Below are positions 1 to 64,000 of a stretch of 64,000 bases of DNA, in pieces. The stretch spans positions 222,585 through 286,584 of IMG/VR virus record IMGVR_UViG_3300036770_004723; one strand, given 5' to 3'. The notes below the pieces were generated by a model. The model saw nothing but the letters and a program-made list of their open reading frames with translations. It was not told the DNA's origin and did no database searches. Made by a program: the position numbers and the translations under genes. The stretch's first letter is position 1. Every line of letters starts with the position of its first letter.

Positions 1-2
1 TT

Positions 3-344
3 AACGGTACTTACGTTAATAAATACCTTAGATCTTTAGGTGTTGATCCAAGTGTTACCCTTCACAAATTCCGCCATGCCCGAGGATCTATTGTTGCTCA
101 AGCTCAATTAGATAAGGCTCCGTCATTCAAAAATGCTTCGGAAGCAGAAGTAAATAAATGGTTTATTGAAGCAATGAAGAAAGTCGGATCTGAGTTAGGT
201 CATGTTAGCGGCGATAAAGTCACTGCCACTACTGCAATCCAAAACTATATTGATCCGCAGTTAATTAAAGATTGGTTTGATAAAGTTGGTGTAAGACCAG
301 GCAGTGTTATTCAAAATGCACTTAATAAGGCAGGTAAGGATTAA
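3..344 (+). CDS. C-terminal part of type IB DNA topoisomerase / tyrosine-recombinase-fold enzyme (5'-truncated by window edge)
   Basis: Manual translation of frame 3: NGTYVNKYLRSLG..VTLHKFRHARGS..KKVGSELGHVSGDKVTATTAIQNYIDP..GKD*. Shows catalytic R, LGH and Tyr in NYIDP (TopIB-like NYLDP). Not in the ORF track because it lacks a start. Confidence 0.7.
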   Translation, partial: NGTYVNKYLRSLGVDPSVTLHKFRHARGSIVAQAQLDKAPSFKNASEAEVNKWFIEAMKKVGSELGHVSGDKVTATTAIQNYIDPQLIKDWFDKVGVRPGSVIQNALNKAGKD

Positions 345-364
345 TCCTTACCTGAGTATAAACT

Positions 365-631
365 ATGAAACTAACCTCTATTTCTTTTACAAAAAAATCC
401 ACTATTTCCTTAGATGCTAAAACATTAATGACGGAAATTGATCGCGCACTAGCACGAGTTGATAAGAATATAGCCGTAGAAAGAAGAAAAATGCAGATAT
501 TGAAATCAAAATCGGAAGTGAGCGATTCAGCTAATTTATCTTTGCATGAATTGCTTGGTAACAAACAAGTTCTTTTAAGTGTTAAACTGGCCATTGAGAA
601 AAATGATTTTAAAGATTTAAAATCTATATAA
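365..631 (+). CDS. hypothetical protein
   Basis: ORF co-oriented and packed with + strand block. Confidence 0.65.
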   Translation: MKLTSISFTKKSTISLDAKTLMTEIDRALARVDKNIAVERRKMQILKSKSEVSDSANLSLHELLGNKQVLLSVKLAIEKNDFKDLKSI

Positions 632-651
632 GGATCTTATAAGGTAAATCT

Positions 652-1143
652 ATGCACACTCTTGGAACTAATACTGTATCTTCTGCTGTTTCTATTGCAT
701 TAAGGACATCAAATAACATAACTGTGGCCACTAATAACGCAGTTCCTATAGTTTGGGGAGAGCGTGATGGTAAACCTGATTTAAAAAGATTCACACATTC
801 CTTGGGATCATTTACTGTAAGTGTTAATCGTAAAGGTAAATATAAAATAAGTGTGAAACTTAACGGCAGGCTTACAGGCAGTTCATTGAGTGTGCAGAAC
901 AGAACGGACAATGTTGTTGTTTTCTTAGCAATCAATAATCGGACATACAAACCTTCTTATCTATATGCAAGTCCTTACCAACAAAGTGGTGGATATTTTA
1001 CTGTGAACGGAGTCATTGATGAAATAAGTTTGAATGCCGGTGATTTCGTTGCACTTTATATATACCGTCTTGTAACAACAGGAACAATATCAATTGCAGC
1101 TTCTGAAGCTGTGATGTCAATAGAGCAGACTTCAGAGGAATAA
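652..1143 (+). CDS. putative virion/tail-fibre-associated beta-sandwich (C1q/TNF-like) protein
   Basis: Beta-rich; G.Y.ISV.L and ISLNAGDFVALYIY pattern typical of C1q/TNF-like folds; AAGGT RBS. Confidence 0.5.
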   Translation: MHTLGTNTVSSAVSIALRTSNNITVATNNAVPIVWGERDGKPDLKRFTHSLGSFTVSVNRKGKYKISVKLNGRLTGSSLSVQNRTDNVVVFLAINNRTYKPSYLYASPYQQSGGYFTVNGVIDEISLNAGDFVALYIYRLVTTGTISIAASEAVMSIEQTSEE

Positions 1144-1146
1144 GAA

Positions 1147-1839
1147 TTGATTTCAATAAAAAATAGCTTTACGCAAACTGTTAGATCTGTTCCTTTAAAT
1201 GTAGCTGTACCGAAACCTGAGGCAGACATCACAGTAGATGGCAGACCTGACTTACCTAACTACGTTGAAACAATAAATTGGAAATTTCCTAACCTTAATG
1301 TATACAGCACAGGCGATGAATATACTGATATTGTATTTCCACACAGTCAAATCATAAACAAAGCAGTGTTAGATCAGTACCGACTTCACTACGCAAAACT
1401 GCTTTATATTAAACGTAGTTTCGAGCAAGCTAATTTAATGCAGCAAGAAGCAACTGGCTACCATACAATTTCTGACACTACTACATTAATACAAAAAGAT
1501 GTTTACAGGATGAAGTATGATGATGCCATTGAATACGCAATTAGATACGAACAGGCACAAAGTGTAAATGGAGATGTAAGCGAGGTATATGTACCTGAAC
1601 TACTTGCTAACGAAAGTTCACTGGTAAATCAAGATCCTTACGAGTTAGCTATTTCAATTATTTCGAATTACAATGCCAGTGATAGTAGCCTAAGATCTTA
1701 TTTTGGTAAAATTGAGGGCATTAGACGTTTGTTGAAACGTAGAATCTTAGCTGCTGAAACTTTAGATCAGCTAAAAATCATTGAATGGGCGGATTGGCCT
1801 ATCTATGAACCTACAGCACTTGTAGATATGGAAGGTTAA
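1147..1839 (+). CDS. putative tail fibre assembly/chaperone-like protein
   Basis: C-terminal helical GKIEGIRRLLKRRILAAET..W resembles phage tail-fibre assembly proteins; follows beta-sandwich gene. Confidence 0.45.
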   Translation: MISIKNSFTQTVRSVPLNVAVPKPEADITVDGRPDLPNYVETINWKFPNLNVYSTGDEYTDIVFPHSQIINKAVLDQYRLHYAKLLYIKRSFEQANLMQQEATGYHTISDTTTLIQKDVYRMKYDDAIEYAIRYEQAQSVNGDVSEVYVPELLANESSLVNQDPYELAISIISNYNASDSSLRSYFGKIEGIRRLLKRRILAAETLDQLKIIEWADWPIYEPTALVDMEG

Positions 1840-1840
1840 A

Positions 1841-2188
1841 ATGAAAATCTTTGTTTCTACATCAAATAATGCACATGAACAAGCTGGTAAAAATGTCAAA
1901 GTAGCTGTTGCATTTGCTTATAACAAAACAAATAATAAAGAATTGGATATAGTAGTTAATTTACGTAATGAACTCACTATCTACGTTCAGTTTCTTACAA
2001 CAAACAAAAACATTCAGAGCAATCTTACTAATTACGTTCTTAAGAAAACAGTCGCTGATGAACTTAATGAAAAATTTGGTTCTGATTTTGATGAAGGCTT
2101 TATATCAAGTGGCGGTCCTGAAGGTGTGTCTGTTCAATACACAGCACGTACAACCTTAGGAAAGTTATTGAATAAGCAAGGACAATAG
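1841..2188 (+). CDS. hypothetical protein (possible virion protein)
   Basis: GAAGG RBS; N-terminal MKIFVSTS motif shared with neighbours. Confidence 0.7.
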   Translation: MKIFVSTSNNAHEQAGKNVKVAVAFAYNKTNNKELDIVVNLRNELTIYVQFLTTNKNIQSNLTNYVLKKTVADELNEKFGSDFDEGFISSGGPEGVSVQYTARTTLGKLLNKQGQ

Positions 2189-2191
2189 GTT

Positions 2192-2560
2192 ATGTATATT
2201 TGGATGTCTGCTATCTTAGCTTCTTTGTGTGTGCAAATACCGAATGTATTAGCTATATCAAAATACGGTAACGGTATAATATTAAAAGAGGCAATTACAT
2301 TATCTTTATTGTGCCTACCCTTTACTTTCGTAGCCTGTATATGCTACATGTATTTTTATTCGAATATCGCATTGAAGATCAGCTACCCTTCAGCTATTTT
2401 AATTCTGTACGCACTGAATTTATTGATAGCTACTTTAGTGCAAGGCTTTATACTAAAAACAAAATCTATGTATTTGGTGGATTACATATCAGTCAGTTTG
2501 ATTTTAGTGGGATTAGTTTTAACAGTATTAAGAGAGCAGATTAAAGGATACTTTTCATGA
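2192..2560 (+). CDS. small multi-pass membrane protein (about 4 TM, DMT/SMR-like size)
   Basis: Four hydrophobic segments in 122 aa. Confidence 0.65.
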   Translation: MYIWMSAILASLCVQIPNVLAISKYGNGIILKEAITLSLLCLPFTFVACICYMYFYSNIALKISYPSAILILYALNLLIATLVQGFILKTKSMYLVDYISVSLILVGLVLTVLREQIKGYFS

Positions 2561-4341
2561 AACGTATTAGAGTAAATTTGGAGAGTATAAGTGCTTTAAA
2601 GCCTTCTCAGTATAGACAATTTGTACGTGGTTGGAAGCCAAGTCAAGATTTTTTAACCATATTTAGAAGAGAATCCAAAGGCAAGTCTCCATTTCGTGTA
2701 CTAATAAGCCCAGAGCAAAACGCCATTAACTTAAAATCTATTATACCTAAAGAACTAATGGAATACTTGTTAAAAAATAACTATAATATGGACCTTATAG
2801 GTTACGTGACGGGCTATGTAAATGATAAATATGGACGAAAACAAAAGTTAGGTAAAGTAATAGCGGATCATCCGAATCTTTTAAATCCCTTTAACTCCGA
2901 CGAAAGCCGCAAAAAAGATTTGATGGAATTAAATAAAGAAAGTTTTGTCGTTGCCATAAGTCACCACCCCTATGACATAGCAGGTATGAGTACAGATCGC
3001 GGATGGACAAGTTGCACTAATCTATTAGGTGAGTATGAAAAATCTGCACCTATGAAAGTACAACCTGAAATAGATAACAAAAGTATAATAGCCTATTTAG
3101 TACGTAGATCAGATATTAATATAAATAAGCCTGTGGCCAGAGCTATAGCTAAAAAATTTGTAAGTGATGCAGGTTCCGAGAAATATGTAATTGACGCTGT
3201 TTATCCTGATAGAAACCCTTCTCTTATAAATACTTTCCAAAAATGGCTAGATAAAAACATAAATTCAGGTCTGAAAAAAGTCCCGAATGATTTTTCAATG
3301 TACACTTTGCCTTTCGGTATGTATTCTGACGGATTTTCTGACACCGAAATTGTTAACGGGTTTTCTGAAACAGCTGACGAAGAACAACTATTAAATTTGT
3401 TTCAGGGCATAGAATACTTACCTTCATACTCTAATATGTCAGCTTTTGTATCCGCCCATTACAATAATAAAAAAGCTTTGTCCAAGATAAAGAATGATGA
3501 TATGTATAGGTCTCAATTAATAACGTATTGTCTGAGATTTTTAGACTTATTTGACACAAACAAGCTTAACAAATTCATAGTAAATTTGTTAACAGATATG
3601 TACGATAATCGCTATCCATTTGAGGCCGCTGTATTAATAGCTAAATATTTACCTAGACGCAAAATTACAATACTGTCTCTAGATGAATCAAATAAATTAC
3701 TTGATAATATGTTTAAAAGTCGAGAAGCCAAAGATTCTATTAACTACGCAAAGCTGCATGGTGGATCTGCCATTAACCTATTTAAAATAGGACTTTTGGC
3801 CTTTTTATCTTATGAAACGAAGCCTTTGAATTGTTTTTCACGGTTATATGCAAACTGCCTTAACCCAGAAGATATTTTGACGCCAATGTTAGATAAAAGT
3901 TTTGAAATAACAAAAGAGTACGGAAGATTTTTAGCTGCGGCTATAATGGCACAATCTCCTTACGTAGATAAGAAAAAACTATATATTAAACTGTTTCAAG
4001 ATCCTAAAATAAACTTTAACTGGGCCGATGAATATTCAGTTGTTTTGTTACATAGATCACAGCCTAAAGAAAGCAAGCTAGGTGTAGAACTTACTATCAT
4101 GACAAATTTATTGAATGACGTGAATGTTAATGTATTAAATGTATACACGGATGTTTTGATAAAATGTATAAAAGAACTTGAGTCGCTTCTTTCGGATAAA
4201 ACTACAAACGTATTTAAGTACAATCAAAGGTATCTTCAAAATAATCTTAATAGGTTAGAGGTGCTTGGTGATATTGAAGGTTTGGCCTTTCTTAATCTTG
4301 TTATCAATCAATGCCCTAAGGTTGACTATTGGCTAAACTGA
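2557..4341 (+). CDS. large hypothetical phage protein
   Basis: 594-aa ORF with ATGA overlap; conserved-looking block ISHHPYDIAGMSTDRGWTSC. Confidence 0.8.
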   Translation: MKRIRVNLESISALKPSQYRQFVRGWKPSQDFLTIFRRESKGKSPFRVLISPEQNAINLKSIIPKELMEYLLKNNYNMDLIGYVTGYVNDKYGRKQKLGKVIADHPNLLNPFNSDESRKKDLMELNKESFVVAISHHPYDIAGMSTDRGWTSCTNLLGEYEKSAPMKVQPEIDNKSIIAYLVRRSDININKPVARAIAKKFVSDAGSEKYVIDAVYPDRNPSLINTFQKWLDKNINSGLKKVPNDFSMYTLPFGMYSDGFSDTEIVNGFSETADEEQLLNLFQGIEYLPSYSNMSAFVSAHYNNKKALSKIKNDDMYRSQLITYCLRFLDLFDTNKLNKFIVNLLTDMYDNRYPFEAAVLIAKYLPRRKITILSLDESNKLLDNMFKSREAKDSINYAKLHGGSAINLFKIGLLAFLSYETKPLNCFSRLYANCLNPEDILTPMLDKSFEITKEYGRFLAAAIMAQSPYVDKKKLYIKLFQDPKINFNWADEYSVVLLHRSQPKESKLGVELTIMTNLLNDVNVNVLNVYTDVLIKCIKELESLLSDKTTNVFKYNQRYLQNNLNRLEVLGDIEGLAFLNLVINQCPKVDYWLN

Positions 4342-4357
4342 ATTTATAGGCTAAAAT

Positions 4358-4873
4358 ATGCGAATATTTATATCACTTAGCTCAAGTATTTACTTTCGAG
4401 GTTTGACAGAAAAATTCTCTAAAGCATATCAAGACAAATCTCATATTATTTGGGTAACACCTGACAAAAGCTACGCACAGAACTACACAGAGGCCGAAGG
4501 AAGTTTGTTGACATACGATCTTAAACTAGGCACTGCGTTTAACTTTGGATTTAGATCGTTAGATACTAGCGTTAAAATACAAGAAGTTTTGTCCCGCGTA
4601 CAGCGTGGTATATTGTCTGCTTTCAGAGAAAAGATTATTGATCGTGATTTAGCAATGAAGCTAAATGATGAAGTAATAGATCTAATTGAGAAACATGAGA
4701 AAAGTAATAAATATATGAAGGTATGGGAATGGTACTCTAAGGAGAAGAACATTTCTAGCATTTTGTTACGTGCTAAATTTACTCACATAGATGCAATGGA
4801 AGGTATTGATAACAATATAAAAACTATTGGCATTCTTGATAGAAACATTATTAAGAAAATACAGATGATATAA
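4358..4873 (+). CDS. putative ADP-ribosyltransferase-fold protein
   Basis: YFRG followed by IWVT..KSYAQNY matches ART strand-1 and strand-2 motifs. Confidence 0.4.
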   Translation: MRIFISLSSSIYFRGLTEKFSKAYQDKSHIIWVTPDKSYAQNYTEAEGSLLTYDLKLGTAFNFGFRSLDTSVKIQEVLSRVQRGILSAFREKIIDRDLAMKLNDEVIDLIEKHEKSNKYMKVWEWYSKEKNISSILLRAKFTHIDAMEGIDNNIKTIGILDRNIIKKIQMI

Positions 4874-4910
4874 TAGAAAAAGCCGCTTAAATTGCGGCTT
4901 TTTCTATTAT
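4870..4910. terminator. bidirectional intrinsic terminator at strand switch
   Basis: Perfect inverted repeat ataatagaaaaagccgc-ttaaatt-gcggctttttctattat between convergent genes. Confidence 0.9.
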
Positions 4911-4950
4911 ACAACTGAGTAAACTATACTGTAACTTCTTTTAATGAACC

Positions 4951-5286
4951 TTACACTTTCTTACCTATCCACATTGAAGTAAAGCCTGGTAAATCTATTG
5001 AAAACTGTTTAGGTAAAAATTCCTTATTCAAAGAATTTTTAAAGTCTTCTCTTTTTTGTTCTGTATCTGCTTTCACAAAATCACCATAAAACAGAATAAG
5101 TGAAAGATCTTCAATTGACTGCCTATCTGTCACATAGTTCATATATGAATCATCTAGCATACGTTTTAAAACTAACTCAGGGTGATCTGATGAAAAAACA
5201 GTACGGTGGATATCCTTATAAGTTTCCATTAACTTCGGTAGGCGTAAGTGAGGTAGATTCGGCATTCCTACAAAATACATTTTCAT
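4951..5286 (-). CDS. hypothetical protein
   Basis: ATGA-coupled ORF, last of - strand run. Confidence 0.7.
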   Translation of the reverse strand: MKMYFVGMPNLPHLRLPKLMETYKDIHRTVFSSDHPELVLKRMLDDSYMNYVTDRQSIEDLSLILFYGDFVKADTEQKREDFKNSLNKEFLPKQFSIDLPGFTSMWIGKKV

Positions 5287-5534
5287 TTTCTATCCTTCCA
5301 TTTTGCGAAGTCGTCAATTTGTTTGAATATTTGGTCAGCACTAAAGTCAAATTCTTTGGAAGGTATTATGATAGTTCCCATTGATGTAGCTAAAGGATCT
5401 GCTTCATAGAAAGGTATGAAAAGTCGTGCCTCTTTCTCATACATAACTATCATAAAAACATTAGAACTTAATCTACCTTTAAACCTGCTTTCTATCAGGC
5501 TTTTAAGTTTGTTTAACTCTAATAATATACTCAT
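5283..5534 (-). CDS. hypothetical protein
   Basis: ATGA-coupled ORF. Confidence 0.7.
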   Translation of the reverse strand: MSILLELNKLKSLIESRFKGRLSSNVFMIVMYEKEARLFIPFYEADPLATSMGTIIIPSKEFDFSADQIFKQIDDFAKWKDRK

Positions 5535-6676
5535 GATTCGCCCTTGTTAATCAAGTCTACTCGATCCATTAGATCTTGGGCTATTTCTTCAGCATCGTTA
5601 TCATTTAACATTGAGTCCAGTGTCGAACAGAAATCATGAATTTCGTACACAAGGTCATCAAATTTATTATTTGTTTCGTCAAAATTAAAACATGAAATGT
5701 GTGCTTCAAATCCGGCAGCTTGTGGGTGGCCACCTCCGCCCATGTCAATTGCAATTGTATTAATTACAACATCATTCTTAGATCGTAAGCTTACTTTACA
5801 CATGCCTTCACTTAGTATGGTAATGGCTGCACCTATATGATTAGTTTCCGTGAATAGAATATTACAGGCTTCGGATCTAAATGATTGAGGTAAATTTACA
5901 CAAGGAATTGTGTAGGTATTTCCCGATGTTTTACCTTTGAATGTAAGTAAAAATTTATTTTCAAGTGCTTCATTTAAAAAGCTTTGACGTATTTCTCTGG
6001 AAATAGTGCCCCTATCGAATAATTTAACAAATTTCTGATCTAAACTATTCATGTTTACTGTGGCAGCAGCTTCTTCTATTGTGAAAATAGTTTCATAGAA
6101 GCCCAACATGATTTCATCTGTACCCAACATCTTTCTATGCCACAAATCTCTGTCTTGTGCGTGACGAATCATTCTAGGTAGGTGATCTAAATAATATTTT
6201 ATATTAAAATATCTTGTTGCTTTTTCTGAATTAGTGTAGGCATTGAAAAAAGCAAAAGCTAATGCACAGCCACTGTATTCGGTATCAAGAATTCCCCAAA
6301 TCTTTTTCTCTTGTATAAGATGATTTAATTCCAGAACTCTAGGTTCATGGTGATCAATCAAACAGATTTTAACACCTGTCTCTAGAAGTGACTCAATTGT
6401 TTGTAGGTCAAAAGAAAAATCAACAAGGATAAGTAAATCACCTTTACCTAATTTCTTAGGTATCATTCCATATTTGTACGCAACATACTCAATTGGAATA
6501 GTTGATATTAGTGTAGTATGCTTCTCAGCAATTAAATCACTTTTTCCTGAATGCCATAGGTAAACACATGCAGCTGAAAGTAAACCATCAGTACAATCGG
6601 CATGATAATAAACACTAATATCAGTAACATCGTTCAACATACCTGATTTAATATTAATATTGTTGTTGGTATTCAT
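5531..6676 (-). CDS. DHH/DHHA1 family phosphoesterase (NrnA/NrnB-like)
   Basis: YHADCTDG, VDFS, IDHH, QDRDLW, SLRS and GGGHPQAAGF motifs. Confidence 0.9.
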   Translation of the reverse strand: MNTNNNINIKSGMLNDVTDISVYYHADCTDGLLSAACVYLWHSGKSDLIAEKHTTLISTIPIEYVAYKYGMIPKKLGKGDLLILVDFSFDLQTIESLLETGVKICLIDHHEPRVLELNHLIQEKKIWGILDTEYSGCALAFAFFNAYTNSEKATRYFNIKYYLDHLPRMIRHAQDRDLWHRKMLGTDEIMLGFYETIFTIEEAAATVNMNSLDQKFVKLFDRGTISREIRQSFLNEALENKFLLTFKGKTSGNTYTIPCVNLPQSFRSEACNILFTETNHIGAAITILSEGMCKVSLRSKNDVVINTIAIDMGGGGHPQAAGFEAHISCFNFDETNNKFDDLVYEIHDFCSTLDSMLNDNDAEEIAQDLMDRVDLINKGES

Positions 6677-6677
6677 T

Positions 6678-7181
6678 CTATTTTCCTTTTCTCCGATTAT
6701 CCCTCAAACGATATAAATCATTTTCCAGACTTTTCTTTCTAGTTCTTAGGATCTTAATTTCAGATCTTAGTTCTTTCAAAGTTTTTTCATTAGCACTATT
6801 AAACAAATTGACTGTATCCTTCAACTTATTTAATTGTGCTAATGTACAAGCTCGATGATAAGAATCTGCATTATCATGAGCAAAAAGATCTAATGTGCAT
6901 AGTGCTGATCCTGATTCTTCTTTAATCAAAGAACAGTCTATAATAGACTTTAGTTGTTTATAAGATCCTCCTCTCCTTGCCTCAACTGAAAGCACATTAA
7001 GGTCCCCAAAATTGGAAAAGAATCTGTGGTATATATCATAAGCCGCCTTTATATTTTCGGTATCTAATTTGGCTTCATTAGAGACAACAGAATAACCTAA
7101 AAGGTTTAGAAATTTAGATATTAAACTTACAATAACTGCTTTCATTTTTATCCTCAAAGCATTTTTATTTAGGGTTTTCAT
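6678..7181 (-). CDS. hypothetical protein, C-terminal coiled coil
   Basis: ORF packed in - strand run. Confidence 0.7.
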   Translation of the reverse strand: MKTLNKNALRIKMKAVIVSLISKFLNLLGYSVVSNEAKLDTENIKAAYDIYHRFFSNFGDLNVLSVEARRGGSYKQLKSIIDCSLIKEESGSALCTLDLFAHDNADSYHRACTLAQLNKLKDTVNLFNSANEKTLKELRSEIKILRTRKKSLENDLYRLRDNRRKGK

Positions 7182-7314
7182 TTGTTGCTTGCCTAATGCG
7201 ATCTTGCATCTGCATTTGTATCTGAAAATCGAAACATGTCTTCAGTTCTTTGATCAGGCTATCTATAAGTTTCTGCCTGTAGTCTTTAAACTTATAAATG
7301 GTATGTGAATTCAC
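7165..7314 (-). CDS. small hypothetical protein (49 aa, GTG start)
   Basis: Manual translation MNSHTIYKFKDYRQKLIDSLIKELKTCFDFQ..NPK* fills the gap; below ORF-track cutoff. Confidence 0.45.
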   Translation of the reverse strand: MNSHTIYKFKDYRQKLIDSLIKELKTCFDFQIQMQMQDRIRQATNENPK

Positions 7315-7903
7315 CATTTAGAAAAGAATCAAAATCTTTCTGCACTTTTAACGCATTTAAACCATTTGCGAATGATGTATTTATTACTCCCAATATTTGG
7401 AAGATTTTTTCAAAGTCACAGTTACCTATTCCATACCGTCCATGCACATGGACAAAATTTAACTGAACATCATAGTAAGGCTTGTTCTTAAAGAATTTAT
7501 GATCTAAGTGATGTTGGCTATTATAGTAATCTCCGTCGTCAACTACACACCAATAAACTGGATTATGTTCGACAACATAATCTAGTATGGCTTTACATCG
7601 CCCTTTCCATCCTCCGGTATCGGTCACTACATCTTCGATCTTTAATCCTGTTTCCTTGAATATGCGATCAAATAGAACTGAGTTCTTTTCATGTCTGTGT
7701 GAACTGAACCAACTGCTACAGCCAACAACTTTAATAGGTGCGCCTTTATTATGTGCATTGCGTAGTGATCTAGCCAAGTATTTAACTACATCGACATCGA
7801 CAACATCACCAGGAATAATTCCAACATTAACATTAGTGGCCATTCCATATTGCTTATTAAATACACCATCTATGTCAATAAACAATAATCTTAAGTTTTT
7901 CAT
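7292..7903 (-). CDS. HAD-superfamily phosphatase (Swiss-Army-knife RNA-repair HAD type)
   Basis: LFIDIDGVFN, CSSW and VVDD motifs. Confidence 0.8.
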   Translation of the reverse strand: MKNLRLLFIDIDGVFNKQYGMATNVNVGIIPGDVVDVDVVKYLARSLRNAHNKGAPIKVVGCSSWFSSHRHEKNSVLFDRIFKETGLKIEDVVTDTGGWKGRCKAILDYVVEHNPVYWCVVDDGDYYNSQHHLDHKFFKNKPYYDVQLNFVHVHGRYGIGNCDFEKIFQILGVINTSFANGLNALKVQKDFDSFLNGEFTYHL

Positions 7904-8157
7904 TCAACTATCTCGGCTTTAATTGAAATATTATCTCCGAGTATAACGGTTTTGCCGTTATGGTGATGCGCTTCAACAGCCCTAGCACCATCAATATCAA
8001 AAACAATTTGAAGCCTATGTTTTCCAGTCATAAACTTTTCTATTTGTTCAGGCTTTAATATGGTACTCATTTCAATTTTTGTACGTACTCGGTTAATTAT
8101 TAAATGTCTAAATTCTTCTTCTACTTCTGTAATATAGTGAAAAGATTGCAATTCCAT
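7900..8157 (-). CDS. hypothetical protein
   Basis: AGGAG RBS, coupled ORF. Confidence 0.7.
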   Translation of the reverse strand: MELQSFHYITEVEEEFRHLIINRVRTKIEMSTILKPEQIEKFMTGKHRLQIVFDIDGARAVEAHHHNGKTVILGDNISIKAEIVE

Positions 8158-8166
8158 AATAATCTC

Positions 8167-8514
8167 CTAAGTCATTTGAGCAAGACCTGATATATTAGGT
8201 TGTACTTCTTTTTTCTGCTCTGCAATAACGTGCTGATTTCGTGCTTGAGTTTCTGTATATATTAAAGGTCTTTCTTGATTTTCATTGTAACGTGTAGCCA
8301 GTTCACGTAAGTCAAGACCGTAGTAATCTGCTACCAGCAAAGCATCCAGCTTTTCATTACCTACCAGTGCAATAAACTTATCACCGCCCGACCAAGCTAT
8401 ACGCACGGCAACTTTTTCAATTTGCGTCATACGAAAAAGCTGGTCTGTACGACGTTCAACTACTGTTGAGAAAACAATTTTTGGATCTAAGAAACTAAAC
8501 ATTTTGATTCTCAC
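8167..8514 (-). CDS. hypothetical protein
   Basis: ORF in - strand run. Confidence 0.7.
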   Translation of the reverse strand: MRIKMFSFLDPKIVFSTVVERRTDQLFRMTQIEKVAVRIAWSGGDKFIALVGNEKLDALLVADYYGLDLRELATRYNENQERPLIYTETQARNQHVIAEQKKEVQPNISGLAQMT

Positions 8515-8546
8515 TTATATTAGGTTATAGCATTCAAGTATAAACG

Positions 8547-9647
8547 CTATCTTTTAATCCAGTGCCAAACAGGTTCTACGAATATTCCGCTTTTATCACT
8601 TGCACTACCTACTCGTTTCGCCATTCTGTATCCAAAATGGTGGCCTTGCTTTGCACCTAATTTAATTAGGTATTCATTCATAGGATCGCACAATTTATTT
8701 ACGGTGTGTCCAGAATAAACGTCACTTATATTAACACATAAATGACCACCTACTTTAAGACTAGCATACGATTTTTCCACCAAAGGAATTAAAAACTTTT
8801 TTACCCAAGTACTGCAATCTTTATAGCGCAAATAACTTTGGTCCTCGTCTTTACTATAACGTTCAATATTGAAATACGGAGGACTAGTAAAGGCGATATC
8901 AAAATGATTGGAAGGAAGATCTGCTTTTTCAAAACCACTAAAATAAATATTAGCTTTTTGATCCTGCCGTATATATCTACGTATTTGTTTTCTGTAGTTT
9001 TCGTGTAGATGAATGTTAGGATCGAAACCTACGTATTCAACTGCACTACTCGCTAAAAATCCTTCAAGCCTGTCACCCCAACCACTACACATGTCTAAAA
9101 CAGAGCCTTCACGGGCATAGCGATCATATAGTGCTTTAGCCGCACTTGGCCTGAATTGACTAGCTATGTATTTACGCATGGCGATACAACTGGATAATAC
9201 TTTACTATCAACATGGCTGTTCTTAAGACTAAATATTGCTTTTAACATACTGGCACGAAATTTAGGTGTGTGCCAAACTCTCATAGGGCTTGGACTATTT
9301 ACACTATCACAAAACATTCGTGCCTGATGGTGGAAGTGGTTTGAAGCTGCATTGCCAACATTAGAGCTTTCTATATATCTGTCTGATAGTATAAACTTTT
9401 CACTTGGGTAGCGTGTAACAACTTGACCTAGTTTTAGAAGTTTTTTGGTATTCAAGTCCACTAATTGTTGGTGTGCATCATCTGCATCTTGAAGTGAGGG
9501 AGCTTTTAAAGGAAGTGCCAGATTATAACTATCAATTAAATCACTTATAAAAGTAATAGATCCTTCGACTCCGTACTTATCAACTAATCTAATTAAATTT
9601 TTGTGATCTATATTAAGTTCGCCGTCATTTATTTGATAATGCTTCAT
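8547..9647 (-). CDS. DNA amino-methyltransferase (N4-C/N6-A, SPPY type)
   Basis: SAM-binding VLDMCSGWGDRL and catalytic FTSPPYF motifs. Confidence 0.85.
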   Translation of the reverse strand: MKHYQINDGELNIDHKNLIRLVDKYGVEGSITFISDLIDSYNLALPLKAPSLQDADDAHQQLVDLNTKKLLKLGQVVTRYPSEKFILSDRYIESSNVGNAASNHFHHQARMFCDSVNSPSPMRVWHTPKFRASMLKAIFSLKNSHVDSKVLSSCIAMRKYIASQFRPSAAKALYDRYAREGSVLDMCSGWGDRLEGFLASSAVEYVGFDPNIHLHENYRKQIRRYIRQDQKANIYFSGFEKADLPSNHFDIAFTSPPYFNIERYSKDEDQSYLRYKDCSTWVKKFLIPLVEKSYASLKVGGHLCVNISDVYSGHTVNKLCDPMNEYLIKLGAKQGHHFGYRMAKRVGSASDKSGIFVEPVWHWIKR

Positions 9648-9678
9648 TATATTTTCTTATAGGATTCTCTTAACCTTA

Positions 9679-9686
9679 ATTTACAG
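9679..9686 (-). promoter_or_regulatory. CTGTAAAT late-promoter-like motif
   Basis: AAACTGTAAATT in gap upstream of MTase; recurs in six intergenic gaps. Confidence 0.5.
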
Positions 9687-9712
9687 TTTAATCTGCTTTA
9701 CCAATGGAAAAG

Positions 9713-10303
9713 CTACCTGCCTTTAAATAGGTTAGAACTGACTTTATTTGAAATTTCTTCTACATCGATCTTTATGTAACCCATTACAAGGTCTTCTTGG
9801 TAGTCGTTTGCGAATTTACCTCCTATAACACTGATATTTTTTGCTAAGTATCCAGATACAGGCTTCAAAATATATTTCTCTCCCCAAAGATCTGGTATAA
9901 AAAACAAATAATGGCCTCTATCTAATTCAGACAAGTGTTTTCTGTTTAACCACTTTACTTCTGTACCTAATTCTTTAATACTAGGTAATGTTTCAATGAT
10001 TACATCTATTTCTTTTATTTTACTGTACTGAATACATACTTTAACCGAATATAATGTATTTAGATTTTTATTTTTATGTATTACACTAACAAACTCACTT
10101 AATTCTGTGAACAGTGTTTTATTAAATTCATAAGTGGAGACAGATTCGTATATTTCAAGTACACGACTCTTTATTTTTTCTATTAAATCTGTTTCAGGCA
10201 TTTCTGAATAAATTTTACACAGTTGGCCGTTTTCTAAAATCTTACCTTCACCGGTTAAACACTTAGGGACTATATTCATTTTAAAGGATTCTACTCGATA
10301 CAT
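9713..10303 (-). CDS. hypothetical protein
   Basis: ORF in - strand run. Confidence 0.7.
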   Translation of the reverse strand: MYRVESFKMNIVPKCLTGEGKILENGQLCKIYSEMPETDLIEKIKSRVLEIYESVSTYEFNKTLFTELSEFVSVIHKNKNLNTLYSVKVCIQYSKIKEIDVIIETLPSIKELGTEVKWLNRKHLSELDRGHYLFFIPDLWGEKYILKPVSGYLAKNISVIGGKFANDYQEDLVMGYIKIDVEEISNKVSSNLFKGR

Positions 10304-10479
10304 TTTTCAAGATCCTTGATTGGTGTTGTGTGTCCGTAACATTTACGATAATTCTCTATTAAAAGAGCATCTAATTCTTTTCCCTTCTTTTCTTTTAGAA
10401 GAGTCGCGGCCTTACTCTCTGCCTGTAAAAAGATCTCACCTACTACACTATGGACATAACGGACAGTATTTTTATTCAT
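10291..10479 (-). CDS. small hypothetical protein
   Basis: GAGG RBS, abuts upstream stop. Confidence 0.6.
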   Translation of the reverse strand: MNKNTVRYVHSVVGEIFLQAESKAATLLKEKKGKELDALLIENYRKCYGHTTPIKDLEKCIE

Positions 10480-10896
10480 TTAAAGTACCTCGAACCATTT
10501 ACATTGATCATAAGAAGTATCAGACATCTTGACCCATGAATAACCTAAATCAGTTAATTCTGACTTGGTTTTAATACTATTGAATCTATTGTCAAGTATA
10601 TATGTACCTTTGTCCGTTTCTGTTGCTACCACACAATGCAATTCTTTTTCTTCGGTATGACAAATGATTAATCTAGAGGAATGTCCTTGATCGTGTATTA
10701 ATTTGCGTAAAGCAAGTGCAAAGTCTTCACAGTCTCCGCTGAAAGATTGAGTTCCATCATAATCATCATCTGGCAGTACCCACTTTTCTAATATTCCATA
10801 TTTTTCTACATCACATACATAAGTAAAGCCTTGTTTAACCTTACCGAACAGTTGAATTAACTCATGTTTAGCAATTGGCCTTTTTGTTTGTTCCAT
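10480..10896 (-). CDS. transglutaminase-like cysteine protease (BTLCP / peptidase C93, LapG-like)
   Basis: W..P..GDCEDFAL, LHCVV and YILDNR give a Cys-His-Asp triad signature. Confidence 0.85.
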   Translation of the reverse strand: MEQTKRPIAKHELIQLFGKVKQGFTYVCDVEKYGILEKWVLPDDDYDGTQSFSGDCEDFALALRKLIHDQGHSSRLIICHTEEKELHCVVATETDKGTYILDNRFNSIKTKSELTDLGYSWVKMSDTSYDQCKWFEVL

Positions 10897-11050
10897 TTTT
10901 CTTGTTCTCTATCTCTATTTGTTTTTTAAGTAAAGTACATCCAGCAGGTGAAACTACTTCTTTACCTGTTTTAAATTCATTATCGGGTGATGTACCTGAG
11001 GTTGTTGCACACCCACATAATAGTATACTAAATACAAATGTCTTCATCAA
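10868..11050 (-). CDS. small lipoprotein
   Basis: Signal peptide with lipobox LCGC; overlaps BTLCP start. Confidence 0.7.
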   Translation of the reverse strand: MMKTFVFSILLCGCATTSGTSPDNEFKTGKEVVSPAGCTLLKKQIEIENKKNGTNKKANC

Positions 11051-11177
11051 TTAGATTCCAATTTTTACGGATTTCAGTGAAAAAAGTTTTTAGTATCTTT
11101 AGCAAGACAAAGAACACTACAACACTTATTAAGATAATCACTATCTTACCTGTTGTTAATTCATTTAAATGGATCAT
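11028..11177 (-). CDS. small single-pass membrane protein (49 aa)
   Basis: Manual translation MIHLNELTTGKIVIILISVVVFFVLLKILKTFF..CI*; ATGA-coupled to upstream gene. Confidence 0.6.
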   Translation of the reverse strand: MIHLNELTTGKIVIILISVVVFFVLLKILKTFFTEIRKNWNLIDEDICI

Positions 11178-11428
11178 GTTAATTCTACCACTACATTATT
11201 TATATCAACGTTCAGTGCTTTGGCTATAGTTTCAACCATCAAAGTTTTTGCTGCCTCATAGACATAAGGATTTAAATCTAGTTCATTGTTTTCCTGAACT
11301 TTTTCACGATATCCATTATCGATCATTATGGATTTTACTCGTGATTTTTCAAAGCACACTTTTATTTTATGAGGTTCTGCTTCAATTTCTTCTGTTAAAA
11401 GAAGTTTTATACTAGCGTTATCTAACAT
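11174..11428 (-). CDS. hypothetical protein
   Basis: AAGG RBS. Confidence 0.7.
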   Translation of the reverse strand: MLDNASIKLLLTEEIEAEPHKIKVCFEKSRVKSIMIDNGYREKVQENNELDLNPYVYEAAKTLMVETIAKALNVDINNVVVELT

Positions 11429-11436
11429 ATTTTACC

Positions 11437-11646
11437 TTAAACTTTATTTAATACTGTTATATTGCTAAGGGCTAAGACTATTCCATTATCGAAGTCGTTA
11501 AACTCGCCAAAATCTTTAGCTTCACTTATTTTAGCTTGCAAAGATTCTATTGTTTCAGTTTTATCGTATAAAAGAGAAGTCATTGCGAAAGCAAAGCCAT
11601 TACGTTCGTGCCTTTTCTTTCTTTTCTCTCGCCATTTACCGAACAT
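11437..11646 (-). CDS. hypothetical protein
   Basis: AGGAG RBS. Confidence 0.7.
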   Translation of the reverse strand: MFGKWREKRKKRHERNGFAFAMTSLLYDKTETIESLQAKISEAKDFGEFNDFDNGIVLALSNITVLNKV

Positions 11647-12112
11647 TAATTTTCTCCTGATCTACATAAGATTGTTTAACATCTGACATTTTTACTCTTA
11701 GAGTTGGAGCATAACCTTTTATAAGTTCAGACATTTCATCTTCGCAATCTGGATCTAGTGTATACCAAAACTTATCGGCGCGTCCTTTGTTAGGATCTAG
11801 AACAACAAGCTTATCGTCTTTATCCAAATACATTATTACGCTGTGATTTCCTGCTACAGTATTTAATGAAGGCACTGTACATAAGTAAAAATATCCATCG
11901 TCAATATAATCAACTATTGGATTAAGTAGCTCATGCTCGATACCTAAAGATTTTAAAAAAGTATGCTCATTTACCTTATAGCAATTCTTTTTAAAATCTT
12001 GATGAAAGACTTCAGTTATTTTATCAATGTGAATGCCTGTAAGCATGGATAAACTGGCAGACACACAGTTATCACTTAAAGTTTGAATAACGTGTTTTAT
12101 ACGGAAGTCCAT
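11636..12112 (-). CDS. peptidase C39-like (papain-fold) protein
   Basis: Q....NCVSASLSML, NHSVIM and VLDPN motifs. Confidence 0.7.
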   Translation of the reverse strand: MDFRIKHVIQTLSDNCVSASLSMLTGIHIDKITEVFHQDFKKNCYKVNEHTFLKSLGIEHELLNPIVDYIDDGYFYLCTVPSLNTVAGNHSVIMYLDKDDKLVVLDPNKGRADKFWYTLDPDCEDEMSELIKGYAPTLRVKMSDVKQSYVDQEKINVR

Positions 12113-12116
12113 AAAA

Positions 12117-12563
12117 TTAAATCCATTTTTCTTCTGTTATAGAATAGGCGAGTACATTACTGCCTGTACAGATGTCTCGGGTTGCCGTATATTTTATGGC
12201 CTCAATGGCGTTCTTGCCGTGATCTAATGCAGCTAGTGCAAAATGTTCTCCTGAACCTAAAGTTACACTGCAAGCTAACTTACAGCCATACGGCTGATTT
12301 TTGTCTGATGTTCTATGGTAGACTTCTTTGGTTTTCTTATCAAAGTATAATGCAGCACATTCAATAGAGGATTCAACTTGTTCACCATTAAAAATCTGCA
12401 CCAACTTATTATAGTCAGCTAATTTACCACAAAAGAACCATATACCGTCTTGTGTTTCCACAAATTTGTCCACAGACTCGTCTGTTAGAATTACAGTTTC
12501 TAATAGTACTCTTTGATCCACTGCTAATATTTTTGATTTATGATCATACACAACAGTTGTCAT
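12117..12563 (-). CDS. Ntn-hydrolase, HslV/proteasome-beta-like protein
   Basis: N-terminal MTT, LAVD, CG.LAD, LGSG..FALAAL, D..TG motifs. Confidence 0.75.
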   Translation of the reverse strand: MTTVVYDHKSKILAVDQRVLLETVILTDESVDKFVETQDGIWFFCGKLADYNKLVQIFNGEQVESSIECAALYFDKKTKEVYHRTSDKNQPYGCKLACSVTLGSGEHFALAALDHGKNAIEAIKYTATRDICTGSNVLAYSITEEKWI

Positions 12564-12575
12564 CTTATTTACCTT

Positions 12576-13448
12576 TTAGTAGTTCTTTACAATTACTTCA
12601 ACAGTGTTATTGAGTTTGTTGTCTACAGCACGGTTAAGAGTGTAGGCTTCACCTTTTGTTCTGAATTCTGGATAAATAACTTTATATTGCTTCATCCACT
12701 TAGCCAGTTCTTTATTTTTGTGCCCACGGTGTTGAACACAATTACTTAGGATCCATCGAATACCTAAACCGTCTAGATAATCCAACATACTAAACAACTT
12801 TAGATCGTTATCTTTATTCCAATTGCCTTCATAGACATTATCGCCGCTAGCAGAATACGGAGGATCGAAATAAAAAACGTGATTTTTGTCAATTTTCTTA
12901 ATTGCCTTCTTAACATACTGAAGGTAACAAAGATTATGTAATTTTATATTCTGCAAACGATTCCATATCTCTGTAATATGGGCATCACGCGAATTAGATG
13001 GATTTGACGTCCTGAATCCGAAAGGTAAATTAAACTCACCTTCTGCATTAAATCTGATTAAACTGCTAAAGCTATGTTTACTTAATACCCAAAGTCGATC
13101 AGGTGTCATGTTTTTGTTACATCGTTGGCGGTAACGATAATAAGCATCTTCATCTTGTGCTTCACGACCTAGCTTGTTTCTCTTTATCTCTGTATTTAAA
13201 AGCTTAATAAGCTTGTCTGATTCAGATGTAGTTTTAATGAATTCCATTATACTAAATACATTTTTATCGTATTCATTGTAATGTACTTTCTTACCTTGAC
13301 CTAAAGCATTAAGTGCTATTACTCCAGAACCTCCAAACACATCATGCAAAACTTTATATTCACCTAATAGACTTTTAATCTGATCAACTAGCTTAAACTT
13401 GCTTCCTTGATATGCTATAGGTCCACGAATTATTTTAAAAGCGTCCAT
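12576..13448 (-). CDS. dam: Dam-family (D12 class) DNA adenine methyltransferase
   Basis: YQGSKFKL, DVFGGSG, RFN..G.FN.PFG and YFDPPY motifs, T4-Dam-like. Confidence 0.9.
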   Translation of the reverse strand: MDAFKIIRGPIAYQGSKFKLVDQIKSLLGEYKVLHDVFGGSGVIALNALGQGKKVHYNEYDKNVFSIMEFIKTTSESDKLIKLLNTEIKRNKLGREAQDEDAYYRYRQRCNKNMTPDRLWVLSKHSFSSLIRFNAEGEFNLPFGFRTSNPSNSRDAHITEIWNRLQNIKLHNLCYLQYVKKAIKKIDKNHVFYFDPPYSASGDNVYEGNWNKDNDLKLFSMLDYLDGLGIRWILSNCVQHRGHKNKELAKWMKQYKVIYPEFRTKGEAYTLNRAVDNKLNNTVEVIVKNY

Positions 13449-13549
13449 CGGTTAAAACCTTAAACAGTTATTTTATGTTCTTTTAAATTAGGTTTATTAG
13501 AACCTTACGGTACAATGTTTACTATTTAGTTTCTAATAAATTAAAATAT

Positions 13550-13639
13550 CTACACGGTCAAACCTAATACAATAAACATAATTCCTACAATTAGAATAGC
13601 TAAAACTTTAATATACGGATATTTAGATTGATTATCCAC
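13550..13639 (-). CDS. 29-aa single-TM micropeptide
   Basis: GAGG RBS 5 nt before GTG; MDNQSKYPYIKVLAILIVGIMFIVLGLTV*. Confidence 0.55.
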   Translation of the reverse strand: MDNQSKYPYIKVLAILIVGIMFIVLGLTV

Positions 13640-13714
13640 TGGAACCTCATATTGCTTTATATGAAAATTTAAGCATCTGGAGAACTGATACCTATTAATT
13701 TATTTTACTTCAGA

Positions 13715-14203
13715 TTATTTATTTCCAGACCAATCATCTAAGCCTACAGTAATTGTATTGCCTTTTAAGGAAAGGTGACTGTCGCTCAATGGTTGAAATT
13801 CAATTTCGTATTCTAGCAGGTCTGATTTTGTAACCTCATACTTTGCACCAATAGAAAAAGTTTTAAATTTACCGTGAACAATACTGTCCAATAAGGCAGA
13901 AGCTTGCAAAACATTTACACTAGGTAGCCAGAAAACTTGAATACGGTTTTTATCGACCTTACCAATCTTTACGAATACGCGACGCCAATATTGATCCATG
14001 TAACTTGATCTGTCTTTTCTCCATTTAGATTTACGTACAGAAATGCCGAATGTTCTGTAAACAAGAATTACAACCCTATCGTTAGTATCAAGTGCTTTCT
14101 TTAAAGCACTTGGATCAGGCAAACCACAAAATGATACGGTCTTTGGCATTGGTACAGAATCTAATTGATTCTTCCAATTGCGGATAGCAGTATTAATCGA
14201 CAT
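13715..14203 (-). CDS. hypothetical protein, paralog of 16773..17159
   Basis: Shared GLPDP..LVYR.FG.S.RKSKWRK..QYWRRVFVKIGKVDKNRI. Confidence 0.8.
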   Translation of the reverse strand: MSINTAIRNWKNQLDSVPMPKTVSFCGLPDPSALKKALDTNDRVVILVYRTFGISVRKSKWRKDRSSYMDQYWRRVFVKIGKVDKNRIQVFWLPSVNVLQASALLDSIVHGKFKTFSIGAKYEVTKSDLLEYEIEFQPLSDSHLSLKGNTITVGLDDWSGNK

Positions 14204-14617
14204 TTAGTTCTCCAAATAAAGTTTAACATTAAGGAGGTAGTGCATTTTATGTTTGATAGTTACCTGTGTAAATCGAACAGTTTTACGATTTAATTTGACT
14301 TGAAGTTTTAATTGTTTAGCTAGCTGTTTGCTTGCATGATCCAAACTTAAATGTTCAGCACTGGCCGTATAAACTTTTTTACCTTTAGGTGCTTTTACAT
14401 CTAACCCGCCATTTTTACAACCAAGCAAAATACACAGTGCATTAGTTAAATGTTGCACTGTCTTTTCTGAACTATGTACCAAGTTACTTGCGTTAAAAGT
14501 GCGTAGAGGATCTGCAAAGTTATTGAATACACTCTCAAATTCGTTTTCGTTTTTAACTTCAATAATGGCCTGAGACTCATTATCAATGGTTACAGGAATT
14601 TTATTAGATTTCTTCAT
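14204..14617 (-). CDS. hypothetical protein
   Basis: Coupled ORF. Confidence 0.7.
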   Translation of the reverse strand: MKKSNKIPVTIDNESQAIIEVKNENEFESVFNNFADPLRTFNASNLVHSSEKTVQHLTNALCILLGCKNGGLDVKAPKGKKVYTASAEHLSLDHASKQLAKQLKLQVKLNRKTVRFTQVTIKHKMHYLLNVKLYLEN

Positions 14618-15333
14618 TTAATTTTGATTCCATTCGATTTCCTACGTGACAATATGTTGTAAGCTGCTTGCGCGGCCTGTTCAATTTCTTTTGCTACAGT
14701 GTGTCCACCTACCGCAGTAGCATAAACATTTTGACCTGCATATACCAGTACGTCCAATACTTCTATAGGAACTAATTCGTATCCTTTTGGAATTAAACCA
14801 CTGGCACGTAAGGCTGAAGGACTGTAACCTATACTTCGCAGTGGATGATTGACGCTCTTGTAATCTGCACGTTCAACACGAGTAAACTTGTACTGTTTAC
14901 GTAAACGTTCTTCTTCATCTGCAATTCGTTTGCGTTGTGCCTGATCAGTAAGCTTTGCGTAAATTGATTCAAACTCAGCGGCCCTTCCATACACAAGACC
15001 TAGTACATCGCGTAAAGCACCTTCAGTAACATTCAAGTAAATTGAATCTTGAATTTGATCTATGTGACTGCAATTGAAATCCATAAATGGCATACGTAGT
15101 AAAGGAAATTCGTATGCGGCTTGCCTAAGTACATCAAACCAAATTTCTTCTATCTGCGCTTTTAGACTTACAGTTATAGCTTCGTGCATTAAAGAAGCAG
15201 TACGTTTGGTTATATTTGATGATACAAACATTACGATTGCCGATTGTTCTTTATACGCATTAATAACAACAAGATCGTCTTCGGTAGCCAGTTCAATATC
15301 TGAATTACATATTAACTTCGGTTTACTGAACAT
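14614..15333 (-). CDS. hypothetical protein
   Basis: GGAG RBS, coupled ORF. Confidence 0.75.
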   Translation of the reverse strand: MFSKPKLICNSDIELATEDDLVVINAYKEQSAIVMFVSSNITKRTASLMHEAITVSLKAQIEEIWFDVLRQAAYEFPLLRMPFMDFNCSHIDQIQDSIYLNVTEGALRDVLGLVYGRAAEFESIYAKLTDQAQRKRIADEEERLRKQYKFTRVERADYKSVNHPLRSIGYSPSALRASGLIPKGYELVPIEVLDVLVYAGQNVYATAVGGHTVAKEIEQAAQAAYNILSRRKSNGIKIK

Positions 15334-15335
15334 AC

Positions 15336-15644
15336 TTATTCTCCGCTAGTACAGTTACCTACTACAACTGTATAAGTTTCACTATATCCAGCTTGTGTTA
15401 TATGGAACTCTATATTTTCAATTTTTTGTAGTACATTGAATACAGCTACAAGTTTACCCTTTACACAAACTTCCGTTATTAACTCAGCACGATCTTTTAA
15501 AGAGGATTCTTTAATAGGTGGCTCAGGAAAACCAAGTAGATCCATAGTGAAATACGAAGCAGTAGCAATACCTAGTACGAAAAGAAGCATATAGAAAAAG
15601 CCACTAAACATACTCTTTATATCTTTAGTCGTGATTTGTGACAT
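15336..15644 (-). CDS. membrane-anchored hypothetical protein
   Basis: N-terminal TM segment. Confidence 0.7.
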   Translation of the reverse strand: MSQITTKDIKSMFSGFFYMLLFVLGIATASYFTMDLLGFPEPPIKESSLKDRAELITEVCVKGKLVAVFNVLQKIENIEFHITQAGYSETYTVVVGNCTSGE

Positions 15645-16197
15645 CTAAGCTTCTCCAATTACGTGACATTGGAATTAATTCATGTTCAATAATACTTTTA
15701 ATATTTGACAGAATTGCACCTAGACTATCAATGCCACCAACTTCGTGCGAGTGTAATCGAATCTTTTGCTTGCAAGATGCAAATTCGAAAACACAGATAG
15801 GTACTTTTGAAGGCGTTTCACCAATTTTATAATAAACACTACCTGAAAATGGTGTATCTTCATCATTTATCATTACGTATTTAGTTATAAAGCTTTCTGC
15901 TTTTACGCACGAGAAAAAATGCTCTATTGCGTTAACTACTCGCAGGCATTTTTCTTCAAACTTAGCTTGACCTGTTTCTCCATGTTCCCCATAACTATGA
16001 ATACCTATAACACAGCTACCCCAAGCAATTGTAAATTTTCCATAGAAATGGTGAGGTATTAAAAAGTGAGGATTGAATCTGTGTTCTACTTGCCAGCTAA
16101 TTGCATTGAGTGAAGGACTAGCCTGCAAAAAACTTCTATTTGAATATTGATTCATTTTGAAACCTCTATTTGAATATTGATAAATTTCGTTACTCAT
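15625..16197 (-). CDS. hypothetical protein (start may be 16154)
   Basis: ORF; N-terminus contains duplicated QYSNR and an AGAGG RBS before the second Met. Confidence 0.7.
   Translation of the reverse strand: MSNEIYQYSNRGFKMNQYSNRSFLQASPSLNAISWQVEHRFNPHFLIPHHFYGKFTIAWGSCVIGIHSYGEHGETGQAKFEEKCLRVVNAIEHFFSCVKAESFITKYVMINDEDTPFSGSVYYKIGETPSKVPICVFEFASCKQKIRLHSHEVGGIDSLGAILSNIKSIIEHELIPMSRNWRSLDVTNHD
16131..16181. repeat. 21-bp imperfect direct repeat, 30-bp period
   Basis: aacttctatttgaatattgat at 16131 and aacctctatttgaatattgat at 16161. Confidence 0.8.
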
Positions 16198-16795
16198 AAG
16201 GTGTTGTTTCCTTGTGTGGAGGCATTTTACGAATTCGTTCCGTTACTTTTTCACAGTGCCTACGTGCCGCTAAAAATCCTTTAGTGTAGTGCATTCCGTT
16301 ATTATAGCAAACATTGTCAATAAAGAATGTTCTACCTGGTCTCATAACTATGTTGTACAATAGATGTGAGTAGATGTGATCACGATGTACGTAATTGCTT
16401 TTCCACATACCTTGTGGAGTGTATCCAGATCTTCGTGTGTATAAATTTGGATAGACACCTACAGAAACATAGAAGTTTTGATCTGGTAAACGGAAACCAA
16501 ACTCTTCGTATAGCCGTTTTGCCATACGATCATTTAGTTCTTTGGCATTTGCTTTATTGTCAGCACAAACATCTTTGTAGATCTCAAGACAATTATCTCT
16601 AAATTCTTTTGACCAAGCAGGAACTATTGGCGTGGCCCATTTAACAAATAGAGTATGACGTTCATGTAATTTGCCTTTACTGTCTTTCCAGTCAACTAGG
16701 GTTACATAGCTAATGTTGTACGCTTTGTCTTCTTGTCGTTCAACGTATTTACGTACAACAGTATTCCCTGATCTAAATGGGATTGGTTGATACAT
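16190..16795 (-). CDS. hypothetical protein
   Basis: ORF track 16190..16846; AAGGA RBS favours start at 16795. Confidence 0.75.
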   Translation of the reverse strand: MYQPIPFRSGNTVVRKYVERQEDKAYNISYVTLVDWKDSKGKLHERHTLFVKWATPIVPAWSKEFRDNCLEIYKDVCADNKANAKELNDRMAKRLYEEFGFRLPDQNFYVSVGVYPNLYTRRSGYTPQGMWKSNYVHRDHIYSHLLYNIVMRPGRTFFIDNVCYNNGMHYTKGFLAARRHCEKVTERIRKMPPHKETTPYE

Positions 16796-17159
16796 CAATA
16801 TTTCCTTTATCAAAACCTGCTGTAGGACACCAAACATCTGGTACAAAAGACCTAGTGCCGTTATACTTTTGTTTATCTAGTTTCTGGACAGGTAAATAAA
16901 ATACTTTGATTCGATTTTTATCTACTTTACCGATCTTTACGAATACGCGACGCCAATACTGAACAAGATGGCTGCTTCGATTTTTTCTCCATTTGCTTTT
17001 GCGTCCGCTGGTGCCGAAATTACGATAAACCAAAATAAGTGCAGTACCGTTGTTTTCAAGTGCTTGACCTAGTTTGATTGGATCAGGCAAACCAAAGAAT
17101 GAAGTCACTTTAGGTACATTCTCTTTTTTACAATCCTCAATATATTTTTCAAAATTCAT
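16773..17159 (-). CDS. hypothetical protein, paralog of 13715..14203
   Basis: GGAG RBS; shared motif block. Confidence 0.8.
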   Translation of the reverse strand: MNFEKYIEDCKKENVPKVTSFFGLPDPIKLGQALENNGTALILVYRNFGTSGRKSKWRKNRSSHLVQYWRRVFVKIGKVDKNRIKVFYLPVQKLDKQKYNGTRSFVPDVWCPTAGFDKGNIDVSTNPI

Positions 17160-17181
17160 TTTTGTCTCCAGAATTAAAGTC

Positions 17182-17820
17182 TTATCTGATTATAAGATGT
17201 TTTTGGCACAAAGTATGGTCCTGTAGATATGGATGGTGCTTATCTATTGTAATGGCTGTGTTGTCACAAGCAGAACACTTTATTCCTTTATCTTTAGCAT
17301 GTTCTTTATAAATAATTTTGTAAGGCACATATTCATTTTCTAACATAACACAGTTAGATAAAATTCTAGTATAGCCGGATGTTTTAATAGAAAAAGGCTT
17401 TAATCTATCTTCTGATATATCAATACGTTTCATGAAATTTCGAAATTTATTTAAAGCCAGTTCGTCTTGCCTTGAACTGTATGAACCTACAAAAAGAGCT
17501 ACCACAGTATTTTTGTTTGTGGTGTAGTGTGCTATATGGTCATTAAGACATATAACATCCCCCTTAATTATGTTTACTGAACTATCCTCTGATATAAGTA
17601 ACCCATCAGAATGTAACGGTAGCACATATACAAAACCAGTATTATCTATGTGTTTACCTACATTAGGTTTCCAGCCATAGATTTCAACTATTTTACTGTT
17701 CTCTGTGCCTACTACAGGGCCTTTAACTCTGTTTAGTCTTTGACACATATAATGATATCTTAGGCTGGAATAAATTTTATCTGATACTTTAATGTTTCCG
17801 ACAATTTCCAAACTTAACAT
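17182..17820 (-). CDS. putative 2OG-Fe(II) oxygenase-like protein with C-terminal Zn finger
   Basis: KHIDN (HxD), GDVICLNDHIAHYT (distal His); CSAC..LCQKH; AGGTG RBS before 17820. Confidence 0.55.
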   Translation of the reverse strand: MLSLEIVGNIKVSDKIYSSLRYHYMCQRLNRVKGPVVGTENSKIVEIYGWKPNVGKHIDNTGFVYVLPLHSDGLLISEDSSVNIIKGDVICLNDHIAHYTTNKNTVVALFVGSYSSRQDELALNKFRNFMKRIDISEDRLKPFSIKTSGYTRILSNCVMLENEYVPYKIIYKEHAKDKGIKCSACDNTAITIDKHHPYLQDHTLCQKHLIIR

Positions 17821-17830
17821 AGAGACACCT

Positions 17831-17872
17831 AAAGAAAAAGGCAAGAGAATCTCTTGCCTTATATTTACAGTT
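17831..17872 (-). terminator. intrinsic terminator preceded by CTGTAAAT motif
   Basis: AACTGTAAATAT-AAGGCAAGAG-ATT-CTCTTGCCTT-TTTCTTT. Confidence 0.75.
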
Positions 17873-17884
17873 TAATCAAGTACA

Positions 17885-19015
17885 CTAAATTGAATAGTCT
17901 TTGATTAATTCTTCAAGTTTTTTATCAAACATTTTTAAGCAGTTTCGAATCTTTTTGGCTTTTGCCTTAGGTTCGTCTTTAGATGCGAGAATTTGACAAA
18001 CTCTTCGTTTCTTGGCCAAAAGTTTCTCAAGTTCTTCCATCTTGTATAAACTATTCAAAGCATTGAAATGACCTACAGTAGTGTTTTTTGGATCTAGTTC
18101 TCTATATCTGTAGGTTAACCTTAGGTCTTGCGTGTATCTGTTTACAGACATTTTATGTATTTTTACGCAATCGACTTTTAAATCCAATGAATTTGCGCGT
18201 ATTTGCATTGATTGTACAATAGAATTCAATAAACTTAAAAAGTATTTATCTGTGTGTAATTTGCTAAAATCAAACTCTGAATTCTCTAGACCTGAAGCGT
18301 AAACTTCTAGAACTATTTCTTTCGCCGTATTTATGGATGTACGGATAACATGACCTAAAATTGTTAGAATGTTAACCATATCCGTAACAGTATTTGTTGC
18401 GAATAGAGTTTGCGCAGGATCCCAATCTTTCCAATCCGATTTTTGAAGAAACCAGTTAATCACACCTAAATCTTTTACAGATAAAAGCCAACTATTTTCT
18501 ACGACTACCTTACATATTTCCAGTAAAACCTTATAAAATTTTCTAGCTCTGTCAATGAATGCTGCTGTAATAGGCTGTCCTTCATCAATTTTTAAAAAAA
18601 TTGCCATTTCAGCAATTGCCTTTTGTGTATGGCTATTAACGTCGATCAAGCGTTCAAGATCATGAACAAAAAGATTTAATGTGTATAATGCTGACCATGT
18701 TTGTTTTTGTTGTACGCTCGATAATTGCGTCACCAAAAGATTTTTGGACATTCCTTTGAAAAAGGAAACGTTGCTTCCTTCTAAGGTACTAACGACATTA
18801 TTATATAAATTTCCACGTAAACGATAAATACCTACATTCAAGTAATCATCATTTATTAGTGGAAAGCTTAAATCAGTATTTTTCACAGCATCTTCAGTCA
18901 AGTATTTACTATCATACTTGTTAGACATCTCTATAAACAATTTTGAGAAAGATTTAGTTTCGCCTGCACACTTAGCTTTATATGTTTCTTCAAAAACTTT
19001 CAGGAAGATATCCAT
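17885..19015 (-). CDS. hypothetical helical protein
   Basis: 376-aa ORF, GGAG RBS. Confidence 0.8.
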   Translation of the reverse strand: MDIFLKVFEETYKAKCAGETKSFSKLFIEMSNKYDSKYLTEDAVKNTDLSFPLINDDYLNVGIYRLRGNLYNNVVSTLEGSNVSFFKGMSKNLLVTQLSSVQQKQTWSALYTLNLFVHDLERLIDVNSHTQKAIAEMAIFLKIDEGQPITAAFIDRARKFYKVLLEICKVVVENSWLLSVKDLGVINWFLQKSDWKDWDPAQTLFATNTVTDMVNILTILGHVIRTSINTAKEIVLEVYASGLENSEFDFSKLHTDKYFLSLLNSIVQSMQIRANSLDLKVDCVKIHKMSVNRYTQDLRLTYRYRELDPKNTTVGHFNALNSLYKMEELEKLLAKKRRVCQILASKDEPKAKAKKIRNCLKMFDKKLEELIKDYSI

Positions 19016-19554
19016 TATTGGTCTCCGTTTGAACTATCTAAAGGATCTATATAATCTACACCATTAACATGATAAATCTCTTGATTACCAGAAAACCTAG
19101 ATCTATGTTCTGTCCAGCTGTTTATAAGATGTTGGTAATCTGCTCTTGTTCTTAAACGTTTAAATCGTGCCTGATCAATTCTTTGTAAAGCACATGATTT
19201 GTCAGGGAAAATCAAAAATCTTTCTTTAGAGTCTGTATGTTCAATTAAATATACTTTGTCAGTACCGCAAAAACGCTCACTAATTAAATTGAATCCATTA
19301 GGTTTGGCAAGAACATATTCTAATCTATGCGAAACCATATTAGACATTTTAGAATAATCTACGTTGCCGTCTGGTAAATTTAAAAATACATCTAAGGAGT
19401 GAGACTCGACGACGGCTAAGCGATACACAAAGTATGGTATATTATCACTTGTAAACTTCAGATCAAGTTTTGCATAGCCTGAAAATTCTGTTTGAAGAAA
19501 TTCGTAAATGTCTTCCTGTTCATTAAGTAAGGTAGATCTAAAATTAATTAACAT
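19015..19554 (-). CDS. hypothetical protein
   Basis: Coupled ORF. Confidence 0.75.
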   Translation of the reverse strand: MLINFRSTLLNEQEDIYEFLQTEFSGYAKLDLKFTSDNIPYFVYRLAVVESHSLDVFLNLPDGNVDYSKMSNMVSHRLEYVLAKPNGFNLISERFCGTDKVYLIEHTDSKERFLIFPDKSCALQRIDQARFKRLRTRADYQHLINSWTEHRSRFSGNQEIYHVNGVDYIDPLDSSNGDQ

Positions 19555-19555
19555 A

Positions 19556-20029
19556 CTACATTCCTTGTGGTGGAATACGGATTCGGATTTTCAAAGGACC
19601 TTGCATTAAATTGTGTTCATTACTACCAACTTCTTCTGCAAGAAATCCTCTACGTTTTATTTCTTCGATAGTTTGGCGAGGTAATAGAGCTTTACCTTTT
19701 ACTTTTATCACAGGGAAATTTAGCTCCACCCCTTTTTTAAGATCATGAATAAAAGCTTTTTCACGTAACCAAATATCTATTTCAGTCGGCTCAATTTTAA
19801 CTTTAACTTTACTATCTAAATAACTAGATACATCTGATAAAATTGGATCACCTTCATTTTCTTGGTATTCAGCTTTGGAAATCTTATCACCTACTGATTC
19901 AAGTGCCAAAACTATTTTATTGAAAAAGTCGCATTCTTTGCCTGAGATAATATCAGCGTACTCACGGCGATCAATGACGCCGTTTTCATGTAACGCAGAT
20001 GCCATGATTGATCTGTCGTATATTTTCAT
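19556..20029 (-). CDS. hypothetical protein
   Basis: AGGTG RBS. Confidence 0.75.
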   Translation of the reverse strand: MKIYDRSIMASALHENGVIDRREYADIISGKECDFFNKIVLALESVGDKISKAEYQENEGDPILSDVSSYLDSKVKVKIEPTEIDIWLREKAFIHDLKKGVELNFPVIKVKGKALLPRQTIEEIKRRGFLAEEVGSNEHNLMQGPLKIRIRIPPQGM

Positions 20030-20066
20030 ATTCTCACCTATTACATTAGTTAATGTTCACCAATAA

Positions 20067-20084
20067 GCTGGCATTTATGCCAGC
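20067..20084 (-). terminator. hairpin, possible terminator
   Basis: gctggcat-tt-atgccagc in intergenic gap, weak U-tract. Confidence 0.45.
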
Positions 20085-20134
20085 CTATGCTGTCAAAAAT
20101 CGAAGCAACACTGATCTATTTAAATGTTATTCCA

Positions 20135-20785
20135 TTAATCTTTAGAATATTCAGGCTCTACGAGATCTAATTGACCTTCACTAGTAAAGCTTGCTAGTTG
20201 TTCAACAGTTGCCAAGGAAATAGCGTATGATTTACTTGGAATAATAATGAATTGTTCGCCATTACTTTTACGTGCCCAAAGATCAATGTAGTTACCTACT
20301 ACATTCTTATAATCTAAGCCTTCAAAACCTTTTGGTTGTTCAATAGTTAGAACACGCTTAAACTTTACTTTGTCACCGTATTTAGCTAACAGTTGTCTGT
20401 ACTCCAATGATTCGTCATCTAAATCATATTGGTGCTGTACTTCACTATCGATCTCTAACACAAGTTTGTGTGCGCCGCGTTCATTGACAATTGTTTCCAG
20501 TTTTACGATAGGATGTTCAACAATTACAACAGCTAAACTCCAAACGTAAAGTGGTGATTTTGTACCGCGACCTAAGAAAAAAGAAGATAATATACTTGAA
20601 GGATCTTGCTGGTCCCAACCGACACCACTCTTGATCTCGCTTGCTTCAACACTGTCTACATGCAGCATGAAGTTATATAAAGCTTGGCGGTATTGTTGTT
20701 CGGTTTCGTCTTTTAAAGGTTGACGAAAATTACGGCCTGTTGCGCAATTACGCAAACTTTCAAATGTTGGAAAACTCATTGGCAT
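20135..20785 (-). CDS. hypothetical protein
   Basis: ORF track 20135..20866; GAGGG RBS favours MPMSF start at 20785. Confidence 0.75.
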   Translation of the reverse strand: MPMSFPTFESLRNCATGRNFRQPLKDETEQQYRQALYNFMLHVDSVEASEIKSGVGWDQQDPSSILSSFFLGRGTKSPLYVWSLAVVIVEHPIVKLETIVNERGAHKLVLEIDSEVQHQYDLDDESLEYRQLLAKYGDKVKFKRVLTIEQPKGFEGLDYKNVVGNYIDLWARKSNGEQFIIIPSKSYAISLATVEQLASFTSEGQLDLVEPEYSKD

Positions 20786-20795
20786 AATAATTCCC

Positions 20796-21086
20796 TCAGA
20801 TAATTGATTCTGGACTGTCATCAATCCAGATATTAAAATTGTAATCAAGTGATTGGCAGAAAGCACGTTTTTGTTTCATGCCACAATAGATTACACTAAT
20901 GTTTTTACGATCACATAGATCAGTAATATCACTGTTATCATCCGACCCTAAACAATCTTGACGATCATGACGGGCAGTAACTATTACAATGCTATGTCCT
21001 GCCAGTTTCACACTATCAATGAAATTGTCCCATACTTCAGGCATTGCAGTATATGTTTCATCGAAATCTAATGCGATCATTACCAT
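20796..21086 (-). CDS. small HAD-like phosphatase/nucleotidase
   Basis: IALDFDETYT, VTAR and IWIDDSP motifs. Confidence 0.75.
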   Translation of the reverse strand: MVMIALDFDETYTAMPEVWDNFIDSVKLAGHSIVIVTARHDRQDCLGSDDNSDITDLCDRKNISVIYCGMKQKRAFCQSLDYNFNIWIDDSPESII

Positions 21087-21097
21087 AAACTTTTTCC

Positions 21098-21841
21098 TTA
21101 ATTTCTTTTCATTCTACCAAATTGTTGTTGATAGTCACCCATTCTGCATTCGGTTGTATATTCTGTAGTTACACCTTGAACTTTTGGTTGTCCTGATTCA
21201 CCACACTCCACAGAATAATCTACTTCAGTTCTGAGCATTCTTAAATCTGTATTCTTGACTAATGGAACCTCTACACTTATATGCGCAGGAACGGAATTAA
21301 TTCGGTGCCAAGAAGCTAAAATTATTTCATCTTTTGCACAAACTGTTTCAGCTTCTATCCAAAATAACGTATCAATCTTACCCATTAAATAGGCAACTAG
21401 ATCGCATGTAAAAGACTTTTTGTTTTTAGTGTTCCAACCAACAGACATGAACGTAACACGCGACCAATTAATTGTTGTCTTGGATTCAACATACTTGCGT
21501 AATTGCTTCAAACTATTTGGTTTAGATGCTGAATATTTAGGAACTAATATAATCAGATCTTTAGTTCCATATAGTTTGTTAATGTCTAAGCGGTTGAGTA
21601 CACGCACTTCTTTGTTTTCAAAAGCAATAACTGAATCGAAATCAATAAAGTCTGCAATGTCGTCAGCTTGATCATTTTGAAGAGCAGTCCACTGACGTTG
21701 TAATTCATCGGCCATAGCACTAGAAAATGCCTTAGTCGATCTGTTCAGTTTAAGATTATTGGTAAATGTTTGATCAACTAGCCGTTTAATCTGGTTTAAT
21801 ATAAGGGTTTCAAGTTTGTTCATTAACCTACTCCAAGTCAA
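21098..21841 (-). CDS. hypothetical protein
   Basis: ORF in - strand run. Confidence 0.75.
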   Translation of the reverse strand: MTWSRLMNKLETLILNQIKRLVDQTFTNNLKLNRSTKAFSSAMADELQRQWTALQNDQADDIADFIDFDSVIAFENKEVRVLNRLDINKLYGTKDLIILVPKYSASKPNSLKQLRKYVESKTTINWSRVTFMSVGWNTKNKKSFTCDLVAYLMGKIDTLFWIEAETVCAKDEIILASWHRINSVPAHISVEVPLVKNTDLRMLRTEVDYSVECGESGQPKVQGVTTEYTTECRMGDYQQQFGRMKRN

Positions 21842-22037
21842 TACGGTTTGTTTTTTGATCTACAGGCAACGAATATTCAAAATAACCACTTTCATCACAA
21901 CGACCATAACCCGCAGTAGTTAGTTCGCAGATACCTTGACTAAAAGTTGGTTTTTTACCTTGCTTGTACCATTCAATTGCCTGTAATTTATTTTGTTGCC
22001 AAACCTCTTCAGGAATATCGCAGATTGAAAATGTCAT
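21828..22037 (-). CDS. hypothetical protein
   Basis: GAGG RBS. Confidence 0.7.
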   Translation of the reverse strand: MTFSICDIPEEVWQQNKLQAIEWYKQGKKPTFSQGICELTTAGYGRCDESGYFEYSLPVDQKTNRIDLE

Positions 22038-22044
22038 ACATGCC

Positions 22045-23280
22045 TCACAAATCTTTTACAGCCGACCTTGAAATATAAATCAATGCAACTGACGCAATGG
22101 CCTTAATTCTTTTCCATGTTTTAGATAACATCTGAAAAGTTAAAAAGTTTAGAACGTAAAAGGGCCAAGAAATAAAGAAGTTGCAGATAAACCATTTATT
22201 ATCTTTAGGCTTTAATGCCAATGAAGTTCTTAGATTTTCAACCAACGAATTAATTGCTTCTTCATCTGTAGATCTCTCTTTGTACGGAGTCAAGTAATCA
22301 ATACTTTCCCCCAACACAATGCAATAAATATTTAGCTTAAGTAGTTGCCGCCTTAAGTTATCGGCGGCTTCTAGGCCAAGAAATGTTTTCGTTCCAACAG
22401 CTTCAGGACTATAAAGAAGTTTAGACAGATCTATATTTGACTGCGAAAATACAATCATAGGAATTATAACTTCTGTTATATCATTTTCCATCTGACCTGC
22501 TCTGTCTTTAATGAACAGTACGTCAAAATTTAAATTTCTTGTAGAGTGTTCAGGCCATAAGCCAACAAACTTTTCATTTAGAAAGCAGCGAATTCTATAT
22601 TTATTGCCTGAGATAAAGTTTGCTATGTCCAATTCAAGACCATTATGTAGACCTAGATAATCGACGTATTTGTTTTTGTCACTATCTAAAACTTCTCTCA
22701 ATTGTAACTGCATTGCATTTTCTGAATCAAGATACGGATGGCAAGAACAAAACTTAGCAAATTCTGGCGTTAGTTTAGAATACAATTCGTTTAACATAAA
22801 GCGTATGGCAGTGACTAGCTTGACATCTACTTTTGTACGGGACTTAAAGAAACTATTTAATAGGTCAGAATAGCTTTTAGCGTAGTCCATATTTAAACGG
22901 AACCAATTAATTAAAGTGCTGGCAATCGCTACGCCAATACAAACAGATAAGACTGTAAAATCTGTTGCATTATACTTATGTAGTAGGGAGTAGACAAGTA
23001 AGTAGAATAAAGTGGCCCAAATTACAATAATTGGATGTACCCCCTCATTCAATGTCACACGAATCATAGGATATTTTAATTTTATTTTACCATAAAATAA
23101 CTTATCCTCTTCACTTACATTAATGATTTTATTTATGTGATCGCTAATATTACCTACAGTAAAGCAACCAAATAAAGTAATAATTCCAAGCAGTATCCAA
23201 GTTACTGAAAGTGACATTAGATCTGAGAAGGCTACAAGTAAGCCAATAAATGTTGTGTACGCTAAATTAAAAATTTCCAT
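22045..23280 (-). CDS. multi-pass membrane protein
   Basis: Several N-terminal TMs plus C-terminal hydrophobic segment; GGAG RBS. Confidence 0.75.
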   Translation of the reverse strand: MEIFNLAYTTFIGLLVAFSDLMSLSVTWILLGIITLFGCFTVGNISDHINKIINVSEEDKLFYGKIKLKYPMIRVTLNEGVHPIIVIWATLFYLLVYSLLHKYNATDFTVLSVCIGVAIASTLINWFRLNMDYAKSYSDLLNSFFKSRTKVDVKLVTAIRFMLNELYSKLTPEFAKFCSCHPYLDSENAMQLQLREVLDSDKNKYVDYLGLHNGLELDIANFISGNKYRIRCFLNEKFVGLWPEHSTRNLNFDVLFIKDRAGQMENDITEVIIPMIVFSQSNIDLSKLLYSPEAVGTKTFLGLEAADNLRRQLLKLNIYCIVLGESIDYLTPYKERSTDEEAINSLVENLRTSLALKPKDNKWFICNFFISWPFYVLNFLTFQMLSKTWKRIKAIASVALIYISRSAVKDL

Positions 23281-23282
23281 AT

Positions 23283-23573
23283 TTACTCCATTGATTTATG
23301 GTGTTCTATACACTGTTTTTCTGTATCAAAGATTAGATCACGGCCTTGCAGTTGCAAATCTACTTCTAAGCAACTTGCTAATCTTACATAAGCATTGTCC
23401 TTACCTTTAAGAAGCATGTGGCCTGCGCATTGTTTCTTATTCTTTCGGTGTTTATGGCAAACGAAAGAATCTTGTTCAAGAATCAAATCTATCGAGTTAT
23501 CTAGCCAACCACCTAAAGAATCTTTTCTAAAGGGGCAATTCGCACAAGGCGCTTTACAGTGAGTTGCTTTCAT
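23283..23573 (-). CDS. Cys/His-rich putative Zn-binding protein (DUF6283-like)
   Basis: PCANCPFRKDS, FVCH and QCAGH. Confidence 0.7.
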   Translation of the reverse strand: MKATHCKAPCANCPFRKDSLGGWLDNSIDLILEQDSFVCHKHRKNKKQCAGHMLLKGKDNAYVRLASCLEVDLQLQGRDLIFDTEKQCIEHHKSME

Positions 23574-23578
23574 TGTAA

Positions 23579-23932
23579 TTACTCCAGCAAAGATTTACAT
23601 ACAATCTCTTTTTGTTCCCACGTTATTTTAAATTTTTGATTGTATTCAGTATAGTCCATAGGATTTTCTACTTTAGTAGATCCGTCCCATAGCTGCCTAT
23701 TGAATTGATTGTGCCATCCTTGTGTTCTAGGTTTATTGTCACGATAAATGTGACGATATTTACCATCAACAAACTTATCTGGAGCACAAGCAGAACAAAG
23801 CGCCATTCCATTAGGAAATGGTTTGTTAGTAACTGGATTAACAGCTAGTCTATTATTTGTGTCACGTACCCACCAATTACCAAGTGCTGTATTTTCTACG
23901 CAACCACAATTTTCGCAAATATACATAGCCAT
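23579..23932 (-). CDS. Zn-binding hypothetical protein
   Basis: CENCGCVENTALG and LCSAC. Confidence 0.75.
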   Translation of the reverse strand: MAMYICENCGCVENTALGNWWVRDTNNRLAVNPVTNKPFPNGMALCSACAPDKFVDGKYRHIYRDNKPRTQGWHNQFNRQLWDGSTKVENPMDYTEYNQKFKITWEQKEIVCKSLLE

Positions 23933-24723
23933 CAGTAGTTATCCTGCAAACGTTGACGTTCAAAAGGTTCATAGTAGTCCGTAATAAACGTGCTAATATA
24001 ACGACTACGTGCCGCTTTAAGATCATTTACGTAATTGGCAGGACGTAGCTCTAACGCACTTACGTAAAATTCAGTATTGTATTTTCCTTCCGTTGTTTTT
24101 ATTTGTGTTATATCAAACTTTTTGAAAACACGTTGAAAGAATGTAGCAGTTTGCGTACTGTAACAATCGTTTGCAAAAGGAGTCAACTTTGTGTGATTTG
24201 TAATGGTATCAGATTTAGAGCCATGCGATCTAACACATTTAAAATAAAGAATTGGCCAACCGGTTATACGGTATGTAAGATCCAAGCAATAAGCTTCACG
24301 TAGTGCAGCAACAGTAACGTGTACGTCAATATCACCCAACACATACATCATCAATACAATACTTACGGCCGGACCGCAAACTGTATCAACACAATTAATT
24401 AAAAAAGTCTCATGCAGGTCTAGTTCGGCTTCACTTGATTTTGTATCAAGGAACTCGAAGATTTTAAACTCACGTTTCTTTCCAGTGCCATTTTGGCCAT
24501 AAGATTCTTTTAGACAAGGCTGAAGAACTTTAATGTTATCCAGCGTATAAAGAATAAGTGCGTTAATCTTAACAAGCAAAATGAATGAATCAATTTCATC
24601 AACTTTACTATCGCCGTATGATACTTGTACCTGTACATTACGAAGAGTATTTAATTCAGTTAAACACACATTTAATAAAGATTGTTTAGCGATTTCCAAC
24701 TTATTAACTGAGACTAACTTCAT
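23932..24723 (-). CDS. hypothetical protein, paralog of 25489..26235
   Basis: Shared LINCVDT..P..SIV....VLGDI..V.V.AL.EAY; AGGAG RBS. Confidence 0.8.
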   Translation of the reverse strand: MKLVSVNKLEIAKQSLLNVCLTELNTLRNVQVQVSYGDSKVDEIDSFILLVKINALILYTLDNIKVLQPCLKESYGQNGTGKKREFKIFEFLDTKSSEAELDLHETFLINCVDTVCGPAVSIVLMMYVLGDIDVHVTVAALREAYCLDLTYRITGWPILYFKCVRSHGSKSDTITNHTKLTPFANDCYSTQTATFFQRVFKKFDITQIKTTEGKYNTEFYVSALELRPANYVNDLKAARSRYISTFITDYYEPFERQRLQDNY

Positions 24724-24929
24724 GGCTGCTCCTGTATTGTTCTGCCTGTGTAACGTTCAAAATGACCTTGGTTCATTATTAAAATAACATGCTGATTATA
24801 TTTACGTATTAGCGGTAAGCTTTTGGTAAGCACCTCAAGTATCTGAATTACATCAAAATATGATTCAATTCCATGAACAGAATTCAACTGAAAGACATTC
24901 GGCCTTAGTTCTAATGATTTTACAAACAT
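24720..24929 (-). CDS. small hypothetical protein (start uncertain)
   Basis: Fills gap, but overlaps upstream gene by 65 nt. Confidence 0.4.
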   Translation of the reverse strand: MFVKSLELRPNVFQLNSVHGIESYFDVIQILEVLTKSLPLIRKYNQHVILIMNQGHFERYTGRTIQEQP

Positions 24930-25293
24930 TAGTCAGACGGACTTCCTGATTGTCGATAAGACCTTGTATTGTTAAACGACAAAACAACATAAATACATCA
25001 ATAGCCATTTTTTCATCGTGGCCTTTTGCTAAAAGATGTAAGAATATTTTCTGATCCATTTTCAAGATACCTACACGTCTTTTTCTTAAAGACGTTAGTA
25101 AGATTCCGCCAGAGTTTAAATACGATACATAACCTGACCGATAAGGCTTGTGTATGAATTCACCTAAATTCTCTACATATAAATCATCTTTGTTATCTTT
25201 TAGGTAATCCAATAAATCAGTAACTGCCTTAACTATTAAAGGTTTTGAATGTTTTGATTCACGTACAAGTGTTGAAATTAATTGCTTTTTCAT
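24865..25293 (-). CDS. HU/IHF-like DNA-binding protein (possibly tandem domains)
   Basis: MKKQLISTL..AVTDLLDYL..LYVENLGEF....RSG; second degenerate repeat ..QEVRLTNVCKI. Confidence 0.5.
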   Translation of the reverse strand: MKKQLISTLVRESKHSKPLIVKAVTDLLDYLKDNKDDLYVENLGEFIHKPYRSGYVSYLNSGGILLTSLRKRRVGILKMDQKIFLHLLAKGHDEKMAIDVFMLFCRLTIQGLIDNQEVRLTNVCKIIRTKAECLSVEFCSWN

Positions 25294-25487
25294 TTTTCAC
25301 CTTCTTTAATCTTAGGTAAAGATCCGTCAGCTGCAAGTAAGGCATGTAGATCCAGATAAAGTTTTTGCAGTAACGGCCTTAATGTAGGTGTCAAATTATT
25401 TTGAAAGGTTGCACTGTTCGTCTTTAATGCGTTGGATGTTTTTGCTTTGGTCAGCAAAAAAGTTTTCAACAAGTTATCTATAGCCAT
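25290..25487 (-). CDS. small hypothetical protein
   Basis: Coupled ORF. Confidence 0.6.
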   Translation of the reverse strand: MAIDNLLKTFLLTKAKTSNALKTNSATFQNNLTPTLRPLLQKLYLDLHALLAADGSLPKIKEGEK

Positions 25488-25488
25488 T

Positions 25489-26235
25489 TTAATCAGACCT
25501 TTTGGTTAATCGACTTAATGGGATATAATACTCGGATTCGAAGTTTTCCAAATATTCTTGTTTGCATTTTTTAAGCTTATGTTCATATACATAGCTATTC
25601 TCACTTTCCAAAACGCTTCTTAGATAGCTTTCGTAAGGTACACCTTGAAAAGCACCTGTACCCAGTAAATCAAGAAAGTCATTTGAAGGCGTCATGCAGT
25701 CAAATTCTTTAAAGCACTTTTGAAAAAACAAGGAAGTGATTATAGAGAACGTATCTGTTTCGAAACTTTTCAAAATGAATGGCTGCTTAGTATACTGAAT
25801 ATCAAAACCTTGTTCTCGGTAAATATTGTCGTAGAAGTAGGCTTCCGCCAGTGCATCTACTGCCACATCACTTTCTATGTCACCCAAAACAAATAAGATT
25901 ATTACAATACTTGCCATAGGGCTGTGCAAGGTATCAACACAATTTATCAAATGTATCTCAGCCAAATTAAGATCAGGCAAAGAGGCTTTTGATTTTGAGG
26001 CCAAAAGATTGCAGATTTTAGGTAAAGATTTGTTTGATATGAGATGATGTAACTCAGTTACCTTTTCCAGCGTATGAAATATAAGGCATTGTACTTTCAG
26101 TAATATTAACAGGTCTGAACCCGATATTGCCGGACTTTGATTATATTCTTTACGTGCTTGGTTGAACAGCATTTGAATATCCACAGATTTTAATTCATTT
26201 TTAAAATCTGCAAATACATTATTGATTACTTTCAT
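25489..26235 (-). CDS. hypothetical protein, paralog of 23932..24723
   Basis: Shared motif block; GAGG RBS. Confidence 0.8.
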   Translation of the reverse strand: MKVINNVFADFKNELKSVDIQMLFNQARKEYNQSPAISGSDLLILLKVQCLIFHTLEKVTELHHLISNKSLPKICNLLASKSKASLPDLNLAEIHLINCVDTLHSPMASIVIILFVLGDIESDVAVDALAEAYFYDNIYREQGFDIQYTKQPFILKSFETDTFSIITSLFFQKCFKEFDCMTPSNDFLDLLGTGAFQGVPYESYLRSVLESENSYVYEHKLKKCKQEYLENFESEYYIPLSRLTKRSD

Positions 26236-26831
26236 GGTCTACCTCTTTTTGATCTGTCTTTGAATCCAGTGTAATCGTGACACTGTAACCTGAGAAAATT
26301 GATAACTTTTAATCTTAGCCTGTTGTGGGTAAACTCTTTACCTACTTTACTGTAGAAATATCCGTGAAACCAACTTACCTTTGCATCAACGTTAAAGAAA
26401 ATTTCAGCAAAGGTTCTTTTTTCGAAGAATAGTACTTTGTCGCGTTTTTCAAAAGTGTCTTCAATTTGAGTAGTACGGCTAAAACAATTTATTAGATTTA
26501 TTTGGTAGCTATTACTATCTGTCTGAAAGAAATCAATGCCTTCACAAATGAATTCAATAAAAGGCAAAACTATACCACTAGAGCTTAGATGTAAACAAGT
26601 TCTTTTCCAGACATCGAAAAATTCCACAACACCCAGTTCAGTTTGAATTGAAGCAAACTCTAACCTTTTTTCGCTTTTCAAACCACAAAAATATTTACTA
26701 TGGTTTTTACTTTCAATGTGTCCATCCACATTGAATTCGAAATCATTTATGGCAACAACACCTATAAATGAATCGCCGTCAAAAAGTTTGATTGAATAAC
26801 CTAGATCGGTTTTTTCTATGTTAACGTGCAT
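26232..26831 (-). CDS. hypothetical protein
   Basis: GAGG RBS. Confidence 0.75.
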   Translation of the reverse strand: MHVNIEKTDLGYSIKLFDGDSFIGVVAINDFEFNVDGHIESKNHSKYFCGLKSEKRLEFASIQTELGVVEFFDVWKRTCLHLSSSGIVLPFIEFICEGIDFFQTDSNSYQINLINCFSRTTQIEDTFEKRDKVLFFEKRTFAEIFFNVDAKVSWFHGYFYSKVGKEFTHNRLRLKVINFLRLQCHDYTGFKDRSKRGRP

Positions 26832-26838
26832 ACTTACC

Positions 26839-27489
26839 TCAAAAACTTACCTTGAATCCAGCTAAATACCTTGATAGGTATTTTTCAGAAAGAAACATAC
26901 CAATATCCTCTTTTATCATGTTATGTATATCGAATATAGGGATAGTTAATTCAGATTTTCGCAAAGAATCTGAATTTAAACATTCATTAATATGAATCCA
27001 TTCACCTGGGATAATACAGTCTAAATGTATTGCCAGTAAGTTTACTTCTTCCAAGTTATTACAGTTGTCTACCATAGTAGCAAAAGTTTTACGTGCTACA
27101 TAAAGTTCATCTTCATATAGGACAGACAAACTGTTAGCTAAAGCAGGTAAGAACGTTTTATTATTGATGATTGAATCGATCAATTCAGCCAATGAAAGCA
27201 CTCGCATAAATAACTCAGCAGCAAGCACTAAAACTTTTTTGGCTATTTTTAGATCGGTTTCAGGAGAAAACAGCTCTAAATTTTTTGGTTCATCTAAATT
27301 TTTTGGGTGATTTTTTTGGTCTACAGGTGAAGAAGCTTCACCTGTAATTGCATCTACTGGGACTTTACAATAGAAGCCGCTGACCAAGTAAGGCGGGTAT
27401 TCTGAAGAAAATGTGATATCAACTTCAGAAAGATCGATTGATTTAATGTGATCGGCGATGCCGCCGTCAAAGACGTGATTTGTATTCAT
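26839..27489 (-). CDS. hypothetical protein
   Basis: GAGGA RBS. Confidence 0.75.
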   Translation of the reverse strand: MNTNHVFDGGIADHIKSIDLSEVDITFSSEYPPYLVSGFYCKVPVDAITGEASSPVDQKNHPKNLDEPKNLELFSPETDLKIAKKVLVLAAELFMRVLSLAELIDSIINNKTFLPALANSLSVLYEDELYVARKTFATMVDNCNNLEEVNLLAIHLDCIIPGEWIHINECLNSDSLRKSELTIPIFDIHNMIKEDIGMFLSEKYLSRYLAGFKVSF

Positions 27490-27531
27490 AGAATCCTCTG
27501 CTTTATATGCAATGTCTTGGTGTCAAGCACC

Positions 27532-28107
27532 TTAATTTAATACACTAACAGTTTCTATAGGAATCAATTCAAGTGTCTGACTGATACCTACTTCTTTATC
27601 TAATTTTGATTTACCTTTCTGGCTTATCAAAATTTCTCTGCCTAACACCCCAGCAAAAGTTGTTCTTACCTTTAAACCGTTTTCCTCTAACTCCACCAAT
27701 TCATAGGCTTCGAAAACTTTAACGATTAAAATCTGCCTTACTTCACTACTTGAGTCATTGACTAAAGCTTGTCTTCCTTCAGCAGGCTTTAGATCAGTTA
27801 AACATCCTAACACCCCAATTGAGTGTGTTGTTGTTTCGTGGTCTGAAAGTGCGTAATTATAAAAACTTTTTAAATCGCAGGCTTTAACATTAAAGTTCTT
27901 GCAAATTTCATTTATTGTTTTCGCAATTTTTAGAATGTCTTCTGCAAATGAAGACTCTTCTTCATTCATAGACCTATCATCTAGACCTATATCAATTTGC
28001 GTAGGTAAATTCAGTTTCTTTAGCTTTTCTAAAATTTCCGCTTTTTTGATTTCGGCGGCGTCCATGCTTAATGGAACAATACTTTTTAATTTATACAGGC
28101 TTTTCAT
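27532..28107 (-). CDS. hypothetical protein
   Basis: AAGGA RBS, downstream of CTGTAAAT motif. Confidence 0.75.
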   Translation of the reverse strand: MKSLYKLKSIVPLSMDAAEIKKAEILEKLKKLNLPTQIDIGLDDRSMNEEESSFAEDILKIAKTINEICKNFNVKACDLKSFYNYALSDHETTTHSIGVLGCLTDLKPAEGRQALVNDSSSEVRQILIVKVFEAYELVELEENGLKVRTTFAGVLGREILISQKGKSKLDKEVGISQTLELIPIETVSVLN

Positions 28108-28151
28108 AGTAATATCCTTAATTTGAGAAAGTAACGTATTCGATTGTTAAT

Positions 28152-28159
28152 ATTTACAG
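28152..28159 (-). promoter_or_regulatory. CTGTAAAT late-promoter-like motif
   Basis: AAACTGTAAATA in intergenic gap. Confidence 0.5.
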
Positions 28160-28160
28160 T

Positions 28161-28487
28161 TTAGATTTCAATAGCTTGACCTAACTCAATTAAACTAGTC
28201 CAAGCTGTCATTGGTTCACCTACATACGCTTCACCTGTGTTATCATCGTTGGCAGGTGCGCCCATGATACAAATCGTTTCATCGGCTAAGGATAAAAACA
28301 AATTGCCTTCAAAGTTTGTGTTAAAACAGTTGTTAGCACGATCAAAGCGCAGTGTACAGATCCAAGATCCTTGATCAAAAGGTAGGACAAAGTAAAGATC
28401 TTTTTTCGGCACTTCACCTGAAATACGGATGATGTAGTTATTACCTGTGGAGGACGAAGTTAATTTAAACTGTTTGAATTTTGCCAT
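28161..28487 (-). CDS. hypothetical protein
   Basis: ORF in - strand run. Confidence 0.7.
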   Translation of the reverse strand: MAKFKQFKLTSSSTGNNYIIRISGEVPKKDLYFVLPFDQGSWICTLRFDRANNCFNTNFEGNLFLSLADETICIMGAPANDDNTGEAYVGEPMTAWTSLIELGQAIEI

Positions 28488-28500
28488 TTTAATTTACCTA

Positions 28501-28734
28501 TTAAAAGTATGAAATATGTTCAGGTGCAATAAAACCTAATACGAACACTATGATTAAAACGTACACACCGAATTTATTTAAAAAATAATCAGCTGCCTTA
28601 TAACGCTTAGCTAAGTTTGATAACACACAAATGGTTAAAACGAGTAAAGCAAAGCCGCAAACTAAATTTGGCAGTGCTTGCCATACAGCATAACCTACAG
28701 GACTTGTTACTACTACAATATTAGGATCTTGCAT
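28501..28734 (-). CDS. small two-TM membrane protein
   Basis: Two hydrophobic helices. Confidence 0.7.
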   Translation of the reverse strand: MQDPNIVVVTSPVGYAVWQALPNLVCGFALLVLTICVLSNLAKRYKAADYFLNKFGVYVLIIVFVLGFIAPEHISYF

Positions 28735-28756
28735 AATAAAACCTACCTTAAAAAGT

Positions 28757-28960
28757 TTAACCTACTAATTGCCAACGTTGATGAATAACACAACGTTCCC
28801 AGTTACCGTAAATTCCTATTTTACGTGCTGCCTGTATTACTTCTTCGTAATCAATTTCTTGATTAATACCATTAGAAATACGCTCTGCGTAAACATTGTT
28901 TTTGCACTGAACAAACTCTATACCGTTTTGCTCATAAATTACTTTACGTTGTGTCTGCAT
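28757..28960 (-). CDS. hypothetical protein
   Basis: AAGGG RBS. Confidence 0.65.
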   Translation of the reverse strand: MQTQRKVIYEQNGIEFVQCKNNVYAERISNGINQEIDYEEVIQAARKIGIYGNWERCVIHQRWQLVG

Positions 28961-28968
28961 GTCTTCCC

Positions 28969-29190
28969 TTACTTTCTTAGTTTCTTACGTGCTTGCTTTT
29001 GACATAAGCGTTTTTTACGGATAGCATTCAATTTTTTCTTTGACTTTGTTAAACGTGTCCGTTCTGCTTGGTCTGAATAATCTGAATCCTTGTCCTGACA
29101 GACATCTGAGGAATAATGGTCGGAAGACCTGCTCTTGTAATCCAGATAATCTGATTTAATATCGTCACAAGTTGAACTATTTCGCATCAT
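28969..29190 (-). CDS. small protein with acidic N-half and basic C-half
   Basis: ATGA-coupled ORF. Confidence 0.65.
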   Translation of the reverse strand: MMRNSSTCDDIKSDYLDYKSRSSDHYSSDVCQDKDSDYSDQAERTRLTKSKKKLNAIRKKRLCQKQARKKLRK

Positions 29191-29651
29191 TCACCTACAC
29201 AATTGCTGAAAAATTTTTCACTACCTTTACTTCCTGTAGTCCATGAAATTTTCGTTCCAAATTCTTTTTTAACTTCATTAATTAAAATTCTACCGTAACC
29301 CTTTCTCCTGTAGTCAGGCTTAATAAAAATTGATACATCGCAGCAAACAGGATCTGTTTTTCTATTCCTAAACTGCGAGCGAAATTTACGAACAAAAATA
29401 ATTCCAATCGGAGTCGTATCACGGAACATAATGTGAAGAGTTAAAAGTTTTGATACTCGGTTTTCCAGAATATCTTTCATGAATTTACTAAGCATCCAAC
29501 CGCGCACATAAAGATGGTACTTTAAACAAAGGGCGGCACCTTCTTTTAATGTGCTTCCTTTTTCCGCAGACCCTGTAAACTTTTTGATGGTGTAAACAGA
29601 TTCCTTAGGCCATATAATTGGCATACGTGTGTATTTTGTATCATAACCCAT
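29187..29651 (-). CDS. GNAT family acetyltransferase
   Basis: SIFIKPDYRRKGYGRILI acetyl-CoA motif A; first gene after a boxed promoter. Confidence 0.75.
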   Translation of the reverse strand: MGYDTKYTRMPIIWPKESVYTIKKFTGSAEKGSTLKEGAALCLKYHLYVRGWMLSKFMKDILENRVSKLLTLHIMFRDTTPIGIIFVRKFRSQFRNRKTDPVCCDVSIFIKPDYRRKGYGRILINEVKKEFGTKISWTTGSKGSEKFFSNCVGE

Positions 29652-29679
29652 AACACAATTCCCTTAACTAATTAAACGT

Positions 29680-29737
29680 ATTATACCAAATTTTGGTAAG
29701 CCAGTAAACACCTAATATTGACACACCTCGTTTAGTT
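29680..29737 (-). promoter_or_regulatory. boxed sigma70-like early promoter (variant box without GATC)
   Basis: AACTAAACGAGGTGTGTCAA-9-TTTACT-17-TATAAT. Confidence 0.8.
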
Positions 29738-29741
29738 GGCT

Positions 29742-30281
29742 TTAGTTAAGAGGAAAATTTATCTCTATTTGAGGTATGATCTTCAACGAATTTTTATCAA
29801 TACGGATTGTAATAGGTGTATTGTTTGATAATAAAGTAGCAATAGCATTATCCTTATAAAATTCTATCCGATCAGAACAATCAAGATCTAATGTTGCATC
29901 ATTCCAATGTGCAGCACCACATACTTTTAAATGACTAATAGAAGTTTCAGATTCTTCAATTTTTGAAGGGATTAAAAGTAAATTCTCGCCTTTCATAACA
30001 GCAATAGTTACCAAATGCAGAATCTTGTCGTAATCATTGTATTCGTGTATGAACAAAGATGTAATTGCTTTAGCTATTTTGGGTTCGATTGGATCTTTCG
30101 TGGCCTGTACAATAACTTTTTCAACTACTGTAACTTTGTTAGGTGTATCTATGTTGTTTTTATGTGCGTAAATGTTTAAAAGTGAGTCACCATATTTATC
30201 TAGCAAACTATAAATTGAGGCACCTAAAATAACACATATCAAAGCGACAGTTGAAATAATTTTAACTATTCTATTAACCAT
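29742..30281 (-). CDS. membrane-anchored/exported hypothetical protein
   Basis: N-terminal TM or signal sequence. Confidence 0.75.
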   Translation of the reverse strand: MVNRIVKIISTVALICVILGASIYSLLDKYGDSLLNIYAHKNNIDTPNKVTVVEKVIVQATKDPIEPKIAKAITSLFIHEYNDYDKILHLVTIAVMKGENLLLIPSKIEESETSISHLKVCGAAHWNDATLDLDCSDRIEFYKDNAIATLLSNNTPITIRIDKNSLKIIPQIEINFPLN

Positions 30282-30339
30282 AAGTTTCCTAAATCTTTAG
30301 CAAGTTAATAATAAGTAAGTCAAGTTTGATTTATTGACT

Positions 30340-31377
30340 TTATTTAAAATCTCTTTTAAGAACCAATAAAATATTAGGATCTAATTTAAGTCCTTGAGGC
30401 ACTAAAATATTTTTATAGCAAATCCCTACATGTAGTCTGCAATCGTTGGTTTCGATGTTAAAAATATTATCAAGCAAAAGTGCTGTGTGATCAGGTGCCA
30501 TACTCAACGCAATCTGGTTGAGTAAAATTTCGCGATCTAAATTTTTTAGGTTATGGATTTTGTACGATTTTCCAAGAACACCTGCAATACTTAACAGCAT
30601 ATAACGGAAAGCAGCAATAAAGTCCACATCCAATGTAATGCAGTGACTATTAAACAACTTCTTAAAATCGTAAACTATTAAATTTTCTTCTTTAGCATAA
30701 GAATCTAGCTTTAGATTAAAGCTGTCTTGTATACGTTCAATGTTAGCTACGCTATAAATTTGACTGTAAAATTCTTCACGTCTATACGCATAGAATGGAT
30801 TTTCGTCATCATCAGGTAAATGAGCCTCAGCAATCAAAACTTTAGTGAGTTCTTTTTGTAAGTAACTTGAAATCAAACTTCCTTTGACGCTGTTAATGTT
30901 TCGTATTAAATCAAAACACTGTCTTTCATTTACTTGATCTACTCCGATGCCGTTCTGCCTTAAATAATCCAAAGCAGATTGATCGCGGTAATCATCGACA
31001 TAAATTACATCCGTGATACTTCCAAAATTTACAATTCGTTTAGCACAGTTAGGGCAGGGACTACTCATTACAAAGATAACGAGTTTTTTATAAACACTTA
31101 AATCAAGTGCCTTAAGTTCTGTAAGATTCTTTAACTTATTTAAAGCGTTTTCTTCGGCATGAATAACTGTAGATAATGTTTCACCATTTTTTTCAAATAC
31201 GTGATCTTCCCCACTGGCAACTCCATTACATCCGTCACTTAATATTTGCCAAACTCTCCCTTTTAAATGGCCTACTATAATACTGCCCATTTTCTTTCTT
31301 GTTACTCTAGATCTTTGAGCAGCTGCATACATATCCGGTAAATACGTCAACAACTCTTTATGTTTCTTTAATATCAT
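30340..31377 (-). CDS. dCMP deaminase-like protein with long C-terminal extension
   Basis: GCNG, HAEENA and SPCPNCA Zn motifs, DDYRD; extra ~190 aa. Confidence 0.8.
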   Translation of the reverse strand: MILKKHKELLTYLPDMYAAAQRSRVTRKKMGSIIVGHLKGRVWQILSDGCNGVASGEDHVFEKNGETLSTVIHAEENALNKLKNLTELKALDLSVYKKLVIFVMSSPCPNCAKRIVNFGSITDVIYVDDYRDQSALDYLRQNGIGVDQVNERQCFDLIRNINSVKGSLISSYLQKELTKVLIAEAHLPDDDENPFYAYRREEFYSQIYSVANIERIQDSFNLKLDSYAKEENLIVYDFKKLFNSHCITLDVDFIAAFRYMLLSIAGVLGKSYKIHNLKNLDREILLNQIALSMAPDHTALLLDNIFNIETNDCRLHVGICYKNILVPQGLKLDPNILLVLKRDFK

Positions 31378-31400
31378 TGATAGTTCTCCAGTTAATATCT

Positions 31401-31751
31401 TTAGGCTATGATTTTAAAATACAAAGGCTTTGTATAGGTTAAAAACCTGAACTTGAAGTAGAGTTCAGTATTTACAGGTAAAGCCTCCGGTTTTTTGGAT
31501 CTAGCTAATTGGGAAATTTCATTTGAGATGGTTAAGGTATCTTTACCTAATAAATCTAATAATGACAACTTAGTGGCCACGTCAAAAGGACTTTTAGTTG
31601 GAGATCCTACAATTCTGTGGAACTCTTGATCTAGGTAATGGTTGTGTAGGGTTTCAACAAGTTTCCCGTGCTGATCTAAAAAACGCAATCTAGCGTCGGA
31701 GTCACCTAAAGTAGGTAGGTCAAATGATAGTTTAAAATTTAACTTTTCCAT
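31401..31751 (-). CDS. hypothetical protein
   Basis: GAGGA RBS. Confidence 0.7.
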   Translation of the reverse strand: MEKLNFKLSFDLPTLGDSDARLRFLDQHGKLVETLHNHYLDQEFHRIVGSPTKSPFDVATKLSLLDLLGKDTLTISNEISQLARSKKPEALPVNTELYFKFRFLTYTKPLYFKIIA

Positions 31752-31762
31752 TTAATATTCCT

Positions 31763-32479
31763 CTATATGAAGGATCTTGATCTATCATGCAACCACTTTT
31801 TATGTACTGCCTTACCTAGTTCAGTATTAAATTCTACATTTAAAAAGAAATCATACTGAGACTTTCTTGCCGCATCACAGTCCTGTGACGTTACAATTTT
31901 TCTTCCCGTAAATTCAAAATTAAGTCGATTTAAAATTTTATTAGAGACTTCAGAATTTGAATGCAGTGCGTAAAGTAAATCTGCTTCACGTAAACAAATT
32001 TTTTCTAGTGTATCCGGCACTTTATGTGAATAAGGATATTGAGTTACCTTGATTAATTCTTTAATTTTTTCACAGAAAGCTTTTTCTGATTTTTTAATAA
32101 AAAATTCATCCACTACAGAGCAAGCTGCTTGAATATTTTTGTCATCAGTTTCTGCCCCTAAGCTGTGCAAGGCATCGTGACAAATAGCCGCACAAATAAG
32201 TTCATAAGAACGTTTGCCTTCGAAATAGAGGTTATACAATCTATCAGCTAAGATCATTACCATGATGGAATGTTGATGATTGTGATAGTGATCAATTGAA
32301 TTTCTCAATTTACTTGTCACAACATGCTTGATAAATCTTAAGGATTTCTTATCACCAAATTTTAGACTTTGGTAAAACTTTTCGTATTCTTTATACTCAC
32401 CATTAAAATAAATTTCACACTCACGCCATTCGTTAAATAATCTAATTAGATTTCTTTCGGTTTCAGTTAACGTTAACAC
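31763..32479 (-). CDS. HD-domain phosphohydrolase/phosphodiesterase
   Basis: YHNHQH, AAICHDALH and READL motifs. Confidence 0.8.
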   Translation of the reverse strand: MLTLTETERNLIRLFNEWRECEIYFNGEYKEYEKFYQSLKFGDKKSLRFIKHVVTSKLRNSIDHYHNHQHSIMVMILADRLYNLYFEGKRSYELICAAICHDALHSLGAETDDKNIQAACSVVDEFFIKKSEKAFCEKIKELIKVTQYPYSHKVPDTLEKICLREADLLYALHSNSEVSNKILNRLNFEFTGRKIVTSQDCDAARKSQYDFFLNVEFNTELGKAVHKKWLHDRSRSFI

Positions 32480-32489
32480 AATGTTTTCC

Positions 32490-32819
32490 TTACTTAAATT
32501 TTAGAGCTAATGATCCGAAGTTCTTATAATTAAGTTCGCTAGTATCTTTCGACTTAATGGCACTAGCTAACTGTTTAATGTTTTGAACAGCTGCATCACA
32601 CGATGCAATTTTTACAAGAACATGATCACGTAATTTTGCAACTGCTTCCACAAACTCTATGTTTTCAGTTGCTCTAGCCGTGCAAGGCAAATCTGTCATA
32701 GTATTTGACAGAGCATATATAAATCTCAAATGTTTCAGTTTTTTCAATTCTATCTTTCGTACAGCAAAAAACAACTTTAAATAAGCTTGAGTTTCTTGTT
32801 TATTATGAAAATGATTCAT
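32490..32819 (-). CDS. hypothetical protein
   Basis: ORF in - strand run. Confidence 0.7.
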   Translation of the reverse strand: MNHFHNKQETQAYLKLFFAVRKIELKKLKHLRFIYALSNTMTDLPCTARATENIEFVEAVAKLRDHVLVKIASCDAAVQNIKQLASAIKSKDTSELNYKNFGSLALKFK

Positions 32820-32820
32820 A

Positions 32821-33411
32821 CTACACCTGTTGGTCTAAACATGAAATATAGCCGTGCTTTATTTCAGCACCTAAGTCAGTGAACATAGTTAAGTTACGTA
32901 TATCAATGTCAGTAAAGTATGTTTTATCTGAACCTATCCGCATATCGTATACGGCCAAAGCGTCGGCCAAACATTTCTTTTCTAAAGTATCTACGTTCTC
33001 TCTAGATAGAACACAGTTTATGCAATCGAGAATTTCCTTGATAAAAGATCTCTTAACACTATGCAGAGCAACTTTAGTATAATAATGAAACAGCCTACTA
33101 TTAATATCAGATAAATCAAAATTTTTAGTTGGCACACAAGAAGATACGATAGTAGCTGAAATTATTAGGCAAGTACTTGCTTTATAAGAAGGGGAATACT
33201 CGTCATATAGTCTATCTGCTATCATTAAAACTTCTTTCATTCGCATTTCAGTAAACGTCAGGTCGAAAACACTTTTACTCTTAAGGTACTCGACGCAATC
33301 CGTTGTATACCTATTAGATCGGCTACTTAGGTTCTGCAAAAAGATTTCGAATCGTTCTGGATTAGCTAAGGTCTTGCGCCAATTCAGATACATTTTGATT
33401 GTGTCCGTCAT
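32821..33411 (-). CDS. degenerate HD-domain paralog lacking metal ligands
   Basis: Shares ADRLY, DTLEK.CL..A and T.LG with 31763..32479 but has no HD or YHN motif. Confidence 0.65.
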   Translation of the reverse strand: MTDTIKMYLNWRKTLANPERFEIFLQNLSSRSNRYTTDCVEYLKSKSVFDLTFTEMRMKEVLMIADRLYDEYSPSYKASTCLIISATIVSSCVPTKNFDLSDINSRLFHYYTKVALHSVKRSFIKEILDCINCVLSRENVDTLEKKCLADALAVYDMRIGSDKTYFTDIDIRNLTMFTDLGAEIKHGYISCLDQQV

Positions 33412-33622
33412 TTATTTTCCTTAAGATCAGGGTAAAGCCTGTTAAAGATTTGAATAGATTCTCTTCTTTTTTCTTAAACCAGAATCTTCGCATCAAACCA
33501 TGCCTGTCAAGATCTTTGTAAATCTTTTTAATTATTTGCCGTTGTTCATCGACCACTGTACTGATCGTAGAAGATACTATTACACTGCCTTTTGGATCTT
33601 TTAGTGTGTATTCGTAAATCAT
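33362..33622 (-). CDS. hypothetical protein
   Basis: ATGA-coupled ORF. Confidence 0.6.
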   Translation of the reverse strand: MIYEYTLKDPKGSVIVSSTISTVVDEQRQIIKKIYKDLDRHGLMRRFWFKKKEENLFKSLTGFTLILRKINDGHNQNVSELAQDLS

Positions 33623-34041
33623 TTAGGATTGCCTTCAAATAGAAGTTTTCTAGCCTTTTGATCAAGGCCATCATTATCAATATGTAATAAGATACCAGGT
33701 CCAGGAATCCAACGCGAATAATGATCACAAACAGGACAGTTACAAATAGAGGAACCGTCGTCGAGATTTTTGAATTTCCAACCTTCTGTTTGCCAATCCT
33801 CTATATTGCAGTTAGGGCACCGTGTCCAACTAATTTGTTTATTTATTTCAGCATGGAGACACTTGTATAGATGTACCAACTTTTGTTCTTTTCTACTAAC
33901 AAAACTTTTTGGTGCAGGTAAGGTTTTCTTATAATTACGTAGAAACTTAAGAATATGGTAAAATTTGCTTTGACGAAATAAGCTAAAGGCAAAGATACAG
34001 ATTGTAACAGCTAACAATAGATTAAAAAAATCGTTCATCAT
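33619..34041 (-). CDS. membrane-anchored Zn-ribbon protein
   Basis: N-terminal TM; CPNC..CPVC. Confidence 0.7.
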   Translation of the reverse strand: MMNDFFNLLLAVTICIFAFSLFRQSKFYHILKFLRNYKKTLPAPKSFVSRKEQKLVHLYKCLHAEINKQISWTRCPNCNIEDWQTEGWKFKNLDDGSSICNCPVCDHYSRWIPGPGILLHIDNDGLDQKARKLLFEGNPK

Positions 34042-34601
34042 TCACCTCCAATAACAAAAGTCAGATATTCACCTTCATGTTCAACAACTTCAACAGATCT
34101 ATTAGAATATCTTTCTTTTTCTTCTTCAGTCAGCAATCTGTTAAATGTTAGAGTTTCTGGAGAATTAACACGAAGTGCTTGATTTACCATAATACCTACA
34201 AGCTCAAGATCGTGACCAAAACGCAACATTTGACTTTCATGTACGATCAAAGTTTTGACCTGTATTTCAGTATAAGGTAAATCCACCTCACCATCCAGAA
34301 CCAAATCATATCTAGCTAATTCATTGCCGTAATAAGAAATATTAAAATCCGAGTAACGTTCCAGACAGTTTTCAGGGGCTTCATGTTGCCCTTCAATGTC
34401 GTACAACTTGTTATCAAGGAACAATGAACAGTGACCGTGTATTTCTACCACGGTGCCTCCGTACATCTTTCTCAATAAATCTGCTAGTTTAAAGCAGCTT
34501 CCATTTTTATATACATGAACTGATCCATAAAAACTCTCACGTAAATCTTTAATGAAATCTAAGATTTCCATACTCACCTCAGTTAATTGGTACATCTTCA
34601 A
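34038..34601 (-). CDS. hypothetical protein, possible papain/transglutaminase-like fold
   Basis: NGSCFKLA, HGHC and LYDIEG give a Cys-His-Asp spacing. Confidence 0.5.
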   Translation of the reverse strand: MKMYQLTEVSMEILDFIKDLRESFYGSVHVYKNGSCFKLADLLRKMYGGTVVEIHGHCSLFLDNKLYDIEGQHEAPENCLERYSDFNISYYGNELARYDLVLDGEVDLPYTEIQVKTLIVHESQMLRFGHDLELVGIMVNQALRVNSPETLTFNRLLTEEEKERYSNRSVEVVEHEGEYLTFVIGGE

Positions 34602-34890
34602 AAAGAATTGTTACTTGTTTGGAAAAATAATCTACTAATTGCTTGTAGTTGTGAAACTTTTCAAGTGAAATAACTTGCAGTCGGTACATTAAATAATTCC
34701 TAAAATCAAGTAACGTACCGTTCTCTGCATAGCAATCGTTTGTGCTGCTGTTCCAAACTTCTGTATCAAAACATTTTACTGAATAATCGTGTATTGACTT
34801 TAAAGTCAATTCGAAGGGTGTTTGTTCTGTTTTAGCACAAACACTGCTATTCAATTCATCTACTATATGCTGGGCTTTCTCTAAATTCAT
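34579..34890 (-). CDS. hypothetical protein
   Basis: AAGGA RBS. Confidence 0.7.
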   Translation of the reverse strand: MNLEKAQHIVDELNSSVCAKTEQTPFELTLKSIHDYSVKCFDTEVWNSSTNDCYAENGTLLDFRNYLMYRLQVISLEKFHNYKQLVDYFSKQVTILFEDVPIN

Positions 34891-35206
34891 TTATATTCCT
34901 TAACCAAAATCTTAAAATATCCAGAGCAGACAACAATTCAACAAAATCACCAGCATAAAGATCCAAATTTTCTACTACTTCGACAATCTTTAGTTCTTGG
35001 TGTTGTTTTTGTATAGGATACAGACATGCTCTTAATCTTTCTTGCATTAAACTAATCTCTTCGGCATTTCGAAAAAAACTAGAGAGACTAGCTATCTCAG
35101 CATCTAAACATTTTAATGCCGTATTTAAATAAGAAAGTTCATCAAGTTTAGTGTACTGATCTTTTACATAGACCAAAGATAATAAAACTAGTAACAGTAT
35201 TTCCAT
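34856..35206 (-). CDS. hypothetical protein with N-terminal hydrophobic segment
   Basis: ORF in - strand run. Confidence 0.65.
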   Translation of the reverse strand: MEILLLVLLSLVYVKDQYTKLDELSYLNTALKCLDAEIASLSSFFRNAEEISLMQERLRACLYPIQKQHQELKIVEVVENLDLYAGDFVELLSALDILRFWLRNINEFRESPAYSR

Positions 35207-35210
35207 AAGA

Positions 35211-35960
35211 TCATCCTTGAGAAAAGTATTTCTTATCCATTAAATTTGATTCTACTAGCAGACGGTAAGTTTTACCTAAAGAAGGATCGTTTCTTTTTCC
35301 GCCTGAATTCCAATGCTTATTTATGTCCAGTACAAGTTCTTGATTATCTAATTTCTTGAGAAAAGAATTCAAGTCCATTAATTCTAGTTTCGGGTTCAGA
35401 CTACGATTAAGATTTTGTATCCTATAAGAGTCTGCTTCACTTAATTTAAAAGTACCTAGTCTAAGAAAATGCCATACTTGAGAATTTTTCGGAAAATTAA
35501 CGCTTTCACTTATACAGTAGTAAGCAACAGGCATTCCAACAGAAGGATCTGGATTTGCATTTGCTTTATTCAGCATACTAAGTCCATGACAGGTACAAAA
35601 ATCTTTTACATCAGATTTTGCTTTTGGTGCGTCAAAGAAAGTGTCAGGTATGGACTTAAAAGCGTTTTCAAAGTTTTTTGCGGATTCACCTGAAAAATAA
35701 ATCGACTCACCTAAAGAAACTAATTCAGTTTTATCCAGTAAGGATCTTTCTGTGGATCTAAACTTAGGATCGTCATTTAGTACAAAAACTTTTTGGCATA
35801 TAACAGTACTCAAAGGCAGTACATCTGGAATTTTTACACGTAAGCTAGATCCATCCTTTAGGTGAAAGAAAGCAGTGTTGTAGGACAGTGAAGCAAAAGG
35901 TATGATAACACTTTTGTTGAGATATGCAGGTGTGCTTCTATAAGACATGTTACGATACAT
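35211..35960 (-). CDS. hypothetical protein
   Basis: GGAG RBS. Confidence 0.75.
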   Translation of the reverse strand: MYRNMSYRSTPAYLNKSVIIPFASLSYNTAFFHLKDGSSLRVKIPDVLPLSTVICQKVFVLNDDPKFRSTERSLLDKTELVSLGESIYFSGESAKNFENAFKSIPDTFFDAPKAKSDVKDFCTCHGLSMLNKANANPDPSVGMPVAYYCISESVNFPKNSQVWHFLRLGTFKLSEADSYRIQNLNRSLNPKLELMDLNSFLKKLDNQELVLDINKHWNSGGKRNDPSLGKTYRLLVESNLMDKKYFSQG

Positions 35961-35973
35961 GATACGTACTCCG

Positions 35974-36030
35974 AAAACAAGAAAAGGCTAGGAGAAGATA
36001 CTTCTTCTTACTCTAGCCTTGATTTACAGT
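35974..36030 (-). terminator. intrinsic terminator preceded by CTGTAAAT motif
   Basis: ACTGTAAATC-AAGGCTAG..CTAGCCTT-TTCTTGTTTT. Confidence 0.65.
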
Positions 36031-36031
36031 A

Positions 36032-36211
36032 TTAAATGTCATAAGTTTCCACGATCAGATTACCAATTTTCTTAACAACTGAGTAGAAACTTTTCTTCTT
36101 TTTACCTCGACGCAAGGCTTTAGTTCGTGCATCGTTTATACTATTTACTTCGCATATTTCCACAGACTTATGGTTGTGTACTGAAATTAATACTAAGGTA
36201 TGCTGTTTCAT
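36032..36211 (-). CDS. small basic hypothetical protein (59 aa)
   Basis: Manual translation MKQHTLVLISVHNHKSVEICEVNSINDARTKALRRGKKKKSFYS..YDI*. Confidence 0.6.
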   Translation of the reverse strand: MKQHTLVLISVHNHKSVEICEVNSINDARTKALRRGKKKKSFYSVVKKIGNLIVETYDI

Positions 36212-36239
36212 AAAATTTCTCGATGCCTTTAAATAATGT

Positions 36240-36521
36240 TTAGCGTCTTTCTTTTCTTTTTCCTTTTTCCTTTGGTGGAGGCAGGCCGTTTGCTATCCGT
36301 AAAAAATTTTGAATAGCTTCATACCTTTGTTCAGTTGTACAGCGTAACATCATTACGGCTGTTTCTTTTGCCTTAAGTCCAAAATCTGAAGACCTCAGTA
36401 TATTATTTGAGATATCTATCACAGTTTTATCGAAATTCTCACCGTACTTAATGCCGATTAAATAACCAAGTGCATAGGTAAATGGTAATTCTTTTCTGTC
36501 GTCATACTTTAACATAGCCAA
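36240..36521 (-). CDS. hypothetical protein
   Basis: ORF in - strand run. Confidence 0.65.
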   Translation of the reverse strand: MAMLKYDDRKELPFTYALGYLIGIKYGENFDKTVIDISNNILRSSDFGLKAKETAVMMLRCTTEQRYEAIQNFLRIANGLPPPKEKGKRKERR

Positions 36522-37146
36522 TATCTTTGTATGAAGTGCATTGCTTTGTTTTGCGATCTATACGCACGATTGCTTTAGCTGAAAAACGCTTAAGCTTGTT
36601 CTCGAACATTACACCTAAATCAAACTTTGATTTATCACTGAACTCAAAAATATTGACAGGTAAATAAATTTGATAGTCGTATGCTGACGGACTATCAAAT
36701 TTAACTTGCAGTATCCTGTAGCAAATTTCATCTGTAGGCTGTGAAGGCAATAGATCTCCAAGATACAGCATTGATCCATCAGGTAAATCGAACATGTTTT
36801 CGACTTCTTGTACTGACAATACTTGGTATTGAATACCTGTAACAACATGTTCAAACCAACGCATTTCACTGAACGGTTGTTTCTCCACGTATTCATTTAA
36901 GGCGGGTAATTCAAAAGTTTTACAATATTTTACTGCATGTGTCTTGGACTGCAAAACATTCAATAAATTACGGATACCTGTTTCAGTTTTCAGAAAAAAC
37001 TTTAACATTTTTTCTTGATGTTTCATAGAAAGAGTCATTGCCTCTTGACTCCATTCACTTGTGCCACAACCGCAACTAGCAAATGGCTCAAAAATTTCAT
37101 GGACAATAAGTTGGTTGCATTTAGGGCAATCGCTTGGAATACTCAT
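36502..37146 (-). CDS. hypothetical protein with N-terminal Zn ribbon
   Basis: CPKC..CGC. Confidence 0.75.
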   Translation of the reverse strand: MSIPSDCPKCNQLIVHEIFEPFASCGCGTSEWSQEAMTLSMKHQEKMLKFFLKTETGIRNLLNVLQSKTHAVKYCKTFELPALNEYVEKQPFSEMRWFEHVVTGIQYQVLSVQEVENMFDLPDGSMLYLGDLLPSQPTDEICYRILQVKFDSPSAYDYQIYLPVNIFEFSDKSKFDLGVMFENKLKRFSAKAIVRIDRKTKQCTSYKDIGYVKV

Positions 37147-37526
37147 TTTATTTCCTTATAATAAATTTTCAACAAGCCATCTAAGACTTCATTGGTTACA
37201 GTATAGCTGTTACGTAAAAGCAATTCACCTAATCTAGGTGCAATAACATTTTCAAACAAAATACCTTCAACTTCTGGAAGTTTGGCCACAATTGACTCTA
37301 ACTCTTGCATAAGAGATCTAAAGTGGCCTTGACTAACCGCGTCTGGATTTTCTGAATTAGTTACGTTTGAAACAGTAACCACTAATTTTATTTCTTTATC
37401 TACACGTTGTTTACCTATTCTAAGATAAACATCTATACCTGTAGGATAGAACCATTGACTACGTGGCAACAAACTGTTTTTGTTGTCGATAATAAACTTT
37501 TCTATAGCGTTATACATTTTGTCCAT
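37143..37526 (-). CDS. putative GNAT-fold protein
   Basis: VTVSNV..QGHFRSLMQELE..ILFENV..RL...L.RNSY pattern. Confidence 0.5.
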   Translation of the reverse strand: MDKMYNAIEKFIIDNKNSLLPRSQWFYPTGIDVYLRIGKQRVDKEIKLVVTVSNVTNSENPDAVSQGHFRSLMQELESIVAKLPEVEGILFENVIAPRLGELLLRNSYTVTNEVLDGLLKIYYKEIK

Positions 37527-37533
37527 AACTACC

Positions 37534-38232
37534 TCAATTTCTGACAGTTTTTAAATCTGATTCGAATTCTTTTATAAGATCCTTATTTTTCTCAGTATCA
37601 TCTTTTAGGTAGGCAATAAACTTTTTCAACATACTTTCTTTTTTATTTTTAAGTAAGTCAGATAAATCTAAATGATCTAAAAAATTCATGAGAATGATTT
37701 TTCTGGCATCTAAATTCTTCATGTACACAAAAACTCTTACTTTTTCCGAAGAAAGATCGTTTAGGTGATCTTTATATTGAAGTAATTCAACATGTTCTGC
37801 CAATTCTGTATGTTTCTCGCAAACAGCCACAACAGAATACCACTCAACTGAGTCAAAGTTTAATATGATACCAGTACTGGGTTCCTTAAACCCAAATAAC
37901 TGCGGATACGTTTGCAGTATGTAACTTACATACCCACTTTCACTCATTTTTAATGTATCTAGTTCTATATCCGGCGATTTAGACTTGCCAGGTTTAAATT
38001 GAACGACAGTTGTTTTGATGCTTCTATTAATTAAATAGTTAGATTGTGCCTGATCTTGACTTGCCTTGATTTGCAAAATACGCTTGTGTACCTTACGCAA
38101 GGTTTTAATGTATTTGTCGTGCGCTTCTTTTGCAGACTGCACTAGATCGTCCACTTCACCAGTAGGCTTTAGTGCAACGGCATCTATAACTGCCTTTAAT
38201 TCAGGCCATGAACTAATTTTGAATTCTGACAT
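37534..38232 (-). CDS. hypothetical protein
   Basis: GAGG RBS. Confidence 0.75.
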   Translation of the reverse strand: MSEFKISSWPELKAVIDAVALKPTGEVDDLVQSAKEAHDKYIKTLRKVHKRILQIKASQDQAQSNYLINRSIKTTVVQFKPGKSKSPDIELDTLKMSESGYVSYILQTYPQLFGFKEPSTGIILNFDSVEWYSVVAVCEKHTELAEHVELLQYKDHLNDLSSEKVRVFVYMKNLDARKIILMNFLDHLDLSDLLKNKKESMLKKFIAYLKDDTEKNKDLIKEFESDLKTVRN

Positions 38233-38239
38233 AAATACC

Positions 38240-38926
38240 TCAAGTGTTAGTTGGTTCTGGTAAACCTAATGCAATACGGTGAATGTTACTGCGGCGAAAT
38301 GCAGTTAAGATTTCTGCTACTTCTTGGGCGTATTCACGATTACCTTTATGTCCGCCGTTGTAACTGGCAACAACTTTACGCCAAACACCTTTATGTCGTT
38401 TTTCCCAAAATTCAATTTCTAAAATAGCGTGTTTAATAGAAAAATCAAGTTCATGGATCAAACGCGCACACACTAGATTGCGATTAAATTTTGAGTCCTC
38501 AATTTTTTCACGCTGCATAACATTCACAATTTTATTATGAAAAGGGCCGCAGCTAGGATCGTTTAAATTAACTGGCCAACTACTTGCACGGCTTTCTTTC
38601 CATGCAATTGCAGTTAGTGTAAGCTGGTGTCCTGTGTGTGCAGTTGCATCATAGATCTCAAGAATTTTATCCATTTTTTCTTCCGATAAATCATTAAGAC
38701 CATATTTCTTTGCATAAGCAGTGTCACGGAAAACAAGTTCTTGCCTTACCGTATCATTAAGTTCCCCTACGTCAACCATGATTTCTGTACTATTATCCCG
38801 GATGGTTGTTAAAGTTTCGGCCATTTCAGTTACCGTATTTTGAATTGTCCAGTATTGGTAACTCATAACCATCAATAGCAAAGTTGATACAGTGGCCCAA
38901 ACTTTAACGATCATAAATTTCTTCAT
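38240..38926 (-). CDS. membrane-anchored lytic transglycosylase (SLT/lysozyme-like)
   Basis: N-terminal TM; AIAWKESR catalytic Glu, SCGPFH and VASYNGG..Y. Confidence 0.75.
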   Translation of the reverse strand: MKKFMIVKVWATVSTLLLMVMSYQYWTIQNTVTEMAETLTTIRDNSTEIMVDVGELNDTVRQELVFRDTAYAKKYGLNDLSEEKMDKILEIYDATAHTGHQLTLTAIAWKESRASSWPVNLNDPSCGPFHNKIVNVMQREKIEDSKFNRNLVCARLIHELDFSIKHAILEIEFWEKRHKGVWRKVVASYNGGHKGNREYAQEVAEILTAFRRSNIHRIALGLPEPTNT

Positions 38927-38944
38927 AAGATTCTCACATATTAT

Positions 38945-39424
38945 CTAAACAAATGGAAAGGCTTTACGTAAATCTTCTGCGTTCCAAGATACTTCACGTA
39001 AAGCAAATTCAGGTACACATAAACCTGAATCATGATAAACATAATTACCTACACACCTGAGATTTTTATTATGGTGTTTTTGCCAATACCAAATCTCTCC
39101 AACTTCTTTAAACTTCTCAATAGCTAACAATGCTACTTCTTTACTGCAAATACAATAACGATCATCATATCCATAGTCGCGTGTTGGATTCACATAAATT
39201 GCTACACGGTAAGCTAATCGCTTTACGATCAAACGTGTGTCACCAACAGTAACATCAAACAGTAGATCACCAAATGCTTTTGTAAGATCTTCTTTTTCGC
39301 TGTCAGCATTAAGTAAGGTAACTGTTTGATCAATTAAAGTTTGAGGTACAGTTAAAATAACTTCACTGCCTTTTCTTTCAAAAGGACAAGAAATTAAATC
39401 ACCTAGCAGTTTAATGTGCGTCAT
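38945..39424 (-). CDS. hypothetical protein
   Basis: ORF in - strand run. Confidence 0.75.
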   Translation of the reverse strand: MTHIKLLGDLISCPFERKGSEVILTVPQTLIDQTVTLLNADSEKEDLTKAFGDLLFDVTVGDTRLIVKRLAYRVAIYVNPTRDYGYDDRYCICSKEVALLAIEKFKEVGEIWYWQKHHNKNLRCVGNYVYHDSGLCVPEFALREVSWNAEDLRKAFPFV

Positions 39425-39433
39425 AGCTTATAC

Positions 39434-39874
39434 TCACTTTACAAGAGTTAGATTAGGTCTTTTAACTTCAGGCTGTGTTTCAGTTTCTTCGGTAGCTACC
39501 ATAATGAAAGGATTAAAAATTTCAGAATTCTGGTCAGTTAGATCTTTAATTGCTAGAATAGCTCCGATTGGTATACTAAAGTTACACTGCATTTGATCCA
39601 CACTGACAGATCCGGAGATAGATCCATCTTTAATAACGAAAACCGGACAAGCTTTTTGGCTGACATTCAACGTTAGCCTTCCTGAATCAGGATCTATTCT
39701 TGAAGCTAAAGGTCCTGAAATATTTAGGCCGTGTACATCTGCTTTTTTCGCCTGACCTTCATTCTCTATCATTACATGACAAAGAACGTCAATAAATACA
39801 CGATGTTTTGCCTTACGCAGTTCATTTAGGATATGAGTTACTGCAATGTACCTAGCTTCTTTAAAGATGTCCAT
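39434..39874 (-). CDS. sspB: SspB-like ClpXP adaptor (stringent starvation protein B homolog)
   Basis: G.LTLNVS..AC, IPIGAILAI, acidic linker and C-terminal RPNLTLVK resembling the SspB ClpX-binding tail RPALRVVK. Confidence 0.75.
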   Translation of the reverse strand: MDIFKEARYIAVTHILNELRKAKHRVFIDVLCHVMIENEGQAKKADVHGLNISGPLASRIDPDSGRLTLNVSQKACPVFVIKDGSISGSVSVDQMQCNFSIPIGAILAIKDLTDQNSEIFNPFIMVATEETETQPEVKRPNLTLVK

Positions 39875-39889
39875 GAATTACTCCAAATT

Positions 39890-39910
39890 AAAAGCCGGAA
39901 ACTAACCGGC
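39890..39910 (-). terminator. possible intrinsic terminator
   Basis: GCCGG-loop-CCGGC followed by TTTT on - strand. Confidence 0.5.
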
Positions 39911-39953
39911 GTCTTTATTAAATGATTTCAACTTATTGATTTGAGTCAAAAAC

Positions 39954-40589
39954 TTACTCTACCTGAAGTAAGAAATATTTTGAGCTAGGTAAAAAGTTGA
40001 ACCGATATACATCTGATTCTTTTTCTTTTGAGACATAGCAGCCAAGTAAAGTACTTACATAAGTATAAATACTTTTTAGGTCCAGCCCTGTTTCAGCACA
40101 AAAATCTAACCAGTCTTGAATTAAAGGTAGTGCGTACTTACCTAAGAAGTGAAGATTGTCAACGCTTTTTACAAAAATTTCTTCACGGATTGACCTGTTA
40201 ACGCTGTACAAAATATTTTCTTTTAGAGCCTTGTGTTGTTCATTAAAATCAATCAACAAAAACACGTTACCTATATCCAGCACATACATACCGCTATGTG
40301 CTTTGTTATTAGAGTAAAAGAATTTAACGCCGTAACGTTCACGGATTATGTCAGATATTTGCACATGGTCAACAACGCCGTTAACAGAACAATAGCCTAA
40401 AAGGCGATGTACAAAGTTTGTAATTGCTTGTGTAGATTCAACGTATTGTTCTGGATATGATAAACACTGCAAAATATTGTGTTTTGTTTTCCAGCCACTT
40501 ACCATTGTGTTAAGTTGTGTTAGGTCATTGCGTAATGGTTTCGGATTCGTTAAATCCAATAACTGTTTTAATGATAAACGTGTGTCCAT
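39954..40589 (-). CDS. hypothetical protein
   Basis: AGGAG RBS. Confidence 0.75.
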   Translation of the reverse strand: MDTRLSLKQLLDLTNPKPLRNDLTQLNTMVSGWKTKHNILQCLSYPEQYVESTQAITNFVHRLLGYCSVNGVVDHVQISDIIRERYGVKFFYSNNKAHSGMYVLDIGNVFLLIDFNEQHKALKENILYSVNRSIREEIFVKSVDNLHFLGKYALPLIQDWLDFCAETGLDLKSIYTYVSTLLGCYVSKEKESDVYRFNFLPSSKYFLLQVE

Positions 40590-40592
40590 ATC

Positions 40593-40907
40593 TTACTCCT
40601 TATTAAATTCTTTGGTAATAATTTCTTGTAGTTTGTACGATAAATCTAAAGCTGTTGGAAAACTTTGCTCGTTACGTTCTGCTTCCAGTTCTTCCATAAG
40701 CTTGTAGTAACTAACTTGATTATCGTATTGCTTAAGCGTTTTATCCAAAACGTTTTTAATTTCTTCGATAAAACGTTTGTTACAGGTTGATTCATATAAA
40801 ATTTCACGTTCTCTTTCACGGAATTTTCGTTCAATCTTTTCAAGACGTAAGTTAAAGTACAAATTTGATAATACAAAACAAATTAAGGCTACGGCAATAT
40901 AAATCAT
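40593..40907 (-). CDS. membrane-anchored coiled-coil protein
   Basis: N-terminal TM; AAGGAG RBS. Confidence 0.75.
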   Translation of the reverse strand: MIYIAVALICFVLSNLYFNLRLEKIERKFREREREILYESTCNKRFIEEIKNVLDKTLKQYDNQVSYYKLMEELEAERNEQSFPTALDLSYKLQEIITKEFNKE

Positions 40908-40923
40908 GAGATTCTCCTTAAGT

Positions 40924-40931
40924 ATTTACAG
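40924..40931 (-). promoter_or_regulatory. CTGTAAAT late-promoter-like motif
   Basis: AACTGTAAATAC directly upstream of RBS. Confidence 0.5.
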
Positions 40932-40997
40932 TTACCTAGATTATTTAAACAATTACCTGTATTGTGTATGCTACAAAGAACATACACTAACAAATAA

Positions 40998-42026
40998 CTA
41001 CTCTTGATAAATGCCATTTACAAATACAGCACTATCAAGCTTTTCGATTACACTGCGACGGTACTCAGTGGTCAAAACATTAAGATCCGTAAAACCGTAG
41101 GACTTAAATGTATTAGCAGAATCGAATAGTGCGATCATAACCTCTATGCTTGCACTCAAGTTAGTTTCAACTTCCGTTTTATCCTCTGCTGTAATTCGGA
41201 ATATAATACGACTATTTTTTTCAACAGAGCCGTAAAGTGCCACGTTTTTATTTTTAACGTGTTCCATGTTTTTAGCATTGGTAAAAGAGTATGAATTACG
41301 CAACTTCGACTCAATCATCCGGAGATCAAATAAGTCAAGTACGGTATCTTCAAACTTTTTACCGTTGAATTCCATTAATGTTAAACCTTTTAACTTCAAA
41401 CAGGTTTCCAGTAATGTGCAAAGTGTATCGAATTCGCTTTCGTTCAAAGTGTTATATGTGATCACATTACTTTTGGTTTCAATAGAGGCCAAAGTAGATA
41501 CATCTGACATATTTTCAAACAGCAAATTGATAAATCCAGAAGCATCAGTTAAAATATTACTATTTCTATGACTTCCATCTAAAGCGTTTGTTATGGATTC
41601 CAAAACTTCGTTACGTTGGATATTAATGCTTGCGTACAAGCTGTCTTGCATTTCATAAAGTAATGCAGCCCAAACTTCTAATACAGGATCATCGGCACCT
41701 ACCGCCAAAAATTCAGAAAAAGAATTGTCATTTTGGTCTAGCTCAGGAATTCGACCTGAGTGTAGTAAGTGTTGAGATCTTGAACAACATTCTTCAATAA
41801 AGAAGTAGGCTAAGGCTTTACATCTCCGATAAAGCAGTGGAGTATTTGCAACTACCATTGCATCATATCCAACTTCAGTTGAAAGAAGCTGCGCCATAAC
41901 ATACGCAAGATCGTTCTCTAGTTTACGAAAGTCGTCTTTAGCCAAAAGATTTTCTTCTGAGGCAGAAACAACTGGAACAAACATATTCCAAGCACGTTGC
42001 ATAATATTACTTGCTGTTAATCGCAT
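40998..42026 (-). CDS. hypothetical protein
   Basis: 342-aa ORF, AAGGA RBS. Confidence 0.8.
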   Translation of the reverse strand: MRLTASNIMQRAWNMFVPVVSASEENLLAKDDFRKLENDLAYVMAQLLSTEVGYDAMVVANTPLLYRRCKALAYFFIEECCSRSQHLLHSGRIPELDQNDNSFSEFLAVGADDPVLEVWAALLYEMQDSLYASINIQRNEVLESITNALDGSHRNSNILTDASGFINLLFENMSDVSTLASIETKSNVITYNTLNESEFDTLCTLLETCLKLKGLTLMEFNGKKFEDTVLDLFDLRMIESKLRNSYSFTNAKNMEHVKNKNVALYGSVEKNSRIIFRITAEDKTEVETNLSASIEVMIALFDSANTFKSYGFTDLNVLTTEYRRSVIEKLDSAVFVNGIYQE

Positions 42027-42057
42027 AAAAGCTGTCCTTAAAGTTTATCGGATAAAT

Positions 42058-42855
42058 TTATTCTATTTTATTCAATAGAACACAGATTTCATTAAACTGA
42101 TCTGATTGATCTCGGCGAATCTGCATGTCCACCAATAGCTGTCTAATCTGATCGACGTTTTCTTTATTCTTATTAATGGATTCACTGCTTTTGCTTTTGG
42201 TAATAGGTGTCTTATGAACAGCATCTTTAAACAGTATATCAATTTCAGGCTGCTTGAGTTTCTGGATAAGCATAATTCTACTACTATCAATACCTAAATC
42301 AAGTAACTGTTGTTTTGTATAGATTTTTGTTTTAGCCTCGACAGTAAAATCGTCAATAGCATAATCCAATCCAAGATCCACACTTCTAACAAAAGAAAGT
42401 TTGTGTGCCCACATAACTGTACGTTCCTTTAGATCTATATAAAGATCTTTAGTGAAAGTACTCATGTATGAACCTAATCTAGTTTCATTCACACAGTATA
42501 GTGTGGAGTTAAAGCAAAAGTAAAGACTTTCTTCAGGCATGGGTTTGCCGTTTTTAAACGCAATAAAAGTTCCGGCATCCGTTTTCACAGCAAATTCATT
42601 CACTAAAAATAAATCCGTACTTTTTGCTACAGAATCACAATATTCTGTGCCTTCAGCGAAATAAGGTTTGGCTATACGAAAACGATTTAACTCAGGTGAC
42701 TTCAAACGTTTACGTTCATAAAGACTTGCATTAAGATGCGTAGAATCTTTGACTTCACTTACTACCGCGATAAAGTTCTTATCGCGTGTAACAATAAGAT
42801 ACTTATTTGACAAAGCTTTTTCGCGATCAAATTCCATAAGATGTGTAATAAACAT
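42058..42855 (-). CDS. hypothetical protein with shared C-terminal DQI..DQS motif
   Basis: ORF track 42058..42918; AAGGA RBS favours start 42855. Confidence 0.75.
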   Translation of the reverse strand: MFITHLMEFDREKALSNKYLIVTRDKNFIAVVSEVKDSTHLNASLYERKRLKSPELNRFRIAKPYFAEGTEYCDSVAKSTDLFLVNEFAVKTDAGTFIAFKNGKPMPEESLYFCFNSTLYCVNETRLGSYMSTFTKDLYIDLKERTVMWAHKLSFVRSVDLGLDYAIDDFTVEAKTKIYTKQQLLDLGIDSSRIMLIQKLKQPEIDILFKDAVHKTPITKSKSSESINKNKENVDQIRQLLVDMQIRRDQSDQFNEICVLLNKIE

Positions 42856-42856
42856 T

Positions 42857-43198
42857 TTAATTTCCTTTGCAGATAAAGGCAGGAACAGAATAAATTTGAC
42901 CATCAACCCGTACAACATCTTTGTGTCCAGATGCAGGCGCTACCAAATCTTTTCTATCAGGTAATGCGTCCAATACAATTGCACTTACAATCAAAAGCGT
43001 TTCAGGTTCTGGATCAGGCAAACCAGTTACAGTACCATACTTGATTGTATGCAATGGAATACCTAAAACCTCGCCGTGGTATAAATGGTCAGAAGTAACA
43101 CGGGCAATTCCAGAAGATTTAAATTCCAAGATCTGGATTTGACCGGCATTAAGTAATTGAATACGTACAGTATGCGGAGTAAAATTCAGGATTTTCAT
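42857..43198 (-). CDS. conserved-type phage hypothetical protein
   Basis: NFTPH..SG.ARV..GLP.P..IVS..R.DL..P motif pattern common in phages. Confidence 0.8.
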   Translation of the reverse strand: MKILNFTPHTVRIQLLNAGQIQILEFKSSGIARVTSDHLYHGEVLGIPLHTIKYGTVTGLPDPEPETLLIVSAIVLDALPDRKDLVAPASGHKDVVRVDGQIYSVPAFICKGN

Positions 43199-44094
43199 AG
43201 GTGTTCCTTTGAATGTTTCTGTTCTTGATCTTTGTAATAAGGCACTACAACTTCCAACAACTTTTTATAGTTTACTGTACTGTTGATGACTAACGGGTTG
43301 ATAAATTTTGTTAAAGCATTTGGATTTTTCAGACCTTGAATTTGTCGGATCAACTCGTGATAATTTGCTTCCTCTACCGTATGACTTATAAGTGTCCAAC
43401 TTCGGATAAGTCCCTCAAGGTAGTCAAGTTCACGATAATTATGAACTTTAATTACTTCTTTTTCGTAATCTTCAAAACCTTCTAAAGTCCATTTATCTAT
43501 CAATGCGCAGAATTGCGTTTTTACTAAAGATTCTTCAAACTTTTGATCCGCGTACCTGCCTTCAAAAGCCTTAAAGTCTTTGGAAAAGACTGACGTTGCT
43601 TGTAACACAAATTCATGAGCATGTTGGTAATATGAGCGCATGATCTCACCCGGTGTTGCAATAGCTGTTACTATAGCATTGGCAGCGTGAAAAGGTGCAA
43701 GATAATAGCACATTAAAGGACTTTTTTCTTCTTCCAGTTTTTTAATCTCAAGTCTTGCTATACTGGCTTTAAGAATAAGATCGCGATCTTTTTTGCCTGA
43801 TCTGTAATTGGCAATCAATTCACGAAAAATACTAAACTGCGGGTAATAATGTTCTACTATAGGTAAAACACGCTCGGCTAAATTCACAGATAACTCACGC
43901 AACTGATCTTCCATGAATGAAGGAAAACAATCTTGTGAAGTTATGTAATACAACGGAATTGCAATTCTGTCATACGACTTACACCACACAGCTAAAGGCA
44001 CGTTAGCACTCGCACCAAACAAGTGTATAAAATGTTGCTGTTCTTTATTATCCAGTTTTGCATTTAAAATACTTTTAAGAGTAACTGTTTTCAT
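43195..44094 (-). CDS. hypothetical protein, possible Imm5-like helical domain
   Basis: LAERVLPIVE..YP; start moved to 44094 (AAGGA RBS after terminator). Confidence 0.7.
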   Translation of the reverse strand: MKTVTLKSILNAKLDNKEQQHFIHLFGASANVPLAVWCKSYDRIAIPLYYITSQDCFPSFMEDQLRELSVNLAERVLPIVEHYYPQFSIFRELIANYRSGKKDRDLILKASIARLEIKKLEEEKSPLMCYYLAPFHAANAIVTAIATPGEIMRSYYQHAHEFVLQATSVFSKDFKAFEGRYADQKFEESLVKTQFCALIDKWTLEGFEDYEKEVIKVHNYRELDYLEGLIRSWTLISHTVEEANYHELIRQIQGLKNPNALTKFINPLVINSTVNYKKLLEVVVPYYKDQEQKHSKEHL

Positions 44095-44107
44095 AAGATT
44101 TTCCTTT

Positions 44108-44137
44108 AAAAAGAAGGTACGTAAATACGTACCTTCT
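44108..44137 (-). terminator. intrinsic terminator
   Basis: AGAAGGTACGTA-TT-TACGTACCTTCT followed by T-run. Confidence 0.75.
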
Positions 44138-44143
44138 ACCAAT

Positions 44144-44263
44144 TTATTTTTTACCTTTAGATTTTTCACGTTCAACTTGCTTACGGCCATCGCGTATTGT
44201 CAGTGCTATACCTACCACACATACCATAGCAAGAACTATAACCACTATTTCAAATGTACTCAT
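44144..44263 (-). CDS. 39-aa single-TM membrane protein
   Basis: AAGGAG RBS; MSTFEIVVIVLAMVCVVGIALTIRDGRKQVEREKSKGKK*. Confidence 0.75.
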   Translation of the reverse strand: MSTFEIVVIVLAMVCVVGIALTIRDGRKQVEREKSKGKK

Positions 44264-44287
44264 AACAATCTCCTTTAAATTGAGATC

Positions 44288-44345
44288 ATTATACTAAAAA
44301 TTTAGGTAGCTGTAAATGGATGTTCTTGACACACCTAGATCAGTT
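44288..44345 (-). promoter_or_regulatory. boxed sigma70-like early promoter
   Basis: AACTGATCTAGGTGTGTCAA-9-TTTACA-17-TATAAT. Confidence 0.85.
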
Positions 44346-44358
44346 CGTTTAATGGTAA

Positions 44359-44393
44359 TAATTATAGGTACTGATTATAAGTACCTATAATTA
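44359..44393. repeat. 14-bp perfect inverted repeat (hairpin)
   Basis: taattataggtact-gattata-agtacctataatta upstream of the promoter box. Confidence 0.75.
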
Positions 44394-44499
44394 AATCACT
44401 AATTCTTTTCTTTAACAGGCTTTACTTGTTTTTTAACAACAAACACTGCGGATAAAGGGATTACTTTTTTAGATAACTGCAAAACAATATTTCCTGATC

Positions 44500-45132
44500 T
44501 CAAAATTGTCTGGATTTTAAACTGGTTATAAACTTATCGAATAGAGCATAAAGGCTGTTATCATGATCCGGCTTTTTTCTATTTGTAACAAAGCGCAGTT
44601 CAATAGATTCTGTACCTTCTTCGATTTCTTCTTTCAGTTCGAAATTGGATACAAAGGTAGGCACTTCATTATCAATTTTTTGAGATACGCAGTAATCACC
44701 TAATACATTAGCCAAAAAGATTGTATTGTAGTTGGCGTAGTGTATTTTATTCAAAACAAACTCTTTTAAATCTGGCTTATCTGTCAGTATTTCCAAAGTA
44801 CGGACAAAACAACCAAAATAATAAAGGGCTTCAGACCTGTTATATGTATCGAACTCAATGGAAATTTCTTTTTCTTTTCTAAAAGCAAGGTCCCCATTAA
44901 GTTCGATCTTCAATAAGTCTTTTACTTGATGTACATCTAATCGCGTAAATGCAGATCCATCAGGCGTCATTGAGTATGACGCCACCACTACCTGCTGCAT
45001 CATTAATAAAATATTAATGTATTGTTGTCTTTCATTCGAAATAACTTTCAGATCTAACATACTATAATCCTCGTTAAAAGTTTTCCACAAATTTAAGTTC
45101 TTTTCGTTCTTTTCTTTTAGGTTTGGTATCAA
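44500..45132 (-). CDS. hypothetical protein
   Basis: ORF in - strand run; start uncertain. Confidence 0.7.
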   Translation of the reverse strand: MIPNLKEKNEKNLNLWKTFNEDYSMLDLKVISNERQQYINILLMMQQVVVASYSMTPDGSAFTRLDVHQVKDLLKIELNGDLAFRKEKEISIEFDTYNRSEALYYFGCFVRTLEILTDKPDLKEFVLNKIHYANYNTIFLANVLGDYCVSQKIDNEVPTFVSNFELKEEIEEGTESIELRFVTNRKKPDHDNSLYALFDKFITSLKSRQF

Positions 45133-45727
45133 ATACGTAGAACATTACCCAAGTACAGACAAACGGTACACTACCGTAAACCGAAATATCTAGTGACATC
45201 ATAATGAAAGTTATGGCTACCAGAAAAGCTAATGGGATACGTGATTCAGATTTCAAATGAATTGTTTGCATCAAAAAATTTATAGCATTATCCACACTAC
45301 AATTGTTTACATTAGTCAGTATAGCTGAAACCGCAAACGTGGCAGTAAATACAAAACTTAAAGCAATATTTAACAGATTACTCATTGAATCAACGGCTAG
45401 CACCGCATAAGGTGATATATTATATTCTCTATCAGGTAAATAAAGTGATATACCATAAACGATTAATAATATAACCATCAGTAACACAATTACAGGGCCA
45501 ATTAAGCCTAATGTATAGAATAATAATGTCTTAAAGCTCTCTTTATCAAACGAGTTAAAAAACATTAATTGAAAGCAAAGGCATGGCACTAAATAGTAAA
45601 ATATTAAAGTCAGATCTTCATGGCCTGCCACTATTAAAAGCAATATTAATAGTGACCGCTTAAAACTTTTAAAAACGTTCTTGAAGGTACATCGAATAAG
45701 ATCCCAAATTTCTCGTAGGTTTTCCAT
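45074..45727 (-). CDS. multi-pass membrane protein
   Basis: Five to six hydrophobic segments. Confidence 0.75.
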   Translation of the reverse strand: MENLREIWDLIRCTFKNVFKSFKRSLLILLLIVAGHEDLTLIFYYLVPCLCFQLMFFNSFDKESFKTLLFYTLGLIGPVIVLLMVILLIVYGISLYLPDREYNISPYAVLAVDSMSNLLNIALSFVFTATFAVSAILTNVNNCSVDNAINFLMQTIHLKSESRIPLAFLVAITFIMMSLDISVYGSVPFVCTWVMFYVFDTKPKRKERKELKFVENF

Positions 45728-45741
45728 TTTTCATTTTTCCC

Positions 45742-45960
45742 TCAAACAGGTCTCAGGTAAGTAAACGTTGGATGTTCTCCGGCTCTGTCACCAACGGCTT
45801 TAGTTGGCTCAAGATTACTTAACTTACTTAAAGTTTTAAGGTACTCACGATCATTATATTCACAATGCACAAGCAAGTCACCTTGAATTAAGGTCTCAGT
45901 ACTTTCTACAAAACGTACCTTCTTTTTAAGGCCGTTGATTTTCATTTTAAATTCTGACAT
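45742..45960 (-). CDS. hypothetical protein
   Basis: GAGGA RBS. Confidence 0.7.
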   Translation of the reverse strand: MSEFKMKINGLKKKVRFVESTETLIQGDLLVHCEYNDREYLKTLSKLSNLEPTKAVGDRAGEHPTFTYLRPV

Positions 45961-45963
45961 AGC

Positions 45964-46152
45964 TTAATCCTCTACTTTAGTCAAAAACATTATTTTTGTT
46001 TGCCCTACTGTCAAGGATTTACCTTGCTGTAATTTAGATAGTTCTCGTTTCGCTGCATCACTTAATCGAAACTTTTTAATCACTTCGCTGCGCGTCATTG
46101 TTGTTGAAGTGTAAGGAGTACAGATTTTAAACACATCGTTAAGTACTGTCAT
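45964..46152 (-). CDS. small hypothetical protein (family with 56385..56603)
   Basis: ELSKLQQGKSLTV resembles QISDLQVGQTLSL. Confidence 0.65.
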   Translation of the reverse strand: MTVLNDVFKICTPYTSTTMTRSEVIKKFRLSDAAKRELSKLQQGKSLTVGQTKIMFLTKVED

Positions 46153-46433
46153 TTACGGTATTCCTTTGCCAGATCTGCAATAAGTTTTTCAATTTGGGCA
46201 TTTAACGCATTTATCTTTGTTGTGGTTGAGGCCAGAGAATTTGAAATCGAGTCAATACGTTTTGAATCAAGATCCAGATCTAATTGATCTGAACGGGCTT
46301 TGATTCTTTGATTTAATTGCTTTTTCAATTCTCGGGCACTTATTCCTTTAGCGCCCTTTTCTGTACTGACTAAGTTATTAACAAAGTAAATATCTTCCAG
46401 TGCAAGTACGTGAGTGTAATCTTTTGCTTTCAT
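46149..46433 (-). CDS. coiled-coil hypothetical protein
   Basis: ATGA-coupled. Confidence 0.7.
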   Translation of the reverse strand: MKAKDYTHVLALEDIYFVNNLVSTEKGAKGISARELKKQLNQRIKARSDQLDLDLDSKRIDSISNSLASTTTKINALNAQIEKLIADLAKEYRK

Positions 46434-46642
46434 TGCGGTTTTCCTTGATCTTTTAATCGACGTTTTGCGACATTGATCTCAATCATAATCTTTTCGTTTA
46501 CAGGACGTTTAGGGTAATCCATTATAAAAATACCTTGATCTGAGATCGTCGCGTGCTGAGATTTAGTACCTAGTGAAACTGTTACCGGAAATTTTTTACA
46601 GTGTTCACGTATTTCAGTATAAAGTTTATCGATCTTACTCAT
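46430..46642 (-). CDS. hypothetical protein
   Basis: ATGA-coupled. Confidence 0.7.
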   Translation of the reverse strand: MSKIDKLYTEIREHCKKFPVTVSLGTKSQHATISDQGIFIMDYPKRPVNEKIMIEINVAKRRLKDQGKPQ

Positions 46643-46971
46643 TTGGTTTCTTCCTCTGCGTTTTCAACCAATTTCAAACAACTAGGTTCATACTCAAACA
46701 GCATACCTAATGCAGAATGTTCTGTACGTGTATCTACTGTGATACGTACCTTGTAAGGATAACGGCCTCCATTATAGATACCGCGATCTGCTTCATTTAA
46801 TTTTTCAAGAACTCCGTACATATTCGTTCCGGCAATTTGAACTGTTTTTCCTTTGTTTTGCTCAAACCAGTTTCGATGTTCGTCTGTTGGCCCACCTTCA
46901 TACCGGATAAATTGTTCTTGTACTGCACGAGGCATACCAAGGATCAAACTGGCTGTAGTAGAATCAATCAT
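46639..46971 (-). CDS. hypothetical protein (SH3-like pattern)
   Basis: ATGA-coupled; GKTV.I..G..YPYKV..YEP..L. Confidence 0.7.
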   Translation of the reverse strand: MIDSTTASLILGMPRAVQEQFIRYEGGPTDEHRNWFEQNKGKTVQIAGTNMYGVLEKLNEADRGIYNGGRYPYKVRITVDTRTEHSALGMLFEYEPSCLKLVENAEEETK

Positions 46972-47462
46972 TTGTTTATTCCTTCTATTGCGGTCAAAAG
47001 TTCACGGATTTGACTTAATTCGGTAGATTGGTCTGTTGGTACTTGCAAAATTTGAAGTTTATTTTCGATTTGGTCTGTTAGTTCTGCTGTTACCTCAGAC
47101 CGTTCTTTGCCGTAACTTTCCAGTAATTCAAGGCCGTAGTATTTACCTACTGTAAAAAATAGTTCTTCTTCTTTAATGTCCCGTACAACATTTTTACGTA
47201 CATCTTTTAAGATCTTGTACGTACACTGTTCTTCTATATGTGAAAGTACAAGATCTGCCTGATACATAAGTTTTGGATTTTCAAAACTTTTTACATCTGA
47301 ACATTTAGTGGTTACTATTACTACTTCAATGTCGGTTGATACAGTACTAAAGTCAGAACGTTCCAAAAATCTAACAGAATAAATCTTTGCAAGTTTTTGA
47401 CTTAAAGCCGCAATATTATCATTTGCTGCTGGCGATTCGGGAAAAATTAAAAGAATTTTCAT
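46968..47462 (-). CDS. hypothetical protein with shared C-terminal DQI..DQS motif
   Basis: ORF track 46968..47552; AGGAG RBS favours start 47462. Confidence 0.7.
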   Translation of the reverse strand: MKILLIFPESPAANDNIAALSQKLAKIYSVRFLERSDFSTVSTDIEVVIVTTKCSDVKSFENPKLMYQADLVLSHIEEQCTYKILKDVRKNVVRDIKEEELFFTVGKYYGLELLESYGKERSEVTAELTDQIENKLQILQVPTDQSTELSQIRELLTAIEGINK

Positions 47463-47472
47463 TTGCTTACTC

Positions 47473-47955
47473 CTAGTCTTCGAATACCCAATTTTCAGAA
47501 CATAAATCACATAAGAGCATAAATCTAGGTAAGCTGTGAATACTTGGATCATCAGGTAACTGGTTCCATAAAGTTTCCATTAATTTTGCAGCTTGCTGGC
47601 CAGCTTTCATGGATCTTTCTGTGAACGGCACTGTTGAAATGTTTTTATTAAAATTTTCAATTTCTTCGATTATTTCACTTAAGTAACTGTGTTTATTTTG
47701 GTATTCAGGTAAGTTTGAGGATACCACAATCAAGGCATACCACCAACTTAATGGATTTTGAATTTTGATTGTACCACGTACCATGTCACGGATTAATTTT
47801 CTACCTGCATAAGCAAAAACAATTTCAGTCATTGGAAGAAAAGTTTCTTCTCCCGCTTTATCTACACTGTACCCAGTTACACCGTTATAAGTGATTGGTT
47901 CATTGCCTAAAGCACGGAAAAATTTGTTACCTTTGGCAAAAATATAAAGTGACAT
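47473..47955 (-). CDS. hypothetical protein
   Basis: AAGGA RBS. Confidence 0.75.
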   Translation of the reverse strand: MSLYIFAKGNKFFRALGNEPITYNGVTGYSVDKAGEETFLPMTEIVFAYAGRKLIRDMVRGTIKIQNPLSWWYALIVVSSNLPEYQNKHSYLSEIIEEIENFNKNISTVPFTERSMKAGQQAAKLMETLWNQLPDDPSIHSLPRFMLLCDLCSENWVFED

Positions 47956-47970
47956 ATTAAAATCCTTTAA

Positions 47971-48456
47971 TTAGTTTGGTAATACGTAAACATAAACTTT
48001 TTTAACAGAGTCTTCCATAAATTCTTTATAAAATGTATTTATGTACCCACAAGCATTTAGTGTGGCAAGAAAGCTATTTAGATAAGTAACATTGTGTGTT
48101 TGGTCAAAAACATCTGTTTGCTTAAGGTAGATATAATTGCCATCCTCTAGCATTAATCCGGCTAAACACTTAATGTAATTAGATACGACCAGAATAAAGC
48201 AATCTTCATCCTGATTATTTAAATCAGATGCCAATTGCGTATAACCTGAAGGCTCACGTACATAAAGATTTAAAATTTCTCTACCATTATCCACAGATCT
48301 CGATATTGCAAACTTAATAGAAAAGTATTGCAGATTAATTTTTATCTCCATGAGATAATTTTCAGTAGCTAAAAGGTAGTTTACGCTATCACAGTTTAAA
48401 TAGCGGAGGCAAATATGCTCAATAAGAGACATTTTAATCTCCTTGGCTTTCAGCAA
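47971..48456 (-). CDS. hypothetical protein
   Basis: ORF; likely start at MSLIEH after AAGGAG. Confidence 0.7.
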   Translation of the reverse strand: MLKAKEIKMSLIEHICLRYLNCDSVNYLLATENYLMEIKINLQYFSIKFAISRSVDNGREILNLYVREPSGYTQLASDLNNQDEDCFILVVSNYIKCLAGLMLEDGNYIYLKQTDVFDQTHNVTYLNSFLATLNACGYINTFYKEFMEDSVKKVYVYVLPN

Positions 48457-48952
48457 ATTTCAACAGTGCTAACTTAGCCAGTTCTTCTGGAAATCTCAAA
48501 CTAATTTTTACGATCTCACCTTCGATAATAGTTGTATCTTCATCTAATTTTAAAGCAAGTGCTAGTGTGAACTTACCGAAAAATTCTACTATGGCACGAT
48601 AAGACCAGTTTGGTTTTTTACGGGCTTCGATAATACACTGCATAACTATTTCATTTAGAAAAGTATAGCAGTTTGGAGTTTCACCTATAATAGTTTTATA
48701 GATAAAATCTTTTTCGGCCGTTGACCCAGTAGATTCTTTACAATAAAGAACACGGACATGTTTAGCAAACACATTTTTTATCTGATTTGTTGAACTGTCC
48801 TTTTTGCAGCTTTTAAACAGATCGTTTGCTATCTCACTGCAAAGTTTGTCGTCAAGTTTTCCGTCCTTACTGTACAACGATAAAAATACACTGTTAGCAA
48901 ATAAGGTAAATGTTTTTTGTGCGCAAGCAAAAGCCTTAGATTGATGTTGCAT
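48434..48952 (-). CDS. hypothetical protein
   Basis: AGGAG RBS. Confidence 0.75.
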   Translation of the reverse strand: MQHQSKAFACAQKTFTLFANSVFLSLYSKDGKLDDKLCSEIANDLFKSCKKDSSTNQIKNVFAKHVRVLYCKESTGSTAEKDFIYKTIIGETPNCYTFLNEIVMQCIIEARKKPNWSYRAIVEFFGKFTLALALKLDEDTTIIEGEIVKISLRFPEELAKLALLKFAESQGD

Positions 48953-48953
48953 G

Positions 48954-49403
48954 TTAATCTCCTAATTTTTTAATTAAACTGTTTAACGTTTGCTTACAAG
49001 AAGATAAACCTTGATATGTAGGCAAACCTTGATCGTAACAAAAGCTATCAAGTTCTTTATCACTTAAAGAGTTAAAGTCTTTTGCTGTTTCTGAGTAAGG
49101 CTGCAACAAGAATCTTACGGCACTATTGACATCGCTGTTAGTTACAGCCATAGTTTTCTTGATCTGTTGTTCCAGATTTTTCAAAGCAAAGTAAATGCCC
49201 AAATCAACTTCAGGGACACCTAACGTAACTGGCTTACACAGGCTTTGGAAAGTATGGCCTGTAGGATAAAGTTCTTGAAAGTACTGATGAAATTGTTCAG
49301 CATTATCACAGAACACACTTTCAACTTCATGCAAACTTTCATCCATAAAGCCGAGACTGTTTTGAAAGTCATGAATTTTGTAAATCATAAAAAATATTTT
49401 CAT
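48954..49403 (-). CDS. hypothetical protein
   Basis: Coupled ORF. Confidence 0.75.
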   Translation of the reverse strand: MKIFFMIYKIHDFQNSLGFMDESLHEVESVFCDNAEQFHQYFQELYPTGHTFQSLCKPVTLGVPEVDLGIYFALKNLEQQIKKTMAVTNSDVNSAVRFLLQPYSETAKDFNSLSDKELDSFCYDQGLPTYQGLSSCKQTLNSLIKKLGD

Positions 49404-49603
49404 TAGTGTGTTTCCTTATTAGCTTGAGCTACAGCCGCAGAAAGTTTGTCAGTAAACACTAGCCAATCTAACCAATCGTTGAATGGCATCATACGGCCGT
49501 AGTCACTGAATTCGAAATTTAACCGATCATACATTTCTCTAAGTGTTTCACCTTGAGCATTTTTGAAGATTTTGTTTGAGTTACTTTCTGTAGACGTATT
49601 CAT
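49403..49603 (-). CDS. small hypothetical protein, first gene after boxed promoter
   Basis: GAGG RBS. Confidence 0.7.
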   Translation of the reverse strand: MNTSTESNSNKIFKNAQGETLREMYDRLNFEFSDYGRMMPFNDWLDWLVFTDKLSAAVAQANKETH

Positions 49604-49632
49604 GATATTTACCTCTTTGTTAAGATGTGTAT

Positions 49633-49690
49633 ATTATAACAAAAATCTGTAGGTCAGTAAATCACTGTTTTTGACACACCTAGATCAGTT
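49633..49690 (-). promoter_or_regulatory. boxed sigma70-like early promoter
   Basis: AACTGATCTAGGTGTGTCAA-9-TTTACT-17-TATAAT. Confidence 0.85.
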
Positions 49691-49900
49691 ATAGGTAAAA
49701 CAAGTAACGAACTTCTCAATGGTTCCGTACCCAAATTCTCTATAAAGATCTTGCACAGTATAGCCAAACTTTTCTATTTTTATTTGTTTAATTTGCTTAC
49801 TGTTTTCCAACATATATAGAAGTGAAGACAAACACTTTAAATCATCTATAAGGCAGTGGTTAATTTCATCACCATTTGTAAGCCATAGTACCTTTAACAT
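49685..49900 (-). CDS. hypothetical protein (stop codon lies in promoter box)
   Basis: GAGG RBS; ends AAC TGA within box. Confidence 0.7.
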   Translation of the reverse strand: MLKVLWLTNGDEINHCLIDDLKCLSSLLYMLENSKQIKQIKIEKFGYTVQDLYREFGYGTIEKFVTCFTYN

Positions 49901-49925
49901 ATTGACCTCAAAAACTTTTCAGCTG

Positions 49926-50165
49926 TTATAATGTTGTACTACATTCGTGACACACAATTTGTTTATTGTGTTGTATACTAAGTTGATTCAATTGATCTTC
50001 AGTGTAAGGAATTGATGACACCTCTACTACGTTAAAAACTTCTTTTTCTTTTCCTTCCGTGTTAACGTATTCATCTAAATAGCCTGCTCTATATTCAATG
50101 GTTAATTCAGGCAGTAGGTTAATATTTTTAATTTTTGTGTTTGTCATAGTATGTTTCCAAAACAA
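49926..50165 (-). CDS. hypothetical protein (likely start 50147)
   Basis: ORF in - strand run. Confidence 0.6.
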   Translation of the reverse strand: MFWKHTMTNTKIKNINLLPELTIEYRAGYLDEYVNTEGKEKEVFNVVEVSSIPYTEDQLNQLSIQHNKQIVCHECSTTL

Positions 50166-50200
50166 AAAGGCGGAATATTCCGCCTTTAATGTATTTACAG
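50161..50200 (-). terminator. intrinsic terminator preceded by CTGTAAAT motif
   Basis: CTGTAAATACATT-AAAGGCGGAA-TA-TTCCGCCTTT-TTGTT. Confidence 0.7.
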
Positions 50201-50202
50201 AT

Positions 50203-51153
50203 TTAACTAGACTTAGTTAAATTAATTCCTACGGCACCGCTACGCTCACCATCTTCTTCGCTTGTGCTAATAGTTGCTTTTGCCCAACCTGCCGTCAAAA
50301 ACTTTTGTTCAAGTTCTTTACGGTAAACAAGAATACCTTCATAAATTGCTTCATCATCAGCACGAAGGAATGTAGTATAAATTCTATCCTTATGCCATTG
50401 TGTATACCAACCGTTTTCAACTAACTTGTCGAAAGCATCATTTAAGCGATTTAAAACTTCTTCAAATGATAAATGAGATTTGGCGGGCTTCAGATTTTTA
50501 GGTGCAAAAACTTTCATAGTATTTCCTTCTGTTATAGACCAAGAACGTATTTTAACGTTCGGACATTTTGGCAGCGAATGTGTGTAAGGTTCAAGACTCT
50601 TACCTGTTTGCTTGTAGAATTCTGATAAAATTTTGTTTTGTATTTCCATCTTTAGATGCCACAGAGGATCGTCTGCCTTATTGACGTTATTAAGTGAATC
50701 TAATAGACCTCCAGACCAATCGTTCATAAAATGAATTAAATCTTGTTGAACTGGCACTATATTATAGTGATCGATAAATTTTTGTTTCCACTCCTCGTCA
50801 CTAAGATGTATTTTGTTACTTATCCCTTGACCTATTATGTGACACATAAGAGGCGTGACAAATATACTATCAGAATCCTCACCACTAATGTATTTTGCTT
50901 TTGGGTATTGATTATGCCAAACAATATTTTTACAATCTTTTAGTATAAATCCGTCATACTCCTTTTCTCCTCTAGTCCATTCACCAGGAACTCTATGATG
51001 CTCTACCACAGTTAATTCATTGAAGAAAATGTTTGTGATATCAAAAAGTTCAGGTAAAGGTCTTAAAAAATATGAGGATGTGGCAACTTTATTTTCTTTA
51101 TCTACCAGTGTTAAACCTAGTGTCCAAACTTTTTGACCGATTTCATATCTCAC
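50203..51153 (-). CDS. hypothetical protein, paralog of 51165..51809 with fused C-terminal domain
   Basis: High identity over N-terminal 100 aa; extra ~104 aa. Confidence 0.8.
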   Translation of the reverse strand: MRYEIGQKVWTLGLTLVDKENKVATSSYFLRPLPELFDITNIFFNELTVVEHHRVPGEWTRGEKEYDGFILKDCKNIVWHNQYPKAKYISGEDSDSIFVTPLMCHIIGQGISNKIHLSDEEWKQKFIDHYNIVPVQQDLIHFMNDWSGGLLDSLNNVNKADDPLWHLKMEIQNKILSEFYKQTGKSLEPYTHSLPKCPNVKIRSWSITEGNTMKVFAPKNLKPAKSHLSFEEVLNRLNDAFDKLVENGWYTQWHKDRIYTTFLRADDEAIYEGILVYRKELEQKFLTAGWAKATISTSEEDGERSGAVGINLTKSS

Positions 51154-51164
51154 GTCAGGTTTCC

Positions 51165-51809
51165 TTATTCAACTACACGCCAACGACGGAAACGAATTGT
51201 GTCGCCTTCTACACCAAAATGTTCAATATAATGTTCGAGGGTTTTACCTGTTGTTTCTTTAAAAGTTTGTATAACACGTTTTTGAATCTCTTCAATTTTC
51301 GGCCAGATTTCGTGACATTCAACTTTAGTTGTATCGTCATCTACTATGCCACCATTTAAATCTTCCATAAATCGTGTCAGTGAAAACTGGTTAATTGTTG
51401 ATTTATATTGATCCATGAATTTAGTGCAAGCAGTATTCCAATCTAAATCATTATCCAGTGCCTTTGTCTCTTCAAAAAGTTTTTCAAACAAAGGTGTTGT
51501 AAATAAGCCGTCATTAGAATCTGAAAGCTGGCCGTAGCTTGCGCGTGGGTATTGATTGTGCCAAACACGATCTTGTGTATCCTTAAGTATGAAACCGTCA
51601 TATTGTTTTTCGTCGCTCCACTCACCAGAAACTTTGTGGTGTTCGGTAACAGTCAATTCATTGAAGAAAATGTTTGTGATATCAAACTGATTTGGATAAG
51701 GACGTAAGAAACCGTAAGGGTAAACTGGTTTATTACTTTCTTTGTTTACCAGTGTTAAGCCGATTGTCCAAATTTTTTGATTCAGTTTATAACGCATAAT
51801 GATTCTCAC
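51165..51809 (-). CDS. hypothetical protein, tandem paralog
   Basis: FDITNIFFNELTV.EHH.V.GEW..YDGFILKD..WHNQYP shared. Confidence 0.8.
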   Translation of the reverse strand: MRIIMRYKLNQKIWTIGLTLVNKESNKPVYPYGFLRPYPNQFDITNIFFNELTVTEHHKVSGEWSDEKQYDGFILKDTQDRVWHNQYPRASYGQLSDSNDGLFTTPLFEKLFEETKALDNDLDWNTACTKFMDQYKSTINQFSLTRFMEDLNGGIVDDDTTKVECHEIWPKIEEIQKRVIQTFKETTGKTLEHYIEHFGVEGDTIRFRRWRVVE

Positions 51810-51828
51810 TTATCAGTTAGTTTAATTG

Positions 51829-52317
51829 TTAGTTGCCGTTTTTAATGAATTCAAGATCTTCTTTCGCAACTGCCACAGGATTTTCTACACGGTCATAATA
51901 ACCGGCTAAAATATTGTTAATGATGTTTCGTTCTTTACGGCACTCGACTTTGTTTAGTAAAGTACGTAAACGAAAAGCTTCTTCAATGGTTAATACTTCT
52001 GTTTGATTAATAATTTGCGTATTCTTTGATGCCGTTAGATAAGTATCTAACGGCAGAGATAAAAATAAAGCGGTATCAACTTGGTTACGTGAAGTCAATT
52101 TTAACGTTAAACTTTCACCATAACAACTGCCATCTTGTGAAATAAAACCTGCCGCAATTGGCGTTCTGTGTACTCGATGCCAATCACCATGCGTTTTATT
52201 TTTAATACGCATCAACGATTCTGCCATGCAATCGTGATTGACTGCATTAGGAAATACAAAAATCTCTTCAATACTTCCTTCGCTCAAAGTAACAATATAT
52301 TTTAAATGATTACTCAT
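51829..52317 (-). CDS. conserved-type phage hypothetical protein
   Basis: KYIV..IFVFP..H..PIAAGF..CYGES.TL...SR pattern. Confidence 0.75.
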   Translation of the reverse strand: MSNHLKYIVTLSEGSIEEIFVFPNAVNHDCMAESLMRIKNKTHGDWHRVHRTPIAAGFISQDGSCYGESLTLKLTSRNQVDTALFLSLPLDTYLTASKNTQIINQTEVLTIEEAFRLRTLLNKVECRKERNIINNILAGYYDRVENPVAVAKEDLEFIKNGN

Positions 52318-52525
52318 TTTTCTTCTCTGTAAAACAAGTCAAAGGTTTATCTAAATTTGATTCAACACAGCTTTTTAGATTTGTGTGTTGATCGTGTGTT
52401 TCTTTTTTAACATAACCAACCGCCGCTACGGAAATCCAAATGATCTGAATGACAGCAGTAATAGTTAGGGCCAAACTTTTGTCAATTGGTTTAGACATCA
52501 AGTGATACTCCAATGTTTGATGCAA
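52310..52525 (-). CDS. small membrane protein
   Basis: Single TM; likely start MSKPID after GGAG. Confidence 0.65.
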   Translation of the reverse strand: MHQTLEYHLMSKPIDKSLALTITAVIQIIWISVAAVGYVKKETHDQHTNLKSCVESNLDKPLTCFTEKKNE

Positions 52526-52853
52526 TGCGACGCATTATATCGTGATCAATAGGCCAATCTCTTACCAGACGGAAATGGTGCCTATAAAATAAATAAATGA
52601 TAAAGAGTATAATGCCTTGATCGTAGAATGGTAAATTTTTTCTGTTTTCTTTAATCGTGTACACAAATTCTGGAATTTTCTCCAACATTTTCCTGATTTT
52701 CATTTCAAGATTTTCGTCGCAAACAGAAATAAACTCAGATAGTAAACAAGTACCAAGTTTATCTAAAGGTTCTGGCGTACAGCCAATAAATTCAACGTAA
52801 AGACGGTTGAACATATTTAGTTCTTTTGAATTATCTAATAAAGATACCACCAT
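52491..52853 (-). CDS. hypothetical protein
   Basis: GAGGA RBS (duplicated). Confidence 0.7.
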   Translation of the reverse strand: MVVSLLDNSKELNMFNRLYVEFIGCTPEPLDKLGTCLLSEFISVCDENLEMKIRKMLEKIPEFVYTIKENRKNLPFYDQGIILFIIYLFYRHHFRLVRDWPIDHDIMRRIASNIGVSLDV

Positions 52854-52893
52854 GTCAAATTCCTCAGCAAGTCAAATTCCTCAGCAAGTCAAA
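52854..52893. repeat. 17-bp tandem duplication containing the RBS
   Basis: gtcaaattcctcagcaa x2 plus gtcaaa. Confidence 0.9.
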
Positions 52894-52943
52894 ATCGTAA
52901 TCAAGTAACATCGGTTTATGATCAAGGCATTAGAAATATTACG

Positions 52944-52989
52944 AAACAAACGGAAGCCTTAATCTGTGAATAAGTTTTTCCGTTTGTTT
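52944..52989. repeat. 12-bp inverted repeat hairpin
   Basis: aaacaaacggaa ... ttccgtttgttt. Confidence 0.75.
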
Positions 52990-53018
52990 ACTATTTGTAT
53001 TTTCAATCAGTTACATAT

Positions 53019-53741
53019 TTATTCGAACAAGAATAAATAACTCACCTTAATATTAACTGGTATACATTGTGATATCTGAAAAGCAAGAGCTTGTTTGAAC
53101 TTATCAAAGTTTTCAATTAACTCTTGCTTTTCTTGTTCTGTTTTTACATCAAAGAAATCGATCATAGGTTTGCTAAAAATATCTTCAGCTGTCCCTTCAT
53201 TCGACATAATTCGTTCACCGTAATAAATCTCAGTAAATGATTTTACTGTTTCTGCTTTATTGAGATTCCTTAGTTCTACAGCATAAAGTGACTCGAATTC
53301 TTCATAGCCATCCGTACCACGCAAATAAGCATAAACACAAAGCAAGTTTACTTTTTTCTTAAAAACAGGTAAATGTTTAAAGCTGGCGAGTTCTGGATCG
53401 TTAATCGTATCACCTGATTGATTTTCAAAATACAGAATTCCCAAAAGACTGTCGCCAAATATTTCTACAAGTGATCTGAAAGTTAGATGATTTAAAGCAC
53501 CATCCGACAAATTCATGCAGTTACGTGGTATACAGAGATTAAGTGTTGTAGCACTGATATGTTCATCTGTCAGTTTAAGTAATACTTTAAATCTTACAGC
53601 CGTGACGTCACCTGTGATCAAATGATCGAAGTGATACATACTAGGTAAATCTTCAACCCACTGATCTTTTACTTTTTCAGCATTTTCACCTGTATAAAAC
53701 AGAGCATCTTTACGGATCGATTCTAAATTAAATGTTTTCAT
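53019..53741 (-). CDS. hypothetical protein
   Basis: AAGGTG RBS. Confidence 0.8.
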   Translation of the reverse strand: MKTFNLESIRKDALFYTGENAEKVKDQWVEDLPSMYHFDHLITGDVTAVRFKVLLKLTDEHISATTLNLCIPRNCMNLSDGALNHLTFRSLVEIFGDSLLGILYFENQSGDTINDPELASFKHLPVFKKKVNLLCVYAYLRGTDGYEEFESLYAVELRNLNKAETVKSFTEIYYGERIMSNEGTAEDIFSKPMIDFFDVKTEQEKQELIENFDKFKQALAFQISQCIPVNIKVSYLFLFE

Positions 53742-53776
53742 ATTACATCACCTTTTTATTACAATGTTTTTATCCC

Positions 53777-53815
53777 AATCGACAATAGACACTTACCAAA
53801 ATGTCTATTAGCAAT
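53777..53815. repeat. 39-bp direct repeat copy 1 containing conserved hairpin
   Basis: aatcgacaatagacacttaccaaaatgtctattagcaat, identical to 54199..54237. Confidence 0.9.
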
Positions 53816-53863
53816 ATCAAGAAACAAACGGAAAAGCTTTTGGTCAATATGCCTTATCAAGGT

Positions 53864-54178
53864 TTAACGCTTTAAATCGTATTCAGCAAAGCGGTCATAC
53901 CACGCAGAACTTGCATTTTGTTGACTGCCCATACATTCATCGAATACTAACCTTGTAATTTCTTCTTCTAAGTTGTTGCATTTTTCCAAATCTAATTCAC
54001 CAGTTTTATCATAACGCGCTTCCCATTTCAATTTGTTATTTACAGGATAAGCGTGAATGTACAAATGACTTTTTGCCATTGTTTCCATGTCATAAACAAC
54101 TGTCCCATTAAAGCTTCGGATAGTAATTGTATGACCTTTAGCCGCTAATTCATTCATTGCTTTTACAATACGTAACAT
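53864..54178 (-). CDS. hypothetical protein
   Basis: GAGGA RBS; flanked by 39-bp direct repeats. Confidence 0.75.
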   Translation of the reverse strand: MLRIVKAMNELAAKGHTITIRSFNGTVVYDMETMAKSHLYIHAYPVNNKLKWEARYDKTGELDLEKCNNLEEEITRLVFDECMGSQQNASSAWYDRFAEYDLKR

Positions 54179-54198
54179 AAAAAATTCCTCGTCGGTTT

Positions 54199-54237
54199 AA
54201 TCGACAATAGACACTTACCAAAATGTCTATTAGCAAT
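54199..54237. repeat. 39-bp direct repeat copy 2 containing conserved hairpin
   Basis: Identical to 53777..53815. Confidence 0.9.
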
Positions 54238-54246
54238 TTTAAAGTT

Positions 54247-54642
54247 TTACTTGGATCTAGTGCGTTTAGTTTTAGGTAACGTCTGACCTACATCAAGCAA
54301 CACAGTATTGTCAATTACGTCATGGAAAAATTCACGTATAACCGATACTTTATCTAAGGTCAAAGAATCGTGTAGCAAATGGTAAGCTAAAGAAGATTCT
54401 GTATCTTCGTTAGGGTTATATCTTACATTTTTAAGATATTGATTTACAATATCTAAGGGTATTGTGGGTGTCCTGACATCTGAATTTAAAACTTTTTCTA
54501 CGGTATTTGCATTTATTAGTTCGCTATTCCCAGTAGTTTCATTTAATACATGGAAGTAGGTTGTATCTGAAGCCAACAGAACAACAAAAGTTTCTTTACG
54601 GCCAGCGACAGTAACACGCATCATAGCTTTTAATTCTTTCAT
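54247..54642 (-). CDS. hypothetical protein
   Basis: AGGA RBS. Confidence 0.75.
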   Translation of the reverse strand: MKELKAMMRVTVAGRKETFVVLLASDTTYFHVLNETTGNSELINANTVEKVLNSDVRTPTIPLDIVNQYLKNVRYNPNEDTESSLAYHLLHDSLTLDKVSVIREFFHDVIDNTVLLDVGQTLPKTKRTRSK

Positions 54643-54671
54643 GACGTTTTCCTAAATAAGATTAAACTTTA

Positions 54672-55184
54672 TTACAAAAATAAGTTGGGGTATTTTGACG
54701 TTATACCTAAATTTTTAGCCAGCTCAGCCAAAGCAGAAAACATATCTTCAACGTTTTCTGAGTCAACGTACTCTCTTGTGCACAGTTTTGTAAATTCTAT
54801 AGCAGCTTGTTCACTGCTGGCTACACCAAGCATAATATTTAAAGTATGCCGTAGTTCCTTCGTGCTAGCCGAAAGCTGCATTGATTTATGTTTTATGCAG
54901 TTATTGACAACTTTTTCAGTCAAACCTGCTGTAACAGCCCTTTTATATTTTTCGATATTTACCTTCATCTGTGCCTGAGTCTCAATTAAAGCATTTTGTA
55001 AGGTAACAGCAGCAGACATTTGAAAAATTCTTAGACCTAACGGATAAGGCGCGTTCTGCTCCTCCATGAGTTTGTTATCTTTTAACCGATGGTTGTAAAA
55101 AGATGCCAGACTTTCATGAAGCTCACTTACACTTTGTAAGTCAGGTGTCAAACGAAAATCTTTATCAGGAAACATTACAAACAT
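54672..55184 (-). CDS. hypothetical protein
   Basis: GAGGTG RBS. Confidence 0.75.
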   Translation of the reverse strand: MFVMFPDKDFRLTPDLQSVSELHESLASFYNHRLKDNKLMEEQNAPYPLGLRIFQMSAAVTLQNALIETQAQMKVNIEKYKRAVTAGLTEKVVNNCIKHKSMQLSASTKELRHTLNIMLGVASSEQAAIEFTKLCTREYVDSENVEDMFSALAELAKNLGITSKYPNLFL

Positions 55185-55202
55185 AATTCACCTCGTTAAA
55201 TT

Positions 55203-55231
55203 AATTTATTGTGTTAAGAAATACATGTCAA
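55203..55231 (-). promoter_or_regulatory. possible sigma70 promoter
   Basis: TTGACA-17-TAAATT upstream of 54672..55184. Confidence 0.4.
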
Positions 55232-55325
55232 GACACACTGATCTGATCAAATTTACTTTTACCGATTACAGTGAACAAAATAAACATAAGCAAATCAGGC
55301 GCTCTAGTAATATACATCAATGTTT

Positions 55326-56354
55326 TTAATAACCACACGAAGATCCGCCAACGTAGCCACATCTAACACCGTGAACTTTTTTAACAGATAATCTTTCCGT
55401 ACTGTCACGCATTCTGTTAGCAGGCACTTTATACTGTTTGGTGTAGTCAGTGAAATTGAATAACTCTTTTCGTGACCAATCAGAATAAGCGATTCCATCT
55501 TGGTGGAAAACAACTTCTGTTATTTTCTTTAAAATTGCATTTGGCTCGTAAGCACTTGCCTTTAAGTAAGCTCTGTTTTTATTAGAAAGTTTGACACTCT
55601 TTGTAAAGCATGAAGGACAATAATCCATTTCAGGCGCTTTACTATCTACGTCTCCCTGTTGCGCAAATACCTTATCAAACATCTTTAAAAGTTGCGGCTT
55701 CGCCACTTTACCTTTTTTACTTGAAGCATACGCATGTAATGACTTAAAGATTTTCTTTTGATTATAGTCTACACGAAATACAACATTGATATGCGGATTA
55801 GATAACATTAATTCAAGCGCTTGTCCCATTTCCCATTCGATGTTATGAATATTCTGCTCACAAACAACAAAGTTTATGTGGAACGATCTTACACCCAAAA
55901 TCTTACGGAACTGAGTAAGCTTGTTTATGTCGTACATTGAACTGATACCCATGATTTTCATATTTGTATCCGCATCAAAAGAATGCAGTGATACATTCAT
56001 AAAATCCAACTTGCACTTCAATGTAGTTGGATCAATTAACGTATTTAAAACTGCCATAGTTTTATTTGCTGATTCTAAAAACTGGCCATTGGTTGTAATG
56101 CCTACACGCTTAATCGGCGTAAGTTTCAGAATGTTATCGACCGTGGAATGTAAAAGCTTAAGGTTTAGGGTAGGTTCACCTCCTGACAATGAAACGTGGT
56201 CAATTACATGCGAAACCTTTTTAATTGAAGTAACTAAGTTAGATAACCAACTTTGCTTACTCGCTTTCTTTTCCATTTCTTTTTCAGGACAAAAGACACA
56301 ATTTGCGTTACACGTAACAGGCAGTATTGCCGTAAAGTTTCTTAACTGCTCCAT
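55326..56354 (-). CDS. radical SAM protein
   Basis: CNANCVFC (CxxxCxxC), LSGGEPT, ITTNG and NVSLH motifs. Confidence 0.9.
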   Translation of the reverse strand: MEQLRNFTAILPVTCNANCVFCPEKEMEKKASKQSWLSNLVTSIKKVSHVIDHVSLSGGEPTLNLKLLHSTVDNILKLTPIKRVGITTNGQFLESANKTMAVLNTLIDPTTLKCKLDFMNVSLHSFDADTNMKIMGISSMYDINKLTQFRKILGVRSFHINFVVCEQNIHNIEWEMGQALELMLSNPHINVVFRVDYNQKKIFKSLHAYASSKKGKVAKPQLLKMFDKVFAQQGDVDSKAPEMDYCPSCFTKSVKLSNKNRAYLKASAYEPNAILKKITEVVFHQDGIAYSDWSRKELFNFTDYTKQYKVPANRMRDSTERLSVKKVHGVRCGYVGGSSCGY

Positions 56355-56384
56355 AATTCACCTTAGCCATATTAATTTATTGTA

Positions 56385-56603
56385 TTAAGAAATACGTGTA
56401 ACAGTCAAGAAACCTTTATCCAGAGATAAAGTTTGACCTACCTGTAGATCACTGATCTGGTCAAACTCTTGGTCTTCCCAGTCAGTGACTTCTGCTAAAC
56501 CAAGCAATGTAAAATTACCTTTAGTATATACCATATCCCTTTCAGCTTCTATATTTACGTAAAGACTGAAAAGTTTTTTAATCTTTTTCTTAGATTGTTT
56601 CAT
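56385..56603 (-). CDS. small hypothetical protein
   Basis: AAGGTG RBS. Confidence 0.7.
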   Translation of the reverse strand: MKQSKKKIKKLFSLYVNIEAERDMVYTKGNFTLLGLAEVTDWEDQEFDQISDLQVGQTLSLDKGFLTVTRIS

Positions 56604-56621
56604 CGAATCACCTTCAATAGG

Positions 56622-56951
56622 TTAACTTAAAAAAGTACCAAAGACTCTAGGCCAGTAAAGTGTTTCACCATCGACATCTTCACCACTAGCTAAAAGTTCT
56701 AGTATTTTAGCGTTGTCGTCCTCCACTACAAAAAATAATGGAATCCACTCTTCTGTTTCACGTAAATATTTGAAACGAAGTTCTGACCATTCAGCAAAGT
56801 TACTCAGATCTTCATTGCTATGGGAAGTTTGAACAACTTTTTTCTCACCATCTGAGTTAAAGAAGTAGAGAAAAGGCGAATCACGCAAAGCAAGTTCAGT
56901 ATCAATTTGTTTCAGCGTGTAAACTTTACCGCTGACTGGAGACAGATTCAT
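56622..56951 (-). CDS. hypothetical protein
   Basis: AAGGA RBS. Confidence 0.75.
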   Translation of the reverse strand: MNLSPVSGKVYTLKQIDTELALRDSPFLYFFNSDGEKKVVQTSHSNEDLSNFAEWSELRFKYLRETEEWIPLFFVVEDDNAKILELLASGEDVDGETLYWPRVFGTFLS

Positions 56952-56987
56952 AAATAATTCCTTTATTACTATAATTAAAGATTAATT

Positions 56988-57020
56988 TATTGCGTACACT
57001 ATTAAGAATGTACGCTAATA
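56988..57020 (-). promoter_or_regulatory. conserved 5'-UTR hairpin (ACAUU..AGUGU family)
   Basis: GCGTACATT-CTTAAT-AGTGTACGC. Confidence 0.6.
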
Positions 57021-57029
57021 TTAAACTCG

Positions 57030-57485
57030 TTACGCTACACGCTTAACTACCCAATCTTCTTCATGGTCTAAAGAAAATTCTTCCCCTAAATACATAAATT
57101 TCAAACGTGCTTTGTCACTGTCTTTGTAGCACAGGCCATCTGTATCTTCAATAGCATCCGCGAAAGTCAAAGGATCTGAACTTTCATTGTTGTGGATAAA
57201 TACCCAACGCATTGATTCGGATTTTGCTTGATCAATAACGCTATAAAAATCCGGTACAACAGGGGCAATAAAAGTTATTGCCGCCGTGTCAATTAAAACA
57301 CATTTATGACTGTCTGCATGTGCATCGCCAACATTGAACAAAACATTCAGATTAAATGAACGTTTCATGTTACGCGAAAATGCGTGTTGCCCTGCGAAGT
57401 CTAATTCAATTACAATACCGCACAAAACGGTATCTTCTAAAGTTGCTTCAACAATAGAGCCAATTTTTAAAGTAGAATAATCCAT
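57030..57485 (-). CDS. two-domain hypothetical protein (SH3/KOW-like N-domain)
   Basis: N-domain similar to 63550..63855, C-domain similar to 56385..56603; GGAG RBS. Confidence 0.75.
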   Translation of the reverse strand: MDYSTLKIGSIVEATLEDTVLCGIVIELDFAGQHAFSRNMKRSFNLNVLFNVGDAHADSHKCVLIDTAAITFIAPVVPDFYSVIDQAKSESMRWVFIHNNESSDPLTFADAIEDTDGLCYKDSDKARLKFMYLGEEFSLDHEEDWVVKRVA

Positions 57486-57496
57486 ACTTATCTCCG

Positions 57497-57790
57497 TTAT
57501 TTAAGCATAAAACGATTTGCGGCCTTTACCAACTCTTCTGCATACTCAGTAGAGTGGCATTCTGCAAGTGTAACGTTGTTGGCATCTACCAAGATCCACT
57601 GCTTGTTGTATAGAGGCAATGCCAATTCAGCAGGGTCATTGAATAAATGATCGCACATTTTTTGAAGTTCTTGATTTTGTTGAACAGCAATCTTTAATTG
57701 TTCTGTTCGTGACTTAAGACAAAACATTAACCAAATTAAAGTGATGACCACTAAAATGTTTAACAACGAATTAAGTGTATTAATATCCAT
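57497..57790 (-). CDS. membrane-anchored hypothetical protein
   Basis: N-terminal TM. Confidence 0.7.
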   Translation of the reverse strand: MDINTLNSLLNILVVITLIWLMFCLKSRTEQLKIAVQQNQELQKMCDHLFNDPAELALPLYNKQWILVDANNVTLAECHSTEYAEELVKAANRFMLK

Positions 57791-57800
57791 AAGTTTATCC

Positions 57801-58121
57801 TTAGTATAATTGAACTTTTTTATTGCGATTATATGAACGATATTCGTAATGCTGAATTTCGCCGTTAGTAAAGTGGGATGGAACTAATTGGCGTTTTGTT
57901 TGCCACCCACTATACGCATTTACATCAAACAACAGATCTTCAAGTTGCGTATACAAACCGTCAAGTAAACCAAGGTAGTAATCCACAGACTTTAGTTGAT
58001 ATGAGTCTGGTAAACAAGTACATTGATTTTCTAGTCTCCAGATGATTAATGCAAGTTCTGGAATTTTTTCATCGGTAATTAATGAAATACGTTTTTTATT
58101 TGTTTCCGATACTTTCGACAT
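57801..58121 (-). CDS. hypothetical protein, first gene after boxed promoter
   Basis: ORF downstream of 58183 promoter. Confidence 0.7.
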   Translation of the reverse strand: MSKVSETNKKRISLITDEKIPELALIIWRLENQCTCLPDSYQLKSVDYYLGLLDGLYTQLEDLLFDVNAYSGWQTKRQLVPSHFTNGEIQHYEYRSYNRNKKVQLY

Positions 58122-58182
58122 TTTCTGACTCTCGCTGTTAACAGCAAACTTTTAACAGGCTGTTTGCCTTACCTATGAGATC

Positions 58183-58240
58183 ATTATATCAAAATAAACC
58201 ATATAGGTATATGCTTATTATTGACACACTTAGATCAGTT
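58183..58240 (-). promoter_or_regulatory. boxed sigma70-like early promoter
   Basis: AACTGATCTAAGTGTGTCAA-9-TATACC-17-TATAAT. Confidence 0.85.
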
Positions 58241-58579
58241 AGAGTTAAATACCTTACGTAAATAAATCTTTGTCCGGATTTCATCGCGCTCTAGCTTATT
58301 AAAATCCTTGTTAATAAATTTGAGCAATTCAAGTGTTACATGTGTACCTGCTTTAGTCAGGCAGTCGAAAACAAAAATGTTATCTAGCCGGTAAACGGCA
58401 CTGTTCTTGAGCGTATATACTGTAAAGCCTACTCGTATGTTATAATCAGGATAAATATCACAAGCAACTGCTTTGATCGACACCGTAAAATAAGTGTATA
58501 TTAAAATCAATACAATTGCAGCAATCACGCCAGTTAATATAAAGGCAAGAGTTTCATTTTGCATAAGTACCTCAAACAA
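58235..58579 (-). CDS. membrane-anchored hypothetical protein (stop codon lies in promoter box)
   Basis: N-terminal TM; ends AAC TGA within box. Confidence 0.7.
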   Translation of the reverse strand: MFEVLMQNETLAFILTGVIAAIVLILIYTYFTVSIKAVACDIYPDYNIRVGFTVYTLKNSAVYRLDNIFVFDCLTKAGTHVTLELLKFINKDFNKLERDEIRTKIYLRKVFNSN

Positions 58580-58587
58580 GAAAAATT

Positions 58588-59040
58588 TTAAATAACGTAG
58601 ACAGTAGTTATTGTTGTGGTTCCAACCATGTGGTCTACATGGTTTATTTCTATATAACTAGCTGCATGTAACATATCTAAAAAGTCGTCATAATAAAGTG
58701 TTTTATACGTATTATGAACATCTTTTGAAGTTTGTCTAAGAGTCACTACATCATACATTATCAACTTATTTTTGGCTAAGCGCGTAATATATTTTGATAA
58801 GACCGCAATTATGAACTGATCACTACTGACCGAGAAGTTTACTCGGCCTTGACCTAAATTGTTAAACTTATTTTTCGCGTACAGCATGAATTCCGTGTCT
58901 ACGAAAAAATCAAGTGTCTGGCCTTGTAAACAAATTTGAATAGATATCAATATATGCTCAGCCGGAAAAAGTTTGTAGCTAACGTTCGATGCGTTTAAAT
59001 ATGTTGCAACATCCTTTAAATCTTCAAGATTTAATTCCAT
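58588..59040 (-). CDS. hypothetical protein
   Basis: GAGG RBS. Confidence 0.75.
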   Translation of the reverse strand: MELNLEDLKDVATYLNASNVSYKLFPAEHILISIQICLQGQTLDFFVDTEFMLYAKNKFNNLGQGRVNFSVSSDQFIIAVLSKYITRLAKNKLIMYDVVTLRQTSKDVHNTYKTLYYDDFLDMLHAASYIEINHVDHMVGTTTITTVYVI

Positions 59041-59049
59041 ATTTACCTC

Positions 59050-59077
59050 AAAGAGAAAAGGCCAAATTAATGGCCTT
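59050..59077 (-). terminator. intrinsic terminator
   Basis: AAGGCCA-TTAATT-TGGCCTT-TTCTCTTT. Confidence 0.7.
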
Positions 59078-59085
59078 GATCTTAA

Positions 59086-59283
59086 TTAAGCTCGAACTTC
59101 AAGACGGCCATAGGCATAAATAGCCTCTTTACGTTCTTGAGTAAAATCACCTGACACCATTTTCAAATGCGGCGGCGAAGTTTCATAAACTTCTTTGACT
59201 ACAACAGATGAACCATCGTTAAAACTGTAACGCCATTCATTTGGTTCACCAGTTAAAATATCGTCAACAACTCTTAGTAGCAT
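59086..59283 (-). CDS. small hypothetical protein
   Basis: AAGGAG RBS. Confidence 0.7.
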   Translation of the reverse strand: MLLRVVDDILTGEPNEWRYSFNDGSSVVVKEVYETSPPHLKMVSGDFTQERKEAIYAYGRLEVRA

Positions 59284-59295
59284 GTGTAGCTCCTT

Positions 59296-59628
59296 TTATT
59301 TAGTTAGTAAAATTTCAACAGTTAAATTAAATTCAGGTGAATCATCAATGAAAGAATTATTACCTTTGATAGTATCATCGAAGAAGTCTTTTTCTTCTTG
59401 AATAAGAGTCAGCATGTAAGAAGATTTTGTGCCTGGAAACGCTTTTGCGTATTCTCTCAAGGCTTTTAAGATGATCTGCCAATGGCGTCGGCCAGTTAAG
59501 TGCAATCTTCTTTGATCTTCGCCTTCATTAAGAGTCAGACCAAAAAAGTTTGCCAGTTGGCTACTGCCCGTGAAATACTCATAAACTACATTAGATGTTT
59601 TGATTTTGATTTCTGTAGATTGTGCCAT
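59296..59628 (-). CDS. hypothetical protein, first gene after boxed promoter
   Basis: AGGA RBS. Confidence 0.75.
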   Translation of the reverse strand: MAQSTEIKIKTSNVVYEYFTGSSQLANFFGLTLNEGEDQRRLHLTGRRHWQIILKALREYAKAFPGTKSSYMLTLIQEEKDFFDDTIKGNNSFIDDSPEFNLTVEILLTK

Positions 59629-59664
59629 GTTTATTTTCCTATATAAATACTTAAGTAGTTTCCA

Positions 59665-59690
59665 TGGAGTACACTAAAAAATGTACTCTA
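59665..59690 (-). promoter_or_regulatory. conserved 5'-UTR hairpin (ACAUU..AGUGU family)
   Basis: TAGAGTACATT-TTTT-AGTGTACTCCA. Confidence 0.6.
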
Positions 59691-59720
59691 GTAAACAACT
59701 TTTTGATTTAAACTGTGTAC

Positions 59721-59778
59721 ATTATACCAAAATAAGCTATATATGTATATGCGTATTTTTGACACACTTCGATCAGTT
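59721..59778 (-). promoter_or_regulatory. boxed sigma70-like early promoter
   Basis: AACTGATCGAAGTGTGTCAA-9-TATACA-17-TATAAT. Confidence 0.85.
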
Positions 59779-59780
59779 GG

Positions 59781-60017
59781 CTATTTAACGTCAATGCGTT
59801 TTTGATGTAGTGCCAACTGTATACTTAAATACTGTAGATCTTCGGCAGTTAAAAACATTGTGCCGTCAATACCAAGGTAAGCCTTACCTGCATTTTCTGT
59901 AAGATTCACTACAGCTTCATCAGTTTGTGTATCGTCATCACCTTCGAAAAAACCAACTGTCACATTAAACTTTACTGTATTTGTTAAACACATTTTAGAT
60001 TCCTTAATCTGAAGCAC
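59781..60017 (-). CDS. hypothetical protein
   Basis: Likely start MCLTN after AAGGA. Confidence 0.65.
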   Translation of the reverse strand: MLQIKESKMCLTNTVKFNVTVGFFEGDDDTQTDEAVVNLTENAGKAYLGIDGTMFLTAEDLQYLSIQLALHQKRIDVK

Positions 60018-60249
60018 GAATGCCCAAAGTTAAATTTACATAGTTCAGCGACGAATGCTCAACGTTTTTATGTGTAGAGATCATTAAATCTGAACCGTCT
60101 TTAAACGTATATTGAATAGTGTTACCGTCAAAATGTTGGTCTGCACTAATAGATTCGGCAAGACTGGTCTTTAATAAAGCAAGTAAATCATTATGTGATT
60201 CGTGTTGCGGATTTTGATAAGCCGCCAAAAGAGTTTGAGCTGTGTTCAT
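60004..60249 (-). CDS. hypothetical protein
   Basis: GAGGA RBS. Confidence 0.7.
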   Translation of the reverse strand: MNTAQTLLAAYQNPQHESHNDLLALLKTSLAESISADQHFDGNTIQYTFKDGSDLMISTHKNVEHSSLNYVNLTLGIRASD

Positions 60250-60263
60250 TCAAAGTTTTTCCT

Positions 60264-60812
60264 CTAATCAAAAAGATTGTTATGCAGGTGCAACATTTCA
60301 TCGAAAAATTGCTTAGATAAATTTAAATCTACAGAACCATTCTCTGCTACAGTAGAAAAACACGTTGCGAACTTAGCTATAAGCGTTTGAGCTAATCTTG
60401 CTTTTAACTCAGCATAAGTCATATAGTAAATACCTTCACCTACTTTTCCAGTTTTATCAACTAGCTTAAACTCAACTCCATATTCAAAAATTTCTGTTAT
60501 GATACCAGAAAATTGCTCAGACATAAAAAATTTAAAGTCTACACTAACATTTAACTTTAAAGAAGGTTGAGCAACATCAGGCTTTTCTTGACGTTCAACA
60601 ATTTGAATTCGTCTTTTTAAGGACTCCAAGATTTTCTCTCTTAAGAAATACTTACCTACTTTAGCATAAGCCTTCTCTCCAACTTTTACCAAAGTAATTT
60701 CAACCCCTTTATTTAAAGGTTCTTGGTTTTCGTCGAAACCTATAATTAAACATGTAGTAGATTTAACCAAAATTTGCATTTTATATTCCTTAGTGAATAA
60801 CAAAACAGACAA
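60264..60812 (-). CDS. hypothetical protein
   Basis: Likely start MQILV after AAGGA. Confidence 0.7.
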   Translation of the reverse strand: MSVLLFTKEYKMQILVKSTTCLIIGFDENQEPLNKGVEITLVKVGEKAYAKVGKYFLREKILESLKRRIQIVERQEKPDVAQPSLKLNVSVDFKFFMSEQFSGIITEIFEYGVEFKLVDKTGKVGEGIYYMTYAELKARLAQTLIAKFATCFSTVAENGSVDLNLSKQFFDEMLHLHNNLFD

Positions 60813-61149
60813 CTAAGGTAAATGTGGACATACGATCAAGATTTTGAATTGCTTGATGTCCACGTACTGCTGTCCTATCAATATCGTCAGATAAGGAATT
60901 CAACACTGTATGAAATTCCGCGATTTCAACATCAACTTTACTTTGACCTACATCAAAGTAATCTGGAACAAGGGCTTCAAGTTGTACTTGAAGCCATCCC
61001 TTACCTTTCAGTGGAAAAGTAAGTGGTATAGTTACAGCCGCGATGTTTGAAGTAACGTCCATCATGTTGTTATCAAGACGGAACTTAATTTGAGTCAGAA
61101 TATTTAATGGATACTCTTCATCATCCACGATAATGATCTTCTTATTCAT
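60790..61149 (-). CDS. hypothetical protein
   Basis: GGAG RBS. Confidence 0.7.
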   Translation of the reverse strand: MNKKIIIVDDEEYPLNILTQIKFRLDNNMMDVTSNIAAVTIPLTFPLKGKGWLQVQLEALVPDYFDVGQSKVDVEIAEFHTVLNSLSDDIDRTAVRGHQAIQNLDRMSTFTLVVCFVIH

Positions 61150-61162
61150 ACTACTCTCCGAT

Positions 61163-61798
61163 TTAGTTGTTTTTAGCTAAATAATTTAATCTACTTAAAT
61201 CCGATATTACTTCAGATGAAGATAAAGATTTAAGTTCTTTTCTGACGATATTAGTTATGTTACGTAACGCAAGTTTATCTCGTTTGGTCTTGATTTTCTC
61301 AACTTCTTCCCAATCTTCTTTAGACAAGCATGAACGTTTAGATAAGTATGGAGTTAAGGATTCTGTGAGTTTTACCACATCAGGAAATGCAATTTCAGCA
61401 CCTTCAAGATCAAACAATTTATGTTTCTCTACACTCAGAAAATAATCTAAGCAAGTTATTTGATTAAAATGCTTCAACAGTATAAACTGTTTGGCACATA
61501 CACGACATTCAAGAATCATACGGCTTAAAGCATTTTCTTTAGTGTCGTCACTTGTTAAAGTAGTGAAACCAAAATCAACTTGTTCCAATCTGAAGGCTTT
61601 ACCCATTGATATAAAATCAACAGCATGTGCAATATCATGAAACAGATCAAATACATTTAATCCTGTAGTGCCTTCTTGCTTATACTGAAACCTATAATGG
61701 CCGAAGTAAGATGTTTTATATCCACCACGGAACCATAAATTTCGGATATTCTTTTCCGCAAATTTTTTAGCTATGTTTAGCCGATTTATTTTTGACAT
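61163..61798 (-). CDS. hypothetical protein with zincin-like HDxxH motif
   Basis: LFHDIAHA with downstream LECRV; AAGG RBS. Confidence 0.6.
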   Translation of the reverse strand: MSKINRLNIAKKFAEKNIRNLWFRGGYKTSYFGHYRFQYKQEGTTGLNVFDLFHDIAHAVDFISMGKAFRLEQVDFGFTTLTSDDTKENALSRMILECRVCAKQFILLKHFNQITCLDYFLSVEKHKLFDLEGAEIAFPDVVKLTESLTPYLSKRSCLSKEDWEEVEKIKTKRDKLALRNITNIVRKELKSLSSSEVISDLSRLNYLAKNN

Positions 61799-61825
61799 AA
61801 ACTACCTTTTAACGAAGATTGCTTG

Positions 61826-62065
61826 TCATTGCATTTCGACAATTTGAACACTGAACATTTCTGTTTTAAATTCAGGAAACTGACGGCAGAAGTTTCTGAT
61901 ATGTGACTCTGCTTCAGACCTCAAGTAATGATCCATGTTATCAATAGCTTTATCTTTCGATTCTTGGATAACAGCAGACACAAAAGTCTCTGTAGTCAAC
62001 TTACGTAGTACGACCGCACACTTAGCCATCTTGATTCTCCACGGGAATATCCCAACCGTTTTCAA
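61826..62065 (-). CDS. small hypothetical protein
   Basis: Likely start MAKCA after GGAG. Confidence 0.65.
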   Translation of the reverse strand: MKTVGIFPWRIKMAKCAVVLRKLTTETFVSAVIQESKDKAIDNMDHYLRSEAESHIRNFCRQFPEFKTEMFSVQIVEMQ

Positions 62066-62483
62066 TAAACTTTTTCAAGTTTTCTGTGCGATAGATCTTA
62101 AATGTGAATAAATAAAAGCGAACATCAAGCTTGCCGATTAGGTCTAAATGATCCCAATTAAACATGCTGAGCGGTTTCTTTGCAAAACTCCAGAACAAAA
62201 CAAACGGCCATGTTTTAGGATGTCTTTGTCTGAAACTTAATTTAACAAACTCTTCTTGAGTGCCATCAAACTTTTTATCCATGTGCGCTTGATGGTAAAC
62301 AATGATTCCCCAATAAACGAAGACCTTAACAAAATACTGAAAGAAAATTGACCACACTATGGCAATCAAAGGCCAGCCAATTACAAATCCGATTAAAATC
62401 TTGCCAAACGTATGATTAACGTATTCACCAAGATAAAACACAAAATGCCAAACAGCATTAACTACGCTGATAAAAGTTTCCAT
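62022..62483 (-). CDS. membrane protein
   Basis: Hydrophobic Trp/Phe-rich segments; GAGG RBS. Confidence 0.75.
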   Translation of the reverse strand: METFISVVNAVWHFVFYLGEYVNHTFGKILIGFVIGWPLIAIVWSIFFQYFVKVFVYWGIIVYHQAHMDKKFDGTQEEFVKLSFRQRHPKTWPFVLFWSFAKKPLSMFNWDHLDLIGKLDVRFYLFTFKIYRTENLKKFIENGWDIPVENQDG

Positions 62484-62554
62484 TTAGTATTACCTCATAG
62501 GTTTTAACCATTAAACTGTTTCGCACTCACCGCCTTCATATCCTTGAATTAAGT

Positions 62555-63289
62555 TCAAGGCCAATTAACGAGATGAATTTTACCTTCCTTCAATTTTTTC
62601 TCGAATTCAGTAAAGCTAATGCGGTTACGTAGCCGAACATTTTCTTCTTCGACCAAATCAAAGATTTTCTCGATTAAATAATCAAGTTCTCGGTAATCTT
62701 TAAAGTTCACAGAACCTACAAAGTTTAAATCCAAGGCACCATTCATAACAGCACTTCGTTTAAAATCTTCATCACTTAAATCAACAGCGGATAAAATGAT
62801 ATCAAACGCATCAGGATCTTGTAATTCATTATTTTGGTCAGTTTGATCAGGTGGCGTTAATTTGACTTCTATGTCGGACAGCGCAACCTGCAATCTATCC
62901 TGTAGACACGCAGTAAGTACATCGTCCAACTTTTTCACAGAATGTTTAATAGACATAGCTGAAAGTTTTACTATTTCAGTCTTATCCACTTCAATTTTTA
63001 AATCAGGCATATTCAAATTCAAAAGCTTTATGAAAAATGAATAACCTGTTTTAGATTGACGTACTTCACCTAGACTATTTGTAGACAGTGAAAACTGCGC
63101 TTTAATATAATCTTCAGGTTCTTCTATTGAAACAGGAAGCCAAATTTTGTTAGGATCATCACCTAATTTTACTTGTACAAAAAGAGCATCCTGCAAGCAA
63201 GAAGAATCGACATATAAATAAACGTACATAAGTCCCCCGATTAAATCTCGTTTTGTTCCACAAGTTAAAACATAGAGTTTAACTTGCAT
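62555..63289 (-). CDS. hypothetical protein
   Basis: 244-aa ORF. Confidence 0.75.
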   Translation of the reverse strand: MQVKLYVLTCGTKRDLIGGLMYVYLYVDSSCLQDALFVQVKLGDDPNKIWLPVSIEEPEDYIKAQFSLSTNSLGEVRQSKTGYSFFIKLLNLNMPDLKIEVDKTEIVKLSAMSIKHSVKKLDDVLTACLQDRLQVALSDIEVKLTPPDQTDQNNELQDPDAFDIILSAVDLSDEDFKRSAVMNGALDLNFVGSVNFKDYRELDYLIEKIFDLVEEENVRLRNRISFTEFEKKLKEGKIHLVNWP

Positions 63290-63540
63290 TCATACTCATT
63301 ACTTCTTATACGGTGAAACGCATAAAGTTTAAACTGGACAACTTGATCTTCGCTTAAGCCAACTTTTGAATTAAGTAGATCACGAATTTGTTTTGTAAGA
63401 CCTTCATTACGTATAAGGTCTACGTCTGTAGCGCCAGAATTGTTGCCTGTCATAAAAGGCTGTACTAATTTAACTACCTGATTTAAAAATGTCACGATAC
63501 CCACCAATTGATTAAGTAGGTGCAGACAAAAAATCTGCAC
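63265..63540 (-). CDS. hypothetical protein
   Basis: ORF in - strand run. Confidence 0.6.
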   Translation of the reverse strand: MQIFCLHLLNQLVGIVTFLNQVVKLVQPFMTGNNSGATDVDLIRNEGLTKQIRDLLNSKVGLSEDQVVQFKLYAFHRIRSNEYECKLNSMF

Positions 63541-63549
63541 CTGACATGT

Positions 63550-63855
63550 TTACATTAAGCAACTGAAGTCCACGTTATTAGTGGACACAGATACAATCTG
63601 GTCAAAGTTAATTGTATCCATCTTATAAGATGAATCGGTTAAAGAATCATCCAACTGCTTGCTAAGTAAAGTCTTTTTGATTTGAACTAATACTGATAAC
63701 GTGAATCCACCTAAGCCTGATTCTACAAACTTTTTACGTGACAGATAATCGATCTCAGTGACTACACCGAATAAATGTTCAGGAATATCGTTGAATTTGA
63801 TTTCTACGATAACACCAACTTTAATTTGATTAGGTTTAACTGTTGCTTGGTTCAT
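63550..63855 (-). CDS. SH3/KOW-like hypothetical protein, first gene after boxed promoter
   Basis: GAGG RBS; similar to N-domain of 57030..57485. Confidence 0.75.
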   Translation of the reverse strand: MNQATVKPNQIKVGVIVEIKFNDIPEHLFGVVTEIDYLSRKKFVESGLGGFTLSVLVQIKKTLLSKQLDDSLTDSSYKMDTINFDQIVSVSTNNVDFSCLM

Positions 63856-63897
63856 AGCTTACCTCTCTTTGTTTAATCTTCTACTTAAGAAGTGACT

Positions 63898-63955
63898 ATT
63901 ATATCAAAAAATAGCAGGCTAGTAAACCATTGTTTTTGACACAGCTCGATCAGTT
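63898..63955 (-). promoter_or_regulatory. boxed sigma70-like early promoter
   Basis: AACTGATCGAGCTGTGTCAA-9-TTTACT-17-TATAAT. Confidence 0.85.
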
Positions 63956-64000
63956 GGCTTTAATCGCAAGTTTAAATGAAAAAAGGCTGGTCAATCTTTT

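What the first reader, a model, noticed from the sequence alone, without database searches (positions are those of the whole stretch)
53777..59690. Family of 5'-UTR hairpins with covarying stems and a conserved ACAUU-loop-AGUGU top
Seen on the transcribed strand: AAUAG-ACAUU-UUGGUA-AGUGU-CUAUU (53777 and 54199), GCGU-ACAUU-CUUAAU-AGUGU-ACGC (56988) and AGAGU-ACAUU-UUUU-AGUGU-ACUCC (59665). The lower stems change sequence but keep pairing. The top keeps a U-G wobble that works only on the - strand RNA. None has a clean U-tract, and all sit 20-45 nt before a start codon in the early region. A related hairpin lies at 44359-44393. Inference: an undescribed cis-RNA motif such as a protein-binding, antitermination (boxB/put-like), RNase-processing or mRNA-stabilising element that protects phage early mRNA.
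Basis: partly seen in the sequence, partly recalled or inferred. Interest (0 to 1): 0.65.

Follow-up and report, generated by a model that had tools for sequence, protein, structure and literature searches.

The report
T7-type RNase III sites in jumbo phage
The hairpins are real and conserved, but they are not a new kind of RNA element: they match the well-studied RNase III cutting signals that phage T7 uses to split its early multi-gene messages, here found in an uncultured jumbo phage.

Summary
Five minus-strand hairpins in the window (four distinct sequences) share a 9-bp stem. Its top is an invariant U-A closing pair over a U.G wobble, and the lower pairs covary.

A covariance model built only from them found five more sites in the early region of the closest relative, a 261-kb phage. 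One lies after an orthologous gene whose protein is only 33% identical.

The same model also recovered RNase III sites in T7-group phages. In T7 its five best hits lie in the five intergenic gaps where RNase III sites R1.1, R18.5, R1.3, R1 and R0.3 belong. In T3 all four hits fall inside annotated "RNase III recognition site" stem-loops.

The invariant UA/UG top is the published distal box of E. coli RNase III. Proximal-box positions, a 2x3 internal loop or C/U mismatch, a lower stem, and the placement between a stop codon and the next start codon all mirror T7 R1.1 and R0.3.

Best explanation (about 0.8): host RNase III cuts the polycistronic early mRNA on the 3' side of each hairpin. The hairpin then caps and stabilises the upstream message.

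Cleavage itself is untested and the host is unknown. The "undescribed motif" reading is not supported; this is a new member of a known kind. Near-identical sites occur in T4-like, T5-like and T7-like phages.

The parts
53778..53815 (-). RNase III-type processing signal. It has a 12-bp upper stem with a UA/UG top, a C/U mismatch, and a 4-bp lower stem. The predicted cut is between 53782 and 53781. It lies 50 nt after the stop of ORF 53864-54178, and its 34-nt core ends 38 nt before the ATG of ORF 53019-53741.
54199..54238 (-). An identical second copy of the same signal. The predicted cut is between 54204 and 54203. It lies 11 nt after the stop of ORF 54247-54642, and its 34-nt core ends 23 nt before the ATG of ORF 53864-54178.
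56979..57028 (-). RNase III-type signal with a 9-bp upper stem, a bulge, and a lower stem. The predicted cut is between 56989 and 56988. It lies 9 nt after the stop of ORF 57030-57485, and its 34-nt core ends 35 nt before the ATG of ORF 56622-56951. This is an orthologous site to G001 244998. It carries C-G at proximal-box position 2, which is inhibitory for E. coli RNase III in vitro.
59653..59701 (-). RNase III-type signal in the leader just downstream of an early promoter, placed like T7 R0.3. It has a 9-bp upper stem, a UUUU loop and a lower stem. The predicted cut is between 59664 and 59663. Its 34-nt core ends 31 nt before the ATG of ORF 59296-59628.
40947..41003 (-). A newly found fifth type. 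It has a 9-bp upper stem with two extra compensatory pairs (UG/CA instead of CA/UG) and keeps the UA/UG top. It has a 2x3 internal loop exactly as in T7 R1.1 and a 14-bp lower stem. The predicted cut is between 40961 and 40960. It lies 5 nt after the stop of ORF 40998-42026 and upstream of an ACTGTAAATA promoter-like motif.
44359..44393 (-). A doubtful relative. It is a perfect 14-bp palindrome hairpin with C-G at the wobble position, and it folds equally well on both strands. It sits between a gene end and an early promoter.
59721..59775 (-). Early sigma-70-type promoter with an extended -10 (TGgTATAAT) and a conserved upstream element (AACTGATC..RGTGTGTCAAAA). It drives the transcript that carries the 59662 site.

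Best explanation
The hairpins are RNase III processing signals of the kind used in the early region of phages T7 and T3.

Proposed mechanism:
- Host RNA polymerase starts at sigma-70-type early promoters and makes polycistronic early transcripts.
- Each intercistronic signal folds into a two-tier hairpin: a lower stem, then a small internal loop or mismatch, then a 9-12 bp upper stem.
- Host RNase III docks on the upper stem through the U-A / U.G distal box next to the loop and the A/U-rich proximal box.
- It cuts one strand, on the 3' side of the internal loop, 10 nt 3' of the wobble G.
- The upstream message then ends in a protective 3' hairpin. The downstream message starts about 20-50 nt before its start codon.

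Shown here: the fold, the covariation, conservation in a distant relative, and sequence and structure equivalence to annotated T3 sites and homologous T7 sites.

Inferred: that RNase III actually cuts, the exact cut position, and the stabilising effect.
For: 1. Cross-recognition. Model R2 was built only from the 9 jumbo-phage hairpins. On T7, its top five hits are the intergenic sites before genes 1.1, 18.5, 1.3, 1 and 0.3. On T3, all 4 hits with E below 10 in the 38.2-kb genome fall inside stem-loops annotated "RNase III recognition site" R1.3, R1, R1.1 and R0.5.

2. Distal box. PMC1540722 reports a stringent need for a U.G pair at the second distal-box position, with canonical UA/UG. All 14 jumbo and metagenome sites have exactly UA/UG there.

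3. Proximal box. Position 2 is A-U or U-A in 12 of 14 sites. Position 4 is A-U or a mismatch, including the same C/U as natural R1.1.

4. Architecture. The sites have an upper stem, a 2x3 internal loop or C/U mismatch, and a lower stem of 4-14 bp, the same as T7 R1.1 and R0.3 folded the same way. Loop sequence and length vary, as RNase III tolerates.

5. Placement. The sites lie after stop codons and before the next SD/ATG, only on the transcribed strand, and only in the early region. One lies right after a promoter, like T7 R0.3.

6. Conservation. There are five sites in relative G001. One lies after an orthologous gene of 33% protein identity, with four stem pairs changed, three of them on both sides.

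7. A host factor is likely. The same motif occurs in T4-like Aeh1, T5-like Ceto and T7-like metagenomic contigs. The phage encodes no RNase III of its own.
Against: There is no RNA data for this phage, so cleavage is not shown.

The host is unknown, and RNase III rules come from the E. coli enzyme.

The 56987 site has C-G at proximal-box position 2, which cut reactivity about 16-fold in the minimal substrate.

Individual T7 and T3 hits are weak (E 0.003 to 4.5). Their weight comes from where they fall.

The T7 cleavage coordinates used to place the cut come from my memory of Dunn and Studier 1983, not from a tool.

Sequence identity across unrelated phages goes beyond what known RNase III determinants require. 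An additional or different reader of the motif is therefore not excluded.

The Erwinia/Dickeya-type relatives lack the motif.
Confidence: 0.8

Rival explanations
1. The hairpins are plain 3'-end stabilisers or weak factor-dependent terminators that work without RNase III. They would block 3' exonucleases or pause polymerase at gene ends.
For: Most copies start 0-11 nt after a stop codon. The 40959 copy precedes a promoter-like motif.
Against: There is no U-tract, and none is flagged as terminator-like, while the genome has many classical GC-rich terminators. A generic stabiliser would not need an invariant U.G wobble at a fixed distance. The 59662 copy lies just after a promoter. The model finds RNase III sites in T3 and T7.
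Confidence: 0.07
2. RNase III or another double-strand RNA-binding protein (phage- or host-encoded) binds the hairpins without cutting. The sites would then act as translational or stability operators.
For: RNase III can bind without cleaving, and uncoupling motifs exist. The 56987 site carries an antideterminant. Sequence conservation exceeds the known RNase III needs.
Against: Proximal-box position 4 is never G-C or C-G, the known catalytic antideterminant. The geometry equals that of cleaved T7 sites. The sites do not overlap the SD or start codon.
Confidence: 0.06
3. It is a DNA-level element. Candidates are a single-strand DNA hairpin for an HUH/RAYT-type enzyme, an N4-like hairpin promoter, or a palindromic operator.
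For: There is a conserved 5' flank (T-R-Y-T-A) next to an imperfect palindrome. Near-identical copies occur in unrelated phages, which could suggest mobility.
Against: Loop length varies from 4 to 6, which is a poor fit for a dimeric operator. The wobble pair becomes an A/C mismatch on the other strand, and two of the three distinct hairpins fold clearly better on the transcribed strand. All copies are on the transcribed strand. No single-subunit RNA polymerase was detected, though the control for that search was uninformative. The lower-stem pairs covary as RNA pairs, including G.U.
Confidence: 0.03
4. It is a boxB/nut- or put-like antitermination signal read by a phage protein or by RNA polymerase.
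For: The hairpins lie in early transcripts, and one is in a promoter-proximal leader.
Against: Loops are unconserved while the stem top is invariant, the reverse of boxB (from my own knowledge of lambda N-boxB). There are many copies per genome, placed after stop codons. The motif is shared by phages with unrelated proteomes.
Confidence: 0.02

Closest known systems
Phage T7/T3 early RNase III processing signals (R0.3, R0.5, R1, R1.1, R1.3; also R18.5)
   Same: - Two-tier hairpin with a small asymmetric internal loop.
- UA/UG or CG/UG distal box 10 nt from the cut.
- A/U-rich proximal box, with a C/U or A/A mismatch at position 4.
- Variable loop.
- Intercistronic placement in host-polymerase early transcripts, including one site right after the promoters.
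- Recognised by the same covariance model.
   Different: - The carrier is a 287-kb jumbo phage unrelated to T7.
- The stem sequence is AU-richer (UAAUAG.CAUU rather than UCAAGGUCAU).
- Some sites have a simple C/U mismatch instead of a 2x3 loop.
- Cleavage is not demonstrated.
- T7's RNase III-stimulating protein kinase was not looked for.
Lambda RNase III sites (N leader, sib)
   Same: A host RNase III target in phage early transcripts that alters message stability and expression (from my own knowledge).
   Different: The lambda sites are longer, near-perfect duplexes cut on both strands, and sib destabilises the message. No sequence comparison was made here.
Lambda boxB / HK022 put antitermination RNAs
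   Same: Small hairpins in early leaders.
   Different: Recognition there depends on the loop or on a two-hairpin fold. Here the loops vary freely and the stem top is fixed.
REP elements and their RAYT transposases
   Same: Imperfect extragenic palindromes after stop codons, with a conserved 5' flank. They can stabilise upstream mRNA (from my own knowledge).
   Different: REPs are DNA-mobilised, high-copy chromosomal repeats. Here there are 5-6 copies, confined to the early region, matching RNase III determinants.

Membership tests
RNase III processing signal, T7 R1.1 class | Distal box: a U-A pair then a U.G wobble at a fixed distance from the cut (PMC1540722) | tested here: met
   UA/UG is present in 14 of 14 jumbo and metagenome sites and invariant in 8 of 8 distinct model sequences.
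RNase III processing signal, T7 R1.1 class | Proximal box free of antideterminants: no G-C or C-G at position 2 or position 4 | tested here: inconclusive
   Position 4 is never G-C or C-G. Position 2 is A-U or U-A in 12 of 14 sites, but C-G in the window 56987 site and U.G in its G001 ortholog.
RNase III processing signal, T7 R1.1 class | About 11 bp between the cut and the loop, plus a lower stem, with an internal loop or mismatch that limits cutting to one strand | tested here: met
   Folds show a 9-12 bp upper stem, a 2x3 loop or C/U mismatch, and a 4-14 bp lower stem. T7 R1.1 and R0.3 fold alike.
RNase III processing signal, T7 R1.1 class | Sequence and structure similarity to experimentally defined or annotated sites | tested here: met
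   In T3, 4 of 4 R2 hits lie in annotated RNase III stem-loops. In T7, the top 5 hits lie at the homologous intergenic sites.
RNase III processing signal, T7 R1.1 class | Intercistronic position in polycistronic transcripts made by host RNA polymerase | tested here: met
   The sites follow stop codons and precede start codons. Sigma-70-type extended -10 promoters lie upstream. A sigma-factor gene is present and no single-subunit polymerase was found, though the control for that search was uninformative.
RNase III processing signal, T7 R1.1 class | Actual cleavage by RNase III at the predicted bond | not testable with these tools
   No RNA runs hold this phage.
Intrinsic (rho-independent) terminator | A G+C-rich stem followed by a U-tract | tested here: not met
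   The hairpins are not flagged by the terminator scan and have no U-tract. The genome's real terminators look different.
boxB/nut antitermination hairpin | A conserved loop read by an N-type protein | tested here: not met
   Loops differ in sequence and in length, from 4 to 6 nt.
Any Rfam family | A match at the gathering score | tested here: not met
   There is no match in the window or the loci. T7 itself also gives no Rfam match, so this says nothing about novelty.

The most novel reading that the evidence does not exclude
The AU-rich variant of the signal (UAAUAGGCAUU - loop - AGUGCCUAUUG) is nearly identical in a jumbo phage lineage, a T4-like Aeromonas phage, a T5-like Vibrio phage and T7-like metagenomic phages. 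It may therefore be a horizontally exchanged cassette, or a sub-class tuned to a non-E. coli RNase III or to an extra, unknown reader. In either case it would be more than independent convergence on generic RNase III rules.
Probability: 0.3. Interest if true: 0.45.

Novelty: new member of a known kind. Interest (0 to 1): 0.3.

Why it matters
It turns an apparently new RNA motif into an annotatable, testable feature. It predicts where the early messages of an uncultured jumbo phage are cut.

It also shows that T7-style RNase III punctuation of early operons is not confined to T7-like phages.

Rfam has no model for these sites, and T7 itself gives no Rfam hit. The small covariance model built here could therefore mark such sites in phage genomes. 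The site preferences may also hint at a gamma-proteobacterial host.

Tried and rejected
- **Rfam.** Searches at gathering and at permissive thresholds found nothing relevant.
- **GenBank phages by DNA.** Megablast of the region found no match.
- **More relatives.** Searches through the radical-SAM protein and the 151-aa flanking protein, and an exact hairpin pattern in IMG/VR, found only G001 as a carrier. The Erwinia/Dickeya-type relatives have no sites.
- **In-frame back-up stop.** I considered whether the conserved 5' flank T-R-Y-T-A-R is an in-frame back-up stop. It is in frame in only some copies, so I dropped the idea.
- **N4-like hairpin promoter or REP/RAYT-like DNA hairpin.** I rejected these on strand asymmetry, variable loop length and the T7/T3 result.
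- **Intrinsic terminator.** Rejected.
- **Phage-encoded RNase III.** None was found.
- **RNA-seq.** No RNA run holds the phage. Only DNA contigs were laid, over 5,991 letters.
- **T7 site coordinates.** Two papers that might give them were not held. One paper search found nothing.
Full report
**What is there**

The window is the last 64 kb of a 286,584-bp virus record with 34.6% G+C. Its best holder is a subsurface metagenome.

Its kin are jumbo phages. A radical-SAM gene at 55326-56354 (-) is about 45% identical in protein to Erwinia, Dickeya and Yersinia jumbo phages. It is 55-62% identical to one 261-kb IMG/VR phage, here called G001.

- The copies at 53780-53813 and 54202-54235 are identical.
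- The copy at 59662-59693 recurs at genome positions 7-38, inside a 127-nt perfect repeat.
- Each folds much better than shuffles. The first two distinct hairpins fold clearly worse on the plus strand, and the third folds about equally on both strands.
- None has a U-tract and none is flagged as a terminator. The genome has many ordinary G+C-rich terminators.

**Is it more than chance?**

The bare top pattern is not significant alone, but the whole hairpin is. A covariance model built from the four copies (R1) found the following:
- a fifth type in the window at 40959-40992 (-);
- four sites in G001;
- after rebuilding as R2 from 9 sequences, a fifth site in G001.

All hits lie on the transcribed strand within 19 kb (this phage) or 12 kb (G001) of early-type genes. 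The next-best hits have E above 1.

On the 8 distinct sequences, 72 of 72 cells pair, 7 of 9 pairs show changes on both sides, and no shuffle of 500 does as well. That alignment was fitted to the model, which favours pairing.

The two pairs next to the loop never vary: a U-A pair and below it a U.G wobble. The loop varies in sequence and in length (4-6 nt).

One site is positionally orthologous. The hairpin after ORF 57030-57485 corresponds to the G001 hairpin after its ortholog, which is 33% identical. Four stem pairs differ between the two, three of them on both sides. The top of the stem and the 5' flank are kept.

A hot-spring metagenome contig is 97.6% identical over 57650-59710. In the 59662 site it differs only by one extra base in the loop.

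**What it is**

An exact search for the longer stem version in metagenome contigs gave five further distinct sites. Each lies just after a stop codon and about 20-35 nt before the next start codon.

Two of the contigs encode T7-like proteins: DNA polymerase, primase-helicase, exonuclease and a single-subunit RNA polymerase. This recalled the T7 R1.1 RNase III site, so I tested the idea directly.

- **T7.** R2 had seen no T7-group sequence. Its five best hits on T7 are the intergenic hairpins before genes 1.1, 18.5, 1.3, 1 and 0.3.
- **T3.** All four hits in the whole genome lie inside stem-loops annotated "RNase III recognition site" R1.3, R1, R1.1 and R0.5. Those features cover well under 1% of the searched sequence.

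The biochemistry fits. For E. coli RNase III, the distal box is a positive determinant with canonical UA/UG and a stringent need for the U.G pair. Loop sequence does not matter, and 11 bp between the cut and the loop is the minimum (PMC1540722). The proximal box dislikes G-C or C-G at positions 2 and 4, and natural R1.1 has a U/C opposition at position 4.

Mapped onto the sites:
- All 14 jumbo and metagenome sites have UA/UG.
- Position 2 is A-U or U-A in 12 of 14.
- Position 4 is A-U or a mismatch (A/A, A/C, C/U), as in T7 and T3.

Folding with flanks gives the same two-tier shape as T7 R1.1 and R0.3: an upper stem, a 2x3 internal loop or a single C/U mismatch, and a lower stem of 4-14 bp.

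**How it most likely works**

Early transcripts start at sigma-70-type promoters with an extended -10 and a shared upstream element. About ten copies of this promoter type occur in the genome. The phage carries a sigma-factor gene, and no single-subunit polymerase was detected, though the control for that search was uninformative. G001 has a sigma-70-family gene right after one of its sites.

Host RNase III would cut once, on the 3' side of the internal loop, 10 nt beyond the wobble G. By analogy with T7, the predicted cuts are at these minus-strand positions:
- 53782|53781
- 54204|54203
- 56989|56988
- 59664|59663
- 40961|40960

The T7 cleavage coordinates behind this analogy are from my memory of Dunn and Studier 1983.

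The upstream message then ends in a hairpin that resists 3' exonucleases. The 59662 site lies just after a promoter, which parallels T7 R0.3 after promoters A1-A3. The phage has no RNase III of its own.

**Weak points**

- Cleavage is not shown, and no RNA data exist for this phage.
- The host is unknown.
- The 56987 site has C-G at proximal-box position 2, which is inhibitory in vitro.
- The T7 and T3 hits are individually weak.
- Erwinia/Dickeya-type relatives lack the motif.
- The hairpin at 44359-44393 is at best a degenerate relative, with C-G in place of the wobble.

**Novelty**

The kind of element is textbook. Its presence in a jumbo phage lineage was not found in the paper library.

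The same AU-rich version also occurs in T5-like Vibrio phage Ceto, right after gene A1 and again in the terminal repeat. It occurs twice in T4-like Aeromonas phage Aeh1.

Rfam has no model for these sites, and T7 itself gives no Rfam match. Rfam's silence therefore did not indicate novelty.

Verdict: a real, conserved, functional-looking element that is a new member of a known kind.

Noticed in passing
window 59761, 58223, 49673, 44328, 29720 (-); genome 96804, 96091, 95921, 81824 (-): A family of about ten early promoters. Each has a conserved upstream block, AACTGATC-NN-RGTGTGTCAA(A), about 34 nt before an extended -10 (TGnTATAAT). The upstream block could bind a host or phage factor.
   Followed up: partly
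genome-wide, e.g. window 40924, 36022, 28152, 17863, 9679 (-): The motif (A)ACTGTAAAT(A) occurs 31 times, and about 20 copies lie just upstream of genes. It is probably the promoter read with the phage sigma factor, whose Sigma70_r2 match is at genome 115908-116093 (-).
   Followed up: partly
window 56981, 56371, 55200 (-): Three upstream regions share CAATAAATTAAT. Two of them share a longer block, GTATTTCTTAAYACAATAAATTAAT, 16-17 nt before the start codon. The 5' arm and loop of the 56987 site resemble this block apart from a 7-nt insertion that creates the 3' arm. The origin and function are unexplained.
   Followed up: partly
genome 1-168 vs window 59656-59782 and 63933-64000: The first 127 nt of the record are 100% identical to window 59656-59782 (promoter plus RNase III-type site). 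Genome 101-168 is 97% identical to the last 68 nt of the window. This is either a repeated promoter module or an assembly artefact at the contig end.
   Followed up: partly
L032, L033 (metagenome contigs); Vibrio phage Ceto 6921-6954 and 126861-126894; Aeromonas phage Aeh1 70796-70829 and 71448-71481: Near-identical copies of the AU-rich site version occur in T7-like, T5-like and T4-like phages. Each lies between a stop codon and the next gene. This points either to a shared host enzyme preference or to horizontal spread.
   Followed up: partly
L001 2511-3167 (G001 250519-251175): In the relative, a sigma-70-family gene (regions 2 and 4) lies 28 nt after one of the sites.
   Followed up: yes
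window 30340-31377 (-), 5531-6676 (-), 55326-56354 (-): The window encodes a cytidine/dCMP deaminase-like (APOBEC-like) protein, a DHH/DHHA1 phosphoesterase and a radical-SAM protein.
   Followed up: no
window 57650-59710: A hot-spring metagenome from 2025 holds a contig 97.6% identical to this stretch. A close relative of this subsurface phage therefore occurs in a second habitat.
   Followed up: no
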